Virus record (IMG/VR): IMGVR_UViG_3300009446_000004
DNA: 64,000 nucleotides
Source of the DNA: a virus
Direction: 5' to 3' (one strand)
Shown here: one piece after another, positions 1 through 64,000 of the stretch
Layout of the letters: each line of letters opens with the position of its first letter
Position numbering within the stretch: the first letter of the stretch is position 1
Notes under the pieces: model-generated
The model's database searches: none
Seen by the model: the letters and a program-made list of their open reading frames with translations, nothing else
Told to the model about the DNA's origin: nothing
Program-made: the position numbers and the translations under genes

Positions 1-2
1 GG

Positions 3-779
3 GTACTAGATCCTGACTTCATAGGCAAGATCGATACACCAGCTATAAAGACGCCTGACTGTTTTACCAGCTCAGAGACCAGAATGCTTTCTTTGGATCA
101 ATTGGGGGACACTGGCAATATTGAAAACTGGACCGGAAACCCAACTATGCACAATTTCCTTGGCAGGTCAGCACTAACAGCTCAAGCCAATGCAGCCGAA
201 ATTGCACACAGCCAATTTATTTCTGATACACTGCTTGCTCGTAGACCTCATATAAGAGTAGCGCTAAGAGAGGCTTTCCCAACACTGGACCGCGCCACCA
301 GGGAATCATCCGAGTATGCTGGTATTGCCTTGTCAAAGTTTCAAGACTGTATCCAGCCTACCTACTCCCCTTTTCAGGAATGGATCAGGGCCAGGTTATA
401 CGGATCTAGTGAAGCGATTTTAACACACGATCAGGTACTTGGAGGGATATACTTCTTTGGTGAAGGGCAATGTTTCAGCTGCCATCATACCTACCACTTT
501 GCAGGAAATGAACCTCAGTCAATTGGTACGGCTGAAATAGGACGTTTCGAGTTTACAAAGGATTCCACTGATATCGGAAAAGTAGCCGTGCCGTCTTTGT
601 ATAATGTAACAGAGCATCCACCGTACTTTCATAACGGATCAGCCAAGACTATAAAAAAGGCGCTCAAGCAGCATTCTGATCACTTAGATATAGCAATGGA
701 TAGCAGACAGATATATCTAGTGGAGGAGTTCTTGGAGGCGCTGAGGGACCCGGTTATGAATCGATATGGAATTGATTAA
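3..779 (+). CDS. cytochrome c peroxidase / MauG-like heme protein, 5'-truncated
   Basis: Frame is open from base 3 (VLDPDFIGKIDTPAIKTPD...) through the track ORF. It has the heme motif CFSCH after G..FFGEGQ, then VPSLYNV...PPYFHNGS as in the C-terminal domain of di-heme peroxidases. Confidence 0.7.
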   Translation, partial: VLDPDFIGKIDTPAIKTPDCFTSSETRMLSLDQLGDTGNIENWTGNPTMHNFLGRSALTAQANAAEIAHSQFISDTLLARRPHIRVALREAFPTLDRATRESSEYAGIALSKFQDCIQPTYSPFQEWIRARLYGSSEAILTHDQVLGGIYFFGEGQCFSCHHTYHFAGNEPQSIGTAEIGRFEFTKDSTDIGKVAVPSLYNVTEHPPYFHNGSAKTIKKALKQHSDHLDIAMDSRQIYLVEEFLEALRDPVMNRYGID

Positions 780-951
780 CAAACCCCTTTGATTCAATAT
801 TCTCAAGCGCCTTTATGGCTCGCCTGAGGCTTTCTGCTGCCTTTTCTTGCCTTGCCTTTGCTCCTGGGTATTTGTCCCAAAAGTTACTATCAGATAGGCT
901 CTTTTCTATCTGGAAAAGATCTTTAATTAAAGTGAGTATTGCTGGTTTCAT
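754..951 (-). CDS. hypothetical protein
   Basis: Part of track ORF 754-1044; likely start is ATG at 951 (MKPAILTL) after an A-rich leader. Confidence 0.4.
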   Translation of the reverse strand: MKPAILTLIKDLFQIEKSLSDSNFWDKYPGAKARQEKAAESLRRAIKALENIESKGFVNQFHIDS

Positions 952-1346
952 TTGTGTTGTATTTGGGATTAAAAATAGTGCGCAGGTAAGTTCATCAAAC
1001 TCAATATATGTTACCAAAATCGGTAATAAAAAAACCCTGCGCACTTTGTTTTAGATATTGAATCCGTGTTGGCTTACCCAGCAGTCCGATTGATTGCTGG
1101 GCTTGTTGTTTGAAAATCAAGGCGAGGCTCGAACTCGCAATTTCAACCGCCAATGGTACATGATTGCCTTCGCTTAGCCTCACCCCTCAAGTGGTTTACA
1201 GCTTTGCTAAGAGATTACTCACAGTTTTTTTAGCGATTGGGTTGGCTCCCAAATTGGTGATTCTACTAAGCCATATACGATTACCACTTTCGTAGGTCGT
1301 TGCGGGTTCGAACCGCTAAACGCAAAATCATCAATACTTTTTTTAC

Positions 1347-1619
1347 TTACCATATATCAACTTCGGAGCATCTGACATAGTTCCTTTTTGCGTCAATTTC
1401 GATGTGGCTATCATCAAGCGAGCTTAACCCAAAATCGCTTTTGTTAAAACCCTTGACAAATTCAAAGTAGAACTCTCTTGCTTCCTCCCAATCAGGGAAA
1501 GAAGCAACCACTATGTCTTTTGTCGTTCTTGCGAATCCAGGCATGTTATATGTAGCCGTTTCGTCGTGCTTAATCACGATATCCGTAGAGTATCTGTCTT
1601 CTGATTGAATAATAGGCAT
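1347..1619 (-). CDS. hypothetical protein
   Basis: 90-aa ORF with an A-rich leader, co-oriented with its neighbours. Confidence 0.55.
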   Translation of the reverse strand: MPIIQSEDRYSTDIVIKHDETATYNMPGFARTTKDIVVASFPDWEEAREFYFEFVKGFNKSDFGLSSLDDSHIEIDAKRNYVRCSEVDIW

Positions 1620-1677
1620 GATCTTGTTTTTTATAGTTCAATAATAGCCTCAATCAAAGCGATTCGAGGCGGTTTGG

Positions 1678-2190
1678 TTAGTAAACCCTTTCTATAAATG
1701 AGCTGTGGAACCTTTTGTTCCTGTCTCTTATTTCGTTTAGGGTTTGCTGAACAGCCCACCTCACATCTATGGTGGGCTCGAGTCCAGTATCGAATATATC
1801 TCCGTCAACTGTGACAACACAGTGACCTAAATTGAAATCCATTTTTGCCACTATATCATGTGAGAATTTAGTCCCGCTTTTGGTATGCAAAAAAGACGTG
1901 CTACCAGATGCATAGTGCATGCCTTCGTACACTGTGAGGTTGTAAGCCTCAATGATATTTGCTTCTGTACCCTGAATGTTTCCAGATTTAGGGTGTAACA
2001 AATTCCATCTTCTGGCCATCTCGGCCACTGTAATAGGATTTTCTGCAAACAGCTTTGCCGCTTCTGTCAGTTTCGCCTTGTTGTTAGTGCCCCATCCTGA
2101 ATGGGTGAAGCCCATGCCTATAGGCTCGTCACCAACTTGGAATGACTTGATCTTATCAAGTAGTTCGCTTAGATTGATTGCGTTTTCCAT
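1678..2190 (-). CDS. hypothetical early protein
   Basis: Likely start is ATG 2190 (MENAINL), just downstream of the promoter copy at 2229-2270. Confidence 0.6.
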   Translation of the reverse strand: MENAINLSELLDKIKSFQVGDEPIGMGFTHSGWGTNNKAKLTEAAKLFAENPITVAEMARRWNLLHPKSGNIQGTEANIIEAYNLTVYEGMHYASGSTSFLHTKSGTKFSHDIVAKMDFNLGHCVVTVDGDIFDTGLEPTIDVRWAVQQTLNEIRDRNKRFHSSFIERVY

Positions 2191-2228
2191 GTCGTTGTAA
2201 GTTTGTTTGTTATTAATCTTGTTTCCTA

Positions 2229-2270
2229 ATCTGCTGTAAATATAAAGTAAATAACTGAGACTACAAAACA
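2229..2270 (-). promoter_or_regulatory. conserved phage promoter copy (Bacteroidota -33 TTTG / -7 TAnnTTTG type)
   Basis: Minus strand reads TTTTGTAGTCTCAGTTATTTACTTTATATTTACAGCAGAT, nearly identical to 8149-8190 and 27811-27852. Confidence 0.75.
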
Positions 2271-2319
2271 AGCAAGCAAAAAAGCAACAATAAAACCGAA
2301 ATTAAATCACCTTTGATCT

Positions 2320-2853
2320 ATGGATGCACGATATGACTTGATATTCAAGCACACATTTAAGGTAGAGAAAGGATTTCAGAACGACCCAGACGATACGGGA
2401 AATTGGTATCATAAGAAGTTGATCGGCACCAAATATGGCATCATTCCTAGTACTTATTTCCGGTACTACAAAAAAAGGCCCACGGTTCAGGACATGCGCT
2501 CCCTGACATTGGATCAGGCTAAGGAAATAACCTATCATCTATTTTACCTTCAATTTGGTTGTGACAAGATCACAGACGACTATGTAGCACATTTGGTTAT
2601 GGATGCAATGTTCAACCACGGAGCGGGCGGCAAAGTCATACAAAGGGCCTGTAATGTACTAGGAGCAAAGCTACAGATAGATAATGCAATAGGACCCAAT
2701 ACACTTAAAGCTACCAATAGAGCCAATCCTGTGAGCTTGTACAATGAAATAAAATCACAGAGGCTAATGTATATGATGACTTTACATAATTGGTGGAAGT
2801 ACAAAAACGGCTGGATTAGGCGTATATGTTCATTCAACTACGGGGCTATTTAG
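2320..2853 (+). CDS. endolysin, glycoside hydrolase family 108 with C-terminal peptidoglycan-binding domain
   Basis: EKGFQNDPDDTGN...GTKYGI catalytic motif; MDAMFNHG, LQIDNAIGPNTL and GWIRR are typical of GH108 + PG_binding_3. Confidence 0.9.
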   Translation: MDARYDLIFKHTFKVEKGFQNDPDDTGNWYHKKLIGTKYGIIPSTYFRYYKKRPTVQDMRSLTLDQAKEITYHLFYLQFGCDKITDDYVAHLVMDAMFNHGAGGKVIQRACNVLGAKLQIDNAIGPNTLKATNRANPVSLYNEIKSQRLMYMMTLHNWWKYKNGWIRRICSFNYGAI

Positions 2854-3233
2854 CAGGGCCCAAAATTCAGATCATCCTTTATGTTGTTCATGTATTCCCA
2901 CAAAACGGTACCAATATTATCAAAAAATTGTCGCTGTGGAGCACAATATATATAAGGACTAGCTAGGTCCATTTCTTCCAGCAAGGAAACGACAATTTGA
3001 TAATCCTCTTCAATGATTACCTTTTCAAACACAATTGGAGTTCCTTTGTATGTGGCCCATCCCGCAAAATCCCTAGCATTGGATTCTGGAATGCCGAATA
3101 TCTTGGTAAGCAAATAGGCTGATTTTTCATCAATCACAAGCCTATCTATTTTGAAATATGGTTCAAGCGAAAGGTCCCTGCCACCTGAACACGGGGCATG
3201 ATGATCGGTAATATCTCTTTTAAATCTACTCAT
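2850..3233 (-). CDS. hypothetical protein (last gene of the FtsK operon)
   Basis: 127-aa ORF overlapping the upstream gene by 4 bp. Confidence 0.6.
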   Translation of the reverse strand: MSRFKRDITDHHAPCSGGRDLSLEPYFKIDRLVIDEKSAYLLTKIFGIPESNARDFAGWATYKGTPIVFEKVIIEEDYQIVVSLLEEMDLASPYIYCAPQRQFFDNIGTVLWEYMNNIKDDLNFGPC

Positions 3234-3469
3234 GATTTCAGTTCATTTTGTCGTCCTTTTTTGTAAATATAACCTAGCCCAATAATCAAAATCGGAACCA
3301 GCAGCACGGGATTCAATGTCGTTTCTGCGATCTTGTTAGCAGCCTCCAGTATCTCAGAGATTAGCCATATCGATGAGCAAACGCAAAGCCCTAGTGTAAA
3401 TATTGCGGCGACCATTACCAATTCCCTTTGGTCCTCCTCCTCTGTGATATTTGTTACCTTTTTTTTCAT
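3230..3469 (-). CDS. small two-TM membrane protein
   Basis: Likely start ATG 3469 (ATGA overlap with the upstream stop). Two hydrophobic runs: LVMVAAIFTLGLCVCSSIWLI and VLLVPILIIGLGYIY. Confidence 0.6.
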   Translation of the reverse strand: MKKKVTNITEEEDQRELVMVAAIFTLGLCVCSSIWLISEILEAANKIAETTLNPVLLVPILIIGLGYIYKKGRQNELKS

Positions 3470-3861
3470 AGTCCGTATTTGTACATCAAAAGCGATGTGA
3501 TTAATAAAATGATTTCCAACCCTATATCCAATACCACCAAAACAATCATCCATAACACAACCAGAAGATGAGAAAAAAGGGGCAATCTGCGCCATTCTGT
3601 GCGACCTGAGCCCCTCGCCTTTATCTGTAATCGTTTGGTCCCTCTTAGCAATCTCTGCTCCTCTTGGTATGCGTGGCATATCCTGATGGAGAATATTATC
3701 TTGACATTGCCGTCCTGATTCCCGTCAGTTGCTTTGTCCACGGCTTCCCTTCTTTTTTCAAGCTTGTTATCGGTCCACCCGATCTTATAAGCTGCTATCC
3801 TATTCTTGTCTTTCAATAGGTAGATCACAGTCTTTTTAGCGAACGGGTTAAAGTTGATCAC
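3466..3861 (-). CDS. GIY-YIG / T5orf172-like domain protein with C-terminal TM helix
   Basis: VIYLL...AYKIGWT...R and a terminal TEW motif, followed by a hydrophobic tail. Confidence 0.65.
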   Translation of the reverse strand: MINFNPFAKKTVIYLLKDKNRIAAYKIGWTDNKLEKRREAVDKATDGNQDGNVKIIFSIRICHAYQEEQRLLRGTKRLQIKARGSGRTEWRRLPLFSHLLVVLWMIVLVVLDIGLEIILLITSLLMYKYGL

Positions 3862-5257
3862 CTGTTGATTCGTTTTGTTGCTGGTATTCTTTGACTGCTT
3901 CGTAAATTCTTTGCGCCCTGGTAGCTCCTATCTTTACCCAGGTGGATTCCGGACCCACTCTCAGTCCTTGTTCCCTCATGAATTGCTTTTGCATCTTGCC
4001 ACCGTTTTCTATATGCTCTAATCCATGGCGCAAATACCGATCCTCTTTAGATTCTGACTTTTTGATTATTGGTGCCATGTGCTCGCGGTCTTTCAAAATT
4101 GTGGACGGTCCAGGGAATCTATCGGACATATCGAAAATGTAATCTACCAACTCAGATTCCGAGATAAAAGCCGATTGTGCGCGGTAGGTCACACCACCAT
4201 CCATAACAATCATATCGCCTTTATCAAGCAGATTGTGCGCGTTTGTTTCTGCTCCTAGTATTGCGCTGGAATCATGGGCTGAGGCAACGCGGAGGCATAT
4301 CTTCATTGGTAACTGGCTCTTTAACTCAACCGATAACACTTTGCTACTAGGTCGCTGTGTGGTGATAATAAGGCGTATTCCGGCTGATCTGGCTTTACGG
4401 CTTAATACCTGGCACATATCAATAAAATCGCCTTGTCGGTCTCCCATCGACGCCACAAGATCAGAAAATTCATCAAAGATAGCCACGATATGAAATCTGC
4501 TTTTTAGCATTTCGTTTTCCTGATCATTTTTGCCATCCAATGGTAGGTCCTCTATTTCTTTGCAGTGGAAGTGCTTTAGTACTTGGTACCTGTGACGCAT
4601 CTCTCCTACTAGCCTACGGATTGCCTCGAAAGCATCTAAAGGGTTTGTTATGATCGGATCAACTCCGGACTTCAGCGCCATCATAAAACAGGGCAACCCA
4701 TTCCACCGGGTAAACTGGTTTCCCTTGGGATCAAAGAATAGTATTTTGGTCCATTCTGGAGATCTTGAGCGAGTTAATCCAACCATAACAGAATCCAATA
4801 CAACCGACTTTCCGGATCCAGTTATTCCGGCTATCACAGCATGAGCGGACAGATTCAATATCAGCGGTTTCTTATCTGCCTGTAGTCCTAGGAAAACGGG
4901 ACACGGCATCGGTCGTCCTCCCATCATTGGCAACGTATCTGGAAACTCACCAAAGTACACCATTTGCCGATCTCTGGTTGGTACCATGATTCCAATGCGG
5001 TCATTGTCCTGCTCTTGGCCTATGTACTGAACTCCAGAAACCCCAAGCGAGACCCCAATATCTGATATTTTTCTTTTTACGTCTGAGGCCGTTTGCCCTT
5101 CCAGCAGATCAAAGTAGTAGATAGTGGCGTTTGGTCCATTTATGATCCGTAATTTATTGCCCCACTTGATCCCGTGGGTATTCAGTGCTGGATAAAAGTC
5201 AGATATCAGATCTTGGTTTGTTCTGGTTCGCTTTCTGCTAGTTGCTTGCTTAAACAC
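3848..5257 (-). CDS. FtsK/SpoIIIE-family DNA translocase ATPase (motor only, no N-terminal TM domain)
   Basis: Walker A AGITGSGKS, FFDPK, Walker B IVAIFDEFSDL, RKARSAGIRLIITTQRPS, LLDKGDMI; the C-terminal KIGATRAQRIYE resembles the gamma winged helix. Confidence 0.9.
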   Translation of the reverse strand: MFKQATSRKRTRTNQDLISDFYPALNTHGIKWGNKLRIINGPNATIYYFDLLEGQTASDVKRKISDIGVSLGVSGVQYIGQEQDNDRIGIMVPTRDRQMVYFGEFPDTLPMMGGRPMPCPVFLGLQADKKPLILNLSAHAVIAGITGSGKSVVLDSVMVGLTRSRSPEWTKILFFDPKGNQFTRWNGLPCFMMALKSGVDPIITNPLDAFEAIRRLVGEMRHRYQVLKHFHCKEIEDLPLDGKNDQENEMLKSRFHIVAIFDEFSDLVASMGDRQGDFIDMCQVLSRKARSAGIRLIITTQRPSSKVLSVELKSQLPMKICLRVASAHDSSAILGAETNAHNLLDKGDMIVMDGGVTYRAQSAFISESELVDYIFDMSDRFPGPSTILKDREHMAPIIKKSESKEDRYLRHGLEHIENGGKMQKQFMREQGLRVGPESTWVKIGATRAQRIYEAVKEYQQQNESTGDQL

Positions 5258-5317
5258 TTGTTTGTTTATTTTAATAACTCATTGAAATTTCCACATAGTT
5301 GATCCTGTTAAGACCCT

Positions 5318-5341
5318 TCGGACGGGCGGACGAAACGGACG
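5318..5341 (+). repeat. three CGGACG direct repeats in the intergenic region upstream of the FtsK gene
   Basis: TTCGGACGGGCGGACGAAACGGACG; copies at 5319, 5327 and 5336. Confidence 0.7.
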
Positions 5342-5391
5342 AACTACGGTATAGTGAGCTCGTTGATTTTTTAGGGTCGGTTTTTCGTCTG

Positions 5392-6129
5392 TTACCTGAA
5401 AATCTGTTTCCCCATCAAATAGCAAACAATATCAAGCAAGGATACCAAGAAGAAACCAAAATAGGCTAGCATCCCAGGGTTAAGATGAATCATCTTTTTT
5501 GCTCTGTCGAAGTGCATCCCTGACAGGGAGACATTTTCATGTGTGTTACCCATCAACCAGGTGAATAGTCTGCCCTTATGGTGATCTATTGCAAAATCAG
5601 TCAAGCTATCCCTATTGTTTGGCGTCTTTCCTTCTGCGAGTATATAATCAAAATCATCAGGGCCATTCTCTTTCATTAATTTGAAATTGGTGTAGTCCCG
5701 TTCATCGTGCTTGGTTGCATTCTCAAAATGAAACTTAGCTTGATGCCAGTTCTTATCCTTGTAATGTATTCCAACTCCGTGTTTATTCCTCAGTGTAGCA
5801 AACGGGAGTTCCTGGCCTGTTCTGGCTTTCTTCAAAAGCATATGATACACAAAAAATAAAGATCCAAGCAGCATCCAAAATGTAGCCCAAAACCAAAACC
5901 CATACCAAAAGCAAACTATTGTAACTATCAGACAGATAAATGATTTTAGTTGAGTCGTCGCAAACCTGTATAGCATTTTGATAACAAACGGCGAGGCAAC
6001 ACCTAGCATGAAATCAACTTGAGTCCATAGTAATAGCGCGACGGTCTTGAACCAATCGGAGTTCTTTTTCTTTTTTCTTTTACTCCCCATCATCTGTCTT
6101 TTTGAAGTTTTCCGAGGCAATATGTACAA
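5392..6129 (-). CDS. multi-pass membrane protein with a soluble central domain
   Basis: Basic N-terminus (KRKKKK), 2-3 hydrophobic helices, a soluble region and a C-terminal TM helix. Confidence 0.7.
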   Translation of the reverse strand: MYILPRKTSKRQMMGSKRKKKKNSDWFKTVALLLWTQVDFMLGVASPFVIKMLYRFATTQLKSFICLIVTIVCFWYGFWFWATFWMLLGSLFFVYHMLLKKARTGQELPFATLRNKHGVGIHYKDKNWHQAKFHFENATKHDERDYTNFKLMKENGPDDFDYILAEGKTPNNRDSLTDFAIDHHKGRLFTWLMGNTHENVSLSGMHFDRAKKMIHLNPGMLAYFGFFLVSLLDIVCYLMGKQIFR

Positions 6130-6994
6130 TTACAGCAAGAACCAACGAAGCACAAAACCCGTAAACATAGCCCCAAAAAGTTTGATCCGCCTTCGACCAG
6201 AAATGGATAAGTGTCAGGATAAAAGTTAGGCCAGTAATCGGAAAAATTCCGATCCAGTTCCGACCGCTATGTAAGGTCTTTGCAATCATTACCTCAGTAC
6301 CAACGGCTATTCCGATTCCGAAAAGGTAATCAGTCGGATGGCTGTAACCGCCTTGGGTTTGACCGTATGTTGCAACCATCATTCCGAAAGTGGCGAACCC
6401 GGTAATCAAAAGGGCAAAGGAATACAGACCGCGTTCCGACTGTAAATCCTTCTTTAATCGGTTTTGTTCCGACTTGAGAAACTTATCTAATCGTGAACTA
6501 ACATCGGCTAACTCAGCATTAAGGCCGGAAATCTCTGCTATTTTGCTTGATAAATCGGACCGGAATAGTTCATTTTCCAACCTTAAAAGATCATCATCGT
6601 TCCGAAGCTTTCGGATTATTTCGGTCAATTGTTCCGATTCGTTCCGACTATTTTGCAGGTCCGATCGGAGCTTGTCCGATTCATCAGCGGTTGGTTTGTC
6701 GGATTTTTCCGAAACATTTCCCGATTTTAGAAGATCCGATTTTAGCAATTCAAAGGCTTTACGATCCGATTTGCTACCTAGCAAAGTACCGTCCAACATT
6801 GGAGCTATAACCAAATCCAAACATCCGAAAGAACCATTAAATAGGATTTTGTTCCGACCTCCTGGCTTTATAACCGTCATCGGATCGTTTGGATTTTCGG
6901 TCTTGTATTTCTTGAGCTTTCGAGTTATTGCGGTGGATGCAGTGGATGAGTCAGATCCTGGGAATACTAATTTGGCTATTTCTGTGATCAGCAT
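6080..6994 (-). CDS. putative DNA-binding + coiled-coil + four-TM membrane protein
   Basis: Likely start ATG 6994 (MLITEIAKLVF, ACACCAC-type leader). N-terminal helix-turn-helix-like segment, heptad coiled coil and four C-terminal hydrophobic helices. Confidence 0.7.
   Translation of the reverse strand: MLITEIAKLVFPGSDSSTASTAITRKLKKYKTENPNDPMTVIKPGGRNKILFNGSFGCLDLVIAPMLDGTLLGSKSDRKAFELLKSDLLKSGNVSEKSDKPTADESDKLRSDLQNSRNESEQLTEIIRKLRNDDDLLRLENELFRSDLSSKIAEISGLNAELADVSSRLDKFLKSEQNRLKKDLQSERGLYSFALLITGFATFGMMVATYGQTQGGYSHPTDYLFGIGIAVGTEVMIAKTLHSGRNWIGIFPITGLTFILTLIHFWSKADQTFWGYVYGFCASLVLAVIVHIASENFKKTDDGE
6238..6884. repeat. dense array of TCCGA/TCGGA pentamers inside a coding sequence
   Basis: Hand count of 24 exact copies (17 TCCGA, 7 TCGGA on +), including inverted pairs such as TCCGATCGGA at 6660-6669. 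Confidence 0.85.
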
Positions 6995-7065
6995 TTTAAT
7001 CTTTGTGGTGTTAAAAAACCGCCACAGGAATCCGAGATCCTGTGACGGTAAACAAAACTCTAACC

Positions 7066-8010
7066 TTATTTCTGTGCTTCGACCCATTCATTAAGATCTT
7101 GGATCTTTTGAATCAAACGATTTGCGATCTTTTCACCCTTTGGTGTCTTATCGTTTTCCTGCATTTGTTTTAAGGTCTGGATCACCTGAAACAGATAATC
7201 AATGTAAGGACCAGTTGGATCTCCTGGATCCTCAGGGCTTTGGGTATTGGTGGTGATTTTTTGTAATTCACAAGCCCCAACAGCCACATGAGCTATAGGA
7301 GCCGTTTCGGGATTCCATGCAAAGTGCTCCGCCTCTGCATCTTTAAGACCTTCAGGTCGATCGTCGATGCTAGTTGTGTCCTCTTCTATTTCCTTGTTTA
7401 GCTGGTTTGCTATTTGCTGTCTTTCCTTTGCTTCAGCGTCCACTTTCCGTTGTGCGATTGCTTGAGCTCGCTCCTCTTCAGCAGCCAGTCTTTCATCCTC
7501 CTGAACTTTGAAACTTAGTTTTGCAAGTTTCAAAACTTGGGCGAATTGCTCTGTACTAAGATCCGCCGCGCTTGATCCCTTTGGGAAAACGTAGTGGCCT
7601 TGGTACGGCTTTAGCTGGACCATGCGCTCCTGACCCGTTTCGTATCGTTTCTTTGCTTCGGCCTGCTCTGCCAAAGTCTCGATCATTGCAAGCTTGTTCT
7701 CTACTGGCTTGCTTGTATCGTCAACCAACGATTGTAGGGCCCTAAGTGTGTTATCCAGGGGTTTAATCTGATTCCGGTCAGATTTAATATCGCCAGTAAC
7801 CGCAAGTCTAGCTCTGCGGATTTCAAGACGCTTGTCTTTGGCTTTCTTTTGACCTTCGTGGTCGTCGGCCTCAATATCTTGATCCAGTATTTCTGTAGCC
7901 TCAGAAATTAAGGTTTTGATAACGGCCATACCGCCGTCATACTTGGTTTCCAGTTCTGTTGCTTTTTCTAAGGCAACACCTGGATCTATTGCTTTTTTAA
8001 CTTCACTCAT
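7066..8010 (-). CDS. coiled-coil protein (DUF1351-like)
   Basis: Likely start ATG 8010 after the leftward promoter. Long charged helices (EIRRARLAV...NQIKPLDN...KPVENKL). Confidence 0.5.
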   Translation of the reverse strand: MSEVKKAIDPGVALEKATELETKYDGGMAVIKTLISEATEILDQDIEADDHEGQKKAKDKRLEIRRARLAVTGDIKSDRNQIKPLDNTLRALQSLVDDTSKPVENKLAMIETLAEQAEAKKRYETGQERMVQLKPYQGHYVFPKGSSAADLSTEQFAQVLKLAKLSFKVQEDERLAAEEERAQAIAQRKVDAEAKERQQIANQLNKEIEEDTTSIDDRPEGLKDAEAEHFAWNPETAPIAHVAVGACELQKITTNTQSPEDPGDPTGPYIDYLFQVIQTLKQMQENDKTPKGEKIANRLIQKIQDLNEWVEAQK

Positions 8011-8038
8011 GTAAGATTGTTTTTTGTTTTCAACTTCT

Positions 8039-8080
8039 ACGCAAATATAAAGTAAATAAACGAAATGCAGAAACAATGCG
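8039..8080 (-). promoter_or_regulatory. leftward promoter (Bacteroidota type)
   Basis: Minus strand TTGTTTCTGCATTTCGTTTATTTACTTTATATTTGCGT contains TATATTTG. Confidence 0.7.
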
Positions 8081-8148
8081 CAATAAAAATGCTAATTGCC
8101 GACAAAAGAAAACAAATCGCTCAAAAAGTGCCTTATAATATACGCTAG

Positions 8149-8190
8149 TTTTGTGGTTTCAGATATTTACTTTATATTTACAGCAGATTA
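8149..8190 (+). promoter_or_regulatory. rightward conserved phage promoter
   Basis: TTTTGTGGTTTCAGATATTTACTTTATATTTACAGCAGATTA, back-to-back with 8039-8080. Confidence 0.75.
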
Positions 8191-8205
8191 CAAAACGATA
8201 CTAAT

Positions 8206-8664
8206 ATGACAACTCCAAAGCAAGAGGCGATCACAGAAAGACTAGCACACGTTGCCAGCTACATTAACGGTAGAGGCATAGCAACTGCTAAGTCGCTTTC
8301 ATTTAGCAAGCAGGGAAGCAAGTTTGGAAACAGCGGCTATATCGGCAATGAGTTTGGAGCTGACATCAAGTTTAAGATTCGCGTATCAGATCACGGATGT
8401 GGGGGAGCGAGAATCAAGGAAGAGATTTGTATCAGCCACACTGATACATTGATCGAAATTACAGAAAGGCTGGAAAGGGCTTTCAATACTGCCAGGTGGT
8501 CGGATAAGGTAGTTATCAGAGAAGAAATAAATACTGAAAAAGGCATAAAGGGAATCTTCCCAAATGCTACGATTGAATTGATTCAGGCAGGTATCAAGAC
8601 AAGCAAGAAAGGGAATGTGTTGAACCTTTACAGGGTCGCTTACTCAAAAAAAGTTTTCAAATAA
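8206..8664 (+). CDS. hypothetical early protein
   Basis: 152-aa ORF immediately after the promoter. Confidence 0.65.
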   Translation: MTTPKQEAITERLAHVASYINGRGIATAKSLSFSKQGSKFGNSGYIGNEFGADIKFKIRVSDHGCGGARIKEEICISHTDTLIEITERLERAFNTARWSDKVVIREEINTEKGIKGIFPNATIELIQAGIKTSKKGNVLNLYRVAYSKKVFK

Positions 8665-8738
8665 ACCCAATTGTATTTACTGCGTAGCGCAGCGTAGTTG
8701 TATGATACATATTATTAAGCGCAGTTAAAGCCAGAAAA

Positions 8739-8972
8739 ATGTTAAATATATTCCAAGAAAGAAAAACAAAATTAGCTAACGGACAAAATGTTAGGGAGGG
8801 TGATTTGGTTCACTACTACAACTCAGACCACAAAAAAGTTGAATCTTTGATTCAACGTAGAAAATTCAAAGCCACTCATCAAGAAACAGGCAAAATATTA
8901 AAAGAGGGAACTTTGTTTTTCTGGAACATTGGATTCAGCATTACTGATTATAAAAGCCTAACCCTATCTTAA
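8739..8972 (+). CDS. small hypothetical protein flanked by 16-bp inverted repeats
   Basis: 77-aa ORF; inverted repeats at 8713-8728 and 8969-8984. Confidence 0.55.
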   Translation: MLNIFQERKTKLANGQNVREGDLVHYYNSDHKKVESLIQRRKFKATHQETGKILKEGTLFFWNIGFSITDYKSLTLS

Positions 8973-9028
8973 TTGCGCTTAATAGCTGACTAAGCGAACC
9001 GCCTCTGACAAACCAAAAGAACAACACA

Positions 9029-9355
9029 ATGATTAACTGTACAAAATGTGGAAACGATACCTGTACAATAGATTGTAAAGAATCTATTGATCAAATCAAC
9101 TCAAGCCAGATGCTAAGAATCAAGGATACGATACAATCTCAAGGAATCCATATCAGTGGATATTGCCTTGAGCGTATGTTCATCGATTGTGGCGATGTGT
9201 ATATGGAATTTACAGACAGGAAAGGCTGGGTAATCTCTGGGGTGCCTTGTGGCATGGATATTGCCTTTCTGTTTGAGATACTTGGAAGGTTCTACAAAAT
9301 AGATGTAATCGTAGGGGGTCCAATTTACGCTGATGTTTTGAGCCTTGAGTTTTGA
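9029..9355 (+). CDS. hypothetical protein
   Basis: 108-aa ORF with an N-terminal CxxC...C. Confidence 0.55.
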   Translation: MINCTKCGNDTCTIDCKESIDQINSSQMLRIKDTIQSQGIHISGYCLERMFIDCGDVYMEFTDRKGWVISGVPCGMDIAFLFEILGRFYKIDVIVGGPIYADVLSLEF

Positions 9356-9396
9356 CATGAATTCTATTCTACTATCAAATTTTAACAATAAAGACC

Positions 9397-10434
9397 ATGA
9401 ACGAACTACAAATGGGTATAGGATCAGAACAGGTGCCTTATTATGAGGACCTTGGCACAATAGCTCCGCTATCCTATTTACACAGGCTAGATCCCAATAG
9501 CAAGGGCCAGCGATGGTACTACAAGGTTGATGACGATACTGCAGAAGTATCCTTTTTCCCCTCAGTGACTACAGTCATAAGCGGAACGACTCCAACGCCA
9601 GAAGCCATCAAAGAGCACTTTATTGCCAAACACGGCAAAGACTACAAAGACGTTTTATCAGAGTCTGCCGACTACGGAACATTTGAACACATGATGGTCC
9701 AGCAGCTCGCTAAGTTTGGGCACAATCATTGGCCTAGTCATTCCATCAAGTACTACAACCAAATGGGACGCGATGAAGCGATTCCGAAGACTTGGAAAAA
9801 AAGATGCCAGAAGGCCATGCTTTCGTTTGCTCAATGGATGAACGATTATAAGGTAAAGATATTAGCCATTGAGATGCCTGTATATTACCGGGGGCTACAA
9901 GGCGGTATAGAAGATCCTGAAGTCTTCTTTGGTGGTTGTATTGATTTTGTGGTTGAAATGACCATGAAGATCAAAGGCGATTGGGGCGAAGTGTACAAAA
10001 GTGGGAATAAAAAAGGGCAACCAAAATTGACCTTCAAAGAGTGCCAGGTGATCGCAATCATAGATTACAAATCCAGAATCAAGAACGGATACTTTAGGGG
10101 CCATATCAAGCAACTAAATATGTACAAGATGGCATGGAACGAAATGTTCCCAACAATGCCAATTGATCATATTTTCAATCTGAGTCCTTCAGATTGGCAG
10201 GCGTCTTCACAACCAAAATTTGCCTATGAATTTACATCTCAGATTGAAAAAAGGGACGGGGCCGATAAGATCACCAAAGATGAAATTTTGTACTCAGCTA
10301 GATTGTTTCATAGCCACAATGAGCCAAAGAAAACAGATACCTACATTCACGACGAAATCAGCTTAACAAACCATGCCGATGCCTGGGAGTTTCAAGACAC
10401 AGTGCAACTGCTAAAAACCAGAACCAGAATATGA
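9397..10434 (+). CDS. PD-(D/E)XK exonuclease (phage recombination nuclease)
   Basis: FPSVTTVI, GTFEH, ILAIEMPV, GGCIDF...IIDYKS and QLNMYKMA motifs. Confidence 0.8.
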   Translation: MNELQMGIGSEQVPYYEDLGTIAPLSYLHRLDPNSKGQRWYYKVDDDTAEVSFFPSVTTVISGTTPTPEAIKEHFIAKHGKDYKDVLSESADYGTFEHMMVQQLAKFGHNHWPSHSIKYYNQMGRDEAIPKTWKKRCQKAMLSFAQWMNDYKVKILAIEMPVYYRGLQGGIEDPEVFFGGCIDFVVEMTMKIKGDWGEVYKSGNKKGQPKLTFKECQVIAIIDYKSRIKNGYFRGHIKQLNMYKMAWNEMFPTMPIDHIFNLSPSDWQASSQPKFAYEFTSQIEKRDGADKITKDEILYSARLFHSHNEPKKTDTYIHDEISLTNHADAWEFQDTVQLLKTRTRI

Positions 10435-10805
10435 AAAAGATAGTTTTTAATCACGTAGTGGAATACAATAATGAGCCCTATTGTCTTGATTTTATCTTGA
10501 CAATCATAGATGACCAACCATTGATTGATGTGTTGAAAGTGCACCTTTATGATATTGATATGACATTGAGCTGGGATGATTATCTAGGTAGGCTTTACTC
10601 CGAATGCATAACAGAAGATGAGAAGATATTCCAGGAAATGGTTGCCGCTGGTTATGATGGCGAAGATGTGGAGGACGAATATGATATAGACGAAAACGAA
10701 AGGGACCTCTTAGGGTATCCAGAAAACACGTACCATCTTTGTCAGATCAAGCGACAACCAAAACCATTGATTGATTTTAAGACACAAAACCCTAATTTAA
10801 ACTAG
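10431..10805 (+). CDS. acidic hypothetical protein
   Basis: ATGA-coupled ORF. Confidence 0.55.
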   Translation: MKKIVFNHVVEYNNEPYCLDFILTIIDDQPLIDVLKVHLYDIDMTLSWDDYLGRLYSECITEDEKIFQEMVAAGYDGEDVEDEYDIDENERDLLGYPENTYHLCQIKRQPKPLIDFKTQNPNLN

Positions 10806-10807
10806 CC

Positions 10808-11176
10808 ATGAATACTAAATTAGAAATCACAGAAACCATCAATTTAACTCTACCAGGAGTTGACTTGGTTTTAGATATCACCTTTGATTTTTGTACTGAT
10901 CGTGATGGCGATTCAGTCAAAATAATATCCGCGACAGATTACTACACAGGAAAGGTCGTAATCCTTCAAGATTTGAATTTGATTAAGGAACTTATCAGAA
11001 AGGATTTTGTAGTAATGCAGCAATTATTTGACGCTGGAAGATCCTCGAAGGTAGATATATACGCCTCAATAATAAGCCAGCTAGGATCAACGTGTTGGCC
11101 GGAGGGACTATTGGATTTACTTGTAACAAATAAGCAAATAATCGACATTGAAAAACAGATCATAAATCTCAACTAG
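10808..11176 (+). CDS. hypothetical protein
   Basis: 122-aa ORF, tightly packed. Confidence 0.55.
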   Translation: MNTKLEITETINLTLPGVDLVLDITFDFCTDRDGDSVKIISATDYYTGKVVILQDLNLIKELIRKDFVVMQQLFDAGRSSKVDIYASIISQLGSTCWPEGLLDLLVTNKQIIDIEKQIINLN

Positions 11177-11177
11177 A

Positions 11178-11387
11178 ATGAGCACACCACCACCGGAGTT
11201 TGATGTACTAGATGTCAAACTAAACATCAAGACAATCGGATTAATCAAAGCGGCGCTAATGAAAAGATTGGCCCGTAATGATTTGACGAAAAAAGAAAGG
11301 GCTGAGACGGTCAAAGGATTAGCAATCTTTAATTCAAATACCAGAGATGCAGCAAAAGAACAAGCAAGCGCCAAAAACAAGCTTTAA
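11178..11387 (+). CDS. hypothetical protein
   Basis: 69-aa ORF, tightly packed. Confidence 0.5.
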   Translation: MSTPPPEFDVLDVKLNIKTIGLIKAALMKRLARNDLTKKERAETVKGLAIFNSNTRDAAKEQASAKNKL

Positions 11388-11886
11388 AATAACACAGGTG
11401 GATGCTTCAATTGTTGTGAGGCATACGCTATCCAGAGGATTCCCAGGTCAGCAATATATTGATTACCAAAACAGGCTATTTGCTCAGATTGCTCAAGATC
11501 ACAAAAAGAGCTTTGGTAATGATTTTGTGTACTTGACAAATACCTTTGAAGTTGTGAGCATGGTAATCAGCAGGGAGATACAAAAGTATTTCTTTTCAAC
11601 CGTGGCAAGGTTTATCAAAGACAGGTACAAAGATGCTGGAGTATTTGTGTCTTTGGACCAAGTTATTCAAGATATGAAAGCTGCTTGGTTTTTTAGGGAG
11701 TCGGTTAATCTGTTTACCAACCAAGTAGAGCGCATACCGCTATCGTTCAAAGAGTCAGCCAATGAGATGACGTTTGAAATATTTTGGGAGAAATTCGACT
11801 TGATCAATATCTGGTGTATCGAATCTTTTCACGGAAAGCCTGGGCTTGGCATTCCGCTACCGGACAAGCGATGGGCAAAAAGGTGA
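11347..11886 (+). CDS. NinB/YbcN-like recombination-associated protein (tentative)
   Basis: QKYFFSTV...S...FEIFWEK...IPLP pattern; start codon uncertain. Confidence 0.4.
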   Translation: MQQKNKQAPKTSFKITQVDASIVVRHTLSRGFPGQQYIDYQNRLFAQIAQDHKKSFGNDFVYLTNTFEVVSMVISREIQKYFFSTVARFIKDRYKDAGVFVSLDQVIQDMKAAWFFRESVNLFTNQVERIPLSFKESANEMTFEIFWEKFDLINIWCIESFHGKPGLGIPLPDKRWAKR

Positions 11887-11946
11887 TACGTTTGTTTTGC
11901 ATTTCAGTATATTTAAAGTAAATTTACCCAAATCTAAAAAACTAAC

Positions 11947-12576
11947 ATGAGACAAAAATTCAAACAAGGTGATACGATAGAAGCCCTTAAAAAGGCTTTT
12001 GAAGAGGCCGCCACCCCTATTGTCAAAACCTGTATAGGCATTTTGATCAAGATCAAAAACGGTGAAACAATTGGCAGTTCAGGAACAGAGGATGTATCAG
12101 GATACAAGGTATTCACCAGGTATCAAAAATTTGGGCTAGATGGTATCAAGGATTTGCCTGTTACTTGGATCCCGCTTGATCAGAGATTTGATCCTAAACA
12201 TACCGTGAGCTTCTTTTTGAATCTTGAGCAAAAAGAAAAAGACCTCTTCAAGAAGTTGAAGATTCGCGCTCTTAGAATGGTCAGACAGGGCGCCAGCTGG
12301 GAAGAAATTAATGATACTATCAATGGCGCGTTTTCGGCTAGATACGTTTACGATCGGTACATGGCTTCAGGATTGGATGCGGTATTGAATCCAGTCAGAA
12401 AAAAAGTCACCAGAAACAAGTTAAGCGATCAGCAAGAGAAAAGCCTGGCTGATAAGTTTGGCAAGCAAACACAAAGGGCGTCTATTGTTAGGGACTACAT
12501 TATGAGTGAATACAAAATTCAATATTCAGATACTGGAGTTAGAGCCTTGATGAGACGCTTGAAGATTCAATTCTAA
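11947..12576 (+). CDS. HTH protein resembling the IS630 transposase DNA-binding region, no DDE domain
   Basis: RALRMVRQGASWEEI...YDRYMASGLDAV...KLSDQQEK...YKIQYSDTGVRALMRRL. Confidence 0.55.
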   Translation: MRQKFKQGDTIEALKKAFEEAATPIVKTCIGILIKIKNGETIGSSGTEDVSGYKVFTRYQKFGLDGIKDLPVTWIPLDQRFDPKHTVSFFLNLEQKEKDLFKKLKIRALRMVRQGASWEEINDTINGAFSARYVYDRYMASGLDAVLNPVRKKVTRNKLSDQQEKSLADKFGKQTQRASIVRDYIMSEYKIQYSDTGVRALMRRLKIQF

Positions 12577-13199
12577 TGGCAGTCTTTAACACCGCTAACC
12601 GATTTGATCCAGCCGATGCAAAATGGGTACGCAAAGCATCAATGGAACGTCCTGTGATATGCTGTGATACTGAAACTACGTGCTTTAACAGAAGGAGTGG
12701 AAAGGTGATTCAATTGGCCGTGTTGAAGTGGTTCTCAAGCGATAAACCCATTTATTCAGGTGCTACATACTTGAACAATCAAGGTGTCCCAATATCTGAA
12801 GGCGCCAAGAAAGTACACGGTATTGATTGCAGCATGATCAATGAAGCGAAAACGTTTGATCAGATAGCAGAGAGATTGTTTCGGTTTCTTAATGGATGTA
12901 TCATTACTGGTTGGAACGTAAAGGCTTTTGACGTCCCATTTCTTCAGTCAGAGTTTGACAGGATAGGGGTGAAGTGGGAACCGAAATTGATATTTGATGG
13001 ATTACTTTTTGAGCGCAAAAAGAACAAAGGCAAGTTGATCCAAGGGCAGAAGATTTGTAATAAGCTTGGATCTACTTACAAGCGGTACACAGGTAACGAA
13101 ATAGAAAACGCTCACGACGCTAAAGCAGATACGGAAGCGACCTGGGAGATCATTAGTAAATACCAACTAAAACTAAAAATCCCGACCAGCGAGAACTGA
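12576..13199 (+). CDS. DEDDh 3'-5' exonuclease (DnaQ / Pol III epsilon-like)
   Basis: CCDTETT, VHGI, GWNVKAFDVPFL and NAHDAKADT (ExoI-III motifs). Confidence 0.9.
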   Translation: MAVFNTANRFDPADAKWVRKASMERPVICCDTETTCFNRRSGKVIQLAVLKWFSSDKPIYSGATYLNNQGVPISEGAKKVHGIDCSMINEAKTFDQIAERLFRFLNGCIITGWNVKAFDVPFLQSEFDRIGVKWEPKLIFDGLLFERKKNKGKLIQGQKICNKLGSTYKRYTGNEIENAHDAKADTEATWEIISKYQLKLKIPTSEN

Positions 13200-13338
13200 T
13201 CGGGATGCAATTTCAAGAAATGAGATAGATAACACCACTGAAACCTATCAACCAGAATCAACCAGAATCAACCAAAAAACTAGCAGGACAAAAGTAGTGA
13301 AATAGTTTGGATTTGAGAAATGTTTGTATCTTAGGGGC

Positions 13339-13507
13339 ACAACGCAATCAATCTAAGCGAACATTTACTTGCTTTTATCAATAGAATAAACTCTCCAAAG
13401 GACCCCATCATAAGGGTTCTACCAAGTAGGTAAAGCTGAATTGATTGCGTTGTAACTTTCAATCCTATATCCCTTGGGGTCCTTGTTTTTCTCCCTGCTG
13501 GTATAGG
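13339..13507 (+). promoter_or_regulatory. structured leader RNA upstream of the initiator genes
   Basis: Perfect 14-bp inverted repeat (13339-13352 / 13440-13453), internal hairpins, and 10-nt complementarity between 13398-13407 and 13475-13484. Confidence 0.55.
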
Positions 13508-13531
13508 TTAACTTATCAAAGTTCAACTATT

Positions 13532-13981
13532 ATGAAGCCAGTAAATCAGGTCGTTCAAGACCTATACAACATCAACATAACAGGAGTTGCGATACCTCGA
13601 TCGTGGAGGCTGCACATACGCAAGATCACAAATCGATCCAACAAACCGTACGAACAAGCCATTAACATACTATCACACGTATGCTTTCAGTACGAAGGTA
13701 TTGAAAGCCGTGATTATTCTGGTGCACCTATCCTGTGTCAAAAGTTTGATGGAGACGCTTATGCTATGAGCTATAGGGAAATAGAGTCCACCCTTGAATA
13801 CTCTGCTGATGTAGCAAGAGAGGCAATCAAATACCTAGTCAAATCAGGTCTGTTAGTCCAAGAGATCATAGATGTTGTGGTGCTCAAAAATGGAACAAAG
13901 TTATCCAATGTGATGTACCTGATTCCGGTGCCTAGCGAGATTCAAAAAATAACTTACTTCCCTTCAAAACTACACCTGTGA
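13532..13981 (+). CDS. replication initiator N-terminal-domain paralog (stand-alone)
   Basis: Aligns by eye along its length with the N-terminus of 13978-15306; likely start ATG 13532. Confidence 0.7.
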   Translation: MKPVNQVVQDLYNINITGVAIPRSWRLHIRKITNRSNKPYEQAINILSHVCFQYEGIESRDYSGAPILCQKFDGDAYAMSYREIESTLEYSADVAREAIKYLVKSGLLVQEIIDVVVLKNGTKLSNVMYLIPVPSEIQKITYFPSKLHL

Positions 13982-15306
13982 AGAAAGCTAATCAGATCGT
14001 CCAAGACCTAAGCGAGCTAAATTTTGCTGGTAATATTACCCCAGCATCTTGGTGGCGCCACATACTAAAGGTCAACAACAAAGTCAACCAGCCTTGGGAT
14101 AGAGCAATTAATATATTGGCAGAGATATGCTATCAATATCGTGGTGTATTGCTTCCTGATTCTGCTGGAAGCTCTTGCCTGTACCAGAAGTTCAACGGTG
14201 ATGCTTATTCAATGAGCTACCGACAATTAAAGAACCGATTTGGGTATAGCAAAGATGTCGCGAGACCTGCTATTGATTACCTACACGATTCCAAATTAAT
14301 AATCAAACACATTGAGGATTGCGTAACACTGCCAAACGGTAGAAAGCTATACAATGTGATGTACCTAATTCCAATTCCCGCCAATATAGCCAAGATCACC
14401 TATAATACATGGGAAAACGATAGTACGGAGGAGGATAAAGACAATGACTATCTAAACACAGGGGGTAGCAGTCTATTGCCATCTACCCCTAGCGGTCTAT
14501 TGCCATCTACCCCTAGCGGGCTATTGCCTACTACAAATACAGAGATTACTATTACAGAGAAAGAGATAGATAGAAAGGGAGAAATTTTAAATGATCATTT
14601 AAAAACTTGTTTCCAATCAAGCCCCGAAAACGAAGAAGGCGCCACAAATGATGAAAATCTATATATAGAGGGAAATGAAATGTCTCCTAGTGAGAGGCTA
14701 CTGGCCTACTATTCCGAGAAAGGGCTGATGCAGATCCCGAAACGAAAGCGAGACGATAACGCTAGGGCTATGTTTCACGCACTGGCAAGGAAAGGCCCAA
14801 AGTACAAAGGGAGCAAAGGCGTAACAGGCGCAAAGACGTTGTTGAGGCTCTACGGTGAGCAATGGGACTTGGCAGGTGAAAAAGATGGAATGACAAACCT
14901 AAGATCATTAAGCCAAATGCTAGGCGGCTATGTAGGCGCTGTAATGGCCTCAGAGGAGCGCAAAGGCGAAATCAAGGTAAAACCACATTGGAAGGCCGAA
15001 ATGCTCCCAGCGGACGCAGGACAGGCACAGACGGAGCTTTTAGATCACTTCAAGGCAAACCCAAAAGAGCTAGATAATTTAATCAGAGGCTTTGAGTGGG
15101 TCAATTGGGAATCAATGGTGGAGGACTTCGTGCTGCATTATTGGGTAACAGCGGACAAACCGATACTAAACTTGGAAAAGGCAAAAGCCAAGCTTAGGGC
15201 TACATGGATCAAGCGAGCGAGGCGCGAAGACCAGGAGGAGGAAGAGCCACGGAAAAAATTAAGAAACCAAGGAGGCGGATCAGTGTACGATCGCTATAAA
15301 ACTTAG
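13978..15306 (+). CDS. phage replication initiator protein
   Basis: N-terminal wHTH-type domain (GNITPASWW...SYRQLKNRFGYSK), an internal repeat linker followed by TEITITEKE, and a position within the replication block. Confidence 0.7.
   Translation: MKKANQIVQDLSELNFAGNITPASWWRHILKVNNKVNQPWDRAINILAEICYQYRGVLLPDSAGSSCLYQKFNGDAYSMSYRQLKNRFGYSKDVARPAIDYLHDSKLIIKHIEDCVTLPNGRKLYNVMYLIPIPANIAKITYNTWENDSTEEDKDNDYLNTGGSSLLPSTPSGLLPSTPSGLLPTTNTEITITEKEIDRKGEILNDHLKTCFQSSPENEEGATNDENLYIEGNEMSPSERLLAYYSEKGLMQIPKRKRDDNARAMFHALARKGPKYKGSKGVTGAKTLLRLYGEQWDLAGEKDGMTNLRSLSQMLGGYVGAVMASEERKGEIKVKPHWKAEMLPADAGQAQTELLDHFKANPKELDNLIRGFEWVNWESMVEDFVLHYWVTADKPILNLEKAKAKLRATWIKRARREDQEEEEPRKKLRNQGGGSVYDRYKT
14460..14534 (+). 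repeat. 24-bp iterons, probable replication origin inside the initiator gene
   Basis: CTATTGCCATCTACCCCTAGCGG(T/G) at 14473 and 14497, a partial third copy at 14521, and an inverted half-site GGGGTAG just upstream. Confidence 0.7.
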
Positions 15307-15556
15307 TAAGGAAAATATGGTAAGTTTTTAATTACGCATTTGATGATAAATGTTTAGGAGCCTTAGGGATAGTTAAATTAATTGCATGAAAGTTATTACT
15401 CTACTACTACTGATGTGTTATTTGGCCATGCTATGCCTAGTGTGTTTATTTGGGTTTTATAGCCTAGCCCTTCAATCTCTTGCAATCTTGTTGGTCGTGA
15501 CAATTCTGACATATATCGCGCTAAAAAGTACGAAATCAAAAAAAACAATAAAACCC

Positions 15557-16021
15557 ATGCCAATAGATTACAGCAAATACCCGCCGAACTGGAAACAGAT
15601 CAGAGTGCGAATACTGGAACGTGACGGTCAAAAGTGCAAATTTTGTAATGTGCCGAACCATGAAGTAATATTTAGAGGCCACTTAATTGATGAGCCACTT
15701 GATATTGAAATCTACCAAGACGATCAAGGCAAGGTTTACGATGCAAGTAATAGCAAATACCTATTTGAAAACTTATTTGCACCAATTGCTCCACTTTCAG
15801 GCGACCCGAATCAACAGGCTATCAAGGTTGTGCTAACCATTGCGCACTTAGACCACGACGAATGGAACCACGACGTTCAGGACGACCGTTTGGCGGCATT
15901 ATGCCAGCGGTGCCACTTGAGATATGACGCGCCTGAGAAAGCACGTAGACGGGCTATGAAGAAATACAAAGTATCATTATTCCCAATGCCTAACGAATCA
16001 ATCACATTTAAAACGAACTAA
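15557..16021 (+). CDS. HNH endonuclease
   Basis: MPIDYSKYPPNW...RDGQKCKFC...LTIAHLDHD...N...LCQRCHLRYD; likely start ATG 15557. Confidence 0.85.
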   Translation: MPIDYSKYPPNWKQIRVRILERDGQKCKFCNVPNHEVIFRGHLIDEPLDIEIYQDDQGKVYDASNSKYLFENLFAPIAPLSGDPNQQAIKVVLTIAHLDHDEWNHDVQDDRLAALCQRCHLRYDAPEKARRRAMKKYKVSLFPMPNESITFKTN

Positions 16022-16022
16022 G

Positions 16023-16523
16023 ATGAAACAATCAGAACAAACTACAGTAAACGAACTAGCCGAATTGGTTCGATCATTGCGAAGCGAGAACGCGCAGTTC
16101 CAATCCGACGTAACAAGCCAAGTCGAGGCAATCAAAGAGAAGACCGACAAGAAGCACTTGCCCGTCACACTTGAGCAAGACATTCTCATGGTAGCGCAAC
16201 AATCCATTCAGGAAGCTATTGGAAAATCACTTAGCAATTATGATTCCCCGATTGCACTGCTTGTTAAAGAGGTGGTAGGCGAGCACAAGGACGAACTCAA
16301 GGGGATTATCAACACAGCATTTGCTGAGGCAATCCGAACTGAAAACTTCAAGGCATCGATTGTCTCAGCGTTCAGCCATAAGGTTGCCAGAACGATCATA
16401 TTGAACAATGATAGCCTACTTGATAAGGTGTCTAACGAACTGAAGCAAGACAAGGTATTCAAGTCCCGAGCGACAGTGGCGGTCGCAAATGTTGTCGAGT
16501 CGTGTTTAAAAGATTCTAAGTAA
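16023..16523 (+). CDS. helical hypothetical protein
   Basis: 166-aa ORF. Confidence 0.6.
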   Translation: MKQSEQTTVNELAELVRSLRSENAQFQSDVTSQVEAIKEKTDKKHLPVTLEQDILMVAQQSIQEAIGKSLSNYDSPIALLVKEVVGEHKDELKGIINTAFAEAIRTENFKASIVSAFSHKVARTIILNNDSLLDKVSNELKQDKVFKSRATVAVANVVESCLKDSK

Positions 16524-16601
16524 TAAAACCAAGCCAACCAACCCGCCACGAAACGGCGAAACAATCACATTTCAAACTTCCTAACAAGCACATAAAAAAA
16601 G

Positions 16602-17705
16602 ATGAAACTAACAATACACTCAGGCACCCTTCTAAGCAACCTGCAAATTGCAGCCGCTGCGATAAGCAGTAACACAATCATTCCAATTCTCCAAAACTTC
16701 CTTTTCACCGTAAAGGGGGATGAATTAGAAATCAGAACTTCCGATTTGGAAACAATGATTTTGGTAAACATTCATGTCACAGCAGAAACAGACGGAAGCT
16801 ACGCGGTGCCTTCTAAAATCCTAATTGACTTTTTGAAAACACTGAGGGACGAGCCCATCACCATTGAGGTTTTGGAGAATGGGCAAATGGAGATCAAAGG
16901 AGGGGGGAGAGGTAAGTATAAATTCATGACCGAATCAGCAGAAGAATTCCCAGCAAAAGAAGATGTTCCGGAAACAAAAACAAAGATCCCAGGAGAACAG
17001 CTTTTGCAAATGATCAAATGGGGAGAATCAGCGGTCAGCAATGACGAGCTAAGGCCTCAGATGACGGGGTATTATTTTGACTTTCATTCCAACAGTTTGA
17101 ATTTAGTTTCAACCGACGCTCACACATTGGTTCAATCAGTAGTTAAAGGCAATGACTTGGATGCTAATTTCATAGTTCCTCAAAAGGCTATGAACTTCCT
17201 AAAAAACACTATTGAAAACGATTTAAAATCTGAGGTTGAAATCAGCTGGGGCGAAAAAAGAGTTTTCTTCAAATGCGGTGAAGTCTCAATTGATTCACGT
17301 TTGATCGTTGGGACTTATCCAGATTACAACACAGTGATCCCGTCGAACAATCCTAACACTTTACACGTGGATACTGAAGATCTAATTGCTGCGATAAAAA
17401 GGGTAATGCTGTTCGCCTCCAAATCCACCTTTCAGATCATTCTCAATATTGCAGCAGAGAAGATTTCCCTTTTAGCACAGGATTTGGATTACTCAAATGA
17501 GGCTCAGGAAGAAATGGCTTGCGAATACGAGGGTGAAGAAATTCAAATTGCATTCAATGCTAAGTATCTAATGGCCTGTTTTAAAGCACTTGGAACCACT
17601 CAGGCCAGAATCACCATGTCCCATCCTGCTAGAGCTGCTTTGATTTTTCCTGTAGATGGGGGAGATGTGAAGTTTTTGATAATGCCTTTAATGATAAATG
17701 TTTAG
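16602..17705 (+). CDS. dnaN: DNA polymerase III beta sliding clamp
   Basis: 367 aa. IPILQNF, SDLE, EEFP, RPQMTG, VSTDAHTL, SRLIVGTYPDY, IAFNAKYL and terminal FLIMPL motifs. Confidence 0.95.
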   Translation: MKLTIHSGTLLSNLQIAAAAISSNTIIPILQNFLFTVKGDELEIRTSDLETMILVNIHVTAETDGSYAVPSKILIDFLKTLRDEPITIEVLENGQMEIKGGGRGKYKFMTESAEEFPAKEDVPETKTKIPGEQLLQMIKWGESAVSNDELRPQMTGYYFDFHSNSLNLVSTDAHTLVQSVVKGNDLDANFIVPQKAMNFLKNTIENDLKSEVEISWGEKRVFFKCGEVSIDSRLIVGTYPDYNTVIPSNNPNTLHVDTEDLIAAIKRVMLFASKSTFQIILNIAAEKISLLAQDLDYSNEAQEEMACEYEGEEIQIAFNAKYLMACFKALGTTQARITMSHPARAALIFPVDGGDVKFLIMPLMINV

Positions 17706-17835
17706 AGAGATGAGAAAGCTAAGAACATTATGGAAAGATATCAAAACGAATAGACAATAGGCTGTTAGCAGCCGCAAAATATGGACAGCACATGGCCAAG
17801 CAAATTAGAGAAGCGGCCAAAAATAAAACACCACA

Positions 17836-18282
17836 ATGAATCATAAAACGGTAGAAGTAAACAAAGACCTGTTAGACATCACAGCAGTATCAGCAGTTGA
17901 TAGAATGAAATATTGGAACGACTTCAGAAGTGATAGACCACTAAAAGACCTATCCAGAGAAGATCTTGAAAGGGTATTTAAGGAGCTCGCACAGAAGGGC
18001 AGGGAGGATGCAGAGAATCAAATCAGAGAGATAGCAAGACTTGGCGGTCGTGACTTCAGAAAAAAGATATACGACAAACCGTTTCCCTGTTATGTGGATG
18101 ACCACCGGATACCAAACCATACATACCCATCATTGGCAGAAATAGATGATAAGGTAAATGAGCTTATCGATGAGGGCAGACTTTGGGCGGCTACTGCTGT
18201 AATGAGTCAAGCGAAACAGATTAAAAACGGAGTAGAAAAACACAAACCAAGTATCGTATACTTACTAAAAAACGACTTTTAA
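17836..18282 (+). CDS. hypothetical protein
   Basis: 148-aa ORF with an ACACCAC leader. Confidence 0.6.
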   Translation: MNHKTVEVNKDLLDITAVSAVDRMKYWNDFRSDRPLKDLSREDLERVFKELAQKGREDAENQIREIARLGGRDFRKKIYDKPFPCYVDDHRIPNHTYPSLAEIDDKVNELIDEGRLWAATAVMSQAKQIKNGVEKHKPSIVYLLKNDF

Positions 18283-18305
18283 AAAAACACCACAAAACAA
18301 ACATC

Positions 18306-18701
18306 ATGAAAACAAGCAAAATACTAGAATGGATAGTTGCAATCTTGATAGCAATATTTATAATCCTCATTATCGAAAATTATATTCTGCCAACTAGCGA
18401 GCAATGGCCGATTCAGAATACAGACAAAGACAGAGATGATTGTGAAACACTGACGGCTGATGAGGTGATCAACGAAATTTGTAAAACAGAGCGATTAGTG
18501 AGACAAAAAACATACAGGCTAGAACAAAACTGTAACACCTGGGCGGATAACTACAGGGCAACAAAAGATAAATACACTGAGCAGGACAAACAAGAGCTCG
18601 AAAGGTATTTTGCAGCCATACAAAAAGCTATCACAGAAACACCAAAGGAACCAGAGATCAATACAGTCTACTATCAGGATTGTGTAATTCTTTGCCAATA
18701 A
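18306..18701 (+). CDS. membrane-anchored hypothetical protein
   Basis: N-terminal TM helix (WIVAILIAIFIILII). Confidence 0.6.
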   Translation: MKTSKILEWIVAILIAIFIILIIENYILPTSEQWPIQNTDKDRDDCETLTADEVINEICKTERLVRQKTYRLEQNCNTWADNYRATKDKYTEQDKQELERYFAAIQKAITETPKEPEINTVYYQDCVILCQ

Positions 18702-18759
18702 CGCTTTGTTATTTCGGCATTTATACTTTATATTTGCAAATAAACAAAAACACACCACA

Positions 18760-19191
18760 ATGATAGTCAAGATAAACGGGCAAAGATTAACAGTGATTTG
18801 CTACACGATAGATGAGCAAAGAGGTCTCATAACAATAACATCGGCACCCGGATTAGAAACTACTATACAGATCCCTGGTTACAATAAACAAAGCTGGGGA
18901 AAACAGGCTAAGTCAATAATGACTCGTATAGATCAGGGTTTCATTGGCGGTAAACGATTTGTTGATTTGGACAAAGATCAGGAATTGGAAAAACTAAAAG
19001 AGATCACCAACGAACTAGGAGACAAGTATTTTTCAAAACCAACGGAAGAGTTTAAAGAGCACCTTGATTCAAAAAAGACAGAGACTAAGGCCAAGACAAA
19101 ATACAAGCACTCACAAAAGGATTGTGAGTGCCCTAAAATTAACGCGGATGTTTTAACCTGCCCGGACTGCGGCAAGGAGTGGCCTTTTTAA
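18760..19191 (+). CDS. hypothetical protein with C-terminal zinc ribbon
   Basis: Start ATG 18760 after the promoter-like TATATTTG (18730-18737); ends CECPK...TCPDCGKEWPF. Confidence 0.6.
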   Translation: MIVKINGQRLTVICYTIDEQRGLITITSAPGLETTIQIPGYNKQSWGKQAKSIMTRIDQGFIGGKRFVDLDKDQELEKLKEITNELGDKYFSKPTEEFKEHLDSKKTETKAKTKYKHSQKDCECPKINADVLTCPDCGKEWPF

Positions 19192-19234
19192 AAAAACTAA
19201 ATTTTCAAATTTCAAATTTCAATCAAATAACACC

Positions 19235-19570
19235 ATGAGAAAGGAACAATTATTTAAAGAGATCAGTAAAAGCACTGGAGTTGAAAAAGTAGATGTGCTG
19301 GTAGTACTGGAGGCGTATTTTAAAAAGGTAGAACACACCCTATCGACTGGAGAGTCAATTTATATTCGAGGTTATGCAACCATAGCACCAACACTCAGGA
19401 AAGCGAAAAAAGCGCGAAACATAAAAACGGGCGAAACGATAGATGTTGACGCGTATTATAAACCGACTTTGAAGTTTTGCAAAGCGGTCATCAAAACAGT
19501 TAGAGATAATTTGGTGATTGGTGAAGATATGAAGCCAGTACAAAAAGGCAAGCGGAAAACTAAAGACTAG
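19235..19570 (+). CDS. HU/IHF-family DNA-binding protein
   Basis: KEQLFKEISKSTG...GESIYIRGY...RKAKKARNIKTGETI...PTLKF. Confidence 0.9.
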   Translation: MRKEQLFKEISKSTGVEKVDVLVVLEAYFKKVEHTLSTGESIYIRGYATIAPTLRKAKKARNIKTGETIDVDAYYKPTLKFCKAVIKTVRDNLVIGEDMKPVQKGKRKTKD

Positions 19571-19639
19571 AACGACCCGACGTTTTAGATTAAAAAAACA
19601 GGGAGCAGCTATTTCGGTTGCTCCCATAACAGGTAGAGA

Positions 19640-21514
19640 TTGGAAACACCACTAAAACAAATCAAGGCGGATATACGGTTGGAGGCTTCTGGAAGGACTC
19701 AGAAATTTACAACTAAATGCCCATTTTGTAACGATACAAGAAAGAAGCACCCGAACCAAAAATGCTTCACAATTTGGCCCATTGAAGAAACCTATAATTG
19801 TAACCACTGTCATCAAAAAGGTAACTTTAAAATACATGAGGACAATCCCTGGGATTTACCCAAAAGAGTAGGGACATTGAAGCCAGTAGAACCACTATAT
19901 AAAAGAATGGCAGAACGCGGAATTGATAGGGATACAGTGGATCATTTTAAGATGACTTGGCAAAAGGAATGGAAAAACAGAAAAGGTGATACGGTACCTG
20001 CTACTGCTGTATATAATTTCTTCGAGGGCAATACTTTGATGAAGCAAAAATTCAAAGGCTACCAAAAAGACGGAGAGAAAATCATGTGGTCATCCTCCAA
20101 CAGCAAACACATTTTCTACGGACAGCAACACATGCCTACCGAGGAAGGGCATTTGATAATAACTGAGGGGGAGGATGATGCTATGTCATGGAGGCAATGC
20201 GGTGTAAGGGTCCCGGCGTGGTCGGTAGATAACGGTTCTTCATTAAAGAAGATTGGCAAAAAACTAGAATGCTTTGACAACATAAGTCGATTATTCCAAG
20301 CAGATGAAGAGGGGGAATACAAGATCACAAAGGTGTATATTTCTACAGATGATGATCCTGCTGGTTTGGTTCTAAAACAAGAACTCATAAGGCGCCTAAG
20401 GATTTGGCGCTGTTACATCATCGAATACCCTGAAGGGTGCAAAGATGCAAACGAGGTGCTACACCCAAAGGGGCCATTAGCAGGAAAGACAAAAAAAGAA
20501 AGGGAAAAGATACTACGTCAATGTTTCCTAGACGCTAGACCAGCACCGAGTCCTGACGTTCAGTATTTGGAAAACGAAATATGGGATGATATACTCAATG
20601 ATCATAGGCATGGATTAGAGACCGGAATATCTACAGGATCAGACCTGTTAGACCAAGTGCACCTTCACAGTCCAAATGGTAGTTTTGAAATATGGACCGG
20701 AATCCCTGAACACGGGAAAGGTGAATTTTTGCGATGGGTTGCAATGATGGCCGCTGTAAAGCACGACTGGAAATCAGGGTGGTATGTTCCTGAAGATATG
20801 CCGTCAAAGAATTTTTACAGAAAGCTAAGCGAGACTTATATAGGCAAGCCATTTGATAACCAGAAGCAGGATAAATACCCAGCCATGACAGAAAGCGAGC
20901 TCATCGCTGGAATGACATTTGTCAAAAATCATTTCTTTACAACACAACCGGAAAAAAACAAAAAACAACGACGAATGCCTACGCTCAAATGGGTAATTGA
21001 GGTGATGGAATGGCTAGTACTAAAAGAAGGGATAAGGATGTTTGTTATCGATCCATTCAACGGGCTTGATGCAAATTTCAAGATATCGCCAAATATAGCG
21101 GACAGGATGCAAAAAGACCTGACAGAAATGGAATACCAGGCTATGGAATTAGGTGTCAAGTTAGTTGTGGTAATGCACCCTAACAAAATGGAATACATGT
21201 CAAAAACGAGCAGCGAATTAAAAATGCCAGGACGGTATCATGTTGCAGGTGGGGCAATGCCTGTAAATAAATGCCACACAATGGCGGTGGTACACAGGGA
21301 GACAGATGAAGGCACTGACGAACTCAGCAACATTGCGCTTTTCCGATCGCTGAAGCAAAAGAACCAGGGAATAATGACAACAACGGGGCAAAGGGCTTTT
21401 GAGTTTGTGCCACACAAAAGACGATACATACACGCTGAAACCCAGGGTGACCCATTGGCTAATTGTTTGGCTAATATCGAAACAGAAATTGAAGATCAGG
21501 ATATACCGTTTTGA
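19640..21514 (+). CDS. bifunctional primase-helicase (T7 gp4 / Twinkle-like)
   Basis: Zinc finger CPFC...CNHC; TOPRIM IITEGEDD...STDDDPAG...KDANEVL; helicase TGIPEHGK, FVIDPF, VVMHP. Confidence 0.9.
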   Translation: METPLKQIKADIRLEASGRTQKFTTKCPFCNDTRKKHPNQKCFTIWPIEETYNCNHCHQKGNFKIHEDNPWDLPKRVGTLKPVEPLYKRMAERGIDRDTVDHFKMTWQKEWKNRKGDTVPATAVYNFFEGNTLMKQKFKGYQKDGEKIMWSSSNSKHIFYGQQHMPTEEGHLIITEGEDDAMSWRQCGVRVPAWSVDNGSSLKKIGKKLECFDNISRLFQADEEGEYKITKVYISTDDDPAGLVLKQELIRRLRIWRCYIIEYPEGCKDANEVLHPKGPLAGKTKKEREKILRQCFLDARPAPSPDVQYLENEIWDDILNDHRHGLETGISTGSDLLDQVHLHSPNGSFEIWTGIPEHGKGEFLRWVAMMAAVKHDWKSGWYVPEDMPSKNFYRKLSETYIGKPFDNQKQDKYPAMTESELIAGMTFVKNHFFTTQPEKNKKQRRMPTLKWVIEVMEWLVLKEGIRMFVIDPFNGLDANFKISPNIADRMQKDLTEMEYQAMELGVKLVVVMHPNKMEYMSKTSSELKMPGRYHVAGGAMPVNKCHTMAVVHRETDEGTDELSNIALFRSLKQKNQGIMTTTGQRAFEFVPHKRRYIHAETQGDPLANCLANIETEIEDQDIPF

Positions 21515-21560
21515 TAATTGGCAGAAATAAAGTAAATTCATAAAAAGCAAAAAGGCACCG

Positions 21561-23132
21561 ATGATTTGGACTCCCAGACCCTACCAAAAGAAATTTAAGA
21601 CTGATATTTATCAAGCCCTGCGACAGCATAACGGAGTGATGGGTCAAATGCCCACAGGCGGCGGCAAGACCATTGTAATGAGTGATATCTGTTACGATGC
21701 CCACAGAGCTAATAGGCCAGTATTGATCATCGCACATCGAAAAGAATTGATAACACAGGCACAAGATAAGATATCAAAGGCAGCTGGAATTGATACGGGG
21801 ATCATCATGGGAGACCATAGAATGAACTTAGATATACCTATCCAAGTTTGCAGCATTCAGACAATCAACAGCAGGCTGAACAAAATGGCTGATTACTTGA
21901 CTAGGTTTAAGTTGGTCATTGTTGATGAGGCCCACCATATCAAGGCAAGCACGTACATGAGCACCATTGATGCCTGTACAAATGCTAAAGTATTGGGCCT
22001 TACTGCCACACCTTGGAGGTCTTCAGGCGAAGGGTTTAAGGAGATCACTCAAACAATGATACAAGGCCCTAGCGTTAAATGGTTGGAGGCAAACGGCTAC
22101 TTAGTTCCTGCTAGAAAATTTCAGGTGCCTTTGGATCCAGAGGAAATGAAGGGATGGAGGGTCTACGGTGAAAAATACCGCGACGCCGATATGATGGAAT
22201 TAATGGGCCGGGATGACATCATGTCAGACATAGTGGGTAGTTGGAAGTTACACGCACAAGGCAGACAAACAGTAACCTTTGCCGTTAATATTGCACATAG
22301 CAAGAAGATTGTGGAGATGTATCAGGACCACGGTATATCAGCGGCCCATTTGGACGGCAACACAAACAAGTACGACAGGGACAAGATACTAATCGGACTA
22401 GAGAACGGAAAAGTGACTGTGTTATCTAATTGTGGCATAGTAGGTGAAGGTGTTGATGTTCCTGTTTTAGGAGTTGTCCAAATTGCTAGGCCAGTTTTTT
22501 CACTTGCCTTATTTTTACAAATGTGCGGTAGAGGTAGCAGAACGGCAAAAGGGAAAGAGGACTATATCTTGCTAGATCATGGAAATAATTTGATCACTCA
22601 TGGGTTCCCCAATAGAGATCACAAGTGGACCATCGAGGATAGAAAAAAACGCAAAAAAAACGAAATCGAAGTTGATGAAGATGGTCAAATATTAGAGGTC
22701 AAATTACAGGACGAGCAGGGCCGATTGTTTGATCCTGTAAAGTTTAAAGAATCAATCCCAGGGATGACACTCGTGGAGGTAACAAGAGACCACAGCGAAA
22801 TGGTGATTAAGAAGATAGCAAGGGAGATAAGGGAAAAGAATTGGAAACCCTACAGCATATGGCATCAGTTCAAAGACTGGTTGATAGAAAAAGAAGACAG
22901 CAGAGATCCTACAACTAAGGAATTAAAATTGGTTGAAGCGGAAATAAACAAGGGATTGCCAGCAGAGAATAAGATAAAACAACGTTGGCGGTCACACCGT
23001 ATATCAGAAATGCAAGACATACGCAACGGAGTTAAGCCAAAATCACACAGCAATAAAATTGTACTAGATGGAATCAGAAAGGGCATACGATCGAGAAGCA
23101 ATAGCAGCAGCTATCAAGGCAAAAGATATTGA
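21561..23132 (+). CDS. superfamily II DEAD/DEAH helicase
   Basis: MPTGGGKT, VDEAHH, GLTATP, GEGVDVP, QMCGRGSR. Confidence 0.9.
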   Translation: MIWTPRPYQKKFKTDIYQALRQHNGVMGQMPTGGGKTIVMSDICYDAHRANRPVLIIAHRKELITQAQDKISKAAGIDTGIIMGDHRMNLDIPIQVCSIQTINSRLNKMADYLTRFKLVIVDEAHHIKASTYMSTIDACTNAKVLGLTATPWRSSGEGFKEITQTMIQGPSVKWLEANGYLVPARKFQVPLDPEEMKGWRVYGEKYRDADMMELMGRDDIMSDIVGSWKLHAQGRQTVTFAVNIAHSKKIVEMYQDHGISAAHLDGNTNKYDRDKILIGLENGKVTVLSNCGIVGEGVDVPVLGVVQIARPVFSLALFLQMCGRGSRTAKGKEDYILLDHGNNLITHGFPNRDHKWTIEDRKKRKKNEIEVDEDGQILEVKLQDEQGRLFDPVKFKESIPGMTLVEVTRDHSEMVIKKIAREIREKNWKPYSIWHQFKDWLIEKEDSRDPTTKELKLVEAEINKGLPAENKIKQRWRSHRISEMQDIRNGVKPKSHSNKIVLDGIRKGIRSRSNSSSYQGKRY

Positions 23133-23586
23133 TGCTATACTGGAACTCAAAATGCCTTGTGGCGAATCAGCCTACATTCAACACCTGTTTAGGGTAGATT
23201 GGGTGAGCCCTGTTATCCCTTGGACAGACAAAGCAGGTAGCATGTCTATCAGATCAAGAGACAAACTGCTAAAAAAACTGAAAAGGATACTACCAGCGCC
23301 AAACAAATACCTGAATCACAAACGGATCTTTATAACAGTAAAAACACCAAAGGGATCGATCACAAGGAACTACGTAATCGATCAATATTACAACATAATG
23401 GACGGATGGCTTGGCGATGATGGGTATCCAAGATGTGCCAAAGAGGACTACTTTGACTTAGTAAAAAAATACGGAAAGGAAAACGTATCAACTAAATCCG
23501 AACCATACCGCAGGGATGACGGATATCCGGAGAGCTGGGGACGGGATATTAGAATATTCAAAAAAGACAAAGATAAAGACAAATAG
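23068..23586 (+). CDS. hypothetical protein
   Basis: 172-aa ORF; start uncertain. Confidence 0.55.
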   Translation: MESERAYDREAIAAAIKAKDIDAILELKMPCGESAYIQHLFRVDWVSPVIPWTDKAGSMSIRSRDKLLKKLKRILPAPNKYLNHKRIFITVKTPKGSITRNYVIDQYYNIMDGWLGDDGYPRCAKEDYFDLVKKYGKENVSTKSEPYRRDDGYPESWGRDIRIFKKDKDKDK

Positions 23587-23637
23587 AATTTTATTTAATA
23601 ACCGCGAGCTGATCGCTCGCTATTTCAAACAGATCAA

Positions 23638-24489
23638 ATGAGCAGAACGAACATTTCAAGTGAAGGAAATCACAAGATTAATATCGCAGGATATTTGAGT
23701 TTCCACGGAACCACAGGAGTAATAGAAAAAACCCCTATCGATGGAGAAAAAACACAGATCCCAATAGGAAAATTTGGATGCATTATTTTGAATGATGACC
23801 ATCATAAAGCCGGAGGGATGACTGACTATTTGTACTTCTTTTCAAGGGTACAAAAAAACGGCAACCCGATCAAGGTATTCAAGAAAAACCGAAAAGGGAA
23901 AACTGAAGTACCGACAACGTTAATAGGTGAGGGTGTTTGGGGCAAAGATCTAAAGACATCATTACATCCAATCGGTGTTCGTCACGTAAAGATCATCTAT
24001 GTAATGCACAAAGGCGAAATATGGGCGCTGGAACTAAAGGGCGCTGCCTCTTTTGCCTATGGGGCACTGAGCAAGAAACTAGGAGCAGAGCGTTATAACG
24101 GTGTACTAACATATACCGAGGTGACGCAAGAAAAAAAAGGATCAGTCGAATATGTGGTTCCTGTTTTTAAAATGATCCCGCAAAGCCGTTACCCTAGTAA
24201 AGTATTTGAAGATGCTGACAAAGCAGACATAAGATTGACAGAGGATCTGAAGCTGTACTTTGCAGATCAGGACAGCTACCAAGATCAAGATGATAGATCA
24301 ATGGATAATCCAACGCCACAGCTAGACGAAAACGGATCAGTGGTCAATGGTCAATACTTGGGGCCTGAAGATATGGAAGATGGATTTGAGAAGGCTAACG
24401 AGCACATAAAAAGTGAGCAAGAAAGGCTATTAAAAGAAACCAACGATCAAGCTCCGCCAGCCGATGATGAGGACGATTTACCATTCTAG
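23638..24489 (+). CDS. probable ssDNA-binding protein
   Basis: Beta-rich core and an acidic tail ending DDEDDLPF. Confidence 0.6.
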   Translation: MSRTNISSEGNHKINIAGYLSFHGTTGVIEKTPIDGEKTQIPIGKFGCIILNDDHHKAGGMTDYLYFFSRVQKNGNPIKVFKKNRKGKTEVPTTLIGEGVWGKDLKTSLHPIGVRHVKIIYVMHKGEIWALELKGAASFAYGALSKKLGAERYNGVLTYTEVTQEKKGSVEYVVPVFKMIPQSRYPSKVFEDADKADIRLTEDLKLYFADQDSYQDQDDRSMDNPTPQLDENGSVVNGQYLGPEDMEDGFEKANEHIKSEQERLLKETNDQAPPADDEDDLPF

Positions 24490-24503
24490 GAGAACATAAG
24501 CAC

Positions 24504-24535
24504 AAGGGGAGCAAAGCTAAAATTTTGCTCCCCTT
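24504..24535 (+). terminator. stem-loop after the SSB-like gene
   Basis: AAGGGGAGCAAA / TTTGCTCCCCTT 12-bp stem. Confidence 0.5.
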
Positions 24536-24549
24536 AAAAAACACCACTA

Positions 24550-24909
24550 ATGCAGGTTGATATAAAAATGAAAATGAAGGTAGAATGGAAAGACGAACCG
24601 CACCCAATATTCAAGGCAACAATATCTATCATCAACGACATGAGGCAAAGAGTGTGGATGTTAGGACACACTAGGGTTCTGGTATTAGGATTGTGTAGCG
24701 ATGAAACATTTAAGGAAGCAGGCAGCACACAACCGTCCCCAAAGCTGATAAACCCAGCACAGTCTATAACAACTGTAGACTCTATTGATTTACCGTCTAT
24801 TTTTGGAAGGGTGCAATTCATTTTTGATATAAAAATAGAGGGGCAGCAAGGTGTATTCACAATATTGACAAAGCCGTTTTTTTTGATCCAAAAAGCAAAA
24901 CTAAATTAG
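24550..24909 (+). CDS. hypothetical protein
   Basis: 119-aa ORF with an ACACCAC leader. Confidence 0.55.
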   Translation: MQVDIKMKMKVEWKDEPHPIFKATISIINDMRQRVWMLGHTRVLVLGLCSDETFKEAGSTQPSPKLINPAQSITTVDSIDLPSIFGRVQFIFDIKIEGQQGVFTILTKPFFLIQKAKLN

Positions 24910-25440
24910 ATGGCTATACCATGCCCGAACGGATGCGGTAACAATACGCAGTACAGAGGAAAGCTTTGCTTCAGGTGCAAGCCTAGAAAGGCGATACTTA
25001 GGACACCAATCAAAAAAAAGTATTACACAATACCCAGGACACCAATCAAAAAAAACCAAAAGACAACCAGAAAAAAAAGGCACGATAAAATCATGCGAAG
25101 CCTGCCTGAAAAGAAAGGCATTTGTTCAGGTTGTGGACAATGTGGATCAACGGAATGGAGCCATGTAAAGGCAGGCAGAACAGACGAAGCAATGAGATTT
25201 ATTATGGAGGACTGCAGAACGTGCCACCACAAGTACGATGCCGGATCTATTGCTGATTTCTTCACGCTAAATAACTGGCAGGTCAGATTGGTGATATTGT
25301 TCAAATTGAAATCACCCAAAACCATAAGGCTAATCAACTACGCTAGGGAACAAAACGAATTTATCCCACACGATGAGGAATGGGATAATGTGATAGAGCA
25401 AGATAATACAGTAATAGAAATTAAAAAGACTGATCGATGA
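24910..25440 (+). CDS. zinc-binding HNH/NinG-like protein
   Basis: CPNGC...CFRC, CSGC...SH...CRTCHHKYD. Confidence 0.5.
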   Translation: MAIPCPNGCGNNTQYRGKLCFRCKPRKAILRTPIKKKYYTIPRTPIKKNQKTTRKKRHDKIMRSLPEKKGICSGCGQCGSTEWSHVKAGRTDEAMRFIMEDCRTCHHKYDAGSIADFFTLNNWQVRLVILFKLKSPKTIRLINYAREQNEFIPHDEEWDNVIEQDNTVIEIKKTDR

Positions 25441-26189
25441 AACAACAACCGGAACCATACCAATCATTTTACGCTCTTTTTATGACCGCTATCACAATGG
25501 TAACAAGGCAAAAGATATACTTTCAACCGCCTTGGATGAAAGTATTGATTGAACAGTCGGTGCTAGATTTTATTATGCACATGAAGGAAAATCACGCACT
25601 AGGACCGGCAAAATTTAAACCAGGAGGCTACGTTGATAGGGGTGGAAATTTACAGAATGCTAGGAACCTGGTGCAACCTCAAAATAAATTGACCAAAGAT
25701 CAGGATGACCATATTAAGCATCTGCAAAAACTTTCAGAGGGTATTGAATCAGGAAAAATCAAACCGATAAAGATATCAATGGACTGGAGGAGTGATTTGC
25801 CACCACCAATGGTATTTCGATCACCTTTTGAAAAAAGAAAAAACTCGCTAGGAATAGGCATTGATACTGGGAAATTAAAACTCCACCATATTAGCGGTAA
25901 TCTAGGACAAGGGAAAACAAGATCAAGATCTGTGTCAGTACAGATGATCACCATAAAGCGACCTGAACCAATGGACGAAAGAATGAAGGAACTAACGGCC
26001 ACAGCATTCAGGCTAATAGAAATGCATCTACCAAGGCTAATATCAATATGGGTAGATAGTCGAAAACTAACAGACGCGCAGGTAGAGACCTTAATTGAAA
26101 ACGAGGGGATCAATCAGCAGCGCTTTTTAAAAGTTTACAACAAAACATTCACAGGATTTATTTGGCACTTCACCGATCTAAAATACTAA
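25437..26189 (+). CDS. hypothetical protein
   Basis: 250-aa coupled ORF. Confidence 0.6.
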   Translation: MKQQPEPYQSFYALFMTAITMVTRQKIYFQPPWMKVLIEQSVLDFIMHMKENHALGPAKFKPGGYVDRGGNLQNARNLVQPQNKLTKDQDDHIKHLQKLSEGIESGKIKPIKISMDWRSDLPPPMVFRSPFEKRKNSLGIGIDTGKLKLHHISGNLGQGKTRSRSVSVQMITIKRPEPMDERMKELTATAFRLIEMHLPRLISIWVDSRKLTDAQVETLIENEGINQQRFLKVYNKTFTGFIWHFTDLKY

Positions 26190-26193
26190 GCAA

Positions 26194-26499
26194 ATGATAG
26201 CATTATTAGAGAAATTCCAGTCAGAGACAGGACATAGCGCAAGCCAAAACCTGCTTGAGTACACTGATTGGCTAAGTAGACAGCGGTTTTTTGTCTGTTA
26301 TTTTGAGGGTAAAATCGATATGGGCAGCATGACACAAATAGGCCAAATGTATCCAAACAGGGACGCAACTATTGAGGGTATCAAAAAGGACTTGGGGAAA
26401 GACGGTCCCTTTGTGATCACTGGAATAGACGAAATAACGATGAAAGATTACTTCGAAAGCGCTAAAACAGAACCAACAGATGACAAAGACAACAGTTAA
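26194..26499 (+). CDS. hypothetical protein
   Basis: 101-aa ORF. Confidence 0.5.
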   Translation: MIALLEKFQSETGHSASQNLLEYTDWLSRQRFFVCYFEGKIDMGSMTQIGQMYPNRDATIEGIKKDLGKDGPFVITGIDEITMKDYFESAKTEPTDDKDNS

Positions 26500-26818
26500 G
26501 ATAGACAAATTTAGAGGCAATACACCACCATTTGCAACACCTTGGTACGCTTTCAGATGGATGTTTAACCGAGCAGCCAAAGAGATATTTGAAGGCCAGC
26601 ACACGGGTATCAGTCACCAAGTAGCGGCGATGGATGGGTCAGAGGGCAAAAGGGCCACCGTATCAATAGATAGAGCAAAGACAAAGGAATGGCTCGCTGT
26701 TAGAGGGATAGAAAGCCATCAGGACCTCTTGGAAAACGGAACCAAAGAAGACGAGCCAGCTATCCACAAGAGGGAATTTGATTATCATCGAAGGACCATG
26801 AAAGTACATCAGCAATGA
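26480..26818 (+). CDS. hypothetical protein
   Basis: 112-aa ORF. Confidence 0.5.
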   Translation: MTKTTVKIDKFRGNTPPFATPWYAFRWMFNRAAKEIFEGQHTGISHQVAAMDGSEGKRATVSIDRAKTKEWLAVRGIESHQDLLENGTKEDEPAIHKREFDYHRRTMKVHQQ

Positions 26819-27162
26819 AAACAACCAATACATTCAGGACCGACTCGATTGTAAATGTAGAGGTCGAGGACTTCATCAAAAACACTGTCTTTTACGAGTA
26901 CAGACCAGAGATGAAATTATTCTCGCTTGTAGTTCGAAAGGCAGGCGTCTATGATAAACACTTTGGAGATCTAGTAACTGAGTTATCGGAGGAGCGCAAA
27001 AAGCATTATGTTCTCAAAGATGATGGCATTTACTACTTGCCAAGGGTTATTATTACCCTATCAAGTAACAAGCAATTACAGGTAAGGTGCCAGACATTTG
27101 AGGAGGCATGGGAACTAGCTCGTTTAATAAGGACAAGTGATCAAGAGTGGCAAACTATTTAA
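26815..27162 (+). CDS. hypothetical protein
   Basis: 115-aa ATGA-coupled ORF. Confidence 0.55.
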   Translation: MKTTNTFRTDSIVNVEVEDFIKNTVFYEYRPEMKLFSLVVRKAGVYDKHFGDLVTELSEERKKHYVLKDDGIYYLPRVIITLSSNKQLQVRCQTFEEAWELARLIRTSDQEWQTI

Positions 27163-27211
27163 TAACAAATTGCCCTGATGAGCGGCAAACGCTTCTAAAC
27201 TAATCAACAAA

Positions 27212-27580
27212 ATGCAAAGGGAAAACATATTAGAGCACGTATTGAACAATTGGCCTATTAGAGCAGTAAATGTGATTAGAGATCTGAAGATCAAAAGCCC
27301 TCCAGGAGCTTACTATCATTTGAACGCTTTAGTTAGGGATAGTTTATTGGTCTTGGGATCAGACAAGAAGTACAGACCTATACAGGCAAGTAATAGCTGT
27401 GAGGCGTTGATTGAGAAGTACGAATACATGTGCAAGGAGCTGACCAAGTTGATCATATTCAACCCTCAGACAACCGAGGAGCACCTAACAAATGCCTCAG
27501 CTGTCATATCCAGAGATGCCGTAGCAAAGTGCATAAAGATAGCAAGAGAGACATTTGCAGATCCAAAAAAGAACCAATGA
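27212..27580 (+). CDS. winged-helix-like hypothetical protein
   Basis: VNVIRDLKIKSPPGAYYHLNALVRDSLL resembles a wHTH. Confidence 0.45.
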   Translation: MQRENILEHVLNNWPIRAVNVIRDLKIKSPPGAYYHLNALVRDSLLVLGSDKKYRPIQASNSCEALIEKYEYMCKELTKLIIFNPQTTEEHLTNASAVISRDAVAKCIKIARETFADPKKNQ

Positions 27581-27756
27581 CAGGGGTATTATTTATAACC
27601 GTTGGACTGATAGGAGTTATAGCTATTGGCCTATCAATTTATCACTTTGTAAACAGTGAAAGCCTATCCATGCCTAAGGACAGGGCTGACAAGTGGAATA
27701 ACCAAATAAAGGACGGGAAAGTATTTTGGAACAAAATGGGAAACGATAACAAATAA
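27577..27756 (+). CDS. small single-TM protein
   Basis: MTGVLFITVGLIGVIAIGLSIYHF; ATGA overlap. Confidence 0.5.
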   Translation: MTGVLFITVGLIGVIAIGLSIYHFVNSESLSMPKDRADKWNNQIKDGKVFWNKMGNDNK

Positions 27757-27810
27757 ATCAAAGTCGATCGAATTCACGATAAAGGATTGGGCTCTTTTAT
27801 TGCCTACTCG

Positions 27811-27852
27811 TTTTGTAGTCTCAGACATTTGCTTTATATTTACGGCATATTA
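27811..27852 (+). promoter_or_regulatory. conserved phage promoter copy driving the SNF2 / GNAT-MTase operon
   Basis: TTTTGTAGTCTCAGACATTTGCTTTATATTTACGGCATATTA matches the copies at 2229 and 8149. Confidence 0.75.
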
Positions 27853-27874
27853 CAAGACGACAAAAGCAAATGAT

Positions 27875-28120
27875 ATGAAAATCGATTTAGGCAACAAACA
27901 AGAAGTAAGAGATGTTATTTTGTCTTATTTGGCAGGCAATGCCAGAAAAGAAGACACAGGCACAGCATATGAAAATGATTTAGGTGTGTTGCCGATATGT
28001 GATGTTTATGAGATGTGGGATCAACTATCTTTTGATTATGCATTGAAACTATCTGAAGCATCAGGTCATAATTACCTATATGACAATGTTGGGTTCATTA
28101 TTGCAATTGAGTTTGAATGA
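27875..28120 (+). CDS. small acidic hypothetical protein
   Basis: Likely start ATG 27875 after the promoter. Confidence 0.55.
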   Translation: MKIDLGNKQEVRDVILSYLAGNARKEDTGTAYENDLGVLPICDVYEMWDQLSFDYALKLSEASGHNYLYDNVGFIIAIEFE

Positions 28121-29595
28121 GAATCCCACGAATCAAATTAACAATAGATAGGCTTATCCACGAAGCGGACAAAGCCTATCTATTCTACCGTAAAGGGAAA
28201 GAGTTTTGGGTGCCTAAGTCAATGTGCGAGATCTTAGGTGGCGGCAATACTCCTAAGAAGTTTTTCAAAGTATTGCTTCACCCTCGAAAGTTCCAAGAAC
28301 AAACAGGTGTGATTCCTCAAGCATTGGATACTTTTAAAATGGCAGTGGCTAATAGCGCCTATGATTTAGATAATCACCCAATACGAGAGTTAAAAGGGTA
28401 TGCGTTATTTCCTAAGCAAAAAACAACAATCGAAAAGGTGTACAGGTTGAAGTATTGTGCTTTGATCTGCGAAATGAGAACCGGAAAAACAGTTATGAGC
28501 CTTACAATTGCTAATAGTAGGCTAAAAGCTGGATTGATTGACAGAATTATTGTAATCGCTCCACTAAGAGCAAAAATTGCTTGGCAGGATTATGATATTC
28601 CTTTTGAGTTTTACCCTATTGAGCACTTTTCAAACATTCACACTAGGGTTAAGATTCAGCTTAATTGTGATACAAAAACAATGGTGATTCTGGATGAATC
28701 ACACAAAATCAAGAATGATAAGGTTAAACGCCAGGAGCTTATCATAAACGAAACCATTACTGCTGGCTTCAAAATGATACTTACTGGAACCCCAATAGGT
28801 AAACATGCTGGAGACTTGTTTTATCAATTTGCTTTTCTATCCAAGGATATACTAAGATTCAACAGCTATTCAGATTTTAGCGAGAGCCATCTATTGTATG
28901 GCGGCAGAGACGGTAGCAAGGTAGTAGCCTATGCAAATATCGAAGAGATAGCCGAAAAGATAAGCCCTTATGTGGCTTTGTTGAACAGGTCTGATCTTTG
29001 GGACGAAAAGTTAAAGATTAAAAAGGTCTTCGTATTCAAGTTGAGTTGTTACAAGGATTATAAGGAGCAAGTTGATGAGATGCGCGATTTAGTAACAGAA
29101 AACAAAACAGTCCACGTATTGGGCGCAATGGTAAAACTACAGCAGATGGCAAGTAATGATGCGAATAGGATCGAAAAGCTAAAAGAGATGCTTGATGACC
29201 GACCTACAGTGATCTACTATAAGTTTGAAAAGGAAGGTGAAGTCATTGACCAATTAGAGATACCACGATTGAGCGGCAAGACTTCCAATATGGATTTTGC
29301 TGTGATATTGAATGATTTCAATTATGGAGCAATTAAAAGAATCGCAATCCAGCAGAGCATCAGTCAAGGATTTAGCTTGAAAAAAGCCAGTCGATTAATC
29401 TATTACTCTACCACTTTTAATCTATTGGATAGAGCTCAAAGCGAAGAGAGGGCATCAGAAAACAGAGAAGAAATAGAAGTTGCTGACATAGTTGCAGAAG
29501 GCACTATTGATGAACGGATTCAAGATGTATTAAATTTGAAAACCACGATAGTTAAAGCATTCAAAGATGAGACTAAATCCAGAAGTGGACGTTAA
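28117..29595 (+). CDS. SNF2-family helicase/ATPase
   Basis: CEMRTGKT, VILDESHKIKN, ILTGTPI, LQQMAS, QGFSL, DRAQSEER, TIDERI. Confidence 0.85.
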   Translation: MRIPRIKLTIDRLIHEADKAYLFYRKGKEFWVPKSMCEILGGGNTPKKFFKVLLHPRKFQEQTGVIPQALDTFKMAVANSAYDLDNHPIRELKGYALFPKQKTTIEKVYRLKYCALICEMRTGKTVMSLTIANSRLKAGLIDRIIVIAPLRAKIAWQDYDIPFEFYPIEHFSNIHTRVKIQLNCDTKTMVILDESHKIKNDKVKRQELIINETITAGFKMILTGTPIGKHAGDLFYQFAFLSKDILRFNSYSDFSESHLLYGGRDGSKVVAYANIEEIAEKISPYVALLNRSDLWDEKLKIKKVFVFKLSCYKDYKEQVDEMRDLVTENKTVHVLGAMVKLQQMASNDANRIEKLKEMLDDRPTVIYYKFEKEGEVIDQLEIPRLSGKTSNMDFAVILNDFNYGAIKRIAIQQSISQGFSLKKASRLIYYSTTFNLLDRAQSEERASENREEIEVADIVAEGTIDERIQDVLNLKTTIVKAFKDETKSRSGR

Positions 29596-30994
29596 GAACG
29601 TAATCACCCAGAAAGAGCAAAATAAAAGATTAAGCGGCATAAAAGGGAAAGTGGAGTTTATCCCATTAGCTAAGGCCATAGGGACCGAGTGGGAGGAATC
29701 AATTAAAGAACTTGCGATAAAAGATGTCTTTGCAAAAAGAGCATCGAGAGCAAAGTTCCTGCGTAAGAATGCATTAGTTGTAACAGTTGATGGACAGTTT
29801 GCTGCATTTAGTATTTTCGAGAGCGACAGCAAAGCACAGCAATTCTATCAATGGCAAATTGGGATCGACGCCCCATATAAGGGGAAAGGATTAGCTAAAG
29901 TAATTGTGAACGAAACATTGAGCAGGAACGTAAACAATTATCCAGCTGTAGTTTCTGTTTTCAATAAAAATGAAATCAGTTTAGGGCTATTCCAGAGCTG
30001 CGGTTTTGAAGTATATAGGAAAACCGGAGGGCTTTACAGATTAACCAGAGGCGGAATAGTCGATGGAAAGGAGGTCACAGCTTCTAGCGTTGGAAGAGTA
30101 AAAGCACTGATTGGCATTAATCCAACGAACCTATGGAATAGCGCAAAAGGAGATTGGAGGCAAGCAAAAGCGGCATGGAATGAACTGATCGAGACTGCTG
30201 GAACAATGGCAGATGTCGATAATCCTACATATGCAAGTCGTGAAGGATGCTGGCAAAAAGATGGAGGCTTGGCAGCATTTGCTACAGGAAAGGCATTGAA
30301 TGATGGGGCTTCAGTGCTAGACCCGTTTGTTTGCGAATTATTATGCAAGCTATTCATGCCAAAGAACGGGAACAGAATCTACAATCCATTTGGCGGAGGT
30401 GTTCAAATGGGATTCATTGCTGGGACATTACAGCACGATTATGTGGGTAGTGAGATTAGGCAAAATCAATGTGATGCCAATAATGCCATTTGTCAGGCAA
30501 TGGATCTTCCGGCAAAATGGATTAAAAGCGACAGCTCGACTTATGAGCCAGAAGGAATGTTTGACATGATTTTCAGCTGTCCTCCTTATTACAAAGTAGA
30601 AAAATACATCGATTACGAGGGAGTGATTCCAGAGGGCGAATTGAATGATCTGGATACTTATGAAGAGTTTCGAGACATGCTATTTCAAGGCTACAAAAAA
30701 GCTATTGCAGTATTGAATGACAACCGATTCTTTTGTGTTATGGTAGGAGACTCAAGAGATTCAAAAGGCGCTTACTATTGCTGCGAGGCGGAAACAATCC
30801 TTTTCCTTAGAGAGCAAGGGCTTCATGTGTACAATAAAATCGTTTATATGGAAACTCAATTTACAAGAGCAATGCAGGTGCCTAAGACAATCAGGACCCG
30901 AAAGCTCCCTAAGACAGAGCAAAAGATTATCATTGCTTACAAAGGGAACTTGAAGAACATCAAAGCAGAATTTGAGGACTTTGGCAGGATATAG
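29567..30994 (+). CDS. GNAT acetyltransferase - amino DNA methyltransferase fusion
   Basis: N-terminal GNAT (QIGIDAPYKGKGLA...N...LFQSCGF); C-terminal MTase (SVLDPFVCEL, YNPFGGG, GSEIR, DMIFSCPPYY). Confidence 0.8.
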   Translation: MRLNPEVDVKNVITQKEQNKRLSGIKGKVEFIPLAKAIGTEWEESIKELAIKDVFAKRASRAKFLRKNALVVTVDGQFAAFSIFESDSKAQQFYQWQIGIDAPYKGKGLAKVIVNETLSRNVNNYPAVVSVFNKNEISLGLFQSCGFEVYRKTGGLYRLTRGGIVDGKEVTASSVGRVKALIGINPTNLWNSAKGDWRQAKAAWNELIETAGTMADVDNPTYASREGCWQKDGGLAAFATGKALNDGASVLDPFVCELLCKLFMPKNGNRIYNPFGGGVQMGFIAGTLQHDYVGSEIRQNQCDANNAICQAMDLPAKWIKSDSSTYEPEGMFDMIFSCPPYYKVEKYIDYEGVIPEGELNDLDTYEEFRDMLFQGYKKAIAVLNDNRFFCVMVGDSRDSKGAYYCCEAETILFLREQGLHVYNKIVYMETQFTRAMQVPKTIRTRKLPKTEQKIIIAYKGNLKNIKAEFEDFGRI

Positions 30995-31034
30995 AATAAC
31001 ATGAGTAACAGATAAATTCAGTGTGGTTTTCAGG

Positions 31035-31071
31035 GCGGGAGATTTAGCATAGTGCTATTTCTCCCGTTTTT
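31035..31071 (+). terminator. rho-independent terminator
   Basis: GCGGGAG...CTCCCGT followed by TTTT. Confidence 0.6.
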
Positions 31072-31145
31072 AGTTGAAAATGGGCTAAATTTGAAGCCAC
31101 AACGAACATTTAGCAACCCAATAGCAACCCGAAAAGGTAGTTTAA

Positions 31146-31646
31146 GTGATTTTTATGGCAAAATCTAGGATAGACAACTTAGGAGTAAATAAAGGATCTA
31201 ATGGTTTAGATAAGAACCCAGCAAACATAAACAGGAAAGGGCCATTAAGAATACCTAGCATTAACAATGCCGTCAAAACTGTTGCTGGTGGCAATGGGGT
31301 GATATTTATAGGCAATAATCTGATCACAGAGAGGACAGGGGATGGCGTTTACATACAACTAGCAAGCGATGAGGCGTTGGCTGTAAAGATGTTTCAAATA
31401 GCACTAGAAGGCAATGACAGAGATTCTTTAAGGGCTATAGCGAAGATCAAAGAAAGCCTAGAAAGTGAAACATTGCCAACTACGCCTGTTAATAACACTA
31501 TAGAGATAGGCGTAAATTCATCTACTATAGAAAGGATCGAAGCACTAAAAGAGATACGTAAAAAAATAAATGCAGACATCAGAAGACTACAATCAGCAGT
31601 CCGAATGGATAATGCAGACTCAAATAGCAAGCCAAGCAAAAAGTAA
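31146..31646 (+). CDS. terminase small subunit (probable)
   Basis: GLDKNPANINRKGP N-terminal motif; lies directly upstream of TerL. Confidence 0.65.
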   Translation: MIFMAKSRIDNLGVNKGSNGLDKNPANINRKGPLRIPSINNAVKTVAGGNGVIFIGNNLITERTGDGVYIQLASDEALAVKMFQIALEGNDRDSLRAIAKIKESLESETLPTTPVNNTIEIGVNSSTIERIEALKEIRKKINADIRRLQSAVRMDNADSNSKPSKK

Positions 31647-33627
31647 GCTACTAGCATTTACAAAACACACCAAGCCAGACTATAAATCAAACTGGCATCA
31701 TGAACATCTATGTGAGGTACTAGATGATTTCCTTGCTGGCAAAATAAAGAGGCTCATTATCACAATGGGACCTCAGCATGGGAAGTCAGAACTAGGAACG
31801 CGCCGCTTGTTATCCATGGCTCTAGGATTGAACCCTGATCTGAAGATTGCCGGAATATCCTACAGTCCAGAGCTTGCAAGGGAATTTAACCGAGATGTCT
31901 CCAGTATTATAAACAGTCCTGAGTATCAAGAGTTATTCCCTGAGACTGTTATCCCGGGTCCTGGAAGGGATGCAAGAGGTAACAGAAAATCCAATAGATC
32001 TGATAAATTTCAGATAGTCAACCACACAGGAAGTTATCAATCCATCGGTACAGGCGGTGGTATATCTGGAAAGACAGTTGACCTGCTTTGTATTGATGAT
32101 CCGATCAAGGGCCACGCCAATGCCAAGAGCAAAGCCAAAAGAGACGCTATATGGAACAGCTATATAGACGAATGGAGAACAAGGCTGCACAATGACGCGC
32201 AGCAAATCATAATGACCACCAGGTGGCACGATGATGATCTAGTAGGTCGAATCCTAAAAGCCAAAGAGGAGGGCACCTTGAATGAGGAATGGACGGTTAT
32301 CAATTACCCAACCATCAAGGAATATGATAATGATGATCCAGAACCACACCAATCACAAAGAGACATAGGAGAGGTCCTTTGGCCTGAACGTCACAGCGAG
32401 CAAAGTATCTACAATGCTAGAAACCTTAATCCTCAATCATTCAATTGTCTACACCAAGGAAGACCAACACAAGCAGAGGGCGAAACTGTAAAGCGCGAAT
32501 GGATAGGCACGTTCAACATGCAAGACCTGCCAGATAGTGTTGTATGGAATACATTCGTAGATGGAGCATTCACGGAAAAGACGTACAACGACCCATCGGG
32601 GCTTGTGGCGTGGTGTTATCATGCTGGGGACTGGTATATCAGGGATGCCAATATAAACCTGCGTAAAGGGACCCACGCGCTTGCAAACAATGTGTTTTCT
32701 TTTGCCAAATCAAATGGAGTTGATTACAGGGGCGTGATAGGAGTGGAGCCAAAAGCATCAGGACAATCGTTGATCGATGTAATGCAAAACCGATTTGCCG
32801 ACTCAGGGATCAAGGTAATGGCGTTTGCTCCTCCACAGAATAACAAAGAGATAGAGCTTGGTGAGGTGATTCACATATTGAGAGCTGGCAGGGTAAAGGT
32901 CTTAGATGGCGCGGCCTGGGTACCGGGATTCATGGACCAGCTGTGTAGCTTCCCGCAAGTAAAGCACGATGAGTCGGTGGACTGTATTATAAACATGATC
33001 AAACACGAAGCTACTAGCATGGAAAGTAACAGGTATTGTGATGGATTTTTTATTCAGGAAAGTGATATGCAAATCACTCAGCCGGAACTCCATTTGAGCT
33101 TCCAGTCATTACATAACGGATATGCAAACCTACTGGTAAGCGAGATCACAGACACAGAGGTGCGAGTTCTAAGGCATTTTGTAATAGGCAACGTGGCAAA
33201 CCCATTAAAGGAACTATGTCAAGAGTTCACGCTATGGGTGGCATCTCAGGATGTGAAACCCAAGTCAGTAGTAGGGTATTTGAGGCCGCTGAAGACAGCT
33301 AGGAGCATACAGGTTTTTTATAGGGATGCTGGATCTATTGAGGCAGAGCTGGAAAACTATTTTAGCTACGATTCTATGTGTATGGGCCTTTTTAAGGAAA
33401 GCAGAGTATTCCGACGAATGGCATCTAAGATAATGGAGGGCCAATCAGAGGTCAAGGTAAGAGTCGATACAAGCTGTGTAGAATTGATATCAGATCACCA
33501 GCACACAAAGGCAGACAGCGAAGGAAACAAGATCAGAGGCGACGGCAATGAAGGTTCACCAACGGACTGCCTATGGAGCAATTTTATATCCGTCTACTTT
33601 GAGGAATTGTTTATTGAGCGCGATTAA
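31570..33627 (+). CDS. terL: terminase large subunit with an extra C-terminal domain
   Basis: MGPQHGKSEL, LCIDDPIK, MTTRWHDDDL, nuclease VDGA...ND...VEPKASG...KHDESVD, then about 200 further residues. Confidence 0.92.
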   Translation: MQTSEDYNQQSEWIMQTQIASQAKSKLLAFTKHTKPDYKSNWHHEHLCEVLDDFLAGKIKRLIITMGPQHGKSELGTRRLLSMALGLNPDLKIAGISYSPELAREFNRDVSSIINSPEYQELFPETVIPGPGRDARGNRKSNRSDKFQIVNHTGSYQSIGTGGGISGKTVDLLCIDDPIKGHANAKSKAKRDAIWNSYIDEWRTRLHNDAQQIIMTTRWHDDDLVGRILKAKEEGTLNEEWTVINYPTIKEYDNDDPEPHQSQRDIGEVLWPERHSEQSIYNARNLNPQSFNCLHQGRPTQAEGETVKREWIGTFNMQDLPDSVVWNTFVDGAFTEKTYNDPSGLVAWCYHAGDWYIRDANINLRKGTHALANNVFSFAKSNGVDYRGVIGVEPKASGQSLIDVMQNRFADSGIKVMAFAPPQNNKEIELGEVIHILRAGRVKVLDGAAWVPGFMDQLCSFPQVKHDESVDCIINMIKHEATSMESNRYCDGFFIQESDMQITQPELHLSFQSLHNGYANLLVSEITDTEVRVLRHFVIGNVANPLKELCQEFTLWVASQDVKPKSVVGYLRPLKTARSIQVFYRDAGSIEAELENYFSYDSMCMGLFKESRVFRRMASKIMEGQSEVKVRVDTSCVELISDHQHTKADSEGNKIRGDGNEGSPTDCLWSNFISVYFEELFIERD

Positions 33628-33839
33628 CTAGCGTTATATTTGCGTGATTGAAACGGAATACATATATTTGCACCACTTCAGAGTGGTGTTTTGGGTGCAC
33701 TATTCATCTCTTTAAGGGCTGGGTCCCGCCCCAACGTTTCCCAGCCCTTTATTCAAAACTAAACGGGCCTCCACGGCCCTTTGCTTAATGGTGGGATTAC
33801 GGTTGCTGGCTTTCGGGTCAGCAACCAATACACCAAAAT

Positions 33840-33912
33840 GCGATCGTAGCTCAGTTGGTAGAGCATCTCCCTTTTAAGGAGAGGGTCCAGGGTTCGAGCC
33901 CCTGCGATTGTA
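33840..33912 (+). tRNA. tRNA-Lys(TTT)
   Basis: GCGATCG/CGATTGT acceptor, GCTC/GAGC D-stem, TCTCC-CTTTTAA-GGAGA anticodon arm, CAGGG-TTCGAGC-CCCTG T-arm; CCA not encoded. Confidence 0.93.
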
Positions 33913-33920
33913 CAAATGAA

Positions 33921-34005
33921 GATCAGGCAAGGGAATAGCTGAAATCAGGCGCTTTGATTGCTATGTTAAAGAGGCTAAGTTGCCAGCCTTTCTATCTGTC
34001 TGATC
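33921..34005 (+). ncRNA. unidentified structured RNA (three-way junction)
   Basis: 9-bp closing stem GATCAGGCA/TGTCTGATC with two internal hairpins (ATAGC..AATCA/TGATT..GCTAT; AGGCT/AGCCT). Confidence 0.4.
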
Positions 34006-34010
34006 AATTT

Positions 34011-34099
34011 TCCAGAGTTCCAAGGAAAGGGCTTGGGGTGTATCGATAGGTACATTGAGTAAAACAAAACTCACGCGGGGGCGGATCCCGCATCTGGAG
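34011..34099 (+). ncRNA. non-canonical tRNA-like cloverleaf with a long variable arm
   Basis: TCCAGA/TCTGGA closing stem plus four hairpins in tRNA order; T-like loop GGCGGAT and an 8-nt anticodon-position loop. Confidence 0.5.
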
Positions 34100-34106
34100 C
34101 AAATTC

Positions 34107-34190
34107 GGTAGGATACCAAAGCGGTCAAATGGACTAGACTGTAAATCTAGTGGCTCCGGCCTTCGGCGGGTTCGAATCCCTCTCCTACCA
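34107..34190 (+). tRNA. tRNA-Tyr(GTA)
   Basis: GGTAGGA/TCCTACC acceptor, CTAGA-CTGTAAA-TCTAG anticodon arm, long variable loop, TTCGAAT T-loop. Confidence 0.93.
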
Positions 34191-34208
34191 CTCACATAAT
34201 AAATCACT

Positions 34209-34520
34209 ATGATTGCCCAACTTGTAAAGGGACTCAGAGAACAAAAGGGATGGACCACAGCAGAGCTGGCAGAGAAAACCGGTATCGATATTGCATGGCA
34301 TCAAGAACTAGAGGCGCAAGGGATAGAAGTGGACAGCAGGAACATTACCAAGCTATCAGGTGTCTTTGAAATTCCGGTATCTTTTTTTACTATGATGGCG
34401 CTTGACAAAGACTCCGTAGCACCAGAAAAAAGACAGGCATTTGCCGACTTAGAAACACCATTGAAAACCCTATTGGTAGAAACAGCGAAACTAATTTCAG
34501 AAAATGGAATGGATAATTAA
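34209..34520 (+). CDS. XRE-family HTH transcriptional regulator
   Basis: LREQKGWTTAELAEKTGI...ELE...ITKLSGVFEIPVSFF. Confidence 0.8.
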   Translation: MIAQLVKGLREQKGWTTAELAEKTGIDIAWHQELEAQGIEVDSRNITKLSGVFEIPVSFFTMMALDKDSVAPEKRQAFADLETPLKTLLVETAKLISENGMDN

Positions 34521-34731
34521 TAGACTAAAAAGAGAAATCGAATCTCTAACAATAGAAAATGCCATAATGATTGGTGTTGTCTTCGGTTTATTGATCGATA
34601 TATTTGTTAACACATAAACACCGCTAAATGAAAATGCCAAAATTAGACGCAGATAAGGCCTTTATTATCTTCGTAATTTTAATGTGCCTTTGGGCGAGAT
34701 CACAAGGCGAAACACCACAAAACTTAGACAC

Positions 34732-35121
34732 ATGTCAAAATCAGAATCAGAATCAGGATCAGGTGGAAGCATATATATTGTCGTTATGCTTGCCATTGGG
34801 TTTGCCTTATCACAAAACAACTTTGACCTTGAGAGAGGGGTGGGAGCGTTCACAAAGGACGCAATCAAGGAAACCAAAGCAAATGTTTTGGAAAGAAACG
34901 AGGCAGCAGCAAACGCGGCTCCGGGCATTTTCCAAAACATCAGCAATGCGACGGGCAAGATATTACATGATCGACAGTTGGCAAAGGACAAAGATGCTGA
35001 ATTGGCAAGGGTAGCAGCTGACGCGATCAGTAACCATCTTTCAAACCAGAACACAGAAAGGCCAACACTTACCAAAACGCAGACCAGGCAATACAATCAG
35101 CGCACAAGAATCGGGCCCTAA
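34732..35121 (+). CDS. single-TM membrane protein
   Basis: Start ATG 34732 after ACACCAC (34712); SESESGSGG linker, then IYIVVMLAIGFAL. Confidence 0.55.
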   Translation: MSKSESESGSGGSIYIVVMLAIGFALSQNNFDLERGVGAFTKDAIKETKANVLERNEAAANAAPGIFQNISNATGKILHDRQLAKDKDAELARVAADAISNHLSNQNTERPTLTKTQTRQYNQRTRIGP

Positions 35122-35169
35122 GATGAAAACAGCCCACACAGAACAGTAACTTTTCATTTGACAGATTTC

Positions 35170-35201
35170 CCGCTGCTGGCTTAGGTCGGCGGCGGTTTTT
35201 T
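35170..35201 (+). terminator. rho-independent terminator
   Basis: CCGCTGCTGGC-TTAG-GTCGGCGGCGG followed by T6. Confidence 0.7.
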
Positions 35202-35213
35202 AAAACTTGAACT

Positions 35214-35717
35214 ATGACACTAAGAGAGCAATACGACGCAGAGCGCCCGACCGAACAGGGCCGATACGACTTGACCAATCAAGGTTATGTTGAATGGCTG
35301 GAAGCTAGGGCGAAGGGTTGGATAAGGATATCCGACAACCCGCCTGAGCCGAACAAAACGGTCTGGTTGGCTAGTGAAACTTGGGCTGTCATAGGCTGCA
35401 AACATGTGGTACCTGAAGGGGGCTGGCAATGGGCCGTATCTAATGGGCTAATGTACAGTGAAGGGAGTAAGATAGTGGCTGAATGTGAGGCCGATGATGT
35501 TGAACCGATTTACTGGCATGAGATACCAGAATTGCCACGAATCAAAGCAGCCCGCCAACAAGGGGCTCTACCGGGCAAGAGCGGTAAGGCATATCAGTAC
35601 GAAAAACTTGCAGCCGATAGTGTTACCGGGCCTAACAAAAAAATGCTCAATAGTTTTTGCCAACAGATTAAGGGTTTTGAATTGAAATACTCCAGTGACG
35701 TAATTGGCGAAATATGA
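35214..35717 (+). CDS. DUF551-like phage protein
   Basis: GWIRISDNPPE...V...PIYWHEIPELP. Confidence 0.6.
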   Translation: MTLREQYDAERPTEQGRYDLTNQGYVEWLEARAKGWIRISDNPPEPNKTVWLASETWAVIGCKHVVPEGGWQWAVSNGLMYSEGSKIVAECEADDVEPIYWHEIPELPRIKAARQQGALPGKSGKAYQYEKLAADSVTGPNKKMLNSFCQQIKGFELKYSSDVIGEI

Positions 35718-35926
35718 GCGAGGTCATACAAGGATTATTCCCTCTGCCAATCACCTACCATAAGCCTATTGAGGTCTATGCAATAGCCACCGAAATAAGA
35801 ACCGGCTACGATGTGGAGATAGAATATGTGGGAGAAACACACGTCATATACAGGAGACAAGGAGCAAACGTACTAGAAAGCACAAGCCTGTATCATTTCA
35901 AAAGACTATTCAAAGAACATGGCTAA
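35714..35926 (+). CDS. hypothetical protein
   Basis: 70-aa coupled ORF. Confidence 0.5.
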   Translation: MSEVIQGLFPLPITYHKPIEVYAIATEIRTGYDVEIEYVGETHVIYRRQGANVLESTSLYHFKRLFKEHG

Positions 35927-36317
35927 AAGGAAAATAGACAAGCACGAAGTAATCAAAAAGGTACTCAGTGGAGATAGCCAGAAATCCACTGCAAAAGCTT
36001 ATGGCGTATCAGAATCCACGCTATCAAGGTGGATGAAGCTATACAGATTACACGGTCAAAAGGTGTTCAAGGTAGAACGGAGAGGAGCTAAATCAAAGCT
36101 AAAAGAAGCGCAAAAGCTAACGCTGGTCAGAGCACACAAGGAAAGCCCGTTTCCCAATGGCAATGCAATGATCAATTATGTCCATGAGTGCTTTGGTGTT
36201 ACCTACTCAGCCAGGGGGATAGATTACCTAGCAAAATCAATAGGTATAGAGTTCAAAGGTAAATTGCCATCATTTCATCAGATAGAAATATCAACCAATA
36301 AAGAAGACCTGATATGA
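35919..36317 (+). CDS. double-HTH protein resembling the IS630 N-terminus, no DDE domain
   Basis: SQKSTAKAYGVSESTLSRWMKLYRLHG...RGAKSKL...ECFGVTYSARGIDYL. Confidence 0.65.
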   Translation: MAKRKIDKHEVIKKVLSGDSQKSTAKAYGVSESTLSRWMKLYRLHGQKVFKVERRGAKSKLKEAQKLTLVRAHKESPFPNGNAMINYVHECFGVTYSARGIDYLAKSIGIEFKGKLPSFHQIEISTNKEDLI

Positions 36318-36871
36318 AAAAAGATTACGTAATAATACTAAAGACAGGACAGGTGCTTTACGTGCCAGAAATTGTAGCTGAAGCAATAATGGAGGTAAAG
36401 AACGGCTATCCATCCATAACATTTACAGATCCAGATAATCCCGAAAATCTAGGCCGTATTAGTGATGTAATAGCAAGGCCACCGCAATCACAATACGACT
36501 CAGTAACATACTGTAAAGAAGACGGTAAAGGATTTTCTGTAGTAGTTCAGGACGTAATGGCAGTGATTCCAAAATCATCATTCAGGCCGGAGCTACAACC
36601 TAGAGTAATTAATAATGAAGAAATCAAGAAAGAGAAAGCATTTTTTGAGGCTATTGGGGTAGCGGATAAAACGAAGGGAAACAGTATTGATCTTGAGTGC
36701 TCACCAATGACAAAGGAATCAAACGCAAGGATTCAAGGAGGACATAAGAGGTCTATCCTATTGATAGATAAAGATGGCAATGAACATCCTTTTGATAATG
36801 TTACAATTCACGACCCAAAAGGCAGTGTTTTTGCCCCTATCAAGATAAAATGGGCAGATGAGTGTGAATAA
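36314..36871 (+). CDS. hypothetical protein
   Basis: 185-aa coupled ORF. Confidence 0.55.
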   Translation: MKKDYVIILKTGQVLYVPEIVAEAIMEVKNGYPSITFTDPDNPENLGRISDVIARPPQSQYDSVTYCKEDGKGFSVVVQDVMAVIPKSSFRPELQPRVINNEEIKKEKAFFEAIGVADKTKGNSIDLECSPMTKESNARIQGGHKRSILLIDKDGNEHPFDNVTIHDPKGSVFAPIKIKWADECE

Positions 36872-37370
36872 AACAAAATGGAACGGCAAACTAAAATCAG
36901 GCAAGGTCAGAAAATGGTCATTCAAGGACATAGACAAAGATAAGATCGTAGGGGATACGGGAAGCAATACAGTCATCCAAAAAGCCAAGGCAGATGAAAT
37001 CATAAGATCCTTTAAAAAGGCGTGTAAAGACGCTGGCCTGCCAGTTCCAGAGCATGAGTACATTTACCGAAACTTTCACCCAACGTTCCCAAGGGGCTAT
37101 AAGGGTGACTTTGTATGGCCTGATTTGGGCCTTAGTCTTGAAGTCGATGGAGGTCTAAGAATGCAAGCAGGCGGACACAATACAGCAGCGGGGATTTCAA
37201 GAGATATGCACAAGGGCAACATGGTACAGATGATCCTAAAATGGAAGTTCATACGAGTAGTTCCGGAGCGCCTACATGATCATGGGATATTAATCCTTAG
37301 ATCAGTTGTGGAGGATGATATCAGCATACTAGAGGATTATTTCAAACTAAAAACGGTGTTTGACTTATGA
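36858..37370 (+). CDS. Vsr/DUF559-like PD-(D/E)XK endonuclease
   Basis: PEHEY...FH...GDFVWPD...LEVDGG...GGHN...RDMHK...WKFIRV. Confidence 0.75.
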   Translation: MSVNKTKWNGKLKSGKVRKWSFKDIDKDKIVGDTGSNTVIQKAKADEIIRSFKKACKDAGLPVPEHEYIYRNFHPTFPRGYKGDFVWPDLGLSLEVDGGLRMQAGGHNTAAGISRDMHKGNMVQMILKWKFIRVVPERLHDHGILILRSVVEDDISILEDYFKLKTVFDL

Positions 37371-37442
37371 CATTGGGTGATGAAGAAATACGTCTTGCTC
37401 AAGAACGAACGAAATACAATTTTATAATTTAATAGATAAATC

Positions 37443-38366
37443 ATGGCTAGAAAACCGAAAAAATCAGGACTAACACTTGTCAGGTATCATTTCGAACGCA
37501 AGCAGGAATTACAGAAACAAGCTCAGGATTTCTACAAAGAAACATTAGAACCTCTTGAGTCGCTTATCCAACAGGAGGGCCAAGAGCTTGAAGAGAAGCT
37601 CAAAACCCACAAGGTAAAACCAGAAACCTGGAAGATCATTACTGAGACTAAGAAAAAGATCAAGCGGGCAGAAGCTGATAAGTTCAGAGAACCCCTGCAA
37701 AAGCACTTGAAAGAGTACTTGAAAGAAGTCGCTGACACGATCGGAGACGAACCACTGAAGGAAATAGAGGCCATTGTCAGTAAGATTGCCGAGCTAAAAA
37801 CTGAGTTCGAAAGTGCTCAGAAGGTCGGTCAAAAATTGTCAGACAAGATCCAGGCAGAGGAAAACGGCAGGGTGAAAGCGTTCCAGGAACATGTAGCTGA
37901 CAAGTATTCATACATCGGTAACCTGTGTCAGCTTAAAAGGGGCGTTGTGAAAGACGCTTTATTCCCTGGAGACCCAAAGACGGCGATCATGGCTCAGTAC
38001 GTAGACCGTCCCTGGCAGGTCCCCAATGGTCAGGTTGGCATTATCGCTGGATGGAAGGGCATTTACGTTAGAGCTGTACCAATGGATGAAGCGGGCACTA
38101 TTACAATCGACGCCTTAGCCTACTGCAATAGTGGACAGGCGAGCCCGTTCATGCTGCCTATCGAATGGCTGGAGGAGCACAGATCAGTAGCTGAGGGAAG
38201 GCAAAGGCAAAAGGAAAGAATGGCGGCGGCTAATGTTGCTAAGGAAACGCAAGATAAGGCCGGAAACGCTGTCACCGATGAACCGCCTAAACATTTGAAG
38301 GCAGTCAAATTGCCAGCAAAGAAAGATGCTGAAGCCGTTAAAGAGACGACAGTGGATAAGGAATAA
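37443..38366 (+). CDS. coiled-coil hypothetical protein
   Basis: 307-aa ORF with long charged helices. Confidence 0.6.
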   Translation: MARKPKKSGLTLVRYHFERKQELQKQAQDFYKETLEPLESLIQQEGQELEEKLKTHKVKPETWKIITETKKKIKRAEADKFREPLQKHLKEYLKEVADTIGDEPLKEIEAIVSKIAELKTEFESAQKVGQKLSDKIQAEENGRVKAFQEHVADKYSYIGNLCQLKRGVVKDALFPGDPKTAIMAQYVDRPWQVPNGQVGIIAGWKGIYVRAVPMDEAGTITIDALAYCNSGQASPFMLPIEWLEEHRSVAEGRQRQKERMAAANVAKETQDKAGNAVTDEPPKHLKAVKLPAKKDAEAVKETTVDKE

Positions 38367-38399
38367 AAGCAGTCATTTGATTGCCTTACTTTATTATTA

Positions 38400-38434
38400 A
38401 AAAGGCCGTTGCTTATTTGTGACGGCCTTTTTTT
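38400..38434 (+). terminator. rho-independent terminator
   Basis: AAAAGGCCGT...ACGGCC followed by T7. Confidence 0.7.
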
Positions 38435-38447
38435 GGAAACTAATAGC

Positions 38448-38747
38448 ATGACAATAGAGCAAATCAAAAACACTAGCGAGGGAGGGGCTGTAATGGACCA
38501 GCTAGGAAACGGATTTGTAACAGTGGGACAAATCCATTTAAAAACCAGCGTGGATACTGATATCATACGCGGTATCCTTTATGCCTTAAACGAGGCAGGG
38601 GCCTTGGTAGGCAAAAAGCATGGAATGGGGTACAAGTATCGATTAAACCCTGATAAGATCAATAAGCAGGCAACAAAACAGGTCAAACCACCAAGAACAC
38701 CAAAGGAACAAAGACGTAAAGGCTGGAATCCTATCGTTGACAGGTAA
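38448..38747 (+). CDS. small winged-helix protein upstream of the portal gene
   Basis: VTVGQIHLKT...IIRGILYALNEAG...GYKYRL; likely start ATG 38448. Confidence 0.5.
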   Translation: MTIEQIKNTSEGGAVMDQLGNGFVTVGQIHLKTSVDTDIIRGILYALNEAGALVGKKHGMGYKYRLNPDKINKQATKQVKPPRTPKEQRRKGWNPIVDR

Positions 38748-38787
38748 AAAAGCACCTCTAAACTAATCATTGCCTTATCTTGCAAAC

Positions 38788-40887
38788 ATGACAAGGAATG
38801 AGCAGATCCAAAGGCTAGTTATGTGTGCAGTAGGTGAGAAGTATTTTCACCCGTGGTATGAAAGGTCAGTAACATTGATGCAACAAATATCAATGCTTGC
38901 CAATGCTGAAACTAAATTCAAGCACTTCAAGGAGAATAAGACACTGACAAGCAATTTTACAGGATGCACATATAACCATACGGTCAAAGGAAACTGCACA
39001 CCAGAGACTCCGGACCAGCTACCGCTACTCAAGCAGCACCAAAGGCAAGATGATAATGATTTTATCATATCAGCGAGTCGTGTAAATCCAAGATCACCGG
39101 CCACTATTGGTAAGGTCAACAAGGAATTTGACAGGGTCCGCCAGGTGGGTTACAAATCCAATAGCATAACAGTGCCAGAAGATAAGGCGGAGAGCTATAA
39201 TAACAAATTGCAACGCTATGGACCGTCCACATTTAGTACTTTATCTTTGGAGGAATACTTGTGGGACTTCATCGATGTTAATACAGGCCACAGGGTCAAC
39301 AACGTGCTGATCACAAAGGTGTCTCAAGTAGAAAATGGCGATAGCGTAGAAGTACAAACAAACCCGAAACAATACTCAGCAGATAACGTAGTCTATATTC
39401 CTAGAGACGCAGGCCGCGACCTAGATTTTTGTATAGTCAGGAACGCAGATATCAGGTTAAAAAAGCAGGCCAGAAACACAAAGGAATACATTCACTACAG
39501 CTTTGAGTTATGGATGCCTGAATACTCAGTGCATTGCGAGGAGGTCAAAGACAGTCCAACGGTGGGTGATCTATTAGATTTTGATTTCGAACCATTCCTA
39601 GATAATACGGGTGAAGATGCAGTTGGTGATGATATTGTTACTTTCAATACAGGCAATCAGGAGCTGATTGTATCACACGAAAACAAGACTTTCAAGCTAA
39701 CATTTAGCCGACACAGATCAAAGGTCAATCCAGCTATTAGAATGGGATGCTGGAAGGATCAAGTGCATCGAAAATCAACACTAAGCGGAGAAAATGGTGG
39801 CAAGCTTCATCAATACGAACAATCACCGCTTTACATCCCAGCTTGGTACACTGGCCTTGTTCACATCCTAAATGTCGTCAAAGGTGATTTTGTACACTCG
39901 CAAGCACAAGATGAAAACGCTTATCCAGTTGAAATATGGATGATGCCTAAATGTTTGGGCGAGGATGGTAAAAGGTGTACCAGAAATACAAATGGCATTG
40001 GATTCGATAGGAAGAAAAAACCCAAAGCCGGATACTCATGTAGAGCCTGTCGAGATACTGGTTTCCAGATCCCAGGATCAGCAGCAGGCAAGATTGTAAT
40101 GAAGCTACCAGCTCAGGAAATGATGGGCTTAATGTCGGGCTTTGATGTATCCCAAATCCATACTTCGATCACGAGAGACCACGAATCAATAGCGGCGTGC
40201 TGGGAGTATGTTGAAAGGGAAACAAAGCTATTCCAAGAGTGCGTCCTAGGTACCATCATATCAACAAACGATCAGCTGAACATTACAGCCACTCAGAAGC
40301 TATTGGAGCAGGCAAGTATCAACAATGCCATTGCTCCATTGGCTGATCATATTGTGTGGGCCTACAAAAATATTGCTACGGTCATTGGTTATTACTGTGA
40401 CATTGAGGCCGAAGATATAAGCTTTGATATCCAGTTTTTCGACTCCATGGTGGAGCTTACTGACACCGAAATAGCTCAAATTATAGCAGAGCTGAGAACT
40501 GCAGGTGCACAGCCAGCCGTTATTGCTGCTTATGAGCTTCGAATGTACCAATGTGTATTCTCAGACAATCCAGAGAAACAAGCAGAGCTCCGTATCAGTC
40601 AGCAATTTGATTTTGGTGCTGGAATGGATCTTGATGCGCGGTCATTGGTTGCCTCCCAAGCTTGTTTGCAGAAAAAATACAAGATACGCCTTATGCAATA
40701 CCCGGTGATATGGCGCATGGTTGCACACGAAATGTATTGCGAAGGGAAAAAATTCCTAGACATCAAAGAGGGTCAAGACAGCAAGGCAGAAATAGAGGGA
40801 ATGATTGATAAGTATCTTGATGAAATCATTGCTCCAGAGCCTACAGATGAGTTCGAGCCAAACAGGGAACCCGCCACAGTCGCATGA
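38788..40887 (+). CDS. portal protein (probable)
   Basis: About 700 aa, first gene of the head module. Internal CRAC..TG zinc-finger insert and helical C-terminus with SATQK..EQ, as in Bacteroidota phage portals. Confidence 0.65.
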   Translation: MTRNEQIQRLVMCAVGEKYFHPWYERSVTLMQQISMLANAETKFKHFKENKTLTSNFTGCTYNHTVKGNCTPETPDQLPLLKQHQRQDDNDFIISASRVNPRSPATIGKVNKEFDRVRQVGYKSNSITVPEDKAESYNNKLQRYGPSTFSTLSLEEYLWDFIDVNTGHRVNNVLITKVSQVENGDSVEVQTNPKQYSADNVVYIPRDAGRDLDFCIVRNADIRLKKQARNTKEYIHYSFELWMPEYSVHCEEVKDSPTVGDLLDFDFEPFLDNTGEDAVGDDIVTFNTGNQELIVSHENKTFKLTFSRHRSKVNPAIRMGCWKDQVHRKSTLSGENGGKLHQYEQSPLYIPAWYTGLVHILNVVKGDFVHSQAQDENAYPVEIWMMPKCLGEDGKRCTRNTNGIGFDRKKKPKAGYSCRACRDTGFQIPGSAAGKIVMKLPAQEMMGLMSGFDVSQIHTSITRDHESIAACWEYVERETKLFQECVLGTIISTNDQLNITATQKLLEQASINNAIAPLADHIVWAYKNIATVIGYYCDIEAEDISFDIQFFDSMVELTDTEIAQIIAELRTAGAQPAVIAAYELRMYQCVFSDNPEKQAELRISQQFDFGAGMDLDARSLVASQACLQKKYKIRLMQYPVIWRMVAHEMYCEGKKFLDIKEGQDSKAEIEGMIDKYLDEIIAPEPTDEFEPNREPATVA

Positions 40888-41921
40888 TCGAAAATAAGGA
40901 CATAGAGAAGTATGCGAACGAAGCAAAGGAAAGGCAGCTAAAATCCTTTGATCGTATTGCTAGGTTGTTGGCTTCAATGGACAAGGCCATATTTGAACAA
41001 CTGAGCAAGTATCTAAGAGAGAAAACCAAAGGCAACCAAGGCTTTACAATCAAGGATGGCAGGATACAAAACACTCCAGCCAACCGTATTGCGATGGATA
41101 ACCTAATGACCAACTACGAGCGACTAATAAGGCAACTTGTATGGAAGTCTAGCAAGGAGCTGGGCAATACTTTGGTTGATGTGATGGATGAGGTGGTTAT
41201 CGAAATAAGACGCGCCACAGACCACACAAAGGCATTTAATGGGACGATGGTTGATGATCGTAGTAAGCTGGATAAGGCAGCACAACGTGCCTACCTTGGA
41301 GCCTTGGAGCGCACAGGATTCTATATTGATATCCCAGAATCAAGGCAAAACAGATACTACAAAGCCAGCAAAGGTATCTACCTAAGAAAAGATAGCCCAA
41401 TTGGGAAACGGTTCAACCCCGCAGGCATCGTGGATGAGCTAGGCGACTTGATAAATGACGCCATAAGAAACCAAAGGCCGTATCTCTCTGCCTTTAACAA
41501 TATCGAAAAGCTATTCACGGGAAGGACCCATTTACTAGGTAAGAACTTCAAAGGCTATTTGTTTTCCACAATACAGATAGCCCGTCGTGCTGAGTCTAAA
41601 ATAATGGCTAATGAGCTTGATTTTGAATTTGCTAAATACGTGGGAGGTAGGCGAAACAACAGGCCCATATGCGGAGGCGGCTACGATAAGCTAGCAAAGA
41701 AGCGGTTGCCTTCATTGATTAATAAGATATTTCACAGGTCAGAGATCCCAGGATTGTTCTCATATAAAAACTGGCAGGGCAAATTTAGTTGGCAAAGACC
41801 CGAAGATGCCGAGGAAGCTTGCGGAGGGGCTAACTGTAATCATGATTTTGTATTTACCGGAACCCTATTCGCTCTATCAAAGGAGCCATCAAAACGTAAA
41901 TTGGTAGGCACACCGTTTTAG
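40884..41921 (+). CDS. minor head / MuF-like morphogenesis protein
   Basis: Follows the portal; KYVGG...RPIC and GGANCNHDF motifs. Confidence 0.6.
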   Translation: MIENKDIEKYANEAKERQLKSFDRIARLLASMDKAIFEQLSKYLREKTKGNQGFTIKDGRIQNTPANRIAMDNLMTNYERLIRQLVWKSSKELGNTLVDVMDEVVIEIRRATDHTKAFNGTMVDDRSKLDKAAQRAYLGALERTGFYIDIPESRQNRYYKASKGIYLRKDSPIGKRFNPAGIVDELGDLINDAIRNQRPYLSAFNNIEKLFTGRTHLLGKNFKGYLFSTIQIARRAESKIMANELDFEFAKYVGGRRNNRPICGGGYDKLAKKRLPSLINKIFHRSEIPGLFSYKNWQGKFSWQRPEDAEEACGGANCNHDFVFTGTLFALSKEPSKRKLVGTPF

Positions 41922-42014
41922 TGTAGATTTGTTATCGTTAGGGAATAAGGGTATCTATTGCATTCTGACTCGATCTCAGAATGATACCATTTTCATTTAG
42001 CATGTTACGAAACG

Positions 42015-42050
42015 AGGGCTTCCGGTTATCAAACTTGGGAGCCCTTTTTT
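42015..42050. terminator. terminator between convergent genes
   Basis: AGGGCTTCC...GGGAGCCC followed by T6. Confidence 0.6.
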
Positions 42051-42540
42051 AATCAAACACAAAAGGATCAAAGGATTGCATTAAAAACTCATCAAGATTC
42101 TTTGTGAATACTAGATCCGGAATGTACTTCAAGCTCATATAATATTCGTAGCACTTTTGCTTGCTTTCCTGCCCTCCGTTCAATTGATAGCCTTTCAGAA
42201 ATCCGTAGAACATATACCTGTGGAAATTCTGGGACATTTCCTTTATGATTTGACCCATTTCAGACACATGTAAATCTCTATCCTCTATTTTACAGGATAA
42301 ATCTATTCGCTTATCCATGCCTGCCGTGTAGTTGATAAGTCTGGGCAAAAGAAACGGGCTTGATTCCGTTCTATCTGCCTTTACATGTACGTGTTTATTT
42401 ACTGATTTGTTGATTTGTGATGGTGTCATTTGTGGGTTCGCAAAAAGTGACCCATAATAAAAACCCGACCTAAATATCACCCATATATCGTTTTTAAACG
42501 GGCTAATCAGCAATTCTTTTGGGGCACTTTTTTTCTTCAT
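42049..42540 (-). CDS. inverted accessory (moron-like) hypothetical protein
   Basis: 163-aa ORF antisense to the late operon. Confidence 0.6.
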   Translation of the reverse strand: MKKKSAPKELLISPFKNDIWVIFRSGFYYGSLFANPQMTPSQINKSVNKHVHVKADRTESSPFLLPRLINYTAGMDKRIDLSCKIEDRDLHVSEMGQIIKEMSQNFHRYMFYGFLKGYQLNGGQESKQKCYEYYMSLKYIPDLVFTKNLDEFLMQSFDPFVFD

Positions 42541-42620
42541 TCCTTCAAGGTGATTATTTCTAAGAGCAAATTTAAGGCTTAAATTCTGTCATTCAATTAA
42601 TATTTGAGCCATATTGCACT

Positions 42621-42896
42621 ATGTCAAGAACCCTACTTATACCGATCGGCAATCAAATGGTAGCCCTTAGCCAAAAAAAGGAAGTCCAGAAACCCAAAGA
42701 ATCAGGACGAATGATTGCAGTGCCAGTTGATGAGACAAGCAAGACAATCAAGGTGAACAATGTAGGCGGATTGACCGTTGATAAAACGGAAACATTCGAG
42801 GCCATCAAGTTCATACAGTCACTTCCAGTTGATAAGCGAGAAGCGGCATTGGTAGGGGAACAACGTGAAATAGTTATTAGAGCATCAAAAGATTAG
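42621..42896 (+). CDS. hypothetical head-module protein
   Basis: 91-aa ORF. Confidence 0.55.
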   Translation: MSRTLLIPIGNQMVALSQKKEVQKPKESGRMIAVPVDETSKTIKVNNVGGLTVDKTETFEAIKFIQSLPVDKREAALVGEQREIVIRASKD

Positions 42897-42900
42897 TAAA

Positions 42901-43239
42901 ATGAGCGGAGATAAAGTATATAACGGTTATTCAGGCAAAAAGCTTGTCATAGAAGGGCTTGGAAAGGGTCTTGATGAAAAGGAAACCGACAGGATTAAAG
43001 CTCAATTCCAAAAGTCTAAGACTTTTAGGAGTGTCAGATTTGTCGAGGTTGATGCTGAAGAAAACACAGTAGCCGTAGAGGTTTCTGATGTTACGGGTAA
43101 AACTGATACCAGTACCCAAGGCAAAGCCGATGACCAAGCTAAAGCCGAATTCCCTAAATGGAACGACTGGAGAAAAGACAATCCAGAATTGAAACGCAAA
43201 GACTACGAGGCAGCCAAGGCGCTGCACGATCAAGTATAA
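42901..43239 (+). CDS. hypothetical head-module protein
   Basis: 112-aa ORF. Confidence 0.55.
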   Translation: MSGDKVYNGYSGKKLVIEGLGKGLDEKETDRIKAQFQKSKTFRSVRFVEVDAEENTVAVEVSDVTGKTDTSTQGKADDQAKAEFPKWNDWRKDNPELKRKDYEAAKALHDQV

Positions 43240-43294
43240 ATTTTAGTCCGATGAGGACCAACAAGGGGGATGACCCTGCAATCTTACATACATT

Positions 43295-44431
43295 ATGCCA
43301 ATTGATTTAACGGCCGATGAGGTCACAGAGATCATTATTACAGCGACAAATTTAACGGCCGATGAGGTCAAAGAGCAATATTTGGACGCTGACGGGAAGC
43401 CGGTTGAAAACTGGAAAGACAACTATAAAGCGACTGTTGTAGGCGCAAGAACTACAGCAGCAGCAGCAGCAGCAGAAGAGGCTAAGAAGGCGGCTCTCGA
43501 AGGTGTGGTTCCTCATGACATCTACCTCCGAGATAACCTGGCAAAACAGTACGGCGTAGTGCCTGATGAAGGCGAAAAGAGCAAGACGCTCATGCCAAAG
43601 ATTTTTGCAGCAGCAGCAGCAAAGGAAACCGAAAAGCTAAAGGCTGAGATTGAAACATTGAAAGCTGGAGGGGCAAAGTTGTCTGAACTTCAAGAGCACA
43701 AAGATGCTCTCAAGAAGATCGAAGCCTTGGAAAAGCAAACCGATTTAGCTAAAAACCCTGATTATCAAGCAAAGCTTGTTGAACTAGGCAAGGCTACCGA
43801 GCTAAACGAAAGTTTTGATACTAGGCTGGAGGCGGCTGTAAAGGAAAGAATGACGACCTATGCTGCTGAACAAAAGGCATTAGCAGCAGCAGCAAAGGCG
43901 CTCAGTGATACCAATTCAGATCTCAAATCTCAGTTGGTAAAAGGGGCAAAAGCACAAACACCTGAAGATGCTACTATTGTAAGCAATTTGGCTGATATTG
44001 TGATTGAGAAGGGAATGGTTTTGGATGGCGTCAAATTAATTGCCAAGAAAACAAAAGGCACAAACGATTACTATTTTACAAAGCCAGACGGCACTCTTTA
44101 CATGGATGGCGCAAAGGCCGTCCCGGTGCTTCCGTTTTTGAAAACACAAATACAGGGATTAGGTGTCAAATTCCTAAAGGAGCTGCCAAAGGATTCCACA
44201 GTTGATAAGACAGAAAAGAAAACAGCAGAGCAGGTCCTGGCAACCAAAACGCAGGACCTAGATCTGTTTAAATCTGAACAGAGCACAATTGCTCAGGACG
44301 AAACAAAGACAAAAGAAGATCGGTATAACTTGCTTTATACCACATGGTCAGGCATGAAAAAACTCGAAGGATCAGAGGATAAGGCGGCAAAAATGTCATA
44401 TATCCATAGTCTGATGAAACAATTAAGCTAG
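43295..44431 (+). CDS. capsid scaffolding protein (probable)
   Basis: Ala/Lys/Glu-rich coiled coil directly upstream of the capsid gene. Confidence 0.6.
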   Translation: MPIDLTADEVTEIIITATNLTADEVKEQYLDADGKPVENWKDNYKATVVGARTTAAAAAAEEAKKAALEGVVPHDIYLRDNLAKQYGVVPDEGEKSKTLMPKIFAAAAAKETEKLKAEIETLKAGGAKLSELQEHKDALKKIEALEKQTDLAKNPDYQAKLVELGKATELNESFDTRLEAAVKERMTTYAAEQKALAAAAKALSDTNSDLKSQLVKGAKAQTPEDATIVSNLADIVIEKGMVLDGVKLIAKKTKGTNDYYFTKPDGTLYMDGAKAVPVLPFLKTQIQGLGVKFLKELPKDSTVDKTEKKTAEQVLATKTQDLDLFKSEQSTIAQDETKTKEDRYNLLYTTWSGMKKLEGSEDKAAKMSYIHSLMKQLS

Positions 44432-44502
44432 CGATAAACTAGGTTAATATCCGCTTTTTTGATCTAAAGGAACGCCATATTTTTTAGATCAAAAACTATT
44501 AT

Positions 44503-46809
44503 ATGTTTACCGAAGGAAAAGGCATCAAGCGATGCTTTACCAAAGCAGGCTTCATTGACATTGAAATGTCGATCACAGAGGCAAACCTTGCAATAAATCA
44601 AGGAAAAGGAACCAAAGAGAGATTGGTCCCTTTTCTTAAGATGACGTCCAACCCAATGGTCAATGGATTGTATCCAGTATTTCGACCGAAGATCAAAGGC
44701 CAAAAGGCTAAAGTAAAATGGCATCAAGTATGCCCGGTTGATGTCAGGGAATGTGGCCCGATGGAATGCTACGCAATTGGCGGCGCTACTCCTAACGCTA
44801 TTGAGCAGATCTTTGATAAGCCAGGAAAGTGCTTTACTACTGGTTTCTCAATGAATGAGTGCGATTATGCCTCCGAAAGCGGACGAAGTATGACCGCTGA
44901 GTTTATGGCGGAGCTAATGCAGAAAAAAAAGGACCTTAAGCATCAAGCCCAAGATTACCTGATGGATTGGGTTTATGATAACCGCGGAACCAATGCATAC
45001 AGAGATGATGACCTATTTTGCAAGGGCAAAGGCGGTAGGGATTCTATGCTTCCAATCACAGCGGTCAATAATGTAGATTTCGCTTTCAAGTTGGCAGATC
45101 TTTTAGAGGACAATGAGATGTCCGAAATGAGCTATGCAATTGACGGCGGTATCTTTATCGATCCGATGCGAAAAATTGAGCGCGGCTACTACAGGGATCC
45201 TTCTTGTACTGATACAGGTGAGGAGCTTCGTATCTTGGCCGATAGCCTGCCAATGGATTACACAGCATCCCGTTTTACAATGGGAAAATTCGCTCAAAAG
45301 CTAGACAGGGAAGCCGGACGTAAGAATCCAAAGCGCCTCGGAATGTTTATCATTGACCCTGGTTCATTCTGTGTGATCAACACGCACACATTCCCGGTTG
45401 CTAATTTCACTACCGACCTATCAAATGTCTTCGAAACAGTTGATTTTAGCCTAATCGCTGATGAGATTGGAAGCACTGTAGGTGCTCCCAATACGATATA
45501 CGGCAAAGACGGAACGGTTACGAAGATGTTCTCTACTGAATTGGATGATCGTGTACGTCAGTTGCTTTTGGTCAATGGTCGTGTTGTTTCTGTGCCTCAC
45601 ATGATCGATGTCATCATGACATTTAAGTGCTGCCCGGACAATGCTCCGTACATGTGTATGGATGTGGATCTACGGTACACGCTTGGAGCCTTTTTGCCGC
45701 CGGAAAGCATGTGCATGAAAGGTGCAAATGGCATCTTGTATGTAGGTGTTGATTGTGATTGTAAACTTACTGGCCTTTGCGATGACGTTGAAGAGTGTCC
45801 AGACTTGACAAACCTTGGCAATGCTTACCACGGACAAGCAGACCAAAAAGGAAACGTGATCATATTCCCTCCATTGGGAGACATCCCGGTTGGTTCAGGA
45901 AACCTAGCATGGAGTCCTGACACTGTCGTCACGGTTCATTACGGACCGTCTATGAGCGGGCCAAAAGTAGGAACTTACACTTACCAGGATATCAAGGACG
46001 GTTTAGAGATCAAGCTAGACACCAAAGGCCGTTTGAATTCTCAGTATACGGTTGCCTTCTGTCCTTCGATTGTTGTTGATGGTCAGAATTGCTCAGAGAT
46101 ATTCTGCAGCTGCTACGAAGCAAATTGTGCTGATGCTGCTATTGGTGATCCTTGTGCTGGAATCTCAGTTGCTGGATCTTTGGTTTGCCCTCCTGATGGG
46201 GATGGTTTTATTTACCTTTCTGTCACCGGAGCTCAAGGCGGTGATATGAATGAGAAAGTAAAATCATTCAGCGGTATCATTTGTGATAATGCAGGCGTTG
46301 AGACTGCGATTGCTGGTACTGAACTTGAGGGGCTTGTTGTTCCTGAAGAATGCGAAGGACCACTACAGGTCACCGGCTCAGTTACTTTGGACGTAAACGG
46401 CACCACTTGTACTGTTAAATTCAGTGATCAAGTTGAAAAGTGTTACACCTCAAGCGGAGGTATTACCAAAATTGATGCAGAAGGCAATGTTTTGGGTCAA
46501 GGGACAGAGACAAAAGGTGACAACGTAGGCGGTGAAGCTGCCGCGGTTGAAGGCGATGTCGAAGAAGATGACACCAGGGCAAGAGCCGAAAGGTTGAATG
46601 CTGAAAAGGCAGAAGCTGACAAGATCAAAGCTGATGCAAAGGCAGCAGCTGATAAGTCCCTTACAGAGGCTAAGGCAGAGATCGATAAGATGAAAGCCAA
46701 GGCAGCGGCTGAAATTGAGGCATCCAAGGCAGCGGCTAAGGCGGTAAAGGCTCCTAAAGCCCCGGCAAAATCTCCTGCCAAGAAGTCTACCAAGAAAGGC
46801 AAGAAGTAA
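44503..46809 (+). CDS. major capsid protein with a long C-terminal extension (probable)
   Basis: Follows the scaffold. About 420-aa capsid-sized N-terminal part, then Cys-rich beta domains and an Ala/Lys-rich tail. Confidence 0.6.
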   Translation: MFTEGKGIKRCFTKAGFIDIEMSITEANLAINQGKGTKERLVPFLKMTSNPMVNGLYPVFRPKIKGQKAKVKWHQVCPVDVRECGPMECYAIGGATPNAIEQIFDKPGKCFTTGFSMNECDYASESGRSMTAEFMAELMQKKKDLKHQAQDYLMDWVYDNRGTNAYRDDDLFCKGKGGRDSMLPITAVNNVDFAFKLADLLEDNEMSEMSYAIDGGIFIDPMRKIERGYYRDPSCTDTGEELRILADSLPMDYTASRFTMGKFAQKLDREAGRKNPKRLGMFIIDPGSFCVINTHTFPVANFTTDLSNVFETVDFSLIADEIGSTVGAPNTIYGKDGTVTKMFSTELDDRVRQLLLVNGRVVSVPHMIDVIMTFKCCPDNAPYMCMDVDLRYTLGAFLPPESMCMKGANGILYVGVDCDCKLTGLCDDVEECPDLTNLGNAYHGQADQKGNVIIFPPLGDIPVGSGNLAWSPDTVVTVHYGPSMSGPKVGTYTYQDIKDGLEIKLDTKGRLNSQYTVAFCPSIVVDGQNCSEIFCSCYEANCADAAIGDPCAGISVAGSLVCPPDGDGFIYLSVTGAQGGDMNEKVKSFSGIICDNAGVETAIAGTELEGLVVPEECEGPLQVTGSVTLDVNGTTCTVKFSDQVEKCYTSSGGITKIDAEGNVLGQGTETKGDNVGGEAAAVEGDVEEDDTRARAERLNAEKAEADKIKADAKAAADKSLTEAKAEIDKMKAKAAAEIEASKAAAKAVKAPKAPAKSPAKKSTKKGKK

Positions 46810-46842
46810 TTCAAGTCAACTCAAGGTAAATTGTAAATTAAG

Positions 46843-46875
46843 ATTGGCCGCAACTAAAATGGTTGCGGCCAATTT
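46843..46875 (+). terminator. stem-loop after the capsid gene
   Basis: ATTGGCCGCAAC / GTTGCGGCCAAT 12-bp stem. Confidence 0.55.
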
Positions 46876-46893
46876 CTAAAAGCAAAAAGTAAG

Positions 46894-48978
46894 ATGGAAG
46901 AGTGTAATATTTTTTTGAAGTGGCTAACTAATTGCCCCGACAGTGAGTTTAGGTCTCTCACTGTCACAGTAACCGATGGCGGGGATAATACCATTGTGTA
47001 TGATCTTGATGAGGATTTTAATCTGATTGGTGATGATGGTGGAGCGCTGCCTGAAGGAATCAATTTTTCAGGGTCATTTGATCTTGTAGCAAATCCAAAC
47101 GATCCAGACAGTCAAGTATTGGCTGGATTGTCTCAAGTGCCTGGAGGTACAGAAAAGGTAACGGTGACACTATCGGCTGATTACCTTGCATGCACTTGTG
47201 AGGATTATGTGCTGGAAATAGAACCAATCCCACAAGCGGGACTGACTCTTGATTTGATCGTTATTGATCTTCCAGAAGATGCTCCAGAGCCTCCGGAGGG
47301 TAAGGATTTGTATGCAAAACAGTTGACGGTATCTGAGATCCTGGGAGTTGATGCTACCGGAGTGGTTGCCGTTGAGAACTTGGCACCATATGAATACGTC
47401 GATCATGTTACCGATACGGGCGGATATGACACCGTGGAAAATGAGTGGGTAATTGGGGATCTAGCGGCTAATGCCAGCGTTGATATGATTCTTTACTTGT
47501 GCCTTCCAGCGGGAACGGTACCGCCTGAGAATGTAATCAGTGTCGGGGCAGATAACGCACCTACTGTCACGGAATCAGTTACCCCGCCACCACCACCAAT
47601 CGACATCCTAATTGTTGACGCTAATGGTGAACCGATTGAAGACTGCGAAGGCGAACACACAGTTAGTTTTGGTTGCTATTCTGATGAAGAATTTACCGGA
47701 ACTTTGGAAGAGATTGCAGCGGCTTTGTCAGCAATTGATGGAGTCACAGCGGTTGTGAACGGTTGCGGATTTACACTCACAGAGTATGGAGAATGTACAG
47801 ACGACATTGTCGTGCTTGCTCCTGATGTATCGGTGAACAAAACGACTACAACGGTTGAAGGTGAGCCACTAGAAAAGTACGTAGTTGGAACTAATTGGAA
47901 CTATGAAATTGAGACTTGTAACAACGGAACAGCTACAGCAATAGGTGCTACACTGACTGACGTTTTGCCGGAAGGTGTTACAATTGTAACAGCTCCGGAA
48001 GGGTGGGCCGACGGCGTTCTTGCTTTGGGCGATATTCCTGCGGGTGAGTGTGTTACAACGATCTTGACGGTTGTTGTCAATGAAGAGCTTGATATAATAA
48101 ACACCGCTACTGTTAGCGGTGAGAACTTCCCAGAAGTTGAAGGGCCGAATTTCATTACTGCTGTTCCATGCATTCAGCCAAATTGCTTTTTCACGGCAGA
48201 CAATCAAGCGGATGGCGGAACTGTGGATAAGACCAATAACGGGTTACAGACAAACCTTGCCCCTCCAATGTTGGGTGGAATAGACGTAATCAACGGGTGG
48301 GACACTGCTTGGATTGGTGCAAACTTGAGAAATGGTGTTTCAATCAGACTAGTGCAACTAGAGCTGCTTGGCTGTGATTCTATATGTACATTCCCTGAAG
48401 CTAAGTTTTTCACAATTGTAAACTTTCAGGATACTCAGATTTTAGATGCCATGAATGCAGCACATGTAAGTGCAAATAGTGGTATTGTGACAACGCAAGG
48501 GATTAATCCTTATGTCGGTAGCTTGGATGGCTCTAAGGGCCACTACTTCACCGAAACAGTTAATTGTGACTCTTGTGTGACAGGTTATCGAGTGAGATTT
48601 GAAGCAGAAGGATACTTAGCAGAAGATGGAAGTCCTGCTTATGTGGAGTTCTTGTTCAAGAAACATGGCCCAATTGAAATGTGCGCTTTACCACCTGATT
48701 TGCCAAAAGGCGAAATTGGATGTCCAGCGAGAGCAGAAGGATGGCAAGTCGATCCCGTTAGCGGTTCAATCACTTGGACTGGGCAGGGTATTTGTCAAAA
48801 CCCTGTTAATTGTCCGTTTGGCAGTCCTATGAACGCAATATTCACGGATGGGGGGACAGAGGTTGCAGCGTTGCTTGTTACTGTTTCAAAGGATGCTTGT
48901 GATGGTGGTTGGACAGTTGACCCTACGCTGATTCCTACCACTTATGATACTATTGAATTTGAATGTCGTAAAGCGTAA
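46894..48978 (+). CDS. acidic virion protein with two DUF11-like (Ig-fold) repeats
   Basis: PDVSVNKT...NWNYEIETCNNGTATAIGATLTDVLPEGVT...LGDIPAGE...INTATVSG, plus a similar earlier unit. Confidence 0.7.
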   Translation: MEECNIFLKWLTNCPDSEFRSLTVTVTDGGDNTIVYDLDEDFNLIGDDGGALPEGINFSGSFDLVANPNDPDSQVLAGLSQVPGGTEKVTVTLSADYLACTCEDYVLEIEPIPQAGLTLDLIVIDLPEDAPEPPEGKDLYAKQLTVSEILGVDATGVVAVENLAPYEYVDHVTDTGGYDTVENEWVIGDLAANASVDMILYLCLPAGTVPPENVISVGADNAPTVTESVTPPPPPIDILIVDANGEPIEDCEGEHTVSFGCYSDEEFTGTLEEIAAALSAIDGVTAVVNGCGFTLTEYGECTDDIVVLAPDVSVNKTTTTVEGEPLEKYVVGTNWNYEIETCNNGTATAIGATLTDVLPEGVTIVTAPEGWADGVLALGDIPAGECVTTILTVVVNEELDIINTATVSGENFPEVEGPNFITAVPCIQPNCFFTADNQADGGTVDKTNNGLQTNLAPPMLGGIDVINGWDTAWIGANLRNGVSIRLVQLELLGCDSICTFPEAKFFTIVNFQDTQILDAMNAAHVSANSGIVTTQGINPYVGSLDGSKGHYFTETVNCDSCVTGYRVRFEAEGYLAEDGSPAYVEFLFKKHGPIEMCALPPDLPKGEIGCPARAEGWQVDPVSGSITWTGQGICQNPVNCPFGSPMNAIFTDGGTEVAALLVTVSKDACDGGWTVDPTLIPTTYDTIEFECRKA

Positions 48979-49003
48979 GAACACACACTAACAGATTAAC
49001 CAG

Positions 49004-49039
49004 AAGGCCGCTATCAGCAAATGGTGGCGGCCTTTTTTT
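49004..49039 (+). terminator. rho-independent terminator
   Basis: AAGGCCGCTATC...GGTGGCGGCC followed by T7. Confidence 0.7.
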
Positions 49040-49056
49040 GAATTAACAAATACAAA

Positions 49057-50502
49057 ATGAGCAAGAGCTGTCTTGATATTTCTATAGAGTCTTCCCTAGT
49101 AGATGGAAAGATAGTACTTGCATTGACTGATAATAGTACAGGTGTTTATCAGGTACAATTTCCTGATACGGCATCATTCCCTGTAGATAATGGTTGCGGT
49201 ATTGTTTCGGCTTTTGGCAAGTGCGCCAACGGGGAAACAATAAGCAAAAACTTTCATGCCAAGTGGGGTTCGCAATCCAGCGATGTAGAGATTATTCCAG
49301 AGGCAGGAGGTTGTTGTGTAGATCCTTTGTCGTCTTGTCTGGAGGGCCTAGTGGGTATCACAAATCAAAGCGAATGTAACTGCGACGGTGAGGTGCCTAT
49401 TCCAGATTACGCCTACATGAGTCAATCAGGTCTTTATCTATCTACTTTGGTCCCGCTTCAAGGCATCAAATCAGATTGCAATAAGGATCATTACGCAAAG
49501 CTGGTAGAGCTTCGAAAGGTAGCGGCCAATGAGGTACTGATGGATTTGGTTAAGTGTATGGGACTATACACAAACACTGATGACGATTGCAAAATAGAGG
49601 CAATACTAGGAGAATCAAGCTATACGGCTGCAAATATAAATCAGGATAGGTACGGAGGGATAAGAGTAAGAACAGGCAAAAGAATGGGATTGCGGGTACC
49701 TGTTACGGGCATTAGAATATTACCGCTATTCAAAAAAAACGGGACAGCGCACAACGGCAAAACAAAGATATTTGTCAGCATCATAAAAAACGATATTCCA
49801 GTAAAGACCTTTTCTATTAATGGTCGAAATAATGAGGGAGTAGATACCAATATCATATCAACAATTGATTTTTCGCAGCAATATCATATGGTCCTCGATG
49901 GGTCCAATTATGATTTTGTGATCAAGTACGAAGACGAAAAGGGCAACATACTTTGCCCGGCATCAAACGGGTTTCCTAAGATGTCGGACGGCGAAAGTTG
50001 TAATTGTACTCAGGCAAAAGGGCCGATGCATTTGGGAGCTTTCACGGATAGGGTATTGGGAGACGACCACTACTTTACGCTTCGTGGAGTCACTGGAAAC
50101 CATCTTGGCGAAAAGATGCACGAGGTAGATTCCGCTGGTGGGATTCAGCTTTGTGTTTTGGCTCCATACAAGGACTGCTCACATGAAACGCTAATCTGTG
50201 ATGCTATCAAAAATGAACCAATGATAGCGCGTCAGGTATCGACATTGATACTCCATAAATACGCCGAAATTGTCTACACACATAAGGTAACACATGGGTC
50301 CTCTTTTGGCTGTTTGGCTTGTATTGAGGGCGGTGATAATTACGCAGAGATGACCAATGTGTATAATGCCAAATACAAATCTTGTATCAAAGACGTTGCC
50401 AGTATGTTTACCTATTATATCGATCGATTCAGTGGGTGCTCGAAATGTCAAGATGAAGGTATTAGCTTTGGACTTCAAAGTATAGCCTCACAATATTGCT
50501 AA
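49057..50502 (+). CDS. Cys-rich structural protein, probable head-tail adaptor
   Basis: Position after the capsid and decoration genes; LEGLVGI...SGLYLS..VPL segment. Confidence 0.45.
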   Translation: MSKSCLDISIESSLVDGKIVLALTDNSTGVYQVQFPDTASFPVDNGCGIVSAFGKCANGETISKNFHAKWGSQSSDVEIIPEAGGCCVDPLSSCLEGLVGITNQSECNCDGEVPIPDYAYMSQSGLYLSTLVPLQGIKSDCNKDHYAKLVELRKVAANEVLMDLVKCMGLYTNTDDDCKIEAILGESSYTAANINQDRYGGIRVRTGKRMGLRVPVTGIRILPLFKKNGTAHNGKTKIFVSIIKNDIPVKTFSINGRNNEGVDTNIISTIDFSQQYHMVLDGSNYDFVIKYEDEKGNILCPASNGFPKMSDGESCNCTQAKGPMHLGAFTDRVLGDDHYFTLRGVTGNHLGEKMHEVDSAGGIQLCVLAPYKDCSHETLICDAIKNEPMIARQVSTLILHKYAEIVYTHKVTHGSSFGCLACIEGGDNYAEMTNVYNAKYKSCIKDVASMFTYYIDRFSGCSKCQDEGISFGLQSIASQYC

Positions 50503-50538
50503 ACATCTGTAGTGTAGATGGAGTTTGTTTGTTAGCTT

Positions 50539-50572
50539 ATGAGAGGCGTCTGTATAGGCGTCTCTCATTTTT
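50539..50572 (+). terminator. rho-independent terminator
   Basis: ATGAGAGGCGTCT-GTAT-AGGCGTCTCTCAT followed by a T run. Confidence 0.6.
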
Positions 50573-50583
50573 AATTTAGAACC

Positions 50584-51165
50584 ATGGCAATACCAATAGA
50601 AACACTTTTGGATCGCTTACAGCAAGCTACAGCAGATATAGAGCAAGGCATGGAACAGATCATGCTTGAGATTGCTATCCAGCTTAGAACAGAGGTAGAG
50701 GAGCGAGTTACAACAACCGGAATTAATGCCAACGGGGTATCCTTTTCGCCTTATAGTCAAAAACAATTACCTTTGAGCACCTTCGATGGCAAGGTTCCAA
50801 ACCAAGGGGCGTTCGATAGATTAGTAAAAACCAAGATAAATCAAGGCGTATTTACTGCTAGTTATGCAGAGATCCGAAAGAACCAAGGGGCACCAACATC
50901 GATGAAAACATTTCAATTGACCGGCGAATTTTGGCGCTCAATATCTGAAATGATTACGATGCTAAGACCCGGGGATTGGGAGATAAGCTGGGGACCGAAA
51001 TCGACATACGGCCGGATGATACTACGCGAGAACTCAGAACGCGAGGGAATACTGATAACCAAACATAGCGAAATGGAGCTGATAGCGGCTCAACAAATAT
51101 TCAAATTATGGCTGATCGGAATACTAGACAAAAACAACTTGCCAGCATCGTTTGTAACGGCTTAA
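50584..51165 (+). CDS. neck / virion morphogenesis protein
   Basis: G...NG..FSPYS and FQLTGEFWRSI motifs typical of neck (tail completion) proteins. Confidence 0.6.
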   Translation: MAIPIETLLDRLQQATADIEQGMEQIMLEIAIQLRTEVEERVTTTGINANGVSFSPYSQKQLPLSTFDGKVPNQGAFDRLVKTKINQGVFTASYAEIRKNQGAPTSMKTFQLTGEFWRSISEMITMLRPGDWEISWGPKSTYGRMILRENSEREGILITKHSEMELIAAQQIFKLWLIGILDKNNLPASFVTA

Positions 51166-51208
51166 TCAGATGCAATCTTGACAAACACCCTAAACGTTAC
51201 TTGAGATC

Positions 51209-51853
51209 ATGAGCATAGTAAACACCATAAATACCCTGCTTCAAAGCGATCCGTATTTGCCTACCATTGTGACTAATTGGGGAGGCGAAATAGGGACGGG
51301 CCAATGCGTATCCAAGACAGGAAAAAGGACTAAGTATTTCCCAATACAAAGATGCCCAAAACCGACCATTGATTGCTCATCAAATGAAATGGGCAAGGAT
51401 AGCAAGTTTAGCCGGTTTGTGTTATTGGGCAAGGATGAGAGAATGATCAGCCTTTTGCGGCCTGTGTCTTCGAGAGATATAACGACTAATCGAAAGTTCT
51501 GCAAATTTGAGCAAAAGGTAATGGCGATATTTGTACTAAACAGGTCGTTCTTTAAAGTGGCTGAGGACTGTTGTGTAGTCACTCCACAGCTTATCAATTA
51601 CATACTCACAAATCTACCCAATAAGATCACTAAACAATCCTGTGGCGGTCTGTATAACGATTTCAGGATAAAAGGCAAAAGACCAGTGACCGATCTAAAT
51701 GAAATATTCAAAGGCTATACACCAGAATGCTTTGCCCACTACGGAAACCCTTCGTGCGGCTTTGAAGTGTTTGCCATTGAGTTAACGGTCCAGTATGTTG
51801 CTTGTGATGAGGTACCAGATATTGAGACTATAGAACCTCCAAAACCATGCTAA
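51209..51853 (+). CDS. tail terminator-like structural protein
   Basis: Size and position after the neck gene; C-terminal FAIELTVQY strand. Confidence 0.45.
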   Translation: MSIVNTINTLLQSDPYLPTIVTNWGGEIGTGQCVSKTGKRTKYFPIQRCPKPTIDCSSNEMGKDSKFSRFVLLGKDERMISLLRPVSSRDITTNRKFCKFEQKVMAIFVLNRSFFKVAEDCCVVTPQLINYILTNLPNKITKQSCGGLYNDFRIKGKRPVTDLNEIFKGYTPECFAHYGNPSCGFEVFAIELTVQYVACDEVPDIETIEPPKPC

Positions 51854-51886
51854 AAAATATTATTCTTACAAAACAGACATGCAATT

Positions 51887-52159
51887 ATGGAAAATATGCC
51901 AGTACAAGGGGAAACGGGATTCATACACATCGATCGCAAATATTACGCCTATGAGTACCGAAAGGCTAGGCATGAGATAGATTTCTGTCTAGCAACAAAA
52001 GACCCTCAAAAGTATTGTAACGGCCATTACTTGTACTCAAGAAAAAATCCCGGAAATGGATTGGCTTTTGTCATTACCTTCACAACCAATAAGGAGCTAA
52101 TGACTAAGATTCTAGAACGAAACCCAGCGTATCATGCCAATGCTAAGCCCAATGATTGA
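51887..52159 (+). CDS. hypothetical protein
   Basis: 90-aa ORF. Confidence 0.45.
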   Translation: MENMPVQGETGFIHIDRKYYAYEYRKARHEIDFCLATKDPQKYCNGHYLYSRKNPGNGLAFVITFTTNKELMTKILERNPAYHANAKPND

Positions 52160-52601
52160 TAGTTTACTCCTCCTAATATTTGCGCTCTTATATGGTGCTG
52201 TTACTGGGTTTCTTATCCCATTTTTCACGCGCGAAATGATAGACAAGAAAGGTGAAATGTTTAGCTTTTGGGCCTTGTTTCGGAACAAACTACCAGAACC
52301 ATGGCGCAAGATATTTACAGGATGCCCCAACTGTAGCTCAGGCCAATTCTTTGTATGGACATTCCCTATATCGATCATAGGACTCACTGTAATAGACGAA
52401 ACAACAATTGCGATATACTGCTTTATTTGTGTATTTTTCCTATCCAATTTAGCCACCTTTTTGATACACGAAAAGGTGGGCATGGTAAATATGACCATCT
52501 ATCTTTTGTTGCTTCATTTGTTGATTCCTTTGCCCATTATGTTGTTGGGTCTTTTTTCTACGTTTGCATCAGTTAAAATCACAGGTAAAATAGCTAGGTA
52601 A
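52134..52601 (+). CDS. multi-TM membrane protein (DUF1360-like; possible holin)
   Basis: 3-4 hydrophobic helices around GCPNCSSGQFFVW. Confidence 0.5.
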   Translation: MPMLSPMIDSLLLLIFALLYGAVTGFLIPFFTREMIDKKGEMFSFWALFRNKLPEPWRKIFTGCPNCSSGQFFVWTFPISIIGLTVIDETTIAIYCFICVFFLSNLATFLIHEKVGMVNMTIYLLLLHLLIPLPIMLLGLFSTFASVKITGKIAR

Positions 52602-52602
52602 T

Positions 52603-52971
52603 ATGGCAGTAACAAGAGGATATAAAAAACCACGAGGCAAGCGAGTAAAACAAGCTGCTAGAACCGTATCTAATCAACTGTTTTGGACTACTTATAAACA
52701 GGCGTTAGAAATGGTGATGAGGTGCAAAATCTATGGAATAAATCACCATAAAAAGACAGTCAAAAAGATTGTACTAAGAGCGCGAGCCAATAGACCTTTA
52801 TACAAGGAAATAAGAGAACAAGAAATCACGGCTAGGCAAATAAAGTTACAATTCACTAGAGATGTGGCAGGAATTGGTGCTGCTTTTAAAGGGACTGCTG
52901 AACAGCTCAAGACGCTAATAGTAACACAAAATAATCTCAATACGGTACTTAAAAACACCAAGCAGGGATGA
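52603..52971 (+). CDS. basic hypothetical protein
   Basis: 122-aa Lys/Arg-rich ORF. Confidence 0.5.
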   Translation: MAVTRGYKKPRGKRVKQAARTVSNQLFWTTYKQALEMVMRCKIYGINHHKKTVKKIVLRARANRPLYKEIREQEITARQIKLQFTRDVAGIGAAFKGTAEQLKTLIVTQNNLNTVLKNTKQG

Positions 52972-53732
52972 GCGTAAACGCAAAAGAAATAAAGCGCCTT
53001 AGATCAATGATCAAAGGATATAAGGCTAAGAACCAAACTAAAGGCGATGAGTTTACAGCTGGCCTTGAATCTGTTATAGTTAGTCTTGGGAAAATCACTC
53101 AGGAAGTATTACAAGGTGATCCAGCCAATTTCTACCTAAACGAACCCACTAGACAAATGAGCATCGAGCTTCTGGACAAAAACAGATGCTTCAAAGGTGC
53201 TAGGCATTGGTACCAAGTACTATCACAAAATGAGGATGTGCAGCTTCAAATTTACGAGGCTATAAACATCTATCAAATGTCAGCGGCATACGGGGAGAGC
53301 GTGGATAGTATCTTGCTAAAAGGTCAAACATTTCTGGCTGATCTAATGAGCATGAAACTTCAAACTGACGCCACATATGATACAATAGACAGGATGAAAG
53401 TCTACCTATCAAATGAGACTGAGCTAATCAGCAACCTGCTGAGGGGTGACAGCATGAATCCTTTGCTATGTGCCATGTCTGTTATCACCCGCCGTATGAT
53501 CAATTATGAAAAGGACGGTGGTAATCTTGAGTACGCAAAATGTGACGTACTAAGCACGACCGAAATAGAACTAAGGATCAAGGACTGGGTGGAGGCTGGG
53601 TATGGAGTAGATTTTTTTTTACAAACGCCGCTACCTTTCATGGCTTACTCTCAGAAGATCTTACGTACCGTTTCAGAAGCACGATTTTCAAATATAGTAG
53701 AGAGTCATCGATTGATCGCTATGTCGAAATAA
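52968..53732 (+). CDS. tail assembly chaperone (gpG-like)
   Basis: Two genes upstream of the tape measure; contains slippery GAT-TTT-TTT-TTA (D-F-F-L). Confidence 0.7.
   Translation: MSVNAKEIKRLRSMIKGYKAKNQTKGDEFTAGLESVIVSLGKITQEVLQGDPANFYLNEPTRQMSIELLDKNRCFKGARHWYQVLSQNEDVQLQIYEAINIYQMSAAYGESVDSILLKGQTFLADLMSMKLQTDATYDTIDRMKVYLSNETELISNLLRGDSMNPLLCAMSVITRRMINYEKDGGNLEYAKCDVLSTTEIELRIKDWVEAGYGVDFFLQTPLPFMAYSQKILRTVSEARFSNIVESHRLIAMSK
53610..53621 (+). other. programmed -1 frameshift site (T9 run)
   Basis: The -1 frame is stop-free from the T run (TNAATFHGLL...RYVEIM) into ORF 53732-54253. Confidence 0.75.
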
Positions 53733-54253
53733 TGGTAGGCAAGCTGAAGCTTGATAAGAGATTTGGCGCTGGTTTTTTACTGGAAATGCTGGCTAAATAT
53801 ATGTCCAAAATGTCGGTATCTGTTAGGATTAATACACCGGATGGCGCGGTGATGCGTCGTCCTGGACCTTACCACAAAATACTTGAGAACAAAGTTAAGG
53901 CATCCGGAATGTCGGAGGAAGTTTGCTTGAAAATAGCTCAAAGAAGAGGACCCAAAGGTGATATTAAGTGGGGTCGGTTTGTCGCTCAATGCTGTCATGA
54001 TCTAACGCCGCTTAGTTATCCAGAGCGCCGCCGATTACTGGAACGGTCACAGGCCAGAACAAAGTACAATATCAATGACCAAATCAGCAGAAAAGAAGCT
54101 AAGGAAATGGGCACCTTCGAGTTTTATATTGAGCTCGAAACCATTGAGATGAGACGAATAGAGCAAGCTGCAGAACAGGAAAAAAACAGGAAAGCAAGCA
54201 AAAAAGGCAATTCCAAGGAAAAGAAAACCAACCGCATAACAGGCGGTAAATAG
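53732..54253 (+). CDS. tail assembly chaperone frameshift extension (gpT-like)
   Basis: In the -1 frame relative to 52968; lies just before the tape measure gene. Confidence 0.65.
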   Translation: MVGKLKLDKRFGAGFLLEMLAKYMSKMSVSVRINTPDGAVMRRPGPYHKILENKVKASGMSEEVCLKIAQRRGPKGDIKWGRFVAQCCHDLTPLSYPERRRLLERSQARTKYNINDQISRKEAKEMGTFEFYIELETIEMRRIEQAAEQEKNRKASKKGNSKEKKTNRITGGK

Positions 54254-54306
54254 TGTAGACAACCACAAAAGCACCAAAACCCGCTCAAAAGAGGCAATTT
54301 CGCTAT

Positions 54307-57300
54307 GTGGAAGAACAAGTAAAACTCAGATTTTCAAGCTCAGATTTGATAGCCGGTTTCCAAGAAACCCAAAAAGCAATCCGAGATACTACTGATATCC
54401 AAAAAAAGTATTTCGATGAACTAATATCCAACTATCAAACAGCAATTGGCTCCACGGATAGCTACCTACAGCAGCAGGTAGCAGTTAGAGGCGTAATAGA
54501 GGGAATAGCAAAGACTTCCAAAACCTACGGCGAACAGCTCAAAAGCCTTGAAGCCTTCCAAGCCAGCCTAACCGCAAAGACAAAAGAATATGCCGATCAG
54601 GGCAAAAACATGGGTGCGCTTGCCAAGCAAATAGCAGCAGTAGATAAGGAAATTCAATCAGTCAAAAAAAGTCAAGACCAGCTAAGCTCAGGAGATCCGA
54701 TTGATGAACTTACCAGATCATTTGATAAGTACGAGGATGCTATCAAGGCAACTGATAAGGCTATTGGGAAAATAGAACTATCTACAGGATCATTTGAAGA
54801 TGAACAAAAAGGCCTAAAGAAGATCTATGATAGTATAATCAAGAGTCAAAAAAGGTGGATTGAGGACGGCAAAGATATAAGCAAGCTTGAGGACTCATTG
54901 TCTCGAGTTCGCGATAAGATGGAGGAGGTCAAAGGTTTTCAGGATCAACTCGAACCACCTAAAGGATTTATCGACTCATTTAAGGAGGTAAGCGGTATCA
55001 ATTTGCCTGATGTGTCCAAGCTAGGCCCCTTGGCCGTTGGTGGCGCCATTGTTACAGGTGTTGCTGTGATGGGTAAAGAGCTCGCCAATGTAACTCAGGA
55101 GGCTTTTGCACTACGTAAAGAGGTAGCACAGTTAACCAATCTATCAGGTGGCGACCTTACTAATGCAGCTGTTGGCGTCCAAGCTATATCTAAGGCTTTT
55201 GGCAAAGAGTATGATGAAATATTACTCACGGCCAATGCTGTCAGTCAGCAGTTAGGTGTAACATTTGATGAAGCGCTAGACCAAATATCTGAGGGACTTG
55301 TATTGGGAGCAGACGCCAATGGTGAATATCTGGATTCGCTGAGGGAGTACAGCCCATTTATCAAGCAGATCGGAGCAGATCAAGCCCAATACAACCAAAT
55401 ATTAATTGAATCCACCAGAGCGGGTTTATTTAGCGATAAGGGTATAGATGCAGTCAAAGAGGCGTCTATCAAATTGAATGAATATACGCAATCAACTGAG
55501 GATGCGCTGTCAGCTTTAGATGAATCTACGGTAGCAGAAATCAGGAATAATGTCGCCAAGGGAGAAACATTCAAAGCCATACAGTTAATTAGTGCCGAGC
55601 TTGCCAGCGGTAAACTGGATGCAATTGAGTACAGCACAATTGTTGCCGACGTATTTGGTTCTGCAGGTGAAGATAGTTCTAGGGAATTCCTGGAGAATCT
55701 ACAAAACGTAAACGGTGAGCTTGGGCCAATGTCTACCGAGGCCAGAAATGTAGCAGAAGCCAACGCGGCCATGCTAGATAGTCAGGAAAAAATAGCTTTC
55801 CAATCACAGAGATTAGCCGTCCAATTTGGCGGGCTAGGGGACGCTGCAAATCTGCTTTTTAATTACATAAAGGCAGGTGGATTATATCTGGTAAATGAAT
55901 TTATCGCAATAATAAACGCCACCACGTCCCGCTTATTTTCTGCTGGTTCGGCTATCAGTACATTCCTATCTACTGGAAGCTTTACCCAAGCATCGGCGGC
56001 ATACAATAAAGAATTTGACCGCTTTTACGAAGCCCTGTCAGGAACATCTAAGGCACAAGAGGCAGGCAAGGCAGTAGCTAATGAATTCATGTCCAGCCTT
56101 GCTGAAGGTCTTTCAAAAAGTGATCGTAAAAAAGCGATTAACGAGGAACTTAAGAAGTTGTATCAAAGCCTTGACGATGCTGGATCTTTGGCGTCACAGG
56201 ATTTTGTTGATAATGTAGATGGGCAAATTGGAGTATTAGAGGCATCACTAAAAAGACTAAATGAAACAGGCAGCACGGGCGGGGTGGGAGAATCGCCGGG
56301 TGAAAAAAGGGCCAGTGAACAAGCAGCGAAGGAAAGAGCAAAACAGGAGGAGCAAGCAATTAAGGATCAGGCAAAGCGCAATAATGACAGAATCAAGGCG
56401 CTGGCAAAAGCAGAGGGAGACCTCGTTGCAGAGATTGCTAAAATCCGAGCTAGCGCGGAGGGGGCAGAGCTATCGCTACTTGACTCTGCGGAGGACCGCG
56501 CGGCTAGACAACTCGAGATTGACGATGCCAAAGTGGACTCGCAAGTACAAGCTCTACTTGAAAAGCAAGCTTTACTTGATCTTGAAAAAAGCCTTACGGC
56601 AGAACAATTAGCGGAGCTTTCAGATATTGAGCTGGAAATGCAAGCCAAGGCTAATGCTGAGAAGCTTTCATTGACCGAGGAACAGAATGCCTTATTTCAA
56701 TTGATCTATGCGGCCAATGAAAAGAAGTACAGCGACACCCTGGAAGCTGAGGCCGGTAAACGATTGGCCGCACTACAGAAGGAAACTAGCGATCGAGAGG
56801 CTGAAAAATTAAAGAGCTTCGAAGATGAAAAGAACCGTAACATTGACTTGATCATGTTGCAAACTGATTTCTATGATGAGGAGGGAAGGCTGATCACAGA
56901 TAAGCAAGAGATCGAAAAAATCAAGCAGGATCAAATATTGGCACAGCAAGAGGAGTTTTTGCAAAAACAGATCGATTACTATTTGAACTTGCAGGCAGCT
57001 CAACAATTGGCAGGTACTGAGGACCCGGCATTGGATGGGTTATTGGACAATCTAAAAAGGCAGCAGGCATTAATAGCCAAGGCCAGAAATGAAGCGCAGA
57101 ACAATTCAGCAGCAGAACCGGGCAGCATATTAGCTGCTTTGGGTCTGTCTGAGGAATACACGGAAGAACAAGCCGAAAAGATTAGAGAATCATTGCAGGG
57201 AGCTATTGATATGCTTTCCGATGTATCAGGTTACGACCTTTCAGGGCTTCAAGATGTAGCTACAGCCATACAGGAAGCATTGGAAGACCCTGACGGGTTT

Positions 57301-58164
57301 ACAGGTGAAACATGGCTTGCGATTGCTCAGGGAACCGTAGCCGTTATTACAAGCATGTTGAGTGGCCTTAATGATGTGGCCCGTGAAGCGGTGGAGGAAC
57401 GTATCAGCTTTCTGGATAAGGAAATTTCAGAGCAGGAAAAGATACTGGAACAAGAACAAGACAACCACGATGCAGGAGAGGCCGCTTATGTAGAACGGGA
57501 ACAAAGGACGCTCGATGAACTCAACAACCAAAGAGAGGCCGCTTTGTCTCAGCAGGAAACATTGGCTAAACGTCAGCAAAAGATCGATCAATTACAACAG
57601 ATAGCTGGTCTAGTTACAGCATCGGTCAGCCTGTTTAAATCTTTGGCTCCATTGGGTCCGATCGGAATTGCAACGGCTACCATATTGACAGGAACAATGT
57701 TTGCTTTTTATGCTGCCACTCAAGCCAAATCTAAGCAGCTCGCACAACAGTACTCAGGTCTAAGGCATGGAGGGTACACAGGTGACGGTCCAGTTGATAA
57801 GGAATCAGGACACTTTACACACGGTCAGGAGTTTGTACACACACAGCAAAAAACACTAAAGCACAGATCATTATTTGAAGCCATCCATACCAACGATGAA
57901 ACGGCTTTAGATAATGAGCTCAGAAAAATGGTGGTTGAGAGGAACCTTGATCTTGGACTAGCAATGCCAGGGCCTTCCATTGGTCACTCGTCGACTAGTC
58001 AGGTAATAGAGATTAAGGAAAACGATAGAATGGAGCGAATCATGGGCGATGTCAGGGATTCAAACAGACGCATAGCTGATAACTCAGAAACCCAAGTCTA
58101 CGAGATTGGGAAAAGCTATTTAATCAAAGGCAAAAATAGAATCAAAAAAGTGAACGCAAAGTGA
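54307..58164 (+). CDS. tail tape measure protein
   Basis: 1285 aa, mostly helical; DSLREYSPF...GLFSDKGIDAVKEA repeats and a C-terminal RHGGYTGDG motif. Confidence 0.9.
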   Translation: MEEQVKLRFSSSDLIAGFQETQKAIRDTTDIQKKYFDELISNYQTAIGSTDSYLQQQVAVRGVIEGIAKTSKTYGEQLKSLEAFQASLTAKTKEYADQGKNMGALAKQIAAVDKEIQSVKKSQDQLSSGDPIDELTRSFDKYEDAIKATDKAIGKIELSTGSFEDEQKGLKKIYDSIIKSQKRWIEDGKDISKLEDSLSRVRDKMEEVKGFQDQLEPPKGFIDSFKEVSGINLPDVSKLGPLAVGGAIVTGVAVMGKELANVTQEAFALRKEVAQLTNLSGGDLTNAAVGVQAISKAFGKEYDEILLTANAVSQQLGVTFDEALDQISEGLVLGADANGEYLDSLREYSPFIKQIGADQAQYNQILIESTRAGLFSDKGIDAVKEASIKLNEYTQSTEDALSALDESTVAEIRNNVAKGETFKAIQLISAELASGKLDAIEYSTIVADVFGSAGEDSSREFLENLQNVNGELGPMSTEARNVAEANAAMLDSQEKIAFQSQRLAVQFGGLGDAANLLFNYIKAGGLYLVNEFIAIINATTSRLFSAGSAISTFLSTGSFTQASAAYNKEFDRFYEALSGTSKAQEAGKAVANEFMSSLAEGLSKSDRKKAINEELKKLYQSLDDAGSLASQDFVDNVDGQIGVLEASLKRLNETGSTGGVGESPGEKRASEQAAKERAKQEEQAIKDQAKRNNDRIKALAKAEGDLVAEIAKIRASAEGAELSLLDSAEDRAARQLEIDDAKVDSQVQALLEKQALLDLEKSLTAEQLAELSDIELEMQAKANAEKLSLTEEQNALFQLIYAANEKKYSDTLEAEAGKRLAALQKETSDREAEKLKSFEDEKNRNIDLIMLQTDFYDEEGRLITDKQEIEKIKQDQILAQQEEFLQKQIDYYLNLQAAQQLAGTEDPALDGLLDNLKRQQALIAKARNEAQNNSAAEPGSILAALGLSEEYTEEQAEKIRESLQGAIDMLSDVSGYDLSGLQDVATAIQEALEDPDGFTGETWLAIAQGTVAVITSMLSGLNDVAREAVEERISFLDKEISEQEKILEQEQDNHDAGEAAYVEREQRTLDELNNQREAALSQQETLAKRQQKIDQLQQIAGLVTASVSLFKSLAPLGPIGIATATILTGTMFAFYAATQAKSKQLAQQYSGLRHGGYTGDGPVDKESGHFTHGQEFVHTQQKTLKHRSLFEAIHTNDETALDNELRKMVVERNLDLGLAMPGPSIGHSSTSQVIEIKENDRMERIMGDVRDSNRRIADNSETQVYEIGKSYLIKGKNRIKKVNAK

Positions 58165-60080
58165 AATTAAGGCAAATCAAAATATCGCACCCTGAAATTG
58201 GGCAGGGAATCAACGTGCCTCTTGGATATGTTAGTAATTACAGATCAGCAAGGCTTAACTGTGATATGGAAGGGTGTGACCTTTTCCCACGCGATAAATT
58301 TACTGGATCGATAACTATAACAGACAAGGCAGATAAAACCATATACAATTACCTTAACCAAATTGATTGTGCGATCGGTTGTGAGCCTATGAAAATAGAG
58401 TTCGTATTTCGTTGTAAGTCTGAGGACATAGTTTATTCGTCTTTAGTGCTCAAAAAGGATATGAAACCATGCCATCTAAAGTGCTATTTTGACCTTAAAT
58501 TGACTGAGGATAGCTGCATGGCAAGACTTGAAAATTATTGGGATCAAGAGATATGTTTTGGGAACCTACCTAGCACCAAATCAACTTTGGTGCCATTTGG
58601 TTGTGCCCTTGATATCTTTGTGGCAGATCGCCAATTTGTTGTTTATCAGGATCCTAATTTTACCCCCAATATTGCCAATACAAGCGACACCGCCTACCTT
58701 CCATATACGGATGAATCAGCGCTTTACACGCAATCAGACTTGGCAAACGCTGGATATGATGTAAGCCAATGGTGCCAGTATTCAAATGAAGTAACACAGA
58801 TAGCAGCAGGTGGTGGAGCAGGTGGGGCCAATAGCTCTCCATATGCATCGATTACCTACGATGTTGTTACAACTTGGTACCGTTTATTAAAATCAACTAC
58901 ATGCGCTGAATATCAGGCTCAGAACTTAGCAGAACAAGGTTGGAATATTATACAAGGCGATTGCAGCGACCCTAACAACGTAATAGGAATATCTAGGTGT
59001 ATCGGTGATTTTTTTGCTCCAACAACGGCGCGAGGTTACAATTTTTATCAAGCCTTATGCTATCTAACTACACAGACATTACAAAAAGCAGGGTGTGATG
59101 TTTTTTGCTGTCAAACAACATTTTTTGCCGGTGATGTTGGAGTAGTTCAGAATTCCAATCAGGCTTATGACTGTGCACTCAAGTACAACATTAAGGATAT
59201 CACAATTCACGACCAATCAGACGTATTGAGACCCGGAGCGACCGAGGCCCCGGACCCAAAAAGGATGAAAGCAAAATTGCAAGATTTTTTATCTGATGGG
59301 AAATGTCTTTTTGATTTACGGTTGGGAGTTCATAAAAGGGCTGATGGAAGCGAATGCGTAGCCTTTGAGCATAGTTCTTATCATGATACCTATACGGGCA
59401 TAGATCCTGTATATGGATACAATAATAGGGCTGAAATAGACCTCACAAACGGAACTCAAGATGATGCCTGTTTATCGCTTTCAGTTGAAGCGAAATCACT
59501 GATAAAGTACCAACAAAAAGACGAAGCAAATGACTTATATTTTAATGAGCTTGAAGTAAAGTATCCCGGCGAATGCACTGAAGGCGAAGAGGAATGTAAG
59601 CTGAAGGTGTTTAACAAAAACCCACACGAGATTTACAACAATCAAGATGATTACAGTGCAAGCGGCTTAGTTCTTTTTCACAACACAAACCTACAAATCA
59701 ATCCAGACGGTAGTGCTTGTTATGTTCAGGGGGTTTTTAGTCCTGATCTGCTTTCTGATACACCACCGGATCCTGTTATCAATGGATTCCTTTCTAATGA
59801 CAATCTAGTAAAGTGTTTTCAAACCGATGGTTGCTATGATACTGCTGAAGTAAGGGGTGAGCCGTTTGAATATGATAGCCCGTCCTATCTATACGAGGGT
59901 CCTTCTATTACCATGAAATGGTGTATCTGTGATGATGGTCCTATACCGTTTCTGGGTAATCTTAAAACGGCGATCACTGAAAATGCAGACTTAACTAAGT
60001 ACAAAAAAGCTAAGATCAAGTCCTACGAATTCAATCCATTTACCAACTACGTGACATTTCAAATACTGTACAGCAAATGA
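58161..60080 (+). CDS. Cys-rich tail (distal / hub) protein
   Basis: Directly after the tape measure gene with a 4-bp overlap. Confidence 0.6.
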   Translation: MKLRQIKISHPEIGQGINVPLGYVSNYRSARLNCDMEGCDLFPRDKFTGSITITDKADKTIYNYLNQIDCAIGCEPMKIEFVFRCKSEDIVYSSLVLKKDMKPCHLKCYFDLKLTEDSCMARLENYWDQEICFGNLPSTKSTLVPFGCALDIFVADRQFVVYQDPNFTPNIANTSDTAYLPYTDESALYTQSDLANAGYDVSQWCQYSNEVTQIAAGGGAGGANSSPYASITYDVVTTWYRLLKSTTCAEYQAQNLAEQGWNIIQGDCSDPNNVIGISRCIGDFFAPTTARGYNFYQALCYLTTQTLQKAGCDVFCCQTTFFAGDVGVVQNSNQAYDCALKYNIKDITIHDQSDVLRPGATEAPDPKRMKAKLQDFLSDGKCLFDLRLGVHKRADGSECVAFEHSSYHDTYTGIDPVYGYNNRAEIDLTNGTQDDACLSLSVEAKSLIKYQQKDEANDLYFNELEVKYPGECTEGEEECKLKVFNKNPHEIYNNQDDYSASGLVLFHNTNLQINPDGSACYVQGVFSPDLLSDTPPDPVINGFLSNDNLVKCFQTDGCYDTAEVRGEPFEYDSPSYLYEGPSITMKWCICDDGPIPFLGNLKTAITENADLTKYKKAKIKSYEFNPFTNYVTFQILYSK

Positions 60081-63000
60081 GCAAATTAAATCCCATGTTG
60101 CCTTTGGTTCTTGGTTGGTACAATAATCAATCGAAGCTACAGCACCTTCAAGGTGATTGCTGTGAGCTTAAATGTATCTATGCGCCTTGTGTACCTTTGG
60201 GGACAATCCTGCCCACCCAAATGCTGTTTTCTCCTGATTGGGGTACCGTTCAGTCTATAGAGGTGCTAAATGAATTAGGCGACGTAGTTGAAACCCTAGA
60301 CACAGGAAGAGCTGTTACTATTAAGGATAGAAACAATTTATTTGCTTTGATCCTTGATGGCAAAATGCCTCTTGTACCGTGCGGGAATCACCAGTTTAAG
60401 GTATCATTTACAGCTAGTGATCAGTGTATGTTTAGCGACTATTTTAAGGTAGTTGCTTCTGATTGTTGCCTGCATTTAATCGAATGGAGTAACGATTGTA
60501 ATGTAAGCGGGATTTGCTACGAGGGCACCAATTACACCAATAAGTTCTATATCCCTATTGGTTGTTTGACTTGTGTAGGAACACCAGTGATAGAGGAGGA
60601 CATTAGTATCACAGGAACAGACCAAAAGGAGTTTTACATTCAAGACGATTGGACTTTTAAAGTAGGTCCAGTTTACCCTCATGTTTTGAAAGTGTTACAA
60701 ACAATTGGCGGCCACTCAAATAAGCGATTTACAAAGCACGATGGGGAGACAACTGAGATGCTTTCCTTTGCCCCTCCCGTGGGAACTCCTATCCTGAATA
60801 CAGATTGCTTAATAGAGGTACAGGGCACTTTTAGGCAATCTAATTTCTTTGATGCCGATTGTTGCGGCGATGATGGACTTGAGAATTATGTTGATTGTAT
60901 TCCGGCTCCTCTGGTGGAGGATTGCGTGAAACCATGCCAGCCTGTTTGTGATTCTATTAATGCAGTTGCCGAACTGCTACCAGACAATACGGCTACCATT
61001 TCCCTTTCTTGGGCTGGATCTTCTGCCATTGGTTACAGGATCAAACACAGAATAAAGGCGGTAGATGATGAACCTGTTAATACGTGGGAAACTAGCTCAG
61101 TAATACAATCAACGGTTTACGATATAGTGGGCCTTGAATTGTGTAAGGACTACGATATTTGTGTGCAGTCGTTTTGTGATGAAGCGTTAACAAATATGGC
61201 TCAGTGTACAATCTGTGTCTCAACACCTTCCATATCTTGCGAGGCTCCAACGGCTGACCAAATAGCGGTAACAGTGACAGAGACCACAGCACTTATTACA
61301 GTTTCTCAAGATTGTGAGGCTGAGTACATGCTTAGATCGCTTCTGCCAGACTGGACCAATGCCACACCATTTACAGGATCAATAAATGATTTGATTCCAT
61401 GTACTAACTACGCTTACCGGTTGCGTTGTAAATGTGAAGACCCATGTTCAGATGAAGCCATATTTTCTAGTTGGCTGGTAGGTGGCTTTACTACTGATTG
61501 CTGTACTATTGAAATTGATACAAGCGTAGAATATGGGGAATGTGGTACACAGCCAATACTAACAGCAACAGCTATTAATGAAATCAACTACACCATAGAT
61601 GTAAACGGAACCACGGCCACAAATGGACCTTTGACTATTGCGCTAGATCCTGGCACTTATCAAATCACAGCCACAAACGAAGTATGCACCACAATTGTAC
61701 CAATCATAATAGATGACCCTTGTACAACTACAACAGGCGTAACCCCTTGTTGTGAGGATTTTAATTTCCAAGCTCTAATTGGATCATGTAGACCTCCAGA
61801 AGAATGTACAATGGGAGGCACAAACGCGGATGGTGAGCGTTTTGTTACCCTGCAATTTGATCAGGTAATTGGATGTGATCTGATTAATGCTACCATTCGA
61901 TTAGACGGACCAAATGGATCTATCACAAATACTTTTGATGTGGTTATCACAAATGGAGTCGGTCAGGCAGCGGTAGGCTATTATGCTCCGGGAACCTATT
62001 TTGTCAAATTGGAATACTGTGGGTGTGAGATCGAAAAGGAAATAATTATTGATCCGTGTGATGAAGAACCTGGTTGCGAGCTAGAAATGACACAAGATGT
62101 TGTTATTGACTGCGACGATAATTCGGCCGAATTGACGCTGACATTTACAGGTTACGGCACAAACACAACCCTAGATATATACAGCGATGGATTCGGCCCA
62201 TTTACCGTACCGATTGACTCAAATGGTCAAACCATTTCGTCGGTGACTCTGGGTGATTCCTTTACGGTTAGGGCTTGTCTCCCAGATGATCCAGAATGCT
62301 GTACTGAAGAAATTACGATAACAGTTCCGACTTGCCCACTAGATTGTATTGGGCTTTCACCGTTTACAAATGCAGTCTGTGAAGATGGTGAAGTTATTAC
62401 AGCAATTGGGATTTTATGGAATGGCAATACTCCAGTATCGGCGCTCGATGTATCAGTCAATGGTGCGCCAGCTACGTCAATCACGGTTGTGAATCCAAGC
62501 AGCTCAGTGCCTTATTTCATTTTGAATCTACAGCCCAACACAAGTTACACGATAGAGGCTTGTTTGCCGGGTCGTGGGTGCTGTACAGAGATTACTTTTG
62601 TTTCTGAAGATTGCCCTTGTGATTGTCCTATTGATATAAACTACGTTGACTGTAATACTGTAGAGGGGCTATGTCCTACTGAACCGATTGTATATAAAAT
62701 TGAAAAAATTGTTGAATCGGAAGAATGGTCAATATCCGGCACTGGAGACATCAACAACTGGCTTTCCTTGAGCGGTTGCACGAATATATCTTATATCACA
62801 AAATTAGATCTATATGACCAAAGCGACAATTTTGTATCAACTTTAATGCCGCTTGGCAGCAATTGGACTGAGGTGATTCCTGCTTCAATATCTAATATTG
62901 TAGTGATAATGAACATTAAAGCAACATGCTCTGGGCATAATCTATGTTTCGGTAAAAAATTTAGGATATACCAAAGCTCTTTTACCGACATTCGCGAAAT

Positions 63001-64000
63001 AGAGATGTCTTGTATAGATAAGTCGTCTGGTGCTTGCTTTACGATTGAGGCTATTCCGTGTGAAGGTGCAACTATAACTAGCGCAGGATGGGTAGATGAT
63101 CCGATTGATGAAGTTTCTGGCGTGAATTATGAATATTGTCTTCCGCCGTGCAATGGATTTGGCGTATCTAGTTTTGATGAATTCTCCAACAACGGAGGCG
63201 GTTTGATGAGTATTTCTTCTTCTGGATCTGTGTTCACATTTAGAGTTGATTATGCCTCCCCTATGCCCGCAGCCGACCTAGCTAAAATACAAGATATTTA
63301 CGATAACAACAATTTGGGAATTCTCTCTAATACTGGCACTTTTAGTGGCGTTTTTTGGTACAAACCCTCAATAATTAGCTTTGTCAATGATGTCAATTTT
63401 ATAGAATGGTCTATGGATAGAAGTATACCAATTTGTTGTTTGGCCGTAGAAAACCACATAACAAACGTCTTATGGCCGTTTGTTGATGATATAATTTCAG
63501 ACTTAGGCGGACTGCCAATTAATTCTGAACCAACAACAGCAATTTCTGATATATCTTCTAGCGAAATACCATACGCAGATTGCACACCCTCCAAGCACTT
63601 TGTCGTAGAATACACGAAAGATTCTTGCGAATACCGGACTTGGGTTAAGCTTCAAATTAATGATATTAACAGCCCCTGCTCTAATTGGGAAATAACTGAT
63701 GAAGAGGGAAATCCAACAGAAAGCTCTCCTACTTGTGAGTGCGAAATAACCGCATCGGTTAATTGTGTGAGCGATTCAGGCACTTGCTTTACCGCTGCGG
63801 TTGATGCCTGTGTTGGCGGTAAGATTCTAGGCACTTACTGGACAGATGACCAGAACAATCTTTGCAGTGAAACAGTGTTAAGTAATAATTTTATTGTTAC
63901 GCGAGTTATTATTGATGGTTCGATTATACCTATCAGTGGCCTTGATTATGCTTTATACTCAGGAAACGACCCGTCTAATTCTCTAATATCGGCTCAAGGT
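60077..64000 (+). CDS. large Cys-rich tail / adhesin-like protein with FN3 domains, 3'-truncated (absent from the ORF track)
   Basis: ATG 60077 overlaps the previous stop. I read the frame as open in every part I translated, including the last 13 codons. FN3 units: LSWAGS..GYRIK...GLELCKDYDICVQSFC and NDLIPCTNYAYRLRCKC. Confidence 0.85.
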   Translation, partial: MSKLNPMLPLVLGWYNNQSKLQHLQGDCCELKCIYAPCVPLGTILPTQMLFSPDWGTVQSIEVLNELGDVVETLDTGRAVTIKDRNNLFALILDGKMPLVPCGNHQFKVSFTASDQCMFSDYFKVVASDCCLHLIEWSNDCNVSGICYEGTNYTNKFYIPIGCLTCVGTPVIEEDISITGTDQKEFYIQDDWTFKVGPVYPHVLKVLQTIGGHSNKRFTKHDGETTEMLSFAPPVGTPILNTDCLIEVQGTFRQSNFFDADCCGDDGLENYVDCIPAPLVEDCVKPCQPVCDSINAVAELLPDNTATISLSWAGSSAIGYRIKHRIKAVDDEPVNTWETSSVIQSTVYDIVGLELCKDYDICVQSFCDEALTNMAQCTICVSTPSISCEAPTADQIAVTVTETTALITVSQDCEAEYMLRSLLPDWTNATPFTGSINDLIPCTNYAYRLRCKCEDPCSDEAIFSSWLVGGFTTDCCTIEIDTSVEYGECGTQPILTATAINEINYTIDVNGTTATNGPLTIALDPGTYQITATNEVCTTIVPIIIDDPCTTTTGVTPCCEDFNFQALIGSCRPPEECTMGGTNADGERFVTLQFDQVIGCDLINATIRLDGPNGSITNTFDVVITNGVGQAAVGYYAPGTYFVKLEYCGCEIEKEIIIDPCDEEPGCELEMTQDVVIDCDDNSAELTLTFTGYGTNTTLDIYSDGFGPFTVPIDSNGQTISSVTLGDSFTVRACLPDDPECCTEEITITVPTCPLDCIGLSPFTNAVCEDGEVITAIGILWNGNTPVSALDVSVNGAPATSITVVNPSSSVPYFILNLQPNTSYTIEACLPGRGCCTEITFVSEDCPCDCPIDINYVDCNTVEGLCPTEPIVYKIEKIVESEEWSISGTGDINNWLSLSGCTNISYITKLDLYDQSDNFVSTLMPLGSNWTEVIPASISNIVVIMNIKATCSGHNLCFGKKFRIYQSSFTDIREIEMSCIDKSSGACFTIEAIPCEGATITSAGWVDDPIDEVSGVNYEYCLPPCNGFGVSSFDEFSNNGGGLMSISSSGSVFTFRVDYASPMPAADLAKIQDIYDNNNLGILSNTGTFSGVFWYKPSIISFVNDVNFIEWSMDRSIPICCLAVENHITNVLWPFVDDIISDLGGLPINSEPTTAISDISSSEIPYADCTPSKHFVVEYTKDSCEYRTWVKLQINDINSPCSNWEITDEEGNPTESSPTCECEITASVNCVSDSGTCFTAAVDACVGGKILGTYWTDDQNNLCSETVLSNNFIVTRVIIDGSIIPISGLDYALYSGNDPSNSLISAQG

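Follow-up and report, generated by a model that had tools for sequence, protein, structure and literature searches.

The window analyzed here, a stretch of 64,000 nucleotides (IMG/VR record IMGVR_UViG_3300009446_000004), belongs to an uncultured tailed phage and contains an array with two canonical tRNA genes, tRNA-Lys and tRNA-Tyr. Between them lies an 89-nt sequence, hereafter the element, in which an initial annotation had recognized the stems of a tRNA combined with altered loops. The question raised by this locus is whether the element is a functional RNA of tRNA shape, a decoding tRNA, the remains of a tRNA gene, an aid to the processing of its neighbours or a fold produced by chance, and what an RNA of this shape could do during infection.

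Organization of the RNA gene array

From approximately 8 kb onward, the genes in the window are located on the plus strand. The array follows the gene of the large terminase subunit (TerL). The closest relatives of this protein among 5.8 billion proteins are about 40% identical to it, none exceeding 42%; the nearest cultured relatives are encoded by Flavobacterium phages (32–37% identity), and an identical TerL is present on one further contig. The gap of 580 nt between the TerL stop and the start of a gene for an HTH protein at 34209 holds a run of hairpins and four RNA units, namely, tRNA-Lys(UUU), a rod-like unit A, the element and tRNA-Tyr(GUA) (Table 1). All four units have the same orientation and are separated by spacers of 8, 5 and 7 nt, similar to those of tRNA gene arrays, and the HTH gene starts 18 nt downstream of tRNA-Tyr(GUA). 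Encoded CCA is absent from the element, as well as from the tRNA-Lys and tRNA-Tyr genes next to it.

Table 1. Features of the RNA gene array and of the arms of the element (window coordinates)
Feature	Position	Strand	Characteristics
TerL (large terminase subunit) gene	31570–33627		Precedes the RNA array
Promoter-like motif of Bacteroidota type, TTTG-N20-TATATTTG	33639–33670	+	Just past the TerL stop, upstream of the RNA array; weak lead
tRNA-Lys(UUU)	33840–33913	+	Canonical, first gene of the array; ARAGORN; Rfam RF00005, 68.8 bits
Unit A	33921–34005	+	85-nt rod-like hairpin with 9-bp terminal stem, non-tRNA; MFE –30.7 kcal/mol, z –3.2
Element	34011–34099	+	89-nt class-II-shaped cloverleaf RNA, discriminator G34099, no encoded CCA; folding and ARAGORN geometry
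Acceptor-type stem, 5' strand	34011–34017	+	6 bp and G·A mismatch at 7–66; pairs with 34092–34098; pair probabilities 0.87–1.0
D-type arm CCAAG-GAAAGGG-CTTGG	34020–34036	+	5-bp stem, 6 bp with U34019·G34037; loop GAAAGGG keeps GG
Anticodon-position arm GTGTA-TCGATAGG-TACAT	34038–34055	+	Predicted sealed: 7-bp stem, GAUA tetraloop; C at position 33
Long variable arm TGAG...CTCA	34056–34073	+	5-bp stem including U34060–A34069; loop of 8 nt, rich in A; C34074 comes next and takes the Y48 position
T-type arm GCGGG-GGCGGAT-CCCGC	34075–34091	+	5-bp G–C stem and G34080·U34086; loop GGCGGAU
Acceptor-type stem, 3' strand	34092–34098	+	Folding
tRNA-Tyr(GUA)	34107–34191	+	Canonical class II, last RNA gene of the array; ARAGORN; Rfam, 50.8 bits

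Four hairpins, two of them terminator-like, occupy the 212-nt stretch that leads from the TerL stop to tRNA-Lys (33628–33839; z-score –4.3). The promoter-like motif TTTG-N20-TATATTTG has 5 matches in the window versus 2.9 expected by chance; since it is not enriched, the match upstream of the array is not proof of transcription. The terminator-like hairpins are located between this motif and tRNA-Lys.

The acceptor stem of tRNA-Lys(UUU) has the wobble pairs G1·U72 and G3·U70 together with A73 in the ARAGORN drawing. The combination of G3·U70 and A73 is the classical identity set of alanyl-tRNA synthetase, and on this sequence basis the tRNA might therefore have a dual Lys/Ala identity, or else an unusually weak acceptor stem.

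Unit A, set off from tRNA-Lys and the element by 8 and 5 nt, respectively, fills a tRNA-sized slot between them. No Rfam family was found for it, the match to mir-31 (E 0.2) being ascribed to chance; a match to Chlorobi-RRM (E 4.2) in the same Rfam search was likewise discarded; a blastn search with the spacer 33914–34106 against 50,697 phage records revealed no homologue of unit A. Its predicted fold is consistent with a second small RNA, which could be freed by tRNA processing.

Between TerL and the large structural gene that comes next (38770–40887) lie the RNA array and an island of small genes of about 5 kb (34209–38747). The island encodes two HTH proteins, and the remaining products belong to no family; a protein of 307 aa (37443–38366) has weak PADLOC matches to the LeoBC (E 5e-6) and ZorA-like (E 5e-4) models. 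Small-gene islands of this kind often carry accessory genes.

Predicted structure of the element

The minimum-energy structure of 34011–34099 obtained with ViennaRNA is a cloverleaf of five arms with an energy of –36.2 kcal/mol, which accounts for 25% of the ensemble, and pair probabilities are near 1 in all helices. All five stems of the initial annotation were recovered in this structure at the coordinates given there. The z-score of the element is –4.66, with none of 200 dinucleotide shuffles being as stable, versus –2.35 and –1.47 for the two true tRNAs beside it.

The closing stem is formed by TCCAGA (34011–34016) and TCTGGA (34093–34098), with the G34017/A34092 mismatch at its base. In local folding, U34010 (position –1) can form a U·G pair with G34099, giving an alternative register of 7 bp. 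The loop in the anticodon position, described initially as 8 nt long, has this length in the tRNA drawing, but is predicted to be closed to a GAUA tetraloop by the pairs U34043·G34050 (P 0.998) and C34044–G34049 (P 0.995); reopening of the sealed loop would cost 5 kcal/mol according to the prediction. The long variable arm with the stem TGAG/CTCA was likewise recovered, although its loop, originally given as 10 nt, is shortened to 8 nt by the additional pair U34060–A34069.

The minus strand folds 10 kcal/mol worse than the plus strand, because four G·U pairs would turn into A·C there. The fold is thus assigned to an RNA read in the sense of the neighbouring tRNAs.

Comparison of the fold with chance expectation

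In a local folding of both strands of the 64 kb (span 100 nt), the element was the most stable closed multibranch structure. Its energy there is –36.7 kcal/mol versus four-hairpin minima of –28.4 to –35.5 kcal/mol in eight shuffled windows; window-wide, energy alone separates the element from shuffled sequence only marginally, and the tRNA geometry is more informative. At the 70% threshold (-ps70), ARAGORN produced 179 calls in the window versus about 172 per shuffled 64 kb, and because shuffled sequence yields so many such calls, the one covering the element is worthless as evidence on its own. Among the 179 relaxed cloverleaves, the element ranks first, with 24 Watson–Crick pairs, 1 G·U pair and one mismatch (tRNA-Tyr and tRNA-Lys follow with 23 and 21 pairs). 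No call with at least 21 Watson–Crick pairs and at most 2 unpaired stem positions was detected in 40 shuffled windows.

A chance fold, or an element acting at the level of DNA (packaging site, attachment site or terminator) in the spacer between the tRNA genes, could be considered in view of the stability reached by closed four-hairpin structures of shuffled sequences, the terminator-like score of the T arm on the minus strand and the location of the locus directly past the terminase gene. This explanation is nevertheless very improbable. The local z-score was not equaled by any shuffle, and the tRNA geometry was unmatched by the calls in the shuffled windows; the place to be explained is the spacer of 193 nt between two tRNA genes rather than 64 kb, and chance is therefore no serious explanation. 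As to the DNA-level readings, the four G·U pairs make the fold strand-specific, which would be needless for a DNA cruciform, a minus-strand gene to be terminated is absent nearby, and a search of 185,579 species genomes for an identical copy of the 3' half of the element found none, and thus no sign of a matching attachment site.

Retained and lost features of tRNA

The arms of the element follow the order of a tRNA cloverleaf, with a 7-position acceptor stem, a 5-bp T stem, D and anticodon arms and standard linkers, and the minimum-energy structure and the ARAGORN drawing agree in this respect. The retained features of tRNA are U8, G26, C48, the pair G53–C61, C56, R57 and the 2-nt linker 8–9; the GG(G) of the D-loop is able to pair with C56 (elbow pair), and a U at position –1 precedes the presumed RNase P site. 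A14, A21 and U33 are missing, position 33 being occupied by C. The T-loop GGCGGAU, compared with the consensus UUCRANY, fits U54-U55-C56-R57-A58 by C56 and R57 only, U54, U55 and A58 each being replaced by G; its likeness to TTCGAAT in 4 of 7 positions, noted initially, was borne out. ARAGORN made no call on the element at the default, 90% and 80% thresholds. Rfam gave no match of the element to the tRNA family RF00005 at the gathering score (29 bits) or, in a search with 221 nt, at E ≤ 10, nor to tRNA-Sec, RF02553 (YrlA) or another family at E ≤ 10.

Substitutions affect approximately 6 of the 10 invariant positions in the loops, but the cloverleaf has kept 25 of its 26 pairs, 24 of them Watson–Crick, which agrees with the intact stems and altered identity loops of the initial annotation. 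Under a model of neutral decay presuming a canonical ancestor and equal, uniform substitution rates, the joint probability of this state is at most 1e-5 at any divergence from a canonical tRNA, and the random decay of an ordinary tRNA, raised at the outset as the opposing case, is thus rejected. This result bears directly on the possibility of a relic, i.e., a drifting dead copy of a formerly functional tRNA or tRNA-like gene. A relic would be in accordance with the rejection by standard tRNA detectors, the loss of several invariant loop bases and the singleton status of the element in every collection searched (see below), but it is an unlikely explanation in view of the decay test, as well as of the stability of the element, which is higher than that of the functional tRNAs beside it. 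The test may be compatible with a functional RNA that had become non-canonical earlier and died only very recently.

Since the stems are intact and the loops altered, unlike in neutral tRNA decay, selection on shape rather than on decoding is the best reading of the modelled structure, as the initial annotation had proposed, from internal evidence only. The structure is taken to be real and looks selected in this model, in a single orphan without relatives to prove conservation.

Capacity for decoding

At the 70% threshold, ARAGORN assigns the element a loop of 8 nt in which gata serves as a four-base anticodon, and decoding tRNAs with 8-nt loops occur naturally, for example, yeast mitochondrial tRNA-Thr(UAG) (PMC7609411). 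Accordingly, a decoding tRNA with an expanded loop could be envisaged, either a quadruplet frameshift suppressor, with GAUA reading UAUC, or an odd triplet reader. This reading is hardly credible: position 33 is C instead of U, the pairs 32–38 and 33–37 seal the loop (P ≥ 0.995), the T-loop is devoid of U54, U55 and A58, no Rfam tRNA match is obtained even at the relaxed E-value, and calls of the -ps70 type arise about as frequently in shuffled sequence.

The 64-kb window contains 55 in-frame TATC sites, of which 3 lead into a long +1 frame; these three represent ordinary overlapping genes, each with its own ATG. No gene requiring a +1 shift at UAUC was found within the window. The predicted sealing of the loop, C33 and the lack of such a gene in the window make decoding by the element unlikely, and the frameshift-type adaptor, one of the roles suggested initially, is not supported.

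The SNF2/ResIII helicase gene (21561–23132) shares the last 65 nt of its 3' end with an ORF of 172 aa (23068–23586), which lies in the +1 frame and starts at an ATG of its own. As a frameshift target this ORF was set aside, since it looks like an ordinary overlapping gene.

Search for homologues and partner genes

A blastn search with the array and spacer against 50,697 phage records revealed matches to the true tRNAs only; the region 33914–34106 gave, at E ≤ 10, 4 chance matches of 24–29 nt in the same records, none of them in T4-like phages. In IMG/VR, searches with an exact 24-mer, a 17-mer of the D arm and a 21-mer of tRNA-Tyr yielded one chance match, located in a coding region, and a pattern of loops plus acceptor yielded one chance match without cloverleaf and without tRNA. 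No relative was detected with a pattern of exact loops and R/Y-degenerate stems in metagenome, genome and viral collections, with a loops-only pattern in metagenomes, or with a pattern of the 3' half in 185,579 genomes. A covariance model (R1), built from the single sequence and its fold, found no relative in the window, in 80 loci of distant TerL relatives and in 50 whole viral records. A tRNA array past TerL is absent from the distant TerL relatives, and the HTH gene downstream of the array gave a match of 22 residues only in the search for relatives. According to these sequence searches, the element is a singleton in all collections searched; both it and its phage are orphans.

PHROGs, Pfam and PADLOC scans of at least 30 proteins of the window, together with one Atlas search, revealed no RNA ligase or CCA enzyme. 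Among the same proteins, no synthetase, aminoacyl-transferase or tRNase/nuclease was found as a candidate partner.

Proposed function of the element

The element is probably, in a reading held with moderate confidence, the gene of a tRNA-shaped, non-decoding small RNA, which would be co-transcribed with tRNA-Lys and tRNA-Tyr, processed by tRNA enzymes and active through its shape. Several points weigh against this model: homologues, and with them any covariation or conservation, are absent from the collections searched; in energy, the element surpasses the extremes of shuffled windows only slightly; the promoter assignment is weak; the acceptor stem has C2–G71, unlike tRNA-Ser; and none of the neighbouring genes scanned has a tRNA-related function that would point to a partner.

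According to the model, the element would be transcribed with tRNA-Lys and tRNA-Tyr in one precursor. RNase P and RNase Z read the acceptor/T stack and the elbow (PMC4919913 for the ruler of RNase P). RNase P would free the 5' end at U34011, preceded by U at position –1; RNase Z or exonucleases would set the 3' end after G34099, and a host enzyme would add CCA, resulting in a stable RNA. [quoted passage not shown] Because the anticodon arm is sealed and the positions of T54, Psi55 and A58 are replaced, the RNA would most likely occupy a host tRNA-binding protein. Candidate partners are enzymes that recognize the tRNA body in tRNA-directed defence or in processing or, alternatively, seryl-tRNA synthetase (SerRS); any single named partner is rated much less probable than the general model. 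Of the roles suggested initially, a decoy for anticodon nucleases or tRNA-sensing defences and an inhibitor of a synthetase would be candidates, and the synthetase role gains some indirect support from G73 and the long variable arm, the identity elements of SerRS (PMC7609411, PMC5389517).

A different use of the tRNA shape is conceivable, in which the element would be a processing or stabilizing module. By attracting RNase P and RNase Z, its shape would fix where unit A ends on the 3' side or would assist the maturation of tRNA-Tyr, the cloverleaf itself being a by-product. Parallels are mascRNA at the 3' end of MALAT1 and the tRNA-like parts of the TMERs of herpesvirus MHV68. Unit A is significantly structured (z –3.2), lies only 5 nt from the element and itself lacks tRNA features by which its ends could be defined, all of which would suit such a module. 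Cutting of the flanking true tRNAs would, however, already free the whole spacer; a minimal acceptor/T minihelix would suffice for RNase P, so that the D arm, the sealed anticodon arm and the variable arm stay unexplained; and there are no homologues showing that unit A and the element travel together. This role is accordingly considered quite unlikely.

With regard to the preferred reading, a small RNA acting through its shape, the neighbouring genes suggest the context of its action. Recent work showed that phage tRNA genes counter host defences which cut tRNAs. Its worked examples are tRNA-Lys and tRNA-Tyr, the two phage tRNAs for which a rescue of infection was demonstrated, against PrrC and PtuAB of retron-Eco7 (PMC11555353). 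By analogy with this rescue, the array plausibly serves counter-defence. The sealed anticodon arm, as modelled, would make the element a poor mimic for nucleases reading the anticodon loop, whose substrate it cannot imitate; any competition by the element would thus be limited to SerRS or to enzymes binding at other sites.

A more specific form of this reading, tentative and unlikely in its details, is an uncleavable, non-decoding look-alike of tRNA-Ser, which would be processed, CCA-tailed and recognized via G73, the variable arm and the elbow. With the replacement tRNA-Lys and tRNA-Tyr at its side, such an RNA could jam a host immune tRNase or sensor that grips the tRNA body; alternatively, it could stay away from the ribosome and carry a seryl group for a non-ribosomal reaction. 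If true, either use would represent a phage counter-defence or cofactor of a new, RNA-based class.

The presence of a third gene in the array, with a tRNA body but no decoding loop, suggests that phages also exploit tRNA shape alone. Should a defence nuclease, a synthetase or a processing enzyme prove to be bound by RNAs whose anticodon arm is sealed, such RNAs would constitute a new type of small RNA effector and a ready-made probe for proteins reading tRNA shape. To our knowledge, the only published precedents are RNAC and RNAD of phage T4, the function of which has been unknown for decades.

Comparison with known RNAs

RNAC and RNAD of T4 (species 1 and 2 RNAs) are the closest published analogues of the element. 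Similar to the element, which lies on the same strand as its tRNAs, they are small RNAs other than tRNAs with genes inside the tRNA cluster of a phage. They differ in having no sequence similarity to the element (blastn, 50,697 phage records). They are also longer, about 120–140 nt, and are not full five-arm cloverleaves. In T4, these RNAs of unknown role are made from the tRNA region, on the same transcripts as the T4 tRNAs (PMC3014915, PMC9697503).

Class II tRNAs (tRNA-Ser, tRNA-Leu and tRNA-Tyr, RF00005) share with the element the cloverleaf order, the 7/5 acceptor/T stack, the long variable arm, a single discriminator base and a same-strand site in an array of tRNA genes. The element is distinguished from them by the T-loop GGCGGAU, the missing A14, A21 and U33 and the 8-nt loop that is predicted to be sealed.

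The substrates of SerRS (tRNA-Ser, tRNA-Sec and allo-tRNA) have the long variable arm, G73 (G34099 in the element) and C11–G24 in common with the element. The 6-bp D stem and the possible extra acceptor pair U34010·G34099 recall tRNA-Sec and allo-tRNA in particular. The acceptor/T configuration of these two RNAs differs from 7/5, being 8/5, 8/4 or 9/3; in the element, the pair U34010·G34099 would result in 7 pairs and the G·A mismatch over a 5-bp T stem and would remove G as the discriminator. Unlike SerRS substrates, the element has C2–G71 and an unusually large A-rich variable loop. In E. coli identity work, tRNA-Ser has G2–C71. SerRS reads the long variable arm and the discriminator G73 (or U73) and ignores the anticodon (PMC7609411, PMC5389517), and tRNA-Sec and allo-tRNAs occur in phage tRNA clusters (PMC5389517). 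However, tRNA-Ser, tRNA-Sec and allo-tRNA are decoding RNAs whose anticodon loop of 7 nt stays open, whereas the element is without a usable anticodon.

YrlA and the related bacterial and phage Y RNAs (RF02553) are, like the element, non-decoding mimics of the tRNA body, with examples in phages, and YrlA is handled by tRNA enzymes (PMC4201824). In YrlA, the tRNA-like domain is circularly permuted, so that the ends of the RNA lie on the side of the anticodon and a loop closes the acceptor, and a stem that binds Ro60 is present (PMC4201824), whereas the element is not permuted: its ends are at the acceptor, and it is the anticodon arm that is closed.
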